Positions 1 through 64,000 of a DNA stretch of 64,000 nt are shown here, piece by piece. The DNA lies in NCBI RefSeq assembly GCF_057098645.1, contig NZ_CM169472.1. One strand, written 5' to 3'. The notes under the pieces were generated by a model. The model saw nothing but the letters and a program-made list of their open reading frames with translations, was not told the origin of the DNA and did no database searches. The stretch's first letter is position 1. The number at the start of each line of letters is the position of its first letter. A program made the translations under genes and the position numbers.

Positions 1-243
1 GAACATGAGGGGTCCATTTAACAGATTCAACCAGGGGCAAGTATGGTAAAGCATCACGCCCCGCACAAGGAAGCGGTAGTCACTGCCCGATACGGACTTG
101 ACATAACTCAACTCATTCTCCTCGCTATCCTTTTACTCAAACTTTCAAATTAAAATATTCATCTTTCATTTTGCGATCAAAATAACACCTTTAAATCTTT
201 CAATCTGATTAGATTAGGTTGCCGTTTGGTAATAAAACAATAA

Positions 244-1781
<1,538 letters not shown>

Positions 1782-1791
1782 AGGCTGAAAC

Positions 1792-2946
<1,155 letters not shown>

Positions 2947-3051
2947 TCAACAGCGGAGATCCGTTAAGGATCTCCGTGAGACTAATAGAATGCCTGATGC
3001 GCTACGCTCATCAGGCATACAGGACTTCCGCCACTACATTAAGGAAAAGTT

Positions 3052-3411
3052 ATGGTATCCGCACTCATCACTGTCGCCGTTATCGCCTGGTGTGCGCAAC
3101 TGGCCTTAGGCGGCTGGCAAATTTCTCGTTTTAACCGTGCCTTCGACACACTATGCCAGCAAGGGCGGGTTGGCGTGGGCCGTTCCAGCGGGCTCTTTAA
3201 ACCGCGGGTCGTGGTCGCCATCGCCCTGGACGATCAGCAGCGCATCGCCGACACCTTGTTTATGAAAGGACTGACCGTCTTCGCCCGACCGCAAAAAATT
3301 CCCGCAATTACCGGTATGCATGCGGGTGATTTACAGCCCGATGTGATCTTTCCCCATGATCCACTATCACAGAATGCTCTATCATTGGCGCTTAAACTGA
3401 AACGTGGATAA
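3052..3411 (+). CDS. gutM: glucitol operon activator GutM
   Basis: 119-aa ORF with N-terminal hydrophobic segment, positioned between srlD and srlR. Confidence 0.85.
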   Translation: MVSALITVAVIAWCAQLALGGWQISRFNRAFDTLCQQGRVGVGRSSGLFKPRVVVAIALDDQQRIADTLFMKGLTVFARPQKIPAITGMHAGDLQPDVIFPHDPLSQNALSLALKLKRG

Positions 3412-3477
3412 TTTCGTTGTGAATGTTACTTGCTTGCGAAGTTATCATTTTGAAACCTAAATCAGGTAATCACGCCC

Positions 3478-4251
3478 ATGAAACCTCGTCAGCGTCAAGC
3501 CGCCATTCTGGAGTATCTGCAAAAGCAGGGAAAATGCTCGGTTGAAGAATTGGCGCAATATTTTGACACCACAGGCACAACCATTCGCAAAGATCTGGTC
3601 ATTCTGGAACATGCCGGAACCGTCATTCGTACTTATGGCGGAGTGGTGTTGAATAAAGAGGAATCCGATCCGCCTATCGATCATAAAACACTCATCAACA
3701 CCCACAAGAAAGAGCTGATAGCAGAAGCTGCCGTTGGTTTTATTCATGATGGCGATTCGATCATTCTTGATGCTGGCAGTACCGTTTTGCAGATGGTGCC
3801 TCTGCTCTCGCGCTTTAATAACATCACGGTGATGACCAACAGCCTGCATATCGTCAATGCGTTATCTGAACTGGATAATGAACAAACTATCCTGATGCCA
3901 GGCGGAACGTTTCGTAAAAAATCGGCCTCATTTCACGGGCAGCTGGCAGAGAATGCCTTCGAGCATTTCACCTTCGATAAATTGTTTATGGGCACCGACG
4001 GCATCGATCTCAATGCGGGCGTAACCACCTTCAACGAGGTTTATACCGTCAGTAAGGCAATGTGCAATGCCGCGCGCGAAGTGATTTTGATGGCGGACTC
4101 ATCAAAGTTTGGCCGTAAAAGCCCCAACGTAGTTTGCAGTCTTGAAAGCGTCGATAAGCTGATTACCGACGCAGATATCGATCCGGCGTTTCGTCAGGCG
4201 CTGGAAGAGAAAGGGATCGATGTGATCATAACCGGAGAGAGCAATGAGTGA
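3478..4251 (+). CDS. srlR: DeoR-family glucitol operon repressor
   Basis: 257-aa ORF; N-terminal HTH ([20 protein letters not shown]) and DeoR C-terminal sugar-phosphate binding domain. Confidence 0.9.
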
Positions 4252-5209
4252 AGCACTACTGAACGCGGGACGTCAGACGTTAATGCTGGAATTGCAGGAA
4301 GCAAGCCGTTTACCGGAACGTCTGGGCGATGATTTTGTTCGCGCCGCCAATATCATCCTGCACTGCGAAGGCAAAGTGGTGGTTTCGGGAATTGGCAAAT
4401 CGGGCCACATTGGTAAGAAAATCGCCGCAACGCTTGCCAGTACCGGCACACCGGCTTTTTTTGTCCATCCGGCAGAAGCGCTGCACGGCGATCTGGGGAT
4501 GATCGAAAGCCGCGATGTGATGCTGTTTATCTCTTACTCCGGTGGCGCGAAGGAACTGGATCTGATTATTCCGCGTCTGGAAGATAAATCTATCGCGCTG
4601 CTGGCGATGACCGGCAAACCGACGTCACCGCTGGGCCTGGCGGCGAAAGCGGTGCTGGATATCTCCGTAGAACGCGAAGCCTGCCCGATGCACCTTGCGC
4701 CGACCTCCAGCACCGTCAATACCCTGATGATGGGCGACGCACTAGCGATGGCAGTCATGCAGGCGCGCGGTTTTAATGAAGAAGATTTTGCCCGCTCCCA
4801 CCCAGCTGGGGCACTGGGCGCTCGCTTGCTGAATAAAGTGCATCATCTGATGCGTCGTGATGACGCTATCCCACAGGTAGCGTTAACCGCCAGCGTGATG
4901 GATGCGATGCTGGAACTCAGCCGCACCGGTCTGGGGCTGGTGGCGGTATGTGACGCTCAACAACAGGTACAAGGCGTCTTTACCGACGGCGATTTACGTC
5001 GCTGGCTGGTTGGCGGCGGCGCACTCACCACGCCAGTTAATGAAGCGATGACGACAGGCGGTACCACATTACAGGCACAAAGCCGCGCCATCGACGCCAA
5101 AGAGATCCTGATGAAGCGCAAAATCACTGCCGCACCGGTGGTAGATGAAAACGGCAAACTCGTCGGCGCAATTAACCTGCAGGATTTCTATCAGGCCGGG
5201 ATTATTTAA
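4244..5209 (+). CDS. gutQ: D-arabinose 5-phosphate isomerase (SIS + tandem CBS domains)
   Basis: 321-aa ORF; SIS motif [29 protein letters not shown]; overlaps srlR end by 8 nt. Confidence 0.9.
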
Positions 5210-6720
5210 TCCTTCAATCCCAGACGTTTCGCCAGCCGATGCAGGTTGGCGACGTCGGTTTCCAGCATCCGCGCGCAGGCAGCCCAGTTGTGATGATTTT
5301 GTGCCAGTGCCTGACGAATAGTTTCACGCTGGAACGCTTCTGTCGCTTCACGCAGGTTTTGCTTAACAACGGGCACCGCCGCCGCTTCTGGCGGCGGTAA
5401 CGTCACCTCAGGAAAAGCAAAATGTTGCGCCTCAAGAATCACTTCATCGCCGTTGCGGGTGGCTCTCGCCAGCACTACCGCCCGATGAATAGCATGTTCC
5501 AGTTCGCGCACGTTCCCCGGAAAACGATAGTGTTGCAGTAAATTTCGCGCTCCGGCACTTAATACCACGCGGGAGAGCCCCAGCCGCAAACGACACTGCT
5601 CGCAGAAATACCCCGCCAGCAGAATGACATCATCGCCCCGCTCACGCAGCGGCGGCACCGAAAGTGGAAACACGCTCAGGCGGTGGAACAAGTCAGCGCG
5701 AAATCGCCCTGCCAGCACCTCTTCGCGTAAATCGCGGTTAGTCGCCGCCAGCACGCGCACATCGACCCGCAAACTACGGTCATCGCCAACGCGCTGAATA
5801 TCGCCATACTGCAACACCCTCAGCAGCTTGGCCTGCAATGCCAACGACAACTCGCCGATCTCATCGAGAAACAGCGTGCCGTTATCCGCCATTTCAAACT
5901 TCCCACTGCGGTTACTGATAGCGCCAGTAAACGCTCCTTTCACATGCCCGAACAACTCACTTTCCGCCACACTTTCCGGCAGTGCGGCACAGTTGAGATA
6001 GACCAGCGGATTCACCGCCCGTGGCGAGGCCTCATGAATCGCTTTCGCCACCAGCTCCTTACCGGTTCCCGTCTCACCGCTGATCAGGACGTTGAGATCG
6101 GACGCCGCCACAATCTCAATCTCTTTTTTCAGTTGCGTCATGCCTGGCGACAGACCGATCATCTGCGTCTGTTTCACCGCTTCAAACGGCGTGGCATCGC
6201 CTGGCAACATATTCTGGCTTTCCAGTTGCTCAATCAGCAACGCATTGCTTAACGCTCCCGCCGCCAGCGCGGCAATCAGGCGTAACTCTTCGTCACTGAA
6301 AACATCGAACTGATCGGGCTGCATCCCGTCGAGCGTCAATGCGCCGATCAGGTTTTGCCCGGCAAACAATGGCAGACCAACGCAGGCGTGGACCTTCAGA
6401 CTCTCCTGTCCGGGAATCAAACCATCATAGGGATCGGGCAATTCGCTGTCTGCGGGAAAGCGCACCACATCACCCGCGCGGGCAATCGCTTCCAGCCGTG
6501 GATGACCTTCCAGCGCAAAGCGTCTACCGAGTACATCCTTCGCCAGCCCGTCGATGGCAAGCGGAATAAACTGCCGCGAGTCGTAACGTAGCAACGCAGA
6601 CGCATCGCACTCCAGCACCTGACGCAGCGTGGTGATCAGGCGCTGAAAACGATCCTGATGACCAATCCCACGCTGCAATTCGATGGCGATATTCGCCAGC
6701 ACATCAACGGAAAAACTCAT
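5206..6720 (-). CDS. norR: sigma54-dependent nitric-oxide-responsive transcriptional activator NorR
   Basis: ORF track gives 529 aa from 6795; start placed at internal Met (MSFSVDV...) giving 504 aa. GAF domain, AAA+ Walker [15 protein letters not shown] sigma54-contact motif, C-terminal HTH. Confidence 0.92.
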
Positions 6721-6732
6721 CTTTGCCTCACT

Positions 6733-6788
6733 GTCAATTTGACTATAGATATTGTCATATCGACCATTTGATTGATAGTCATTTTGAC
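6733..6788. promoter_or_regulatory. three GT-N7-AC inverted-repeat sites (NorR enhancer-like) in the norR-norV divergent region
   Basis: GTCAATTTGAC 6733-6743, GTCATATCGAC 6754-6764, GTCATTTTGAC 6778-6788, read directly from sequence; matches the known NorR binding-site architecture. Confidence 0.6.
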
Positions 6789-6843
6789 TACTCATTAATG
6801 AGCATAATTTTATTTATAGAGTAAAAACAATCAGATAAAAAAC

Positions 6844-6859
6844 TGGCATGCAATCTGCT
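6844..6859 (+). promoter_or_regulatory. candidate sigma54 (-24/-12) promoter for norVW
   Basis: TGGCATGcaatcTGCT with GG and GC at the canonical spacing, ~50 nt upstream of norV ATG. Confidence 0.55.
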
Positions 6860-6906
6860 ATTAGCAAGACATCTTTTTAGAACACGCTGAATAAATTGAG
6901 GTTGCT

Positions 6907-8346
6907 ATGTCTATTGTGGTGAAAAATAACATTCATTGGGTGGGTCAACGTGACTGGGAAGTGCGTGATTTTCACGGCACGGAATATAAAACGCTGCGCG
7001 GCAGCAGCTACAACAGCTACCTCATCCGCGAAGAAAAAAACGTGCTGATCGACACCGTCGACCATAAATTCAGCCGCGAATTTGTGCAGAACCTGCGTAA
7101 TGAAATCGATCTGGCGGATATCGATTACATCGTGATTAACCATGCAGAAGAGGACCACGCCGGGGCGCTGACCGAACTGATGGCACAAATTCCCGATACG
7201 CCGATCTACTGTACAGCCAACGCTATCGACTCGATAAATGGTCATCACCATCATCCGGAGTGGAATTTTAATGTGGTGAAAACTGGCGACACGCTGGATA
7301 TCGGCAACGGCAAACAGCTCATTTTTGTCGAAACACCAATGCTGCACTGGCCGGACAGCATGATGACTTACCTGACAGGCGACGCGGTGCTGTTCAGTAA
7401 CGATGCTTTCGGTCAGCACTACTGCGACGAGCATCTGTTCAACGATGAAGTGGATCAGACGGAGCTTTTCGAGCAGTGCCAGCGTTACTACGCCAATATC
7501 CTGACGCCGTTCAGCCGCCTGGTAACGCCGAAAATTACCGAGATCCTGGGCTTTAACTTACCAGTCGATATGATAGCGACCTCCCACGGCGTGGTCTGGC
7601 GCGATAACCCGACGCAAATTGTCGAGCTGTACCTGAAGTGGGCCGCTGATTATCAGGAAGACAGAATCACCATTTTCTACGACACCATGTCGAATAACAC
7701 CCGCATGATGGCTGACGCTATCGCCCAGGGGATTGCGGAAACCGACCCACGCGTGGCGGTGAAAATTTTCAACGTCGCCCGAAGCGATAAAAACGAAATC
7801 CTGACCAATGTCTTCCGCTCAAAAGGCGTGCTGGTCGGCACTTCGACGATGAATAACGTGATGATGCCGAAAATCGCCGGGCTGGTGGAGGAGATGACCG
7901 GATTACGCTTCCGTAACAAACGCGCCAGTGCTTTCGGCTCTCACGGCTGGAGCGGCGGTGCGGTGGATCGTCTTTCCACGCGCCTGCAGGATGCGGGTTT
8001 CGAAATGTCGCTTAGCCTGAAAGCGAAATGGCGACCAGACCAGGACGCTCTGGAGTTATGCCGTGAACACGGTCGCGAAATCGCCCGTCAGTGGGCGCTC
8101 GCGCCGCTGCCGCAGAGCACGGTGAATACGGTAGTTAAAGAAGAAACCTCTGCCACCACGACGGCTGACCTCGGCCCACGGATGCAGTGCAGCGTCTGCC
8201 AGTGGATTTACGATCCGGCAAAAGGCGAGCCAATGCAGGACGTTGCGCCAGGAACGCCGTGGAGTGAAGTCCCGGATAACTTCCTCTGCCCGGAATGCTC
8301 CCTCGGCAAAGACGTCTTTGAAGAACTGGCATCGGAGGCAAAATGA
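6907..8346 (+). CDS. norV: anaerobic nitric oxide reductase flavorubredoxin
   Basis: 479-aa ORF; metallo-beta-lactamase-like diiron region (HAEEDHAG), flavodoxin domain, C-terminal rubredoxin [10 protein letters not shown]...CPEC. Confidence 0.93.
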
Positions 8347-9476
8347 GTAACGGCATTGTGATCATTGGTTCGGGCTTCGCCGCCCGCCAACTGGTGAAAA
8401 ATATTCGCAAACAGGACGCCACTATTCCATTAACCCTGATTGCCGCCGACAGCATAGATGAGTACAACAAACCTGACCTCAGCCATGTTATCAGTCAGGG
8501 GCAACGTGCCGACGACCTTACCCGCCAGACGGCGGGTGAATTTGCCGAGCAGTTTAATCTGCACCTGTTTCCGCACACCTGGGTGACGGATATCGATGCC
8601 GAAGCCCGTGTGGTGAAAAGCCAGAATAATCAGTGGCAATACGACAAGCTAGTACTGGCAACCGGTGCCAGTGCCTTTGTCCCGCCTGTGCCTGGGCGTG
8701 AGTTAATGCTGACGTTAAATAGTCAGCAAGAGTATCGCGCCTGTGAAACGCAACTGCGGGATGCCCGACGCGTGTTGATTGTTGGCGGTGGTTTGATTGG
8801 TAGCGAACTGGCGATGGATTTTTGTCGTGCAGGCAAAATGGTTACGCTAATCGACAACGCTGCCAGTATTCTGGCGTCGTTAATGCCACCGGAAGTAAGC
8901 AGTCGCTTGCAGCATCGGTTGACGGAGATGGGCGTTCATCTGCTGTTGAAATCTCAGTTGCAGGGGCTGGAAAAAACGGATTCTGGCATTCTGGCAACGC
9001 TGGACCACCAGCGCAGCATCGAAGTGGATGCGGTAATTGCCGCCACCGGACTGCGCCCGGAAACAGCCCTGGCACGACGCGCCGGGCTGACGATTAATCG
9101 CGGCGTTTGCGTCGATAGTTATCTGCAAACCAGTAATGCCGATATTTACGCGCTGGGCGATTGCGCGGAAATTAACGGTCAGGTATTGCCGTTCCTCCAG
9201 CCGATTCAACTTAGCGGGATGGTGCTGGCAAAAAATCTTCTCGGCAATAACACGCCGCTGAAACTACCGGCGATGCTGGTGAAAATCAAAACGCCGGAAT
9301 TACCGCTGCATCTGGCAGGCGAAACCCAGCGTCAGGATTTACGCTGGCAGATTAATACCGAACGCCAGGGAATGGTGGCGCGCGGCGTTGACGATGCTGA
9401 CCAGCTTCGCGCCTTTGTGGTAAGTGAGGATCGGATGAAAGAGGCATTTGGATTGTTGAAAACATTGCCGATGTAG
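8343..9476 (+). CDS. norW: NADH:flavorubredoxin oxidoreductase
   Basis: 377-aa ORF; N-terminal FAD-binding GxGxxA ([12 protein letters not shown]) and second dinucleotide fold ([14 protein letters not shown]); overlaps norV by 4 nt. Confidence 0.9.
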
Positions 9477-9498
9477 GTGGGCTACTGTGCCTAAAATG

Positions 9499-9580
<82 letters not shown>

Positions 9581-9603
9581 AGGGTGTCCAAATGCAACAC
9601 GTT

Positions 9604-11856
9604 TTATCCGTTCTGGACTTCACCCGCTAACCAACGCGCCGCAGCAATAACCCCCTGCCCCAGAGACAAACCGCCATCACCCGCCGGTAAACTCTGTGGA
9701 AAGAGCAATGTGAAATCAGCGAGATAATGCGCCAGACGTGCACGCAGCAAACGGTTATGAATAACCCCGCCGCTAAATACCAGCGTAGTGATACCGTGCA
9801 TCGTGGCCTGCTCACGCATCAACGCGGCAAAACCCTGCGCCAGCGCATCATGAAACGCCCACGCGCGTTGATTAACCGGAGCCTGCCAGTTCAGCCACTG
9901 CTGCCAGAAAGTGGCGAGATCCAGTTGATTGTCCACCAGCGGCATCGTCACCGGATGCGTCACTCCGTCGCATGAGGCTGCGAGCGCCTCCAGAGCACAA
10001 GCCGCTTCACCTTCATAACTTAACGAAGCTGGCGCACAGCCCAGTGCCGCCGCCACTGCATCGAACAAACGCCCACACGATGACGCCAGCGGCGCGTTAA
10101 TTCCACGCTCAATGGCCCGCGCCAGCACGCTCCAGTTTTGCTGTTGCACACTCGCTGTTTCGGGATAATTCTGCCACTCCGGCACAAAGCGCAGGCACTG
10201 CGCCAGCAGGTTTCGCCACGGCTGCTTCGCCGCCAAATCGCCACCAGCAAGCGCCACCGCAGGCAAGCCGCCCAGGTGCTGGCATTCGCGATAGTTCACC
10301 CGCAGGCACTCGCCGCCCCACAAAGCGCCGTTCTCCCCCATACCGATACCGTCGAGCGTCAAAGCAATGACATCACCGCCCTCCAGTGGCCAGTGATGTT
10401 CTGCCAGACACGCCGCCGCGTGGGCATGATGATGCAGCACCGTTTGCGTCGGCAGATTCATTTCACTCGCCCACTGGCTGGAGACATAGCCCGGATGTGC
10501 GTCATGCACAACGTATTGCGGGGTGAAATCGTAGATGTTTTGCATCAGGCGTAACGCTTCGCGCCACTGCATCTGGATGCCATCGTCACTTAAATCGCCC
10601 AGATGCTGGCTCAACACCGCTTGTTCACCGCGCACCAGGCAGAAGGTATTTTTCAGATCCGCGCCGAGACACAGCACAGGCGGAACATTTTTAAAGCCCG
10701 GAGGCAAAGCCAGCGCATCCGGCACATACCCCCGCGAACGGCGCAGCATTTCGCCGCTTTCGCGCACCACCGAATCATCCATCCGCTGCACGATGTCGCG
10801 GTTATGTATCAAGAATCCGTCGGCAATGCCCTGCAAATCCGCCAGCGCCTGTTCGTTGCTGATAGCCGGTGGTTTACCGCTCAGGTTGCCGGAGGTCATC
10901 ACCAGCGGGCATTGCAGTTCCTGTAACAGCAAATGCTGGAGCGGGTTCGCAGGCAACATCACCCCGACTTCGTTAAGGCCAGGGGCGATATCATCACAAA
11001 GCTCAGGTACGTATTTTTTATCCACCAGCACAATCGGCGCGGCGGGCGTGGTAAGCAACTGGCGCGCAGCGTCTGGTAAACCGTCAGCCACTGGCAACAT
11101 GACCGCCAGCGGTTTCGCCGGGCGATGTTTGCGCGCCCGCAGTGTCGCCACCGCGTTACTGTTACGTGCATCGCAGGCAAGATGAAATCCGCCAATCCCT
11201 TTGATGGCGACAATGTTGCCCATTTTTAACTGTGCGATAGCTGCCTGTAATGCCGCCTCTTGTTCTGCATGTTCACCATGACTTACCCATTCAAGATGCG
11301 GACCACACTCCGGGCAGGCCACCGGCTGGGCGTGGAAGCGGCGATCGAGCGGGTCGCGGTATTCTTTATCACAGGCCGGACACAGCGGAAACGCCGCCAT
11401 TACGGTAAACGGGCGGTCGTAAGGCATGGCGCGAATAATGGTGAAACGCGGACCACAGTGAGTACAGTTGATAAACGGATAACGATAACGCCGTTCGCCT
11501 GGGGTATTCATTTCGGCAAGGCAAGCAGGGCAAGTGGCGGCATCCGGGACAATTTGCGTATTCATGGTGCCGCCTGTGCTCTGGCGGATAGTGAACTCAG
11601 TGGGCAGTTGTGGCCAGATAAACGGCTCACGCTCGACGCTATCAATACGCGCCAGCGGCGGGCAGTGCTGATGCAATTGAACAAGAAACGTTTCCGGGTC
11701 TTCCAGCAGCCGGACTTCTACTCCATCGCCGTCATTACAGACATCGCCGTGAAGATTTAATTGCTGTGCCAGTTGCCAGACAAACGGACGAAAACCGACG
11801 CCCTGCACTTTGCCACGAATACGCAGTTGGACACCGCAAGATGTGTTTTTTGACAT
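9604..11856 (-). CDS. hypF: [NiFe]-hydrogenase maturation carbamoyltransferase HypF
   Basis: Start placed at [11 protein letters not shown] (750 aa; track gives 774 aa). Acylphosphatase domain, two CxxC-x18-CxxC zinc fingers (CPACLAEM...[15 protein letters not shown]...CPECGP), YrdC and Kae1-like domains. Confidence 0.93.
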
Positions 11857-12008
11857 TGAGTTATTCCCGCCATCATGAATTGCGTAACCCGCCCAGCCGG
11901 ACACGACAGCGTCGCATCCGGTAGTCACAGGTCGGCGATACTGCCCGCTCCGTATTCTACGAATATTTCCGGGAATTCCTTTGATGCCAGAACAGTTCTG
12001 TAAGATTT

Positions 12009-12536
12009 TTAGAACATCAGCGCCGTGCGGCGACGTTTTTCTGCGCTCAGTTGTTCAAGTTTATTACGATCGACACAAATCAGCGCATGAGTCGGGCAAG
12101 CCGCCATACACGCCGGACCGTCTTCACGATGGTTGCACAGGTCGCATTTATTGGCTTCGGCTTTGTCAGCCCGTACATTCAGCCCTGCGCCGCTGTTGCG
12201 AATCACCGGACGTACCACCACTTCCATCGCGCCATACGGGCAAGCCACAACGCAGGTTTTGCAACCAATGCAACGTTCCTGCATCACATGAACAAACCCT
12301 TTATCACGGCTGATAGCACCATTCGGGCAGACGTTAGCGCACGGTGCATCTTCACACTGACGGCAAACTGTCGCCGTGGAAATGTTCACACCTTTAATGA
12401 CATGAATACGCGGTAAAAATGTTTCCGGGGTCAGCGATGCACAGTCCTGATTTTCCTGATGAGAAACCACGCACGCCACTTCACAGGTACGGCAACCAAT
12501 ACATTTACTCGCGTCAGCAATGATGAAACGGTTCAT
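12009..12536 (-). CDS. hydN: 4Fe-4S ferredoxin-type electron transfer protein
   Basis: 175 aa from MNRFIIAD; four CxxCxxCxxxCP clusters ([36 protein letters not shown]...CPTHA). Confidence 0.9.
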
Positions 12537-12684
12537 CAAATTCTCCAGCAATGACAGTTAATGCGCCGATACACTCACAAATCATGCCAGTTTTTAATTC
12601 ACTGTTATTTAAGGAAATTAATTTCTGTAATGCAGGAAAAAAGATGTCATCGACACTAGTGACGATGACATGTGATGACAATGT

Positions 12685-13695
12685 TTATCGCGAAAGAGCA
12701 ATGAGTGAGTCGCGGCGGATCAGTTTTCCGCTGAAGGTTTTCGGCGGTGTGTAAGCGCCCCCATCGAGCATAAAAATCAGCCGTCCAATAATTTCCTGAA
12801 TCATCTCTGTTACCGGAATTTTTACGCTGGAGAGCGCCGGAACGGTGTAGGGGGCAATTGCGATATCATCGAATCCGATAACTGACACCTGCTCTGGCAC
12901 CGCTACGCCGCGCTCGTGTAACGCTTTCATCGCACCTATCGCCATATCGTCGTTACTGGCAACTAACGCGCTAAATTTAGCCCCACGTTCGAGCAACGTT
13001 TCTACCCCTTCGGCCCCGCTGGCGGGCGTCCATTTACCGTTAGCGATAAGTTTTTCATTGAGCGCAATACCATGCTGCACCAGCGCGTCTTTATACCCGG
13101 CAAGACGTTCAATGCTGGTGGGGGAATCCATCGAGCCGGTAAGGAAAGCAATCTCCTGATGCCCGGCGTTTATCAACTCTGCCACGGCGTTAAAGCTGGT
13201 CTGTTTATGATCGCACCAGACGCTATGGCTGCTATTTTTGCGCAGGCGGCGATTAAGCACCATTATCGGCTGACTGTGCGCGTCAATAATGTCATCGATC
13301 TCATCCACGCTTAAAAAACGCGGGTAAATCATAATGGCGTCGCAGCGCAAATCCAGCAGATACTGAATCGCCTGGCGCTCTTCTTCGGCGCTGTGTTTAC
13401 CATCTGCCAATAGCAACTGCCGCCCTTTCTCTTCCGCCATTCGCGCGGCATGAAAGAGTAATTCACTAAAATAAATGCCGTGGTAAAGCGTGTTGGTCAC
13501 TACCAGCCCCAGCGTCTGAGTACTCTTCGCCGACAGATTGCGCGCCAGCAAGTTTGGGCGGTAACCGCTCTCTTCTACCGCCTGAAACACGCGATCTTTA
13601 GTCTCCTGGCTGACGTAGCCATTACCTGAAAGCACGCGGGAAACGGTCGCTTTTGAAACCCCGGCGCGCTTCGCCACTTCCAGCATCGTCGTCAT
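12685..13695 (-). CDS. ascG: LacI-family repressor of the asc operon
   Basis: Start placed at MTTMLEVAKRAGVSKATVSRVL (336 aa; track 376 aa). N-terminal LacI HTH and periplasmic-binding-protein-like fold. Confidence 0.9.
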   Translation of the reverse strand: MTTMLEVAKRAGVSKATVSRVLSGNGYVSQETKDRVFQAVEESGYRPNLLARNLSAKSTQTLGLVVTNTLYHGIYFSELLFHAARMAEEKGRQLLLADGKHSAEEERQAIQYLLDLRCDAIMIYPRFLSVDEIDDIIDAHSQPIMVLNRRLRKNSSHSVWCDHKQTSFNAVAELINAGHQEIAFLTGSMDSPTSIERLAGYKDALVQHGIALNEKLIANGKWTPASGAEGVETLLERGAKFSALVASNDDMAIGAMKALHERGVAVPEQVSVIGFDDIAIAPYTVPALSSVKIPVTEMIQEIIGRLIFMLDGGAYTPPKTFSGKLIRRDSLIALSR

Positions 13696-13782
13696 CATTT
13701 TCATCCCTTTACACGCAATCAACGCAGTGTACTGCACCGTTTGCCGATTGTCCTTGCGCAATCGGTGGGAAAAAATATTCAG

Positions 13783-13797
13783 GTGACCGGTTTCACA
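13783..13797. promoter_or_regulatory. operator-like palindrome (GTGACCGGTTTCACA) in ascG-ascF divergent region
   Basis: Imperfect inverted repeat centred on CCGG, typical LacI-family operator shape. Confidence 0.5.
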
Positions 13798-13855
13798 AAT
13801 ATAAAAAATGAACAATTAACTCTCTTGCTTATTTGGTGACAACTATTCATGATTT

Positions 13856-13872
13856 TGTGAAACCGGTTTCTT
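13856..13872. promoter_or_regulatory. second operator-like palindrome (TGTGAAACCGGTTTCTT)
   Basis: Same AAACCGGTTT core as the first site, 73 bp away, upstream of ascF. Confidence 0.5.
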
Positions 13873-13955
13873 AATTCCGTTTCAGCATCGGCATTTTTCC
13901 GTCACGTCGACTGATAACAACTACATCTACCCTACTGATAACAGGATAAAATCCG

Positions 13956-16846
<2,891 letters not shown>

Positions 16847-16854
16847 GCAACCGT

Positions 16855-16934
16855 GCCGGATGCGGCGTGAACGCCTTATCCGGCCTACATGTCGCACGAA
16901 CTATGCAGGCCCGATAAGCACTGCGCATCGGGCA
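16855..16934. repeat. REP palindromic unit(s) downstream of ascB
   Basis: GCCGGATGCGGCGTGAACGCCTTATCCGGCCTAC followed by a degenerate second unit; explains artefact ORF 16704-16928. Confidence 0.75.
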
Positions 16935-16959
16935 ATCTGGAGTTTGGCATCAGTCAAAA

Positions 16960-17379
16960 TCAAAGAAACCATTCCGGCTTAACGCCAAATCGGGCTGAAA
17001 GTGCCTTAATGTGGGATATTGTCAGGGATCGTTGTCCAGACAAAATCTGACTGACCAGGGATTTAGAGCCGATTTCGTTCTTCAAATCCGCATAGGTCAG
17101 ATTATGTTGATCAATCAACGTGCGAAGTAACGCCACGCCAACCGGCATTGCCGCAACGGCTTTGTCGAACTCTGCAAACTTTTCGTTGTTGTTTTCATAC
17201 TCTGCAATGCGGCTCGCCAGAAAGTCGATAAGTGGATTGGTGTCATCTTCTTCAATCAAATATTCGACCAGTTCCAGTGCTTCACGATAATCATCTTCTG
17301 AGTCACTGCCTCCCAGAAAGGGGACTGCATTGACCAGTTCTCTTGTTGCTTTAACAGCGCGTGCAGCATTAGCAGTCAT
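16960..17379 (-). CDS. HigA-like antitoxin (HTH, XRE family)
   Basis: 139-aa ORF; C-terminal HTH (SKSLVSQILSGQRSLTISHIKALSARFGV); 4-nt overlap with upstream toxin ORF; toxin-first order typical of higBA. Confidence 0.75.
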   Translation of the reverse strand: MTANAARAVKATRELVNAVPFLGGSDSEDDYREALELVEYLIEEDDTNPLIDFLASRIAEYENNNEKFAEFDKAVAAMPVGVALLRTLIDQHNLTYADLKNEIGSKSLVSQILSGQRSLTISHIKALSARFGVKPEWFL

Positions 17380-17687
17380 TCTTTGTTCTCTCTGTAGTAA
17401 CGTGTCAGTTTGTCATACTCTGCGTGATTCGTTATGTGCTTCACAAAGAACCGCTTATTAACAAAGTTTATGTAGGCAATAACCCTAAGATTGTTCCCGC
17501 CGACATCCAGAACGTACCATTTGTTGCGATATTTAAAATTGTCGAGGTTGGGAAACGCCGTTCGCATTTCTTCTGGCGTAGAAAAATCCGTTTCCTTAAT
17601 AACCCGATACAATGCCTGAAGAGCCAGAGCGTCGTTAGGATATTTACGCGCAGACTCTTCAAATGGCGCTTTAGAAATGATGTGCAT
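17376..17687 (-). CDS. HigB-like toxin (RelE/ParE superfamily mRNA interferase)
   Basis: 103-aa basic ORF with DNFKY and VGGNNLRV motifs shared with HigB-type toxins; coupled to antitoxin. Confidence 0.75.
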   Translation of the reverse strand: MHIISKAPFEESARKYPNDALALQALYRVIKETDFSTPEEMRTAFPNLDNFKYRNKWYVLDVGGNNLRVIAYINFVNKRFFVKHITNHAEYDKLTRYYRENKE

Positions 17688-17848
17688 TTTTAAGTTTTAA
17701 CTTCCTTATAGTAAGTAAACAGCCACATCTGCGAGTTCTATCCTCATGTGTTCGGAAACTATAGCTCATCAAATCCAGGTTCACAATATGTAAACACTTG
17801 CGCGTGATATAATTACCCCCAAAATCCTCATAACCACTCTGCAAAAAG

Positions 17849-18622
17849 TCAGTTCTGATTCACCCCATCAAGCACATCCCCCTTTATCAAGCAACGTTGC
17901 GTCAGCGACAGATCTTCCGTTTGTGTGTCGCGCCCGGCGATGGGTTTGAGGACGAGTTTACGGTTGGGGGTATAAGTAAAACGCGTGAGCGCGGGATAGC
18001 TTAACTTGCCAAACCAGCCGTGAACACGCTGCCATTTGGCGTCTTTTACCTGATACAGACTGGTTATCCAGTAACCAGAATTAAACTGCATATCCAGCAA
18101 TTGCGTGTGACCATTGCCTTGTAAATCCAGCAAATCATCTACGCCAGTTTTGCTTGCAGTGTAGAATCCCCAGGGTTCAAAGACACAGGGACGGCCTTCG
18201 TGCGTGAACGTCATGAGGATTAAATGTGCATAGGGCGCCAGACCATTACCGGCACTTGGCAACCAGATAACCAGATCCTGAATGCCGTTACGATCCAGAT
18301 CGGCGCGATAGAGCTGCCCTTTGCCCGCCATATTTGCCAGCAACCCCACTGGCACCGTCCAGGATTTACCCGCGAGGTCTTTAGCGGTTAATTGCCAGTA
18401 ATCCTCTTCATTTGGCATCTTCTCAAGCGTCACGCCAGCAACGCCGATTTTTCTAAAATGCCAAGTTTGCTCGGTATAATAAGGCATGGTCAGGAGAGGT
18501 TTCAGCGCCCGCTTTTGCGCATATTCGCTGCCACTCATTGGCAGATATTCGGTAAAGCTGGTGGCCAGTGCAGACTGCACTAAGCTCAATAAAAAAGCGC
18601 ACATCCCTGTTCTGATGTTCAA
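17849..18622 (-). CDS. exported protein of unknown function, possible FG-GAP/VCBS-like calcium-binding loops
   Basis: 257-aa ORF with N-terminal signal peptide (MNIRTGMCAFLLSLVQSALA); motifs ADLDRNGIQDLV and LDLQGNGHTQLLD; starts 24 nt downstream of hycI stop on the same strand. Confidence 0.7.
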   Translation of the reverse strand: MNIRTGMCAFLLSLVQSALATSFTEYLPMSGSEYAQKRALKPLLTMPYYTEQTWHFRKIGVAGVTLEKMPNEEDYWQLTAKDLAGKSWTVPVGLLANMAGKGQLYRADLDRNGIQDLVIWLPSAGNGLAPYAHLILMTFTHEGRPCVFEPWGFYTASKTGVDDLLDLQGNGHTQLLDMQFNSGYWITSLYQVKDAKWQRVHGWFGKLSYPALTRFTYTPNRKLVLKPIAGRDTQTEDLSLTQRCLIKGDVLDGVNQN

Positions 18623-18646
18623 TTCCCTGAATTCCCTAATGAAGAA

Positions 18647-19114
18647 TTATTCTTCCACCGCTAACTGCGCAAATCCGCCGTTCCCTTCCCAGCCTTCCAG
18701 TCGTTGATAAACGGTTTCTACCGCATCTTTAATCGGCTGGGTCATCGGGTAGTAAAAGCCGACGATATCCGGCTGGATGCCGAGGAAAATCACTTCGCCA
18801 ATATCTTCTTTCAACTGATCGATAAGGTAGTTCAACGGCATGTTATGGGTAGTCATCATAAACATCTCGGCGATATCATCCGGGTCGATGATGCGGATCT
18901 CGCCGGGGTTTAGCCCCATATCAGTGGCGTCGACAATCAGCAGTCGTGTCGGGCGCAGTTCACGGATAGCGACAATGTCGTTTTCCGGTGCGCTACCGCC
19001 GTCAATCACCACCCAGTTACCTTTCGGCGCGGCGGCGCACTTTTCCGCCAGCAGCGGACCTGCGCCATCATCACCCATCATGCTATTGCCAACACAGAGT
19101 AAAACGTCAGTCAC
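18647..19114 (-). CDS. hycI: hydrogenase 3 maturation endopeptidase
   Basis: 155-aa ORF; N-terminal GNSMMGDDGAGP motif of hydrogenase maturation proteases; last gene of hyc operon. Confidence 0.9.
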   Translation of the reverse strand: MTDVLLCVGNSMMGDDGAGPLLAEKCAAAPKGNWVVIDGGSAPENDIVAIRELRPTRLLIVDATDMGLNPGEIRIIDPDDIAEMFMMTTHNMPLNYLIDQLKEDIGEVIFLGIQPDIVGFYYPMTQPIKDAVETVYQRLEGWEGNGGFAQLAVEE

Positions 19115-19517
19115 GCAGTCTCCTCACCATCAAATAGATGGCGTTTTCCTGATGAATATCATGCAGCATACTTAACAGCATTGTACTCCATTCCTGCTGC
19201 TGCGAAGTTTGCGCTGCCCGGGCTTTATCGAATGCATTGGCCAGCATCGGCACATGGTTAATGTCGATGACGATCTCACCATATTTCGGCACACCTTCCA
19301 TTTTGCGGCGGGCTTCGCTGCCCGCCTCCAGAGTGGCAATCCATGCCAGATATTCATCCCACGGGCAGGTGAGCGCCGCTTCCAGGCAATCGATAACCCC
19401 AAGGTGGTGACCAATCGCCAGGCTGTAATAGACCACCTGCTGCGCCTCGGCGGGCGTGGCATCGTTCTCATCAATAAATTTACGGCTCAGTTGACTGAAC
19501 ACCACCTTTTCACTCAT
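19107..19517 (-). CDS. hycH: formate hydrogenlyase maturation protein HycH
   Basis: 136-aa ORF in conserved operon position; 8-nt overlap with hycI. Confidence 0.88.
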
Positions 19518-20281
19518 CGGATACGCGCCTCTTCAACAACTTGATTCAGATGGCTGACAATCTCGTTCAGACGCGGATCGTTTTCCGCCTCCAGCCAGCG
19601 TGCAACCTGGTCTTCGCCCTGCCCTAACTGTGTCAGGTAATCATCGGCAATCTGGCGACCGTAACGATAACCCGCCAGGCGGCGTGCTTCGCGATCCACT
19701 TTCACGCGCAGCGGCTGCACCATATCGCCATGCAGAATCTCTGCCGGTTGTTCATCCTGCTCACCCGGCCCACGGGCGTGAATTTTCTGCTCCAGCAGGC
19801 CGAGCGCCATTGCAAAGCCGTACAGCGTGGCGGCAGGCGTTGGCGGGCAGCCAGGGATATAAACATCCACCGGGACGATTTTATCCGTACCGCCCCACTC
19901 GCAGTAGAGATCGTGGAAGATCCCGCCGCTGTTACCGCAGGCACCGTAGGAGATACAGATTTTCGGGTCCGGCGCGGACTGCCACGCACGCAGCGCAGGG
20001 GATCGCATTGCACGGGTGACCGCGCCGGTAAACAGTAAAATATCCGCATGACGCGGTGAAGGAACGACTTTAATGCCGAAGCGTTCTGCATCAAACAGCG
20101 GCGAAAGCGTGGCGAAAATTTCGATTTCGCAGCCGTTGCAGCCGCCGCAGTCCACGCGGTAAACGTAGGCAGAGCGTTTGATTTTTTTCAGTAACGACGC
20201 CTTCATACTGGCGATGGATTCATCCACCGTCATCGGGACCGGAATGCCGTTGGCGTCACGGGGGCCTAATAAATTGCTCAT
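19514..20281 (-). CDS. hycG: formate hydrogenlyase subunit 7 (NuoB-like [NiFe] hydrogenase small subunit)
   Basis: 255-aa ORF with NuoB-type cysteine pattern (CGGCNGCE...GCPP). Confidence 0.92.
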
Positions 20282-20823
20282 CAGATGGCCTCTTTCATAT
20301 GGCGAGTCAGTTCAATACGGTCGGACGGCACCAGGCATTTCTGGCGCTTACATTCCGGGCAAGTCTCAAAGCTTTCGCGGTGGTTTTCCGCGCGGCTGTC
20401 GCCGTTGTGCTTAAGCAGCGCAATGGCGTAGTCGATCTCTTTCTGGACGGCGAAAGGACGATTGCAGACGCGACAGTTGCACAGCGCAAAACGGGACTGT
20501 TGCAGGAAATCTTCTTTCTTCCACACCGCCAGTTCGTACTCTTGCGACAGTTTGATCGCCGCCGTCGGGCAGACTTCTTCGCAGCGTCCGCAGAAGATGC
20601 AGCGACCGAGATTAAACTCCCAGGGCAGCTCACCGGTGGCGAGGTCAGTTTCAACCGTTAAGGCGTTTGACGGGCAGGCATTGACGCAGGCCGCGCAGCC
20701 GATGCACTGCTGCGGGTTCTGCTCTGGCTTACCACGGAAGTTTTTATCAACCGCAATCGGCTCCAGCGGATAAGACGAGGTCGCCGTGCCGGTTTTGATA
20801 ACTTTTTTGATAAAGGTAAACAT
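20281..20823 (-). CDS. hycF: formate hydrogenlyase subunit 6 (2x[4Fe-4S] ferredoxin)
   Basis: 180-aa [15 protein letters not shown] and [12 protein letters not shown] motifs. Confidence 0.92.
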
Positions 20824-20832
20824 GGCGATTCC

Positions 20833-22542
20833 TTATTTCAGCGGCGAGTTTTTACGCTCAATGCTGTAACGCTCGAGTTCTTTGTACGGCACCACTTTGC
20901 TCTTCTTCTTACGCACATCGACCACGGTCATGCGGTCGGTACAGGAGTAGCAAGGGTCGAGGCTACCGATAATCAGCGGCGCATCGGAAACGGTATTGCC
21001 ACGCAGCATGTAGCGCAGGGTCGGCCAGTTCGCGTAAGTCGCGGCACGGCAGCGCCAGCGGTACAGCTTCTGGTTGTCGCCGGTCATGCTCCAGTGGATA
21101 TCGTCGCCGCGCGGCGCTTCGGCAAAGCCCAGCGCAAAGCGGTGCGGAATGTAGGTAAAGCCTTCCACCATCAGCGGGCCACCCGGCAGGTTATCCAGAC
21201 CGTAGTCGATCATGTTCAGCGCGGTATAGACTTCGTTGATACGCACTTTCAGACGGGAAATAACGTCGCAGCCCTGCTCGCTGTGGACTTCCATTGGCAG
21301 CAGGCCATAGCCGACAAATGGGTGATCGGCGCGGGTATCGCGGGCGTGACCGCTGGCGCGGACCATCGGGCCAACGTTACTGAAGTCGCGAGCGATTTCC
21401 GGGTCCAGACGACCAATGCCGACAGTGCGCTGTTCCATGTTCGGCGTACTCAGCAGCACATCCACCAGCTCCTGCACTTCACGACGCATCTGTTGCGCCA
21501 GTTGACGGGTCTGGATCATGTCATCTTTCAGCAGATCGCGACGAATCCCGCCGATCAGGTTCAGGCCGTAGGTTTTACGCGCGCCGGTAAGGATCTCCGC
21601 CATTTTCATGGAGGTTTCACGCACGCGGAAGAACTGCATAAAGCCGGAGTCAAAGCCGGTAAAGTGGCAGGCAAGACCGAGGTTGAGCAGATGCGAGTGC
21701 AGGCGTTCCACCTCCAGCAGAATGGCGCGGATCATCTGCGCACGTTCTGGCACCTGAATACCCATCGCGTTTTCCACCGACGTGGTGTAGGCGGTGCTGT
21801 GAGCAAAGCCGCAGATCCCGCACACACGGTCAGAGAGGAAGGTCACTTCGTTGTAACCCATACGGGTTTCCGCCAGTTTTTCCATGCCGCGATGAACGTA
21901 GAACAGACGGTAGTCGGCGTCGATAATGTTTTCGCCATCGACGAACAGACGGAAGTGACCCGGTTCGTCAGAAGTGACGTGCAGCGGACCAATCGGCACG
22001 ACGTTGTTTTTCTTGTCGCCCAGTTCGTTGATGAACTCGTAGGTTTCAGCATCGGTGGTCGGTGCCGGACGTTGACGATAATCCATGCTGTCTTTACGCA
22101 GCGGATAAAGTTCATCCGGCCAGTCATCCGGCAGCACCAGACGGCGTTCATCCGGCAGCCCTACCGGAATCAAACCGTACATATCGCGCACTTCGCGCTC
22201 GCCCCACACCGCCGCCGGAACGCGCGGCGTCACGGACGGATACTCCGGTTTGTTGGCGTCAACTTCGACGCGAACCGTTACCCAACACCTGGTGCCCTTC
22301 TCCATCGACAGCACGTAATAAACGGCGTAATGACCATTCAGTTTGCGTTCGTCGTTACCAAACAGCACCGACAGCCAGCCACCCTGTTTGTAGTAAAGAA
22401 ACTCCACCACTTCCGGCAGGTAGTTCACCTTTACGGTGACAGTCAGCTGATCTTTGGTCTGCCAGGCGTGGTCCAGCACGACGCCCGGAAATGCCTCATT
22501 CAGCGCGGCGAGATAATGTTGACCTAATTTTTCTTCAGACAT
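20833..22542 (-). CDS. hycE: hydrogenase 3 large subunit (NuoCD-like)
   Basis: 569 aa from MSEEKLGQHY; RVCGICGFAHS and C-terminal DPCYSCTDR nickel-ligand motifs of [NiFe] large subunits. Confidence 0.93.
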   Translation of the reverse strand: MSEEKLGQHYLAALNEAFPGVVLDHAWQTKDQLTVTVKVNYLPEVVEFLYYKQGGWLSVLFGNDERKLNGHYAVYYVLSMEKGTRCWVTVRVEVDANKPEYPSVTPRVPAAVWGEREVRDMYGLIPVGLPDERRLVLPDDWPDELYPLRKDSMDYRQRPAPTTDAETYEFINELGDKKNNVVPIGPLHVTSDEPGHFRLFVDGENIIDADYRLFYVHRGMEKLAETRMGYNEVTFLSDRVCGICGFAHSTAYTTSVENAMGIQVPERAQMIRAILLEVERLHSHLLNLGLACHFTGFDSGFMQFFRVRETSMKMAEILTGARKTYGLNLIGGIRRDLLKDDMIQTRQLAQQMRREVQELVDVLLSTPNMEQRTVGIGRLDPEIARDFSNVGPMVRASGHARDTRADHPFVGYGLLPMEVHSEQGCDVISRLKVRINEVYTALNMIDYGLDNLPGGPLMVEGFTYIPHRFALGFAEAPRGDDIHWSMTGDNQKLYRWRCRAATYANWPTLRYMLRGNTVSDAPLIIGSLDPCYSCTDRMTVVDVRKKKSKVVPYKELERYSIERKNSPLK

Positions 22543-22559
22543 GCTCAAACTCTCTTTAA

Positions 22560-23483
22560 TCACGCCGCCTGCAAGGAGACGAACGCTAAAAATGCAAAGC
22601 CAAACCCAGCCCAGGTAATGCGTGGAGTAATATCAAGACGCAGACGGGCCATGCTGTTTTCGAACAGCGCGATAACCAGTACGCCGACTACCAGTTTGAC
22701 GATGGCAATCACCAGCGCCAGTAGCAGTCCACCGACGGTAAAGGTTTCCATTTGTCCCCACGGAATAAACACCCCGACGAACATCTGCAACACCACCAGC
22801 TGTTTCAGGCTGATACCCCATTTCATGACGCCAAAGCCGCTGCCGCTATATTCAGAGAGCGGACCTTCCTGCAACTCCTGCTCGGCTTCCGCCAGATCGA
22901 ACGGCAGTTTGCCCATTTCGATAAAAGTGGCGAACGCACAGGCACAAAGCGCCAGCACCAGCGGGATGCTCTGGCTCAGCGGCCAGTGATAAACGGTGTC
23001 GGTGATGTTGCTGATGTTGGTGGAACCGGCAACCTGTGCGGCAACCCACAGACCAAGCAGCAGCATCGGTTCGACCAGCACGCCAAGCATCGCTTCACGG
23101 CTCGCGCCGATAGCAGTAAACGGGCTACCGGTATCCAGACCGGAAATGGCAAAGAAGAAACGCGCGATGGCAAAGAGATACAGTAAGGTGATCAAATCGC
23201 CCAGTTGCGGCAGCGGAGAACCAACGGTCACCACCGGCAGCGCAGTAGCGATAGTCAGCATTACGCCCACCATCACATACGGCGTCAGGCGGAACACCCA
23301 GCCGGAGGCATCCGGGCCAACGCTCTGGCGGCCCAGCAGTTTGATAATGTCGCGATACTCCTGCAACACGCCCGGCCCGCGACGGTTATGCAAGCGGGCG
23401 CGCGCCACGCGGGTTATACCGGAGAGCAGCGGCGCAACGGCAAATAACACCAGCGCCTGAATTAACGGATATAAAACACTCAT
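22560..23483 (-). CDS. hycD: formate hydrogenlyase membrane subunit 4 (NuoH-like)
   Basis: 307-aa polytopic membrane ORF. Confidence 0.9.
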   Translation of the reverse strand: MSVLYPLIQALVLFAVAPLLSGITRVARARLHNRRGPGVLQEYRDIIKLLGRQSVGPDASGWVFRLTPYVMVGVMLTIATALPVVTVGSPLPQLGDLITLLYLFAIARFFFAISGLDTGSPFTAIGASREAMLGVLVEPMLLLGLWVAAQVAGSTNISNITDTVYHWPLSQSIPLVLALCACAFATFIEMGKLPFDLAEAEQELQEGPLSEYSGSGFGVMKWGISLKQLVVLQMFVGVFIPWGQMETFTVGGLLLALVIAIVKLVVGVLVIALFENSMARLRLDITPRITWAGFGFAFLAFVSLQAA

Positions 23484-23485
23484 TC

Positions 23486-25312
23486 TCAGGCTCCTCGTGA
23501 AACAATAATCACCACCAGTACCGCCAGTTCAACCAGCGCCATCCGGCGGAACAGCAACGCACTCCCCTCGCACTGCCAGCCCGGCACCAGCGACACCGGA
23601 TTCAGCCATTTGCGCAGTTTCAGCACCGGCGCAAACGCCTGTTTCACCGGCATGGCAAAACCGTGAGCGGTAATCACCATTGATTTTTCGTGGTCGTAAC
23701 CGCACACCCAGGCCGCACCGCGGGAACGCGATGGCAAACGATCGCCTTTGCAAATCGCCATAATGATGAATGGCAGCAGCGGGCAGGCAATCAGCAGCAA
23801 CGTGATCATCGGTTGAGAAACGGTGGTGTTAGCAGGCTCCAGCGGCAGAGGTACAGCAGCAGAGAGCATCGGCAGTAGCCACGGCGCAGCAACACCGCCA
23901 ATTACGCAGCAAATCGCCAGTGCCACTACGCTTACGCTCATCAGGAGCGGTGCACAGGTGGCGTTTTCGGCTTCTTTGGTACGCGGCGCGCCGAGGAACG
24001 TGACGCCATAGACTTTCGCCATACACATCACCGCCAGCGCACCGGTAATTGCCAGACCCACAGCGAGCAGCGGCCCCAGCAGACGGGCAACAAACGCGCC
24101 ACTATTGCTCAGTTTGAAAAAGGATTGATAGATAACCCATTCCCCGGCAAACCCGTTCAGCGGCGGCAGTGCAGCCATTGCCATCAGCCCGACTAACATA
24201 GCGATGGAGATAACCGGCATTTTCTTGCCAATACCACCGAGTTTTTCGATATCGCGATGACCGGTACGGAACCAGACGCTCCCCGCCCCGAGGAACAGTA
24301 CACTTTTGAACAGGCTATGGTTAAGCAGATGGTACAGACCACCGACCAGGCCAAGAGCAATCAGCGCCGGTTGTTCGAGCGCGATACCCGTTACGCCAGC
24401 GCCCAGCCCCAGCAGGATAATGCCGATATTTTCCAGGGTGTGGTAAGCCAGTAGACGCTGGATGTTATGCTCCATCAGCGCATACAGACCACCGACGAAC
24501 GCGGTGATCATACCGAGCACCAGCAGCGCGATCCCCCACCACAGCGGTGCATTACCGCCCAGCAGTGACAGGGTTAAAATGCCCAGCAGGCCAATTTTCA
24601 TGACTACCGTAGAAAACAACACGGCAGCTGGCGCAGAGGCGTTCGCATGTGCCTGCGGCACCCAGCCGTGCAGCGGAATAATCCCGGCCAGCAGGCCAAA
24701 GCCAATCACACCGAGCAGCCAGATATCGGAACCGAGCGGCAGCTGTTGCATACGCATATCCAGCAGGCGCAGATCCAGCGTGCCGTAACGCTGCCACAGC
24801 AGCCAGCAAGCAATCGCCAGCAGCAGAGTGCCAAGACGCCCCAGCGCAAACCACAGTTTGCCCTCTTTGCTGTTGCTGGTGAGGAACACCGCACACAAGG
24901 CCATGACTTCGGCCATTACCACGAACATGCCGAGGTTGCTGGCAATGACGGCGCAGACGGCGGCAGCCATCAACATATTGATCTGCAAGCCGTTGCACTT
25001 CACCTGCGCGTGGCGATGCCAGTCAATGTTGTAGAGGCTGACAAACAGACCGCACAGACCGAGCGTAATCAGCCAAATCGCGTTAAGCGGAGAGATTTGC
25101 ACATCGTAGCTTACCAGCGACAGCGCACCGCTCACGCCAACCGCGCCAGTCAGTACTGTGAAGCCCGCTGCTGCCGTATACAGACTACCAACCGCGCCGC
25201 CAATTCCGGCTATCCAGCCGCTTAGCGCCTTTTGAAAAGAAAAGAGAAATGCCAGAACAGCGGCGGCGACAAACCACGCCACGCCGCTATTGATCAGGGA
25301 AATTGCGCTCAT
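23486..25312 (-). CDS. hycC: formate hydrogenlyase membrane subunit 3 (NuoL/MrpA-like antiporter module)
   Basis: 608-aa polytopic membrane ORF. Confidence 0.9.
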   Translation of the reverse strand: MSAISLINSGVAWFVAAAVLAFLFSFQKALSGWIAGIGGAVGSLYTAAAGFTVLTGAVGVSGALSLVSYDVQISPLNAIWLITLGLCGLFVSLYNIDWHRHAQVKCNGLQINMLMAAAVCAVIASNLGMFVVMAEVMALCAVFLTSNSKEGKLWFALGRLGTLLLAIACWLLWQRYGTLDLRLLDMRMQQLPLGSDIWLLGVIGFGLLAGIIPLHGWVPQAHANASAPAAVLFSTVVMKIGLLGILTLSLLGGNAPLWWGIALLVLGMITAFVGGLYALMEHNIQRLLAYHTLENIGIILLGLGAGVTGIALEQPALIALGLVGGLYHLLNHSLFKSVLFLGAGSVWFRTGHRDIEKLGGIGKKMPVISIAMLVGLMAMAALPPLNGFAGEWVIYQSFFKLSNSGAFVARLLGPLLAVGLAITGALAVMCMAKVYGVTFLGAPRTKEAENATCAPLLMSVSVVALAICCVIGGVAAPWLLPMLSAAVPLPLEPANTTVSQPMITLLLIACPLLPFIIMAICKGDRLPSRSRGAAWVCGYDHEKSMVITAHGFAMPVKQAFAPVLKLRKWLNPVSLVPGWQCEGSALLFRRMALVELAVLVVIIVSRGA

Positions 25313-25920
25313 TTAGCCTCTCCACTTTGAGCCTGCTGAAACAAGGTGAGATCGCCAAAGTCCGTGTTAAAGGTCAGCTCACGCTTACGTTTGCTGACGC
25401 GGGCGATATCGGTGTTATCCACCAGATGCAGGGCTTTAGTCGGGCACATCCGCACGCAGGCCGGACCTTGTTCATCAAAGCTACAAAGGTCACATTTGAC
25501 GGCGATCGCGCGAATACCTGGCACCCAGTCAAGCAATGTGCTGACACGCGCCGGAGCAGGCGGTGCCGGTGGCGCTTTCGGGGTATTGGCGTTTGCCGGA
25601 ATATCCAGCGGACGGCTGCCGGAAAATTCAATTGCGCCAAACGGGCAGGCGATGCCACACAGTTTGCAGCTTACGCACAGGCTTTCATTCAACTGCACGG
25701 CCCCATCAACGCGGGTGATGGCGTTAACCGGGCAGACCACCGCGCAGGGTGCATCTTCACAGTGGTGACAGAGCTGCGGCGCAGATTCTTTTTCATTTAG
25801 CATCACTCTCAGGCGCGGCATTGATTGCAGGCCGTGCTGGCGATGCGTCTCTGAACAGGCGGCCTCACAAGTGTGGCAGCCGATACAGAGCGTGGAGTCA
25901 GCAATTACAAAACGATTCAC
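25309..25920 (-). CDS. hycB: formate hydrogenlyase subunit 2 (4Fe-4S ferredoxin)
   Basis: 203-aa ORF with four Cys clusters (CIGCHTCEAAC, CHHCEDAPC, CVSCKLCGIACP, CDLC...CPT). Confidence 0.9.
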   Translation of the reverse strand: MNRFVIADSTLCIGCHTCEAACSETHRQHGLQSMPRLRVMLNEKESAPQLCHHCEDAPCAVVCPVNAITRVDGAVQLNESLCVSCKLCGIACPFGAIEFSGSRPLDIPANANTPKAPPAPPAPARVSTLLDWVPGIRAIAVKCDLCSFDEQGPACVRMCPTKALHLVDNTDIARVSKRKRELTFNTDFGDLTLFQQAQSGEAK

Positions 25921-26044
25921 CAGGCATTCCTCAGGTGATTGTCATTTTTGACGAAAACATGCCGATGAAATGTCATTTTCGACACTCATCGACACGCCCA
26001 TCCCCAAACAGGCGTAACGCCTGCAAAACGGGCAAAGCCTCAGC

Positions 26045-26506
26045 TCATGCTGCCGGGCTTTGTCCCTTTACCAGTTGGCTTAAATTCACCGGCACATTGT
26101 TTTCAATAGCGGTGTATAAGCTGTCGTAAACGCCAGCGATTTTTTCGAGATAGTGTTCCAGAACCTGTTCGCGATCGCGGATGTTGACCTTGCCATCAAT
26201 CATGCCGTCAATGCTCAGTTGCGCCTGCGCAATCCGCTGTTTGTCTTCGCCATCTTTTGTTTCGACGTAATACTCGATGGTGTGGCTGTTAAAGCCATCC
26301 GCCAGGGTGACGTAAATACGAAAATGTTCAAAAAGGACGAAACAGAGTTCTTTGTCCGGCGCGCAGCTCATGGCGTGATGCAGGCGCGCTTTCGATAACG
26401 TGATCCCCTGAACCAGCGAATTGCAGTAGATGTGCCACTGGTCCTGTAGGCGACGATGCCGCTGTGCGATGTAATCGGCTTTCTCGCTTATTTCCCAAAT
26501 AGTCAT
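26045..26506 (-). CDS. hycA: formate hydrogenlyase regulatory protein HycA
   Basis: 153-aa ORF, first gene of hyc operon, divergent from hypA. Confidence 0.88.
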   Translation of the reverse strand: MTIWEISEKADYIAQRHRRLQDQWHIYCNSLVQGITLSKARLHHAMSCAPDKELCFVLFEHFRIYVTLADGFNSHTIEYYVETKDGEDKQRIAQAQLSIDGMIDGKVNIRDREQVLEHYLEKIAGVYDSLYTAIENNVPVNLSQLVKGQSPAA

Positions 26507-26541
26507 TGTCAGGTTACCCGTTTAACAGAGATGCCAGCTTT

Positions 26542-26558
26542 AAGCATTTTTTGTGCCA
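26542..26558 (-). promoter_or_regulatory. candidate sigma54 promoter for hyc operon
   Basis: Minus strand reads TGGCACaaaaaaTGCTT with canonical GG/GC spacing, ~35 nt upstream of hycA start. Confidence 0.5.
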
Positions 26559-26614
26559 ACTTTTAATTCATTGTTATTAAAGCGATTTTTAAGATTTTGG
26601 TGAATTTCGTCGCC

Positions 26615-26644
26615 GTGTCGACGTGTCATTTCGACATCATCGAC
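26615..26644. promoter_or_regulatory. TCGACA repeat cluster, candidate FhlA upstream activating sequence
   Basis: TGTCGACgtGTCAtTTCGACAtcaTCGACA lying between the two divergent sigma54 promoter candidates. Confidence 0.4.
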
Positions 26645-26671
26645 ATTATTCACTGCAGGGATAATCAACAC

Positions 26672-26687
26672 TGGCACAATTATTGCT
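26672..26687 (+). promoter_or_regulatory. candidate sigma54 promoter for hyp operon
   Basis: TGGCACaattaTTGCT, near-consensus -24/-12 element ~30 nt upstream of hypA ATG. Confidence 0.6.
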
Positions 26688-26717
26688 TGTAGCTGGCAAT
26701 AGTTAATGGGAGGCGAT

Positions 26718-27068
26718 ATGCACGAAATAACCCTCTGCCAACGGGCACTGGAATTGATCGAACAGCAGGCCGCAAAACACGGCGCAAAACGCGTAACTGG
26801 GGTCTGGCTCAAAATTGGCGCATTTTCTTGTGTCGAAACCAGCTCTCTTGCCTTTTGTTTTGATCTGGTTTGCCGCGGCAGCGTGGCGGAAGGTTGTAAA
26901 CTGCACCTCGAAGAACAAGAGGCCGAATGCTGGTGTGAAACATGCCAACAGTATGTGACGCTACTGACCCAGCGCGTCCGCCGCTGTCCACAGTGTCATG
27001 GTGACATGCTACAGATTGTGGCAGACGACGGTTTACAGATTCGGCGGATAGAAATAGACCAGGAGTGA
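26718..27068 (+). CDS. hypA: hydrogenase nickel-incorporation protein HypA
   Basis: 116 aa from MHEITLCQRALEL; zinc site CETC...CPQC. Confidence 0.9.
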   Translation: MHEITLCQRALELIEQQAAKHGAKRVTGVWLKIGAFSCVETSSLAFCFDLVCRGSVAEGCKLHLEEQEAECWCETCQQYVTLLTQRVRRCPQCHGDMLQIVADDGLQIRRIEIDQE

Positions 27069-27071
27069 GCG

Positions 27072-27944
27072 ATGTGTACAACATGCGGTTGCGGTGAAGG
27101 CAACCTGTATATCGAGGGTGATGAACATAACCCTCATTCCGCGTTTCGTAGCGCGCCATTTGCCCCGGCGGCACGCCCGAAGATGAAAATCACCGGCATT
27201 AAAGCGCCTGAATTTACCCCCAGCCAGACTGAAGAAGGCGACCTGCATTACGGTCATGGCGAAGCGGGCACTCACGCACCGGGCATGAGCCAGCGTCGGA
27301 TGCTGGAAGTCGAAATTGACGTGCTGGACAAAAATAACCGTCTGGCTGAACGCAACCGCGCGCGCTTTGCTGCCCGCAAGCAACTGGTGCTCAACCTGGT
27401 TTCCAGCCCAGGTTCCGGTAAAACCACCCTGCTGACGGAAACCTTAATGCGCCTGAAAGACAGCGTTCCGTGCGCGGTTATTGAAGGTGACCAGCAAACC
27501 GTGAACGATGCCGCACGCATTCGCGCTACCGGCACACCAGCGATTCAGGTGAACACCGGTAAAGGCTGCCATCTTGACGCACAGATGATTGCCGACGCCG
27601 CACCGCGTCTGCCACTGGACGATAACGGTATTCTGTTTATCGAAAACGTTGGCAACCTGGTATGCCCGGCCAGCTTCGATCTCGGTGAAAAACACAAAGT
27701 GGCGGTGCTTTCCGTTACCGAAGGTGAAGACAAACCGCTGAAATATCCGCATATGTTTGCCGCCGCCTCGCTAATGCTGCTCAACAAAGTTGACCTGCTG
27801 CCGTATCTTAACTTTGACGTTGAGAAGTGCATCGCCTGCGCCCGCGAAGTCAATCCAGAAATTGAAATCATCCTTATTTCCGCCACCAGCGGCGAAGGGA
27901 TGGACCAGTGGCTGAACTGGCTGGAGACACAGCGATGTGCATAG
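27072..27944 (+). CDS. hypB: hydrogenase nickel-incorporation GTPase HypB
   Basis: 290-aa ORF; N-terminal CTTCGC metal motif, His-rich stretch, P-loop [15 protein letters not shown]. Confidence 0.93.
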
Positions 27945-28207
27945 GCGTTCCCGGCCAGATCCGCACCATTGACGGCAACCAGGCGAAAGTCGACGTCTGC
28001 GGCATTCAGCGCGATGTCGATTTAACGTTAGTCGGCAGCTGCGATGAAAACGGTCAGCCGCGCGTGGGCCAGTGGGTACTGGTACACGTTGGCTTTGCCA
28101 TGAGCGTAATTAATGAAGCCGAAGCACGCGACACTCTCGACGCCTTACAAAACATGTTTGATGTTGAGCCGGATGTCGGCGCGCTGTTGTATGGCGAGGA
28201 AAAATAA
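27935..28207 (+). CDS. hypC: hydrogenase maturation factor HypC
   Basis: 90 aa from conserved N-terminal MCIGVPGQI; track ORF starts 27 nt upstream. Confidence 0.9.
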
Positions 28208-29328
28208 TGCGTTTTGTTGATGAATATCGCGCGCCGGAACAGGTGATGCAGTTAATTGAGCATCTGCGCGAACGTGCTTCACATCTCTCTTACACCGCCG
28301 AACGCCCTCTGCGGATTATGGAAGTGTGCGGTGGTCATACCCACGCCATTTTTAAATTCGGCCTCGACCAGTTACTGCCGGAAAACGTTGAGTTTATCCA
28401 CGGTCCGGGTTGCCCGGTGTGCGTACTGCCGATGGGTAGAATCGACACCTGCGTGGAGATTGCCAGCCATCCGGAAGTCATCTTCTGTACCTTTGGCGAC
28501 GCCATGCGCGTGCCGGGGAAACAGGGATCGCTGTTGCAGGCAAAAGCACGCGGTGCCGATGTGCGCATCGTTTACTCGCCGATGGATGCGTTGAAACTGG
28601 CGCAGGAGAATCCAACCCGCAAAGTGGTGTTCTTCGGCTTAGGTTTTGAAACCACCATGCCGACCACCGCTATCACTCTGCAACAGGCGAAAGCGCGTGA
28701 TGTGCAGAATTTTTACTTCTTCTGCCAGCACATTACGCTTATCCCGACGCTGCGCAGTTTGCTGGAACAGCCGGATAACGGTATCGACGCGTTCCTCGCG
28801 CCGGGCCACGTTAGTATGGTTATCGGCACTGATGCCTATAATTTTATCGCCAGCGATTTTCATCGTCCGCTGGTGGTCGCTGGTTTCGAACCCCTTGATC
28901 TACTGCAAGGCGTGGTCATGCTGGTGGAGCAGAAAATAGCGGCCCATAGCAAGGTAGAGAATCAGTATCGTCGGGTGGTGCCGGATGCCGGTAACCTGCT
29001 GGCGCAACAGGCGATTGCCGATGTGTTCTGTGTCAACGGCGACAGCGAATGGCGCGGCTTAGGCGTGATTGAATCTTCTGGCGTGCACCTGACGCCGGAT
29101 TATCAACGATTCGATGCCGAAGCACATTTCCGCCCGGCACCGCAGCAGGTCTGCGATGACCCGCGTGCGCGTTGTGGTGAAGTATTAACGGGCAAATGTA
29201 AGCCGCATCAATGCCCGCTGTTTGGTAACACCTGTAATCCTCAAACCGCGTTTGGTGCGCTGATGGTTTCCTCCGAAGGAGCGTGCGCCGCGTGGTATCA
29301 GTATCGTCAGCAGGAGAGTGAAGCGTGA
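28207..29328 (+). CDS. hypD: hydrogenase maturation factor HypD
   Basis: 373-aa ORF; conserved motifs CGGHTH, GPGCPVC, FEPLD, CxxxC C-terminal. Confidence 0.92.
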   Translation: MRFVDEYRAPEQVMQLIEHLRERASHLSYTAERPLRIMEVCGGHTHAIFKFGLDQLLPENVEFIHGPGCPVCVLPMGRIDTCVEIASHPEVIFCTFGDAMRVPGKQGSLLQAKARGADVRIVYSPMDALKLAQENPTRKVVFFGLGFETTMPTTAITLQQAKARDVQNFYFFCQHITLIPTLRSLLEQPDNGIDAFLAPGHVSMVIGTDAYNFIASDFHRPLVVAGFEPLDLLQGVVMLVEQKIAAHSKVENQYRRVVPDAGNLLAQQAIADVFCVNGDSEWRGLGVIESSGVHLTPDYQRFDAEAHFRPAPQQVCDDPRARCGEVLTGKCKPHQCPLFGNTCNPQTAFGALMVSSEGACAAWYQYRQQESEA

Positions 29329-30335
29329 ATAATATCCAACTTGCCCACGGCAGCGGCGGCCAGGCGATGCAGCAATTAATCAACAGCCTGTTTATGGAAG
29401 CCTTTGCCAACCCGTGGCTGGCAGAACAGGAAGATCAGGCCCGTCTTGATCTGGCGCAGCTGGTAGCGGAAGGCGACCGTCTGGCGTTCTCCACCGACAG
29501 TTACGTCATTGACCCGCTGTTCTTTCCTGGCGGTAATATCGGCAAGCTGGCGATTTGCGGCACTGCGAATGACGTTGCGGTCAGTGGCGCTATTCCGCGC
29601 TATCTCTCCTGTGGCTTTATCCTCGAAGAAGGATTGCCGATGGAGACACTGAAAGCCGTAGTGACCAGCATGGCAGAAACCGCCCGCACGGCAGGCATTG
29701 CCATCGTTACTGGCGATACTAAAGTGGTGCAGCGCGGCGCGGCAGATAAACTGTTTATCAACACCGCGGGCATGGGCGCAATTCCGGCGAATATTCACTG
29801 GGGCGCACAGACGCTAACCGCAGGCGATGTATTGCTGGTTAGCGGTACACTCGGCGACCACGGGGCGACTATCCTTAACCTGCGTGAGCAGCTGGGGCTG
29901 GATGGCGAACTGGTCAGCGACTGCGCGGTGCTGACGCCGCTTATTCAGACGCTGCGTGACATTCCCGGCGTGAAAGCGCTGCGTGATGCCACCCGTGGTG
30001 GTGTAAACGCGGTGGTTCATGAGTTCGCGGCAGCCTGCGGTTGCGGTATTGAAATTTCTGAATCAGCGCTGCCGGTTAAACCTGCCGTGCGCGGCGTTTG
30101 CGAACTGCTGGGACTGGACGCCCTGAACTTTGCCAACGAAGGCAAACTGGTGATCGCCGTTGAACGCAACGCGGCAGAGCAAGTTTTGGCAGCGTTACAT
30201 TCCCATCCACTGGGAAAAGACGCGGCGCTGATTGGTGAAGTGGTGGAACGTAAAGGTGTTCGTCTTGCCGGTCTGTATGGCGTGAAACGAACCCTCGATT
30301 TACCACACGCCGAACCGCTTCCGCGTATATGCTAA
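29325..30335 (+). CDS. hypE: hydrogenase maturation factor HypE (carbamoyl dehydratase)
   Basis: 336-aa ORF, PurM-like fold, C-terminal PRIC cysteine; overlaps hypD by 4 nt. Confidence 0.92.
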   Translation: MNNIQLAHGSGGQAMQQLINSLFMEAFANPWLAEQEDQARLDLAQLVAEGDRLAFSTDSYVIDPLFFPGGNIGKLAICGTANDVAVSGAIPRYLSCGFILEEGLPMETLKAVVTSMAETARTAGIAIVTGDTKVVQRGAADKLFINTAGMGAIPANIHWGAQTLTAGDVLLVSGTLGDHGATILNLREQLGLDGELVSDCAVLTPLIQTLRDIPGVKALRDATRGGVNAVVHEFAAACGCGIEISESALPVKPAVRGVCELLGLDALNFANEGKLVIAVERNAAEQVLAALHSHPLGKDAALIGEVVERKGVRLAGLYGVKRTLDLPHAEPLPRIC

Positions 30336-30408
30336 TAAAATTCTAAATCTCCTATAGTTAGTCAATGACCTTTTGCACCGCTTTGCGGTGCTTTCCTGGA
30401 AGAACAAA

Positions 30409-32487
30409 ATGTCATATACACCGATGAGTGATCTCGGACAGCAAGGGTTGTTCGACATCACTCGGACACTATTGCAGCAGCCCGATCTGGCCTCGCTGTG
30501 TGAGGCTCTTTCGCAACTGGTAAAGCGTTCTGCGCTCGCCGACAACGCGGCTATTGTGTTGTGGCAAGCGCAGACTCAACGTGCGTCTTATTACGCATCG
30601 CGTGAAAAAGACACCCCCATTAAATATGAAGACGAAACTGTTCTGGCACACGGTCCGGTACGCAGCATTTTGTCGCGCCCTGATACGCTGCATTGCAGTT
30701 ACGAAGAATTTTGTGAAACCTGGCCGCAGCTGGCCGCAGGTGGGCTATACCCAAAATTTGGTCACTATTGCCTGATGCCACTGGCGGCGGAAGGGCATAT
30801 TTTTGGTGGCTGTGAATTTATTCGTTATGACGATCGCCCCTGGAGCGAAAAAGAGTTCAATCGTCTGCAAACATTTACGCAGATCGTTTCTGTCGTCACC
30901 GAACAAATCCAGAGTCGCGTCGTTAACAATGTCGACTATGAGTTGTTATGCCGGGAACGCGATAACTTCCGCATCCTGGTCGCCATCACCAACGCGGTGC
31001 TTTCCCGCCTGGATATGGACGAACTGGTCAGCGAAGTCGCCAAAGAAATCCATTACTATTTCGATATTGACGATATCAGTATCGTCTTACGCAGCCACCG
31101 TAAAAACAAACTCAACATCTACTCCACTCACTATCTTGATAAACAGCATCCCGCCCACGAACAGAGCGAAGTCGATGAAGCCGGAACCCTCACCGAACGC
31201 GTGTTCAAAAGTAAAGAGATGCTGCTGATTAATCTCCACGAGCGGGATGATTTAGCCCCCTATGAACGCATGTTGTTCGATACCTGGGGCAACCAGATTC
31301 AAACCTTGTGCCTGTTACCGCTGATGTCTGGCGACACCATGCTGGGCGTGCTGAAACTGGCGCAATGTGAAGAGAAAGTGTTTACCACTACCAATCTGAA
31401 TTTACTGCGCCAGATTGCCGAACGTGTGGCAATCGCTGTCGATAACGCCCTCGCCTATCAGGAAATCCATCGTCTGAAAGAACGGCTGGTTGATGAAAAC
31501 CTCGCCCTGACCGAGCAGCTCAACAATGTTGATAGTGAATTTGGCGAGATTATTGGCCGCAGCGAAGCCATGTACAGCGTGCTTAAACAAGTTGAAATGG
31601 TAGCGCAAAGTGACAGTACCGTGCTGATCCTCGGTGAAACTGGCACGGGTAAAGAGCTGATTGCCCGTGCTATCCATAATCTCAGTGGGCGTAATAATCG
31701 CCGCATGGTCAAAATGAACTGCGCGGCGATGCCTGCCGGATTGCTGGAGAGCGATCTGTTTGGTCATGAGCGTGGAGCTTTTACCGGTGCCAGCGCCCAG
31801 CGTATCGGTCGTTTTGAACTGGCGGATAAAAGCTCCCTGTTCCTCGACGAAGTGGGCGATATGCCACTGGAGTTACAGCCGAAGTTGCTGCGTGTATTGC
31901 AGGAACAGGAGTTTGAACGCCTCGGCAGCAACAAAATCATTCAGACGGACGTGCGTCTAATCGCCGCGACTAACCGCGATCTGAAAAAAATGGTCGCCGA
32001 CCGTGAGTTCCGTAGCGATCTCTATTACCGCCTGAACGTATTCCCGATTCACCTTCCGCCACTACGCGAGCGTCCGGAAGATATTCCGCTGCTGGCGAAA
32101 GCCTTTACCTTCAAAATTGCCCGTCGTCTGGGGCGCAATATCGACAGCATTCCTGCCGAGACGTTGCGCACCTTGAGCAATATGGAGTGGCCGGGTAACG
32201 TACGCGAACTGGAAAACGTCATTGAGCGCGCGGTATTGCTAACACGCGGCAACGTGCTGCAGTTGTCATTGCCAGATATTGCTTTACCGGAGCCTGAAAC
32301 GCCGCCTGCCGCAACGGTTGTCGCTCAGGAGGGCGAAGATGAATATCAGTTGATTGTTCGCGTGCTGAAAGAAACTAACGGTGTGGTTGCCGGGCCTAAA
32401 GGCGCTGCGCAACGTCTGGGGCTGAAACGCACGACTCTGCTGTCACGGATGAAGCGACTGGGAATTGATAAATCGGCATTGATTTAA
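30409..32487 (+). CDS. fhlA: formate hydrogenlyase transcriptional activator (sigma54-dependent)
   Basis: 692 aa from MSYTPMSDLGQQ; tandem GAF region, AAA+ [15 protein letters not shown]-terminal HTH. Confidence 0.93.
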   Translation: MSYTPMSDLGQQGLFDITRTLLQQPDLASLCEALSQLVKRSALADNAAIVLWQAQTQRASYYASREKDTPIKYEDETVLAHGPVRSILSRPDTLHCSYEEFCETWPQLAAGGLYPKFGHYCLMPLAAEGHIFGGCEFIRYDDRPWSEKEFNRLQTFTQIVSVVTEQIQSRVVNNVDYELLCRERDNFRILVAITNAVLSRLDMDELVSEVAKEIHYYFDIDDISIVLRSHRKNKLNIYSTHYLDKQHPAHEQSEVDEAGTLTERVFKSKEMLLINLHERDDLAPYERMLFDTWGNQIQTLCLLPLMSGDTMLGVLKLAQCEEKVFTTTNLNLLRQIAERVAIAVDNALAYQEIHRLKERLVDENLALTEQLNNVDSEFGEIIGRSEAMYSVLKQVEMVAQSDSTVLILGETGTGKELIARAIHNLSGRNNRRMVKMNCAAMPAGLLESDLFGHERGAFTGASAQRIGRFELADKSSLFLDEVGDMPLELQPKLLRVLQEQEFERLGSNKIIQTDVRLIAATNRDLKKMVADREFRSDLYYRLNVFPIHLPPLRERPEDIPLLAKAFTFKIARRLGRNIDSIPAETLRTLSNMEWPGNVRELENVIERAVLLTRGNVLQLSLPDIALPEPETPPAATVVAQEGEDEYQLIVRVLKETNGVVAGPKGAAQRLGLKRTTLLSRMKRLGIDKSALI

Positions 32488-32496
32488 CTGCAAATT

Positions 32497-32520
32497 GCCG
32501 GACAGATCTACCTGTCCGGC
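32497..32520. terminator. hairpin between convergent fhlA and ygbA
   Basis: GCCGGACAG-loop-CTGTCCGGC, 9-bp perfect stem, sits between the two stop codons. Confidence 0.5.
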
Positions 32521-32523
32521 ATA

Positions 32524-32877
32524 CTATTCACGAGGTTTTTTCGGACGATATTTTTCCGGCAGTTCTGGCACCGGACGCTTGTCATCGATGAGATGACGCA
32601 CGGTTAAGATCGGATGACGCCACAGCATTCTCGGCCCGGCCCAACGCATAATCTGTTTCATCTCTTCACGTTTTGCAGGCTGGTAACAGTGCACCGGACA
32701 CTGCTTACAGGCTGGTTTCTGTTCGCCGAACACACATTTATCCAGCCGCTTTTGCGCGTAAGCAAACAACGCCTCGTAATGCTCCGGCTCCGCTGACGCT
32801 TGCGGGCATTTCGCTTGATAAAGATCGATCATTTTTTTAATCGTCAGTTTTTCACGAGAGATACGCTTGCCGGACAT
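32524..32877 (-). CDS. ygbA: small cysteine-containing protein YgbA
   Basis: 117-aa ORF at the conserved position between fhlA and mutS. Confidence 0.8.
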   Translation of the reverse strand: MSGKRISREKLTIKKMIDLYQAKCPQASAEPEHYEALFAYAQKRLDKCVFGEQKPACKQCPVHCYQPAKREEMKQIMRWAGPRMLWRHPILTVRHLIDDKRPVPELPEKYRPKKPRE

Positions 32878-33163
32878 GCTGCCTCCACCTCATTAAGATG
32901 CATTTATATTACATCTTAATCTTAAAGGGCACTATGACTCTAAAGAAGAAGGGTTCGCCAACCGATACAATTTTGCGTACTTGCTTCATAAGCATCACGC
33001 AAAAGCTGCAAAACAGCATCTTTCCCGGAACCAGCATCAAGAACTCGCCGTTCGCTTCTTCCCCTGAAATGATTAACTCCGGTATCATGTGCGCCTTATG
33101 TGATTACAACGAAAATAAAAACCATCACACCCCATTTAATATCAGGGAACCGGACATAACCCC

Positions 33164-35725
33164 ATGAGTGCAATAGAAAATTTCGACGCCCATACGCCCA
33201 TGATGCAGCAGTATCTCAAGCTGAAAGCCCAGCATCCCGAGATCCTGCTGTTTTACCGGATGGGTGATTTTTATGAACTGTTTTATGACGACGCAAAACG
33301 CGCATCGCAACTGCTGGATATTTCACTGACCAAACGCGGTGCTTCGGCGGGAGAGCCGATCCCGATGGCGGGGATTCCCTACCATGCGGTGGAAAACTAC
33401 CTCGCCAAACTGGTGAATCAGGGCGAGTCCGTTGCCATCTGCGAACAAATTGGCGATCCGGCGACCAGCAAAGGTCCGGTTGAGCGCAAAGTTGTGCGTA
33501 TCGTTACGCCAGGCACCATCAGCGATGAAGCCCTGTTGCAGGAGCGTCAGGACAACCTGCTGGCGGCTATCTGGCAGGACAGCAAAGGTTTCGGCTACGC
33601 GACGCTGGATATCAGTTCCGGGCGTTTTCGCCTTAGCGAACCGGCCGACCGCGAAACGATGGCGGCAGAATTGCAACGCACTAATCCGGCGGAACTGCTG
33701 TATGCAGAAGATTTCGCCGAGATGTCGCTGATTGAAGGCCGTCGCGGCCTGCGCCGTCGCCCGCTGTGGGAGTTTGAAATCGACACCGCGCGCCAGCAGT
33801 TGAATCTACAATTTGGCACCCGCGATCTGGTCGGTTTTGGCGTCGAGAACGCGCCGCGCGGACTTTGTGCTGCCGGTTGTCTGTTGCAGTATGCGAAAGA
33901 TACCCAACGTACGACTCTGCCGCATATTCGTTCCATCACCATGGAACGTGAGCAGGACAGCATCATTATGGATGCCGCGACGCGTCGTAATCTGGAAATC
34001 ACCCAGAACCTGGCGGGTGGTGCGGAAAATACGCTGGCTTCTGTGCTCGACTGCACCGTCACGCCGATGGGCAGCCGTATGCTGAAACGCTGGCTGCATA
34101 TGCCAGTGCGCGATACCCGCGTGTTGCTTGAGCGCCAGCAAACTATTGGCGCATTGCAGGATTTCACCGCCGGGCTACAGCCGGTACTGCGTCAGGTCGG
34201 CGACCTGGAACGTATTCTGGCACGTCTGGCTTTACGAACTGCTCGCCCACGCGATCTGGCCCGTATGCGCCACGCTTTCCAGCAACTGCCGGAGCTGCGT
34301 GCGCAGTTAGAAACTATCGATAGTGCACCGGTACAGGCGCTACGTGAGAAGATGGGCGAGTTTGCCGAGCTGCGCGATCTGCTGGAGCGAGCAATCATCG
34401 ACACACCGCCGGTGCTGGTACGCGACGGTGGTGTTATCGCATCGGGCTATAACGAAGAGCTGGATGAGTGGCGCGCGCTGGCTGACGGCGCGACCGATTA
34501 TCTGGAGCGTCTGGAAGTCCGCGAGCGTGAACGTACCGGCCTGGACACGCTGAAAGTTGGCTTTAATGCGGTGCACGGCTACTACATTCAAATCAGCCGT
34601 GGGCAAAGCCATCTGGCACCCATCAACTACATGCGTCGCCAGACGCTGAAAAACGCCGAGCGCTACATCATTCCAGAGCTAAAAGAGTACGAAGATAAAG
34701 TTCTCACCTCAAAAGGCAAAGCACTGGCACTGGAAAAACAGCTTTATGAAGAGTTGTTCGACCTGCTGTTGCCGCATCTGGAAGCGTTGCAACAGAGCGC
34801 GAGCGCGCTGGCGGAACTCGACGTGCTGGTGAACCTGGCGGAACGGGCCTATACCCTGAACTACACCTGCCCGACCTTTATTGATAAACCGGGCATTCGC
34901 ATTACCGAAGGCCGCCATCCGGTGGTTGAACAGGTGCTGAACGAGCCATTTATCGCCAACCCGCTGAATCTGTCACCGCAGCGCCGGATGTTGATTATTA
35001 CCGGCCCGAACATGGGCGGTAAAAGTACCTATATGCGCCAGACCGCACTGATTGCGCTGATGGCCTACATCGGCAGCTATGTACCGGCACAAAAAGTCGA
35101 GATTGGACCTATCGATCGCATCTTTACCCGCGTAGGCGCGGCAGATGACCTGGCTTCCGGGCGCTCAACCTTTATGGTGGAGATGACTGAAACCGCCAAT
35201 ATTTTACATAACGCCACCGAATACAGTCTGGTGTTAATGGATGAGATCGGGCGTGGAACGTCCACTTACGATGGTCTGTCACTGGCATGGGCGTGCGCGG
35301 AAAATCTGGCGAATAAGATTAAGGCATTGACGCTGTTTGCTACCCACTATTTCGAGCTGACCCAGTTACCGGAGAAAATGGAAGGCGTCGCCAACGTGCA
35401 TCTCGATGCACTGGAGCACGGCGACACCATTGCCTTTATGCATAGCGTGCAGGATGGCGCGGCGAGCAAAAGCTACGGCCTGGCGGTTGCAGCTCTGGCC
35501 GGCGTGCCAAAAGAGGTTATTAAGCGCGCACGGCAAAAACTGCGTGAGCTGGAAAGCATTTCGCCGAACGCCGCCGCTACGCAAGTGGATGGTACGCAAA
35601 TGTCTTTGCTGTCAGTGCCAGAAGAAACCTCACCTGCGGTCGAGGCACTGGAAAACCTCGATCCGGATTCACTCACCCCGCGTCAGGCGCTGGAGTGGAT
35701 TTATCGCTTGAAGAGTCTGGTGTAA
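33164..35725 (+). CDS. mutS: DNA mismatch repair protein MutS
   Basis: 853-aa ORF; mismatch-binding N-terminus, Walker [14 protein letters not shown], Walker [17 protein letters not shown]. Confidence 0.95.
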
Positions 35726-35830
35726 TTATAATTCCCGGTAGAAAAATACTATCGGGAATATTATCTACAGCTGACGAATCAAATAAAAATACCCTGTATA
35801 ATAGGAAAGCTTATTTTACAGGGTAAAACC

Positions 35831-36487
35831 ATGCCATCTACACGCTATCAAAAAATCAATGCCCATCACTATCGCCATATATGGGTCGTTGGTGATATTC
35901 ATGGTGAATATCAGTTATTACAATCCCGCTTACATCAACTCTCTTTTTGCCCTGAAACCGACTTACTTATTTCTGTCGGCGATAATATTGATCGTGGGCC
36001 GGAGAGTCTTAACGTCCTGCGCCTGCTAAACCAGCCCTGGTTTATCTCCGTTAAAGGCAACCACGAAGCAATGGCGCTGGATGCGTTCGCGACCGGCGAT
36101 GGCAATATGTGGCTTGCCAGCGGTGGTGACTGGTTTTTCGATTTAAATGATTCAGAGCAAAAAGAAGCTACAGATCTGTTGCTGAAATTCCATCACCTTC
36201 CACATATTATTGAAATCACTAACGACAACATAAAATATGTCATCGCACATGCAGATTATCCGGGGAGTGAATATCTCTTTGGTAAAGGAATAGCGGAGAT
36301 CGAATTACTCTGGCCTGTTGATCGTGTGCAGAAATCGCTTAATGGCGAGTTACAACAAATAAACGGCGCTGATTATTTTATATTTGGACATATGATGTTT
36401 GATAACATTCAGACGTTCGCTAACCAGATTTATATTGATACCGGATCGCCGAACAGCAGGCGGCTGTCATTTTATAAAATAAAGTAA
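35831..36487 (+). CDS. pphB: serine/threonine protein phosphatase 2 (PPP family)
   Basis: 218-aa ORF; metallophosphatase motifs GDIHG, GDNIDRG, GNHE. Confidence 0.9.
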   Translation: MPSTRYQKINAHHYRHIWVVGDIHGEYQLLQSRLHQLSFCPETDLLISVGDNIDRGPESLNVLRLLNQPWFISVKGNHEAMALDAFATGDGNMWLASGGDWFFDLNDSEQKEATDLLLKFHHLPHIIEITNDNIKYVIAHADYPGSEYLFGKGIAEIELLWPVDRVQKSLNGELQQINGADYFIFGHMMFDNIQTFANQIYIDTGSPNSRRLSFYKIK

Positions 36488-36491
36488 TGAG

Positions 36492-36526
36492 GCCGGGTAA
36501 AGCAAAGCCACTACCCGGCACTTTTT
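36492..36526 (+). terminator. rho-independent terminator downstream of pphB
   Basis: GCCGGGTA ... TACCCGGC stem followed by CTTTTTATT. Confidence 0.6.
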
Positions 36527-36527
36527 A

Positions 36528-36764
36528 TTAGCGCTTACCTTCCGCCAGCAGCGGCGGAATGCTCGGCACCATTGGCGCGTCATCAATATCTTTCTGCGTC
36601 ATGCGGAACGCTTCCGGGTAATGTTCGCGGCTGATGCGACGTAGCGGTTCGGTATCGCGCCAGGTATAAAGGCAATGCTGGCACTGATATACCGTCCAGA
36701 CATCTTTCACCGGCGATTTCGCCATCACTTCAATCTGTTCATCGGCACAACGTGGACAAATCAT
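36528..36764 (-). CDS. small subunit of non-oxidative aromatic-acid decarboxylase (BsdD/EcdD-like)
   Basis: 78-aa ORF with CPRC...CQHC cysteine pairs, immediately downstream of the UbiD-family gene. Confidence 0.75.
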   Translation of the reverse strand: MICPRCADEQIEVMAKSPVKDVWTVYQCQHCLYTWRDTEPLRRISREHYPEAFRMTQKDIDDAPMVPSIPPLLAEGKR

Positions 36765-36774
36765 CTTGTTCTCC

Positions 36775-38202
36775 TTATTTACGTACGGCCAGCATAGCGG
36801 TCAGTTTTTCAGCCCAGGCTTTGGTTTCCGGCAAATCCACCACCGGCTGGCTGTAGTGACCACGGTTGTCCGGGGCGACAGGCGTGGTGGCGTCGATAAT
36901 CAGCTTGTCGGTGATCCCCGCCGGGCTTGAGCCAGGGTCGAGTTCCAGCACGGACATATTCGGCAACTGCACCAAATCCCCTGCCGGATTTACTTTCGAG
37001 GAGAGCGCCCACATCACCTGCGGCAGGTTGAACGGGTCAACGTCTTCATCGACCATAATCACCATCTTTACGTAGCCCAGACCGTGCGGCGTGGTCATCG
37101 CACGCAGGCCCACCGCGCGGGCAAAGCCGCCGTAGCGTTTTTTGGTGGAGATAATCGCCAGCAGGCCGTGGGTGTACATGGCGTTTACCGCCTGCACTTC
37201 CGGGAACTCGGCTTTCAGTTGTTGATACAGCGGTACGCAGGTGGCTGGCCCCATCAGGTAGTCGATTTCGGTCCACGGCATGCCGAGGTACAGCGATTCG
37301 AAAATCGGCCTGGTGCGGTAAGAGACTTTATCGATGCGCACCACGGTCATGTTACGCCCGCCGGAGTAGTGTCCGGTAAACTCACCGAACGGCCCTTCGA
37401 TTTCGCGTTTACGGCTTTCGATGACCCCTTCGAGGATCACTTCTGAACCCCACGGCACATCAAAACCGGTCAGCGGGGCGGTGGCGATCGGGTACGGGCT
37501 TTCACGCAGCGCGCCTGCCATTTCATACTCAGACTGATCGTATTTCAGCGGCGTGGCCCCCATCAGCGTGATGATCGGATCGTTACCGAGCGTGATCGCA
37601 ATCGGCAGATCTTCACCGCGCTCTTCTGCTTTATGCAGATGCAGGGCGATATCGTGCATCGGTACCGGTTGCAGGCCAAGCTTACGCTTGCCCTTCACTT
37701 CCATGCGGTAGATGCCGACGTTCTGCTTGCCGAAGTTATCTGGGTCGAGCGGATCGCGGGAAACCACGCAGGCTTTGTCGAGATAGAAACCGCCATCGCC
37801 ATCATTTAAACGAAACAGCGGCAGGATATCGAACAGATTAATCTCGTCACCATCGACGGTGTTCTGCGCCCAGGCAGGATTGGCGCGGCGCTCCGGGACA
37901 ATCGGGAAGTTATCCCAGCGGCGGATAAACTCATCAATCTGTTTTTTAACCGGCGTGTTTGGCGGCAGGCCGAGGGAAATCGCGTGGTTCTGCCAGGAAC
38001 CGATGGTATTCATCGCCACGCGGGCATCGGTAAAGCCGCGAATATTATCAAACCACAGCGCGGGCGCGCCGTCGCCGATACGCCCGGTGGCGTTAGCTGC
38101 TGCTGCCAGATCCGGCTCAGCGTTCATTTCTTCGCTGATTTTCAGTAACTGGCCGTGGTCATCAAGCGCCTGTAAAAAGCTGCGTAAATCATCAAATGCC
38201 AT
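36775..38202 (-). CDS. UbiD-family (prFMN-dependent) decarboxylase, EcdC/BsdC-like
   Basis: 475-aa ORF with UbiD-family architecture; 1-nt overlap with the upstream UbiX-like gene. Confidence 0.88.
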   Translation of the reverse strand: MAFDDLRSFLQALDDHGQLLKISEEMNAEPDLAAAANATGRIGDGAPALWFDNIRGFTDARVAMNTIGSWQNHAISLGLPPNTPVKKQIDEFIRRWDNFPIVPERRANPAWAQNTVDGDEINLFDILPLFRLNDGDGGFYLDKACVVSRDPLDPDNFGKQNVGIYRMEVKGKRKLGLQPVPMHDIALHLHKAEERGEDLPIAITLGNDPIITLMGATPLKYDQSEYEMAGALRESPYPIATAPLTGFDVPWGSEVILEGVIESRKREIEGPFGEFTGHYSGGRNMTVVRIDKVSYRTRPIFESLYLGMPWTEIDYLMGPATCVPLYQQLKAEFPEVQAVNAMYTHGLLAIISTKKRYGGFARAVGLRAMTTPHGLGYVKMVIMVDEDVDPFNLPQVMWALSSKVNPAGDLVQLPNMSVLELDPGSSPAGITDKLIIDATTPVAPDNRGHYSQPVVDLPETKAWAEKLTAMLAVRK

Positions 38203-38795
38203 TATTCATTCTCCTGAGAAAAATTCCGGACCTGCGGCAATCCTTGCCAGCGCCTGGCGTGGGGATGTTCGAAGCCAAATTGATCCAGCACGCGGGCTAC
38301 CACATGGTGGACAATGTCATCTACCGTTTCGGGATGGTTATAAAAGGCAGGCATCGGCGGCACCATCGCCACGCCCATGCGTGAAAGTGCGAGCATATTT
38401 TCGAGATGGATGGTGCTAAGCGGCATTTCACGCGGCACCAGCACCAGTTTGCGGCCTTCTTTGAGCACGACGTCCGCCGCGCGCCCTACCAGGCCATCGG
38501 CGTAACCAGCGCGGATACCGGCGAGCGTTTTCATACTGCACGGAATAACGATCATGCCGTCGGTACGAAAGGAACCTGAGGAGATGGTCGCCGCCTGATC
38601 CGCCGGGTTATGGCTGAAGTCAGCGAGGGCAGCAACATCGCGGGCGCTGTAAGGCGTTTCCAGTTCAATGGTGGTTTTCGCCCACTTCGACATCACCAGA
38701 TGAGTCTCGACATTCGGCATCTCCCGCAGCGCTTGCAGTAATGCCACACCAAGAGGCGCACCGGTAGCCCCTGTCATCCCGACGATCAGTTTCAT
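38202..38795 (-). CDS. UbiX/Pad1-family flavin prenyltransferase, EcdB/BsdB-like
   Basis: 197-aa ORF; N-terminal MKLIVGMTGATGA flavoprotein motif. Confidence 0.88.
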   Translation of the reverse strand: MKLIVGMTGATGAPLGVALLQALREMPNVETHLVMSKWAKTTIELETPYSARDVAALADFSHNPADQAATISSGSFRTDGMIVIPCSMKTLAGIRAGYADGLVGRAADVVLKEGRKLVLVPREMPLSTIHLENMLALSRMGVAMVPPMPAFYNHPETVDDIVHHVVARVLDQFGFEHPHARRWQGLPQVRNFSQENE

Positions 38796-38812
38796 TGCTT
38801 ACTCTCTTAATT

Positions 38813-38826
38813 GTTCGTATACGAAC
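38813..38826. promoter_or_regulatory. perfect 14-bp palindrome GTTCGTATACGAAC, candidate operator
   Basis: Lies 18 nt upstream of the UbiX-like start codon in the divergent region shared with the MarR-type gene. Confidence 0.4.
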
Positions 38827-38908
38827 ATTATTATTAAAATACGCCTCTGTTCTCATTGCGGCAAGCACTGAAAAGTAACAACATCCCCTTCGTCACTGAA
38901 AAACCGCT

Positions 38909-39349
38909 ATGATAGCGGCAGATAGTTTGCCCGGAGTTTACATGGCGTTACGAAATAAAGCGTTCCATCAGTTACGACAGCTTTTTCAGCAGCACACGGC
39001 TCGCTGGCAGCACGAGTTACCTGACCTGACCAAACCACAGTATGCGGTGATGCGCGCCATTGCTGATAAGCCTGGTATCGAACAGGTGGCACTGATAGAA
39101 GCAGCAGTCAGCACCAAAGCAACGTTGGCAGAAATGTTGGCAAGAATGGAGAATCGTGGCTTAGTCAGACGTGAACATGATGCCGCTGACAAGCGGCGTC
39201 GCTTTGTCTGGCTGACTGCCGAAGGAGAAAAGATACTTGCTGCGGCGATACCGATTGGTGACAGCGTGGATGAGGAATTTTTGGGGCGTTTGAGTGCAGA
39301 AGAGCAGGAGCTGTTTGTGCAGCTGGTGCGCAAGATGATGAACACATAG
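38909..39349 (+). CDS. MarR/SlyA-family transcriptional regulator
   Basis: 146-aa ORF with winged-helix region; alternative start at Met-12 (38942) cannot be excluded. Confidence 0.85.
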   Translation: MIAADSLPGVYMALRNKAFHQLRQLFQQHTARWQHELPDLTKPQYAVMRAIADKPGIEQVALIEAAVSTKATLAEMLARMENRGLVRREHDAADKRRRFVWLTAEGEKILAAAIPIGDSVDEEFLGRLSAEEQELFVQLVRKMMNT

Positions 39350-39423
39350 GATGCAAATTGCCGGGTAGGACGCTGACGTGTCTTATCCAGGCGACAAAAA
39401 CACAAGCTTCCCAAACAAAAGAA

Positions 39424-39452
39424 AAAGGCCAGCCTCGCTTGAGACTGGCCTT
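39424..39452 (-). terminator. rho-independent terminator downstream of rpoS
   Basis: Minus strand: AGGCCAGTCTCAAGCGAGGCTGGCCT hairpin followed by TTTTCTTTTG. Confidence 0.6.
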
Positions 39453-39468
39453 TCTGACAGATGCTTAC

Positions 39469-40461
39469 TTATTCGCGGAACAGCGCTTCGATATTCAGCC
39501 CCTGCGTTTGCAGGATTTCGCGCAAACGGCGCAGGCCTTCAACCTGAATCTGGCGAACACGTTCACGGGTGAGGCCAATTTCACGACCTACATCTTCCAG
39601 TGTTGCCGCTTCGTACCCCAGCAAACCGAATCGACGTGCCAGCACTTCACGCTGTTTGGCGTTCAGCTCGAACAGCCATTTGACGATGCTCTGCTTCATA
39701 TCGTCATCTTGCGTGGTATCTTCCGGACCGTTCTCTTTTTCATCGGCCAGGATGTCCAGCAACGCTTTTTCGGAATCACCACCCAGCGGGGTGTCTACCG
39801 AGGTAATGCGCTCGTTAAGACGAAGCATACGGCTGACGTCATCAACTGGCTTATCCAGTTGCTCTGCGATCTCTTCCGCACTTGGTTCATGGTCCAGCTT
39901 ATGGGACAACTCACGTGCGGTTCGCAGGTAAACGTTCAGCTCCTTTACGATGTGAATCGGCAAACGAATAGTACGGGTTTGGTTCATAATCGCCCGTTCA
40001 ATCGTCTGGCGAATCCACCAGGTTGCGTATGTTGAGAAGCGGAAACCACGTTCCGGGTCAAACTTCTCTACCGCGCGGATCAGCCCCAGGTTGCCCTCTT
40101 CGATAAGGTCCAGCAACGCCAGACCACGATTGCCATAACGGCGGGCAATTTTTACCACCAGACGCAAGTTACTCTCGATCATCCGGCGGCGAGAGGCGAC
40201 ATCTCCACGCAGTGCGCGACGCGCAAAATAAACTTCTTCTTCGGCCGTTAACAGTGGTGAATAACCAATCTCACCAAGGTAAAGCTGAGTCGCGTCCAAC
40301 ACACGCTGTGTGGCTCCCTGCGATAACAGTTCCTCTTCGGCCAAATCGTTATCACTGGGTTCCTCTTCTACTAAGGCCTTTTCGTCAAAAACCTCAACTC
40401 CGTTCTCATCAAATTCCGCATCTTCATTTAAATCATGAACTTTCAGCGTATTCTGACTCAT
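39469..40461 (-). CDS. rpoS: RNA polymerase sigma factor RpoS (sigma-38)
   Basis: 330 aa from [21 protein letters not shown]; sigma-70 family regions 2-4. Track ORF includes 12 extra N-terminal codons. Confidence 0.95.
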
Positions 40462-40523
40462 AAGGTGGCTCCTACCCGTGATCCCTTGACGGAACATTCA
40501 AGCAAAAGCCTGGTTCCGCCGAT

Positions 40524-41663
40524 TTATCGCTGCGGCAAATAACGCAGCGGGTTTACGGATTTCCCCTTGTAACGAATTTCAAAATGCAAGCGTGTTGAAC
40601 TGGTTCCGGTGCTACCCATGGTTGCTATTTTTTGCCCCGCCTTCACTTCTTGTTGTTCCCGGACCAGCATTGTGTCGTTATGGGCGTAGGCACTCAGGTA
40701 ATCATCATTATGTTTGATGATAATCAGATTACCGTAGCCGCGCAGCGCGTTACCGGCATAAACAACGCGGCCATCTGCGGTCGCGATAATTGCCTGTCCT
40801 TTGCTGCCTGCAATATCAATCCCCTTGTTGCCCCCCTCAGAAGCGCCAAAGGTTTCGATCACTTTGCCCTCAGTCGGCCAGCGCCAGGTGGAGATAGGCG
40901 TACTGGTTGATGTACTGCTGACAGTCGGCTCGGTTGTGCTTGCTGTTGGTACCGTTACAGGCGCTGTGACCGTGGTCGCAGTTGGCTTGTTGTTCGGCAA
41001 CATTTTGTTAGCACTCTGTTCACCCGAAGACTCAGAATACGTAATTGTCGGTTGCGACGCAACAGCAACGGTGGAATTTTGTGCAGGCTTGATCACAACT
41101 CCTTGCTCTGCTGCGTCGGCCTGGGTAATGGCATTTCCGCCAGTGATTGGCGTACCGGAAGCATTACCCACCTGCAAGGTCTGACCAACGTTCAGCGCGT
41201 ATGGTGCCTGAATATTGTTGCGCTGAGCAAGGTCACGGAAATCGTTGCCAGTAATCCAGGCGATATAGAAAAGCGTGTCGCCTTTTTTCACGGTATAGGT
41301 ACTGCCGCTATAACTGCCTTTCGGAATGTTCCCATACTGACGGTTATAGACGATGCGTCCGTTTTCCATCTGTACCGGCTGCTGAGCTACTGGCTGCACT
41401 GGCTGGATTTGCGGTTGTTGAGTGGCCTGAATTTGTGGCTGCTGTACCGGCTGAATTTGCGGTTGCTGGGCTGTAGACGTCGTCCCCATTTTCGGCGGCG
41501 GCGTAATCAACATACCAGAATTGGTATTTGCAGGCGCATTGCCATTAACGGAGCTGACCGGTGCCGGTGGATTTGAAGTGTCAGAACAGCCTGCCAGCCA
41601 TAGCGAAACCAGTGACAAAGCCGCAATGCGGCGAACGGTGAATTTTGGGCTTCCCGCGCTCAT
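40524..41663 (-). CDS. nlpD: murein hydrolase activator lipoprotein NlpD (LysM + M23-like)
   Basis: 379-aa ORF; lipobox LAGC, Gln/Pro-rich QQPQIQ repeats, LysM ([14 protein letters not shown]), C-terminal LytM domain. Confidence 0.93.
41024..41052 (-). promoter_or_regulatory. candidate sigma70 promoter inside nlpD for rpoS
   Basis: Minus strand TTGCGT-17 nt-TATTCT, ~555 nt upstream of rpoS ATG; consistent with the known rpoS promoter inside nlpD giving a long 5' UTR. Exact hexamers are my reading. Confidence 0.4.
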
Positions 41664-41802
41664 TTATCCCCCAGGAAAAATTGGTTAATAACCAGTGACA
41701 TAATTACCGTGCAAGGCACCATACTGAACACTGGAAAAGATGTTCACGATACGCTGACCTGCGGCAAAATAACCAGGAAAAATCCAGGTATTTCCTCACG
41801 TT

Positions 41803-43164
<1,362 letters not shown>

Positions 43165-43184
<20 letters not shown>

Positions 43185-44214
43185 AATCACCTGTTGTGTT
43201 GATAAGTTCCCTGACAACGCTGGTTGCAAAACTACCCGCCGGAAGCCAGAAACGGATCTCTACGGTGACGTCATCCCACCAATTCCAGCTTAATTGTTGC
43301 GGATACAGCAGCATCGCTCTGCGCGCGGCTTCAACTTTTTCGCGCACCAGTAAAGCTTGTAATTCAGTTTCTGCGGCGACCGCTGCTTGTTCGAATGCCA
43401 ACGCTTCACGCTGAGTTCCCCATTCGCCACTGCCCGGCAATGCGGCGGTTATCATCAGCTCTTTATCGTTGACGCGACGCTGTAATTCCGCCAGTTCTTC
43501 GGTGGTTGCTACAAACCAGCTACCACGTCCGGCTAATTGTAGCGCATCGCCGTCAACAACTTGATTAACGTCTGCTTTTTTGAGGCGCTCAGCAACAATC
43601 TGATTAAACAACGCACTGCGGGCTGCCGACAACCAAAAACTCCGTTTATTGCGATCGCGCACCGGAGTATTGGTTTGCGCCCAGCGCAGCGCGCCCTGCA
43701 AGTTGCTACCGCCAATCCCAAAACGTTGGGCACCGAAGTAGTTCGGTACACCTTTTACGCAAATATCGATCAGACGTTGTTCAACGTCATCGCGATTGCT
43801 CACTTCGCGCAGAACCAGGGTAAAGGCGTTTCCTTTCAGCGCCCCTAAACGCAGCTTGCGCTTGTGCCGCGCATACTCCAGCACCTGGCAGCCTTCCAGT
43901 TGAAAGGCGCTCAGATCGGGCATTTCCTTGCCCGGCACGCGAGCGCATAACCACTGTTCTGTAACAGCATGTTTGTCTTTTTGCCCAGCAAAGCTGACTT
44001 CACGGGCATGAATTTTCAGGAATTTCGCCAGTGCATCCGCCACAAAACGGGTATTGCAGCCGTTTTTGAGGATTCTAACCAGAATATGCTCACCTTCACC
44101 ATCAGGCTCAAAGCCCAAATCTTCCACCACCACAAAGTCTTCCGGATTGGCTTTCAGCAGCCCGGTGCCTTGCGGTTTACCGTGGAGGTAAGTGAGATTA
44201 TCAAACTCAATCAT
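43165..44214 (-). CDS. truD: tRNA pseudouridine(13) synthase
   Basis: 349-aa ORF; overlaps surE by 20 nt. Confidence 0.92.
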
Positions 44215-44690
44215 TTTGTTGCCTTAATGAGTAGCGCCACCGCTTCACAGGCAATCCCTTCCCCACGTCCGGTAAATCCAAGTTTTTCCGTAGTAGTGGC
44301 TTTCACGTTAACATCATCCATATGGCAGCCGAGATCTTCGGCAATAAACACGCGCATTTGTGGAATGTGCGGCAACATCTTCGGTGCCTGAGCGATGATA
44401 GTGACATCGACGTTGCCAAGGGTATAACCCTTCGCCTGAATACGACGCCAGGCTTCGCGTAGCAGCTCGCGGCTATCGGCACCTTTAAATGCCGGATCGG
44501 TATCCGGGAACAGTTTGCCGATATCCCCCAGCGCCGCCGCGCCAAGCAATGCATCGGTCAACGCATGGAGCGCCACGTCGCCATCAGAATGCGCCAGCAA
44601 TCCTTTTTCGTAAGGAATGCGTACGCCACCAATGATAATTGGGCCTTCACCGCCAAAGGCGTGTACGTCAAAACCGTGTCCAATTCGCAT
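44211..44690 (-). CDS. ispF: 2-C-methyl-D-erythritol 2,4-cyclodiphosphate synthase
   Basis: 159-aa ORF; metal-binding [12 protein letters not shown] and HSDGDV motifs. Confidence 0.93.
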
Positions 44691-45400
44691 TATGTATTCT
44701 CCTGATGGATGGTTCGGGTGAGGTAAAACTCGGCCAGTGCCAAATCCTCCGGGCGCGTGACTTTAATGTTATCCGCACGGCCTTCGACCAACTGCGGATG
44801 AAATCCGCAATATTCCAGCGCCGAGGCTTCGTCAGTAATAGTCGCGCCTTCATTTAGAGCGCGCGTCATACAGTCATGTAACAGCTCACGAGGGAAAAAT
44901 TGCGGCGTCAGCGCGTGCCATAAGCCGTTGCGATCAACGGTATGAGCAATGGCATTTTTGCCCGGTTCGGCACGTTTCATAGTATCGCGCACTGGTGCGG
45001 CTAGGATCCCTCCCGTGCGGCTGGTTTCGCTCAACGCCAACAATCGCGCGAGGTCATCCTGATGCAGACAAGGACGAGCGGCGTCATGCACCAATACCCA
45101 CTGCGCGTCGCCAGCGGCTTTCAAACCTGCCAGCACGGAATCGGCACGCTCATCACCGCCATCTACAACGGTGATTTGCGGATGATTCGCCAGAGAAAGT
45201 TGTGCAAAACGGCTATCGCCAGGACTTATGGCAATGACGACACGTTTCACCCGGGGATGCGCCAGCAGCGCATACACCGAGTGTTCAAGAATGGTTTGAT
45301 TACCGATTGAGAGATATTGCTTAGGACATTCCGTTTGCATTCGACGGCCAAATCCGGCCGCCGGAACCACGGCGCAAACATCCAAATGAGTGGTTGCCAT
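44690..45400 (-). CDS. ispD: 2-C-methyl-D-erythritol 4-phosphate cytidylyltransferase
   Basis: 236-aa ORF; N-terminal [11 protein letters not shown] nucleotidyltransferase motif; coupled to ispF. Confidence 0.93.
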
Positions 45401-45418
45401 GTTAATTCCCGGGCTGAT

Positions 45419-45730
45419 TTATCGATTGTTTTGCCCCGCAGACTGTGCGCGCTTCGACGCGTCAGGCACCAGACGATAAAAAGTTTCGCCCGGCCTGGTC
45501 ATGCTGAGTTCATTACGCGCACGCTCTTCGAGCGCCTCCTGGCCGCCATTGAGATCGTCAATTTCGGCAAAAAGTTGATCGTTTCGCGCTTTAAGTTTCG
45601 CGTTTGTAGCTTGCTGTGCCGCCACATCATCATTGACGCGGGTATAGTCATGTATACCGTTCTTACCGAACCACAGCGAATACTGTAGCCAGACCAGAAT
45701 AGCCAGCAACAGCAGCGTTAGTTTACCCAT
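45419..45730 (-). CDS. ftsB: cell division protein FtsB
   Basis: 103-aa ORF; N-terminal TM segment followed by coiled coil. Confidence 0.9.
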
Positions 45731-45923
45731 CCTGCCCCCTGAAAAACGGCATCATCATCCCATGCATCCGAAGACGACTCTACATCCTCTGTTGGGGATA
45801 CCGCGACAACGCGGGCAAATGTACCACATTTGTCCATTGTTACGTATACCCAGGGCGTGCAGAACATAATCTCATTATTAGTTACGGTTTGAATTATGAA
45901 CAGAGGAGACGGGAAAGTACAAA

Positions 45924-46247
45924 TTAGCCCAGTAGCCACATAAACAGTGCGCCAAACATAATGCCTACTGTCATCAGGGTGAAAACAATACTGTAGCGTA
46001 GCTTTCCGTCCATCAATGAATGCAGCGCAATCCCCACCACTACCGCGACGGGCATCAGCGCAAGAAAGAAAGGCCAGGTGTAGATAAAGAAGAACAGCGT
46101 GTTAGAGCCATAAATCAACATCGGCATCGCCAGCGCAAATAACCAGGAGATAAAACCGACCACGGCACCAGGCAGTGACCATGTGGTTTCTTCATCCTCA
46201 GTAAGGCTGTCGTTATTTGTTAGTGTAATGTTATGGCTATTACGCAT
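45924..46247 (-). CDS. ygbE: inner membrane protein YgbE
   Basis: 107-aa hydrophobic ORF upstream of cysC. Confidence 0.8.
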   Translation of the reverse strand: MRNSHNITLTNNDSLTEDEETTWSLPGAVVGFISWLFALAMPMLIYGSNTLFFFIYTWPFFLALMPVAVVVGIALHSLMDGKLRYSIVFTLMTVGIMFGALFMWLLG

Positions 46248-46296
46248 ATTTGATCCTGTTACTTTGACGAACCGGGCATGGAAACCCGGTGGTGTC

Positions 46297-46902
46297 TCAG
46301 GATCTGATAATATCGTTCTGTCTCAACAGATCTAATAATTGCTGTACCAAATTTGTTACTAATTGTTCACCATTGAGATGAATTTCTGCCGATTCAGGCG
46401 CTTCGTAAACGGAATCTATTCCCGTAAAGTTGCGCAGTTCACCGGCACGCGCTTTCTTATATAAGCCTTTTGGATCGCGGGCTTCGCAAATCGCCAGCGG
46501 CGTATCGACAAACACTTCGATAAAGCGCCCTTCTCCTACGCGTTCACGAACCATCTGGCGTTCGGCGCGGTGTGGCGAGATAAATGCGGTCAGCACCACC
46601 AGTCCGGCTTCAACCATCAAATTCGCCACTTCACCGACGCGACGGATATTCTCTTTACGATCGGCATCGCTAAAACCGAGATCGCTGCATAATCCGTGGC
46701 GAACATTGTCGCCATCCAGCAGATACGTACTGACGCCGAGTTTATGTAACGCCTCCTCCAGCGCCCCGGCGACCGTTGATTTACCGGACCCGGAGAGGCC
46801 GGTAAACCACAGCACTACACCACGATGACCGTGGTGTAGCTCGCGTTGTTGCACAGTGACCGGATGGCTATGCCAGACGACGTTTTCGTCATGCAGCGCC
46901 AT
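46297..46902 (-). CDS. cysC: adenylylsulfate (APS) kinase
   Basis: 201-aa ORF; P-loop GLSGSGKST. Confidence 0.95.
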
Positions 46903-48329
46903 TATTTATCCCCCAGCAAATCGCGCGCGCCCCAGTGTGGAAAGTGGCGGCGAACCAGGGCATTCAATTCCAGTTCGAATGCACTAAATTCAGATGGCGC
47001 AGCAGTTGCCTGGCTAACTGGCTCATGCACCATACCGGCACCTACGGTCACATTGCTCAGGCGATCGATAAAAATCAGCCCACCGGTAACCGGGTTTTGC
47101 TGATAACGATCTAACACCAGTGGCTCGTCAAAAGTGAGATCCACCAGGCCGATGCCGTTCAGCGGCAGGTTTTCAACTTCGCGTTGGGTAAGGTTATTAA
47201 TATCAACCTGATAACGAATGCCATCAACACGAGCACGCGTCTTCTTACCGGCAATTTTGATGTCGTAACTCTGGCCCGGGGAAAGCGGCTGTTCCGCCAT
47301 CCATACCACATCCACCGACGCACTCTGCACCGCCGGTAACGCTTCGTCTGCCGCCAGCAGCAGATCACCACGGCTGATATCGATCTCATCCGTCAGCACC
47401 AGGGTGATCGCTTCTCCGGCAAAGGCTTCTTCGCGATCGCCATCAAAAGTCACGATCCGCGCGACGTTTGATTCCACACCAGAGGGCAGCACTTTTACAC
47501 GTTGCCCGACTTCCACGCGACCGGATGCCAGCGTTCCGGCGTAACCACGAAAATCAAGATTCGGGCGGTTAACATACTGCACCGGGAAGCGCATTGGCTG
47601 GGCATCCACCACTCGCTGGATCTCCACGGTTTCCAGCACTTCGAGCAGTGTTGGACCGCTGTACCACGGCATACTTTCACTTTGCGAAGCCACGTTGTCG
47701 CCTTCCAGTGCAGAGAGCGGCACAAAGCGGATATCCAGATTACCCGGCAGCTGCCCGGCAAAGGTCAAATAATCTTCACGAATACGGGTGAACGTCTCTT
47801 CACTGTAATCCATCAGATCCATTTTGTTGATCGCCACGACCAGATGTTTGATCCCCAACAGTGTGGAGATAAAACTGTGACGACGGGTTTGATCGAGCAC
47901 GCCTTTACGGGCATCGATCAGTAAGATCGCCAGTTCACATGTCGATGCGCCAGTCGCCATATTGCGGGTGTACTGCTCGTGTCCTGGGGTGTCGGCGATA
48001 ATAAATTTACGCTTCTCAGTAGAGAAATAGCGGTAGGCCACATCAATAGTGATGCCCTGTTCGCGCTCAGCTTGCAGGCCGTCCACCAGCAGTGCCAGAT
48101 CCAGCTTTTCGCCCTGGGTGCCGTGACGTTTACTGTCGTTATGCAGCGATGAGAGCTGATCTTCGTAGATTTGGCGGGTATCGTGCAGCAGGCGACCAAT
48201 CAGGGTACTTTTGCCGTCATCGACGCTACCACAGGTCAGAAAACGCAGCAGGCTTTTATGTTGTTGCGCAATCATCCAGGCTTCGACGCCGCCTTCATTG
48301 GCGATTTGTTGTGCAAGTGCGGTGTTCAT
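46902..48329 (-). CDS. cysN: sulfate adenylyltransferase subunit 1 (GTPase)
   Basis: 475-aa ORF; G1 [18 protein letters not shown]. Confidence 0.95.
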
Positions 48330-48330
48330 C

Positions 48331-49239
48331 TTAAAAATACCCCTGACGTTTTTTCAGCTCCATAGACCCCGCCTGGTCGCGGTCAATCACGCGGCCCTGA
48401 CGTTCACTGGTGGTGGAAACCAGCATCTCTTCGATGATCTCCGGCAGTGTTTGTGCATTTGACTCCACCGCACCGGTCAGCGGCCAGCAGCCCAGCGTAC
48501 GGAAACGCACCATCCGTTTTTTAATCACTTCGCCCGGTTGCAGGTCGATACGGTTGTCATCAATCATCATCAACATACCGTCGCGTTCCAGAACCGGACG
48601 TTCCGCAGCGAGATACAGCGGCACAATGTCGATATTTTCCAGCCAGATGTATTGCCAGATATCCTGCTCGGTCCAGTTAGAGAGCGGGAAGACGCGGATG
48701 CTTTCGCCTTTGTTAATTTGCCCGTTGTAGTTGTGCCACAGCTCCGGGCGCTGATTTTTCGGATCCCAGCGATGGAAGCGGTCACGGAAAGAGTAGATTC
48801 GCTCTTTAGCGCGGGATTTCTCTTCGTCACGGCGCGCACCACCGAAGGCGGCATCAAAACCGTATTTGTTCAGCGCCTGTTTCAGGCCTTCAGTTTTCAT
48901 AATATCGGTATGTTTCGCGCTGCCGTGCACGAATGGATTAATCCCCATCGCCACGCCTTCCGGGTTTTTATGCACCAGCAGCTCGCAGCCGTAGGCTTTC
49001 GCCGTACGATCGCGGAACTCATACATCTCGCGGAATTTCCAGCCGGTATCGACATGCAGCAACGGGAAAGGCAGCGTACCTGGATAAAACGCCTTGCGCG
49101 CCAGATGCAGCATGACGCTGGAATCTTTACCGATAGAGTAGAGCATCACCGGATTTGAGAATTCTGCCGCCACCTCGCGAATAATGTGGATACTTTCCGC
49201 CTCCAGTTGCCGCAGGTGAGTAAGTCGTTTTTGATCCAT
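48331..49239 (-). CDS. cysD: sulfate adenylyltransferase subunit 2
   Basis: 302-aa ORF; PAPS-reductase-like fold with [10 protein letters not shown]-loop. Confidence 0.95.
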
Positions 49240-49490
49240 AACCGTTCCTTTGCAATACCGCTATTTTCTTGCCATCAGATGTTTCGACTATAGGGAGCGT
49301 AAGAGAACGAATGAAATTACCAATTAGAATGAGTAGTTCCTTAACGGAATAACGATTTGGCAAAGCTAATATCAAAAAGTGCTTAAGGCACCGGATTTCG
49401 GGCGTTTAGGAAGATTTGAAATTGTTTTAGCGCAGCGGCAGTTTCATACTATGGCGGTAAAAAAATTTGCATGGTATTTAAGGACTCACT

Positions 49491-50528
49491 ATGTTTTCCG
49501 CATTGCGCCACCGTACCGCTGCCCTGGCGCTCGGCGTATGCTTTATTCTCCCCGTACACGCCTCATCACCTAAACCTGGCGATTTTGCTAATACCCAGGC
49601 ACGACATATTGCTACTTTCTTTCCGGGACGCATGACCGGAACTCCTGCAGAAATGTTATCTGCCGATTATATTCGCCAACAGTTTCAGCAAATGGGTTAT
49701 CGCAGTGATATTCGGACATTTAATAGTCGGTATATTTATACCGCCCGCGATAATCGCAAGAGCTGGCATAACGTGACGGGAAGTACGGTGATTGCCGCTC
49801 ATGAAGGCAAAGCGCCGCAGCAGATCATCATTATGGCGCATCTGGATACTTACGCCCCGCTGAGCGATGCTGACGCCGATGCCAATCTCGGCGGGCTGAC
49901 GTTACAAGGAATGGATGATAACGCCGCAGGTTTAGGTGTCATGCTGGAATTGGCAGAACGCCTGAAAAATACGCCTACCGAGTATGGTATTCGATTTGTG
50001 GCGACCAGCGGCGAAGAGGAAGGGAAATTAGGCGCTGAGAATTTACTCAAGCGGATGAGTGACACCGAAAAGAAAAATACGCTGCTGGTGATTAATCTCG
50101 ATAACTTAATTGTTGGCGATAAATTGTATTTCAACAGCGGTGTAAAAACCCCTGAAGCAGTAAGGAAATTAACGCGCGACAGGGCGCTGGCAATTGCGCG
50201 TAGTCATGGAATTGCCGCAACGACCAATCCGGGTTTGAATAAAAATTATCCGAAAGGCACTGGGTGTTGTAATGACGCAGAAATATTCGACAAAGCGGGC
50301 ATTGCTGTACTTTCGGTGGAAGCGACTAACTGGAATCTTGGGAATAAGGATGGTTATCAGCAACGCGCAAAAACAGCCGCATTCCCTGCGGGAAATAGCT
50401 GGCATGACGTAAGACTGGATAATCAACAGCATATTGATAAGGCACTTCCTGGAAGAATAGAACGTCGCTGCCGTGACGTTATGCGGATAATGCTACCACT
50501 GGTGAAGGAGCTGGCGAAGGCGTCTTGA
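49491..50528 (+). CDS. iap: alkaline phosphatase isozyme conversion aminopeptidase (M28 family)
   Basis: 345-aa ORF with signal peptide and M28 motifs (HLDT, SGEEEG); classic neighbour of the E. coli CRISPR array. Confidence 0.9.
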   Translation: MFSALRHRTAALALGVCFILPVHASSPKPGDFANTQARHIATFFPGRMTGTPAEMLSADYIRQQFQQMGYRSDIRTFNSRYIYTARDNRKSWHNVTGSTVIAAHEGKAPQQIIIMAHLDTYAPLSDADADANLGGLTLQGMDDNAAGLGVMLELAERLKNTPTEYGIRFVATSGEEEGKLGAENLLKRMSDTEKKNTLLVINLDNLIVGDKLYFNSGVKTPEAVRKLTRDRALAIARSHGIAATTNPGLNKNYPKGTGCCNDAEIFDKAGIAVLSVEATNWNLGNKDGYQQRAKTAAFPAGNSWHDVRLDNQQHIDKALPGRIERRCRDVMRIMLPLVKELAKAS

Positions 50529-50548
50529 TGGGTTTGAAAATGGGAGCT

Positions 50549-50943
50549 GGGTGTTCTACCGCAGGGGCGGGGAATTCTAAGTGATATCCATCATCGCATC
50601 CAGTGCGCCCGGTTTATCCCCGCTGGCGCGGGGAACACTACCCAAAGCCATACGTTTTTGAGGGTTAAAACGGTTTATCCCCGCTGGCGCGGGGAACTCG
50701 AGACCTGCCATGAGGTGGATTTATCAGTCGGCGGTTTATCCCCGCTGACGCGGGGAACTCGATTTTTTCCGCTTCTGACAAATGGTTTTTATCGGTTTAT
50801 CCCCGCTGGCGCGGGGAACTCCCCGAACCCGGCAACATGCTCGCCGACCTGCGCGGTTTATCCCCGCTGGCGCGGGGAACTCTTGATGAAGCGGCGCGTG
50901 TTATAGCTGATGGCCGGTTTATCCCCGCTGGCGCGGGGAACTC
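50549..50943 (-). CRISPR. type I-E CRISPR array: 6 full 29-bp repeats, 6 x 32-bp spacers, plus a degenerate leader-distal repeat
   Basis: Plus-strand repeat CGGTTTATCCCCGCTGGCGCGGGGAACTC at 50610, 50671, 50732, 50793, 50854, 50915 (61-bp period); minus strand reads GAGTTCCCCGCGCCAGCGGGGATAAACCG. Spacers 50578-50609, 50639-50670, 50700-50731, 50761-50792, 50822-50853, 50883-50914. Degenerate repeat 50549-50577 (19/29). The + ORF 50658-50906 is a repeat artefact. Confidence 0.95.
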
Positions 50944-51048
50944 TCTAAAAGTATACATTTGTTCTTAAAGCATTTTTTCCCATAAAAACAACCCACCAAC
51001 CTTGATGTAACATTTCCTTATTATTAAAGATCAGCTAATTCTTTGTTT
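50944..51048 (-). promoter_or_regulatory. CRISPR leader (AT-rich, array promoter)
   Basis: ~105-bp AT-rich segment between cas2 stop and the first repeat; array transcribed on the minus strand away from cas2. Confidence 0.7.
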
Positions 51049-52252
<1,204 letters not shown>

Positions 52253-52267
52253 TTTATTACACCTCAA

Positions 52268-64000: not shown

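Follow-up and report, generated by a model that had tools for sequence, protein, structure and literature searches.

Positions 50549-50943 of the window, the 64,000-nt stretch of contig NZ_CM169472.1 (assembly GCF_057098645.1) analysed here, carry a short series of regularly spaced repeats, one of which is strongly degenerate. Do these repeats form a genuine CRISPR array, to which known family would it belong, how did it reach its present spacer content, and would it still serve as a working defence?

Organization of the repeats and of the adjoining cas genes

The region is made of seven 29-nt repeats following an exact 61-nt period (starts at 50549 + 61 × i), with six unique 32-nt spacers between them, whose sequences reproduce exactly those listed in the initial annotation. 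A repeat finder combined with direct reading of 50300-51300 recovered six near-perfect 29-nt copies, the seventh and degenerate copy being added by a register-based count. On the plus strand the repeat consensus is CGGTTTATCCCCGCTGGCGCGGGGAACTC, which corresponds in the crRNA sense to GAGTTCCCCGCGCCAGCGGGGATAAACCG, the same as the K-12 consensus. Four of the seven copies are identical to it, two have one nucleotide changed and the terminal one agrees at 20 of 29 positions. The units of the array are as follows:

50549..50577, minus strand: terminal degenerate repeat (plus strand GGGTGTTCTACCGCAGGGGCGGGGAATTC), 20/29, in register
50578..50609, minus strand: spacer S1, the oldest (crRNA sense GGCGCACTGGATGCGATGATGGATATCACTTA), a species-wide anchor whose K-12 version differs by 1 nt
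50610..50638, minus strand: repeat R1 (crRNA sense GUGUUCCCC...), T>A at 50637
50639..50670, minus strand: spacer S2, seen only in O145-lineage arrays
50671..50699, minus strand: repeat R2, consensus
50700..50731, minus strand: spacer S3, seen only in O145-lineage arrays
50732..50760, minus strand: repeat R3, G>A at 50748 changing the crRNA loop from GCCA to GUCA; the s7-s8 deletion has its junction here
50761..50792, minus strand: spacer S4, seen only in lineage arrays
50793..50821, minus strand: repeat R4, consensus
50822..50853, minus strand: spacer S5 (crRNA sense CGCAGGTCGGCGAGCATGTTGCCGGGTTCGGG), 31/32 protospacer with AAG PAM
50854..50882, minus strand: repeat R5, consensus
50883..50914, minus strand: spacer S6, the newest, leader-proximal
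50915..50943, minus strand: repeat R6, leader-proximal, consensus

The repeat variants had already been pointed out and only small corrections are needed. Repeat 1 does end with ...AACAC, and the change from TGGC to TGAC in the loop of repeat 3 is real, its position being 50748 and not 50747. In the same way, the copy at the iap end is degenerate as described, with 20 matches to the consensus out of 29 instead of 19. This terminal repeat begins 20 nt (50529-50548) past the iap stop. The binomial chance of reaching at least 20/29 is 8e-7 for any single position, and the whole window, both strands included, would be expected to hold about 0.1 chance matches of this kind; outside the perfect copies, the only match of the window at this level is the terminal repeat, exactly in register. 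Tandem Repeats Finder reported nothing in the array region. This silence is expected because unique spacers interrupt the repeats, and it is no argument against a CRISPR array. Scanning 50300-57200 against Rfam 15 gave no CRISPR repeat family, a Chlorobi-1 match in this interval (17.7 bits for a cutoff of 50) being a sub-threshold chance match.

The location of the array between iap and cas2 was also upheld. With a 701-nt query covering the array, matches were obtained in 5418 of the 5426 complete E. coli genomes, where the annotated features are iap, CRISPR and cas2e, and a full type I-E cas set adjoins the array in the window. The polarity that had been proposed, from an AT-rich leader on the cas2 side and a degenerate repeat at the iap end, holds as well: the leader (50944-51048) contains 72% A+T, versus 48% for the window, and 104 of its 105 positions are identical to the K-12 CRISPR1 leader. 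When the translated open reading frames of the window were compared with NCBIfam, all eight type I-E families were found over their curated cutoffs, in the canonical order:

50944..51048, minus strand: leader, 105 bp, with a single difference from K-12 (G for A at 51004)
51049..51333, minus strand: cas2e (TIGR01873, 141.7 bits vs cutoff 33)
51335..52252, minus strand: cas1e (TIGR03638, 377 bits vs cutoff 216)
52268..52867, minus strand: cas6e (casE), pre-crRNA endonuclease (TIGR01907, 270 bits)
52854..53528, minus strand: cas5e (casD) (TIGR01868, 287 bits)
53531..54622, minus strand: cas7e (casC) (TIGR01869, 427 bits)
54635..55117, minus strand: cse2 (casB) (TIGR02548, 56.7 bits vs cutoff 28.5)
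55110..56618, minus strand: cse1 (casA / cas8e) (NF007247, 907 bits)
57033..59698, minus strand: cas3, with a frameshift from the loss of one base (GG>G at 57695/57696)

The homologous stretch of E. coli strain RM12761 carries cysD, iap, CRISPR, cas2e, cas1e, cas6e, cas5e, cas7e, casB, casA, cas3 and cysH. In K-12, the small RNA sokX is annotated between cas3 and cysH, and its window counterpart lies by homology at about 59830-59900. The array is the classical iap-cas2 CRISPR1 (also named CRISPR2.1 or CRISPR I) of E. coli type I-E, with the minus strand as the crRNA sense, since K-12 shares the repeat consensus, the leader, the oldest spacer, the terminal repeat and the ...AACAC distal variant. 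There is no evidence against this identity.

The repeats were then considered as RNA. The computed fold of the consensus repeat has a 7-bp stem and a 4-nt loop, with an energy of -15.1 kcal/mol and a z-score of -3.6. The R3 variant gives the same fold and the same energy, so that the loop change spares the stem, as had been suggested, and the hairpin is also kept in the R1 variant. In the terminal repeat the hairpin is lost, different pairs being formed at -5.3 versus -15.1 kcal/mol for the consensus. Distal repeats of K-12 have loop variants too (plus-strand TGAT and TAAC), which indicates that such variants are common in old repeats. Cas6e recognizes chiefly the repeat stem and its 3′ base, and not the loop. 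From K-12 biology, the array would be read on the minus strand, with transcription proceeding from the leader (51048-50944) toward iap. Cas6e would then cleave each repeat at the 3′ base of its hairpin, yielding 61-nt crRNAs in which the 8-nt 5′ handle AUAAACCG precedes the 32-nt spacer and a hairpin of 21 nt forms the 3′ end. Cascade loaded with these crRNAs would locate protospacers beside an AAG PAM, and the target would then be degraded by Cas3. According to the folding model, spacers S2 to S6, flanked by normally folding repeats, would be able to mature into normal 61-nt crRNAs. On the other hand, S1 is probably not matured, because the repeat that follows it no longer forms a hairpin. 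A sigma-70 scan of 50400-51400 gave no promoter-like site, the leader included; a leader promoter is predicted only by identity with the K-12 leader. Two terminator-like sites in the same interval are at chance level, one of them being formed by a repeat hairpin and, on the strand that is not transcribed, the T-run of S4.

History of the array in the O145:H28 lineage

The window is 99.94-99.96% identical to the O145:H28 strain RM12761 across the about 61 kb compared, an identity from which the source strain can be assigned to the E. coli O145:H28 lineage. In these 61 kb, the only indel other than that of cas3 is found at window position 38926, where TTT replaces the TT of RM12761. This extra T is intergenic, between the gene of a hydroxyarylic acid decarboxylase subunit B and a MarR-family gene. 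Homology with RM12761 also identifies, at about 16960-18600 and between ascB and hycI, genes for a HigB-family toxin, a helix-turn-helix antitoxin and a 251-aa hypothetical protein.

In order to retrace the history of the array, those of six lineage genomes were extracted and compared unit by unit. Their contents, and that of the window, are the following:

UTME-3: S1 S2 S3 s7 s8 S4 S5 S6
RM12761: S1 S2 S3 s7 s8 S4 S5 S6, with s7 duplicated
95-3192: without S2
RM12581: without S2 and S5
C325: without S2, S3 and s7
RM9872: only S1 S3 s7 remain
Window: S1 S2 S3 S4 S5 S6, without s7 and s8

The six lineage arrays differ solely by the loss or the duplication of units, that is, by deletions and one duplication. 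No leader-proximal spacer newer than S6 was seen in the sampled lineage strains, and S6 is leader-proximal in each sampled relative that retains it. The comparison shows that the window array corresponds to the lineage order S1 S2 S3 s7 s8 S4 S5 S6 from which the internal s7-s8 units were removed through recombination between repeats. At the junction, the window has the TGAC repeat and not the GAGG variant found after S3 in relatives, which is consistent with a single recombination between the TGAC and GAGG repeats.

The distribution of the other units bears on their age. The TGAC-variant repeat adjoins S4 in all related arrays holding S4, which argues for the inheritance of the R3 variant, and the ...AACAC end of R1 is also present on the equivalent repeats of RM12761 and UTME-3. 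The S1 plus terminal-repeat unit is found in 3763 of the 5426 complete E. coli genomes, those of O157:H7 and SE11 among them. Judging from these occurrences, the two repeat variants, like the S1/terminal-repeat unit, were inherited and did not arise anew. The RefSeq annotation puts the S1 plus terminal-repeat unit (window 50549-50609) outside the CRISPR feature; automated spacer counts for these arrays are therefore one too low. The spacers S2-S6 have a much narrower distribution, being found in the arrays of only 26 of the 5426 genomes, nearly all named O145. A survey of O145 isolates gave a mean of 4-6 spacers per array, with a range of 2-10 (PMC6881001), and a six-spacer array is thus typical.

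It may be asked whether the six-spacer state could instead be the ancestral one, the other O145 strains having acquired s7 and s8 through insertion at an internal position. Ectopic insertion away from the leader end has been described in other systems, as a matter of general knowledge, and this idea has no direct support in the present case. It appears barely conceivable. Indeed, acquisition in type I-E systems is established to be polarised to the leader end, s7 and/or s8 are present in 26 lineage genomes, and the strains with missing units lack differing internal subsets (S2; S5; S2+S3+s7; s8 to S6), a pattern consistent with deletions that occurred repeatedly and independently. Furthermore, not one of the 5426 complete E. 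coli genomes has the exact spacer combination of the window, every top match of the 701-nt query being either in two or three aligned pieces or of lower identity.

Spacer origins and the state of the system

Within the window, the statement that no spacer has a match outside the array was confirmed: without gaps, no spacer matches better than 21/32, a score at chance level, and self-targeting inside the window is rejected. Searches wider than the phage and plasmid comparison that had been recommended yielded a source for S5, and left S1-S4 and S6 with no match outside arrays. S5 is the sole spacer matching outside arrays in the 5426 complete E. coli genomes. The match, at 31 of 32 positions, lies in a prophage carried by E. 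coli JNE151685, within a gene whose annotation reads phage tail tip protein J-related and which has genes for portal, HK97-type protease, capsid and tail proteins around it. CTT follows the protospacer and represents, on the crRNA-sense strand, the canonical AAG PAM; the single mismatch falls at crRNA position 20, outside the seed. These features show that the source of S5 was a temperate tailed phage, from the tail-tip J-like gene of which the spacer was taken beside a canonical AAG PAM. The protein segment around the protospacer has only distant phage relatives, the best being that of Hafnia phage yong3 with 42.7% amino-acid identity. Since identity among sequenced phages is at most 42.7%, the source phage is poorly sampled and its family cannot be named.

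The other searches were as follows. For S1, S2, S3, S4 and S6, no match outside arrays was found in the collections searched, with the exception of S1 in a 293-kb plasmid record. No credible match to any of the six spacers was obtained among 50,697 phage records; partial matches of S5, which is G+C-rich, to Mycobacterium phage tape-measure genes (E>=3) are attributed to chance. Among 72,556 plasmid records, S2-S6 gave only noise. As for S1, matches in the plasmid collection include three records of 4.8-4.9 Mb, evidently chromosomes filed as plasmids; the E. coli plasmid record of 293 kb, NZ_LC542972.1, has a 28/29 match to S1. Comparison of each of the six spacers with IMG/VR, every sixth base being left free, gave nothing, and neither did that of S6 and S3 with bacterial and archaeal genomes, one per species. 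In JGI metagenomes S4 matched only once, in a further copy of the lineage array, not in a protospacer. An AAG-flanked protospacer in a mobile element was thus found for one of the six window spacers, S5.

A second origin can be traced in the sister arrays. Spacer s7, deleted from the window, matches a lambdoid prophage of STEC384 and STEC379 at 31 of 32 positions, beside an AAG PAM. This protospacer lies in a small nin-region gene; in STEC384 (NZ_CP091029.1) it occupies 6001-6032 of the extracted stretch. Both traceable spacers therefore point to temperate tailed phages, and both appear to have been acquired with the PAM preferred by the E. coli Cas1-Cas2 machinery. Given the canonical AAG PAM beside the nin-region target of s7 in a lambdoid prophage, the loss of s7-s8 and the frameshift in cas3 could both be imagined as escapes from autoimmunity. 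If the strain had acquired such a prophage, deletion of s7 and breakage of cas3 would each have been selected for, and the locus would illustrate how, in nature, the acquisition of a prophage drove the decay of CRISPR in a lineage of Shiga-toxin E. coli. This idea is nonetheless very unlikely.

The frameshift itself consists of the deletion of a single base in a GG pair. With respect to RM12761, GATGATGGCG is changed to GATGATGCG on the plus strand, and cas3 is split into two open reading frames, 57341-59698 and 57033-57644, which match positions 1-661 (N-terminal frame) and 679-877 of the 878 positions of the Cas3 profile. The frame shifts at about codon 668, so that the C-terminal domain and the last part of the helicase are lost. 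All other cas genes have their full length. The best cas3 matches are all 99.5% identical, as corresponds to one gap, and among the 5426 complete E. coli genomes, the 1139 that have this cas3 type all lack the deletion. It is therefore either a very recent inactivating mutation or an error of sequencing or assembly. Unless the latter holds, interference is probably dead in this strain. E. coli type I-E systems are moreover silenced by H-NS under laboratory conditions, an effect reportedly described in 2010 by Pul and by Westra, each with co-workers.

Should the deletion be a sequencing error, a fully working immune system could be envisaged, in which the array protects against phages carrying the protospacers of S2-S6. 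The intact cas genes other than cas3, the perfect leader and leader-proximal repeats, and the canonical PAM and intact seed of the S5 protospacer would all suit such a system, and the single-base nature of the cas3 deletion, together with the second single-base indel located elsewhere in a short homopolymer run, would suit an error. However, cas3 as read is split, no new leader-proximal spacer in the sampled relatives gives a sign of recent adaptation in the lineage, and H-NS silencing adds to these arguments. A working system is therefore regarded as unlikely.

The region between cas3 and casA has a further element, already known and separate from the CRISPR1 array:

56961..57050, plus strand: mini-array, predicted regulatory cr-like RNA, antisense to cas genes, made of psiR1, psiS and psiR2
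56961-56989, plus strand: psiR1
56990-57021, plus strand: psiS, 32-nt pseudo-spacer
about 57022-57050, plus strand: psiR2

In a scan of the window with the repeat consensus, psiR1 (plus strand ACCTTCCCTACTTAAGTAGGGATAAACCG) matched at 19/29. It keeps the 11-nt GGGATAAACCG end and adopts the dot-bracket structure of a true repeat, at -10.3 kcal/mol. The hairpin unit of psiR2, CATTCCCGAAGTTATTTGGGATTTGCAGG, has a 7-bp stem and a 4-nt loop and overlaps the cas3 stop codon. A putative target at 56836-56852, upstream of casA, is preceded by AAG (flanked site 56833-56852), and the first 17 positions of the pseudo-spacer match it at 1-5, 7-8, 10-11 and 13-17. The element thus has what is expected of a creR-like RNA: two degenerate repeats, a spacer-like segment and a partial seed match at a PAM-flanked predicted cas-promoter site. 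Both hairpin units are identical in K-12. Pseudo-spacer and target each differ between K-12 and the window at one or two positions, with no compensatory change between the two.

Considering this element, one might imagine that after the loss of Cas3 the system became a binding-only regulator, in which Cascade, the crRNAs and the mini-array control host or prophage genes in a CRISPRi-like manner. The Cascade genes are intact and cas3 is broken, the mini-array has a seed-matched target with an AAG flank close to the promoter region of casA, and such regulation has been shown experimentally for a Salmonella I-E system and for an I-F1 system. Yet the mini-array is also present in K-12 and in RM12761, both with an intact cas3, and is thus not tied to the frameshift; no spacer of the array has a match in the window; and the frameshift is unique to the window sequence, hence recent or an artefact. 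Regulation of this kind as the present role of the locus is extremely unlikely.

Taking together the absence of new spacers in the lineage, the frameshift in cas3 and the known silencing by H-NS, the array would be a frozen record and a lineage marker rather than a working defence. The explanation as a whole, namely an O145:H28-lineage type I-E CRISPR1 array that has lost s7 and s8, contains a phage-derived S5 and persists as a frozen record, is given a probability of about 0.85. Within it, the part concerning inactivity is weaker than the identity of the array.

Comparison with known systems

The array is real yet ordinary. It belongs to a known family, and all six of its spacers already occur in sequenced relatives. 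Its order S1-S2-S3-S4-S5-S6 is a new allele of the known O145:H28-lineage array and a possible epidemiological marker; beyond strain typing, it matters little. The comparison nevertheless provides a clean, small example of the established picture in which E. coli CRISPR1 changes by loss of internal units and not by acquisition. To this are added, modestly, the tracing of S5 to the tail-tip gene of a poorly sampled temperate phage and the strain-specific frameshift in cas3.

The mini-array is of the type of creR, and of that described by Shmakov et al. (2023), who predicted a cas3-cas8e mini-array of E. coli I-E systems as an autoregulatory cr-like RNA. It shares with them degenerate repeats and a 32-nt pseudo-spacer, an orientation antisense to cas3, and the ATAAACCG handle in the first repeat. 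CreR, its equivalent in the I-E system of Salmonella enterica, was experimentally shown to repress the casA promoter, whereas the function of the E. coli mini-array is predicted only.

With the O145:H28 arrays (RM12761, RM13516, UTME-3, 95-3192, RM12581 and others), the window shares its spacers, their order and its repeat variants. Unlike these lineage arrays, it lacks s7, s8 and the GAGG-variant repeat.

In K-12 MG1655, finally, cas3 is intact whereas it is frameshifted in the window, and the array contains 13 spacers, the S1-like unit being counted, versus six in the window, with S1 as the only one in common. Apart from these differences, CRISPR1 of K-12 resembles that of the window in its consensus, its 61-nt period, its position between iap and cas2 and its gene order, the cas operon having the same order and being about 97% identical. 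The resemblance extends to the distal end of the array. There, the oldest K-12 spacer is S1 with one nucleotide changed (CAAG... in K-12, TAAG... in the window), it is followed by a similar degenerate terminal repeat, and the distal repeat corresponding to R1 likewise ends with ...AACAC.
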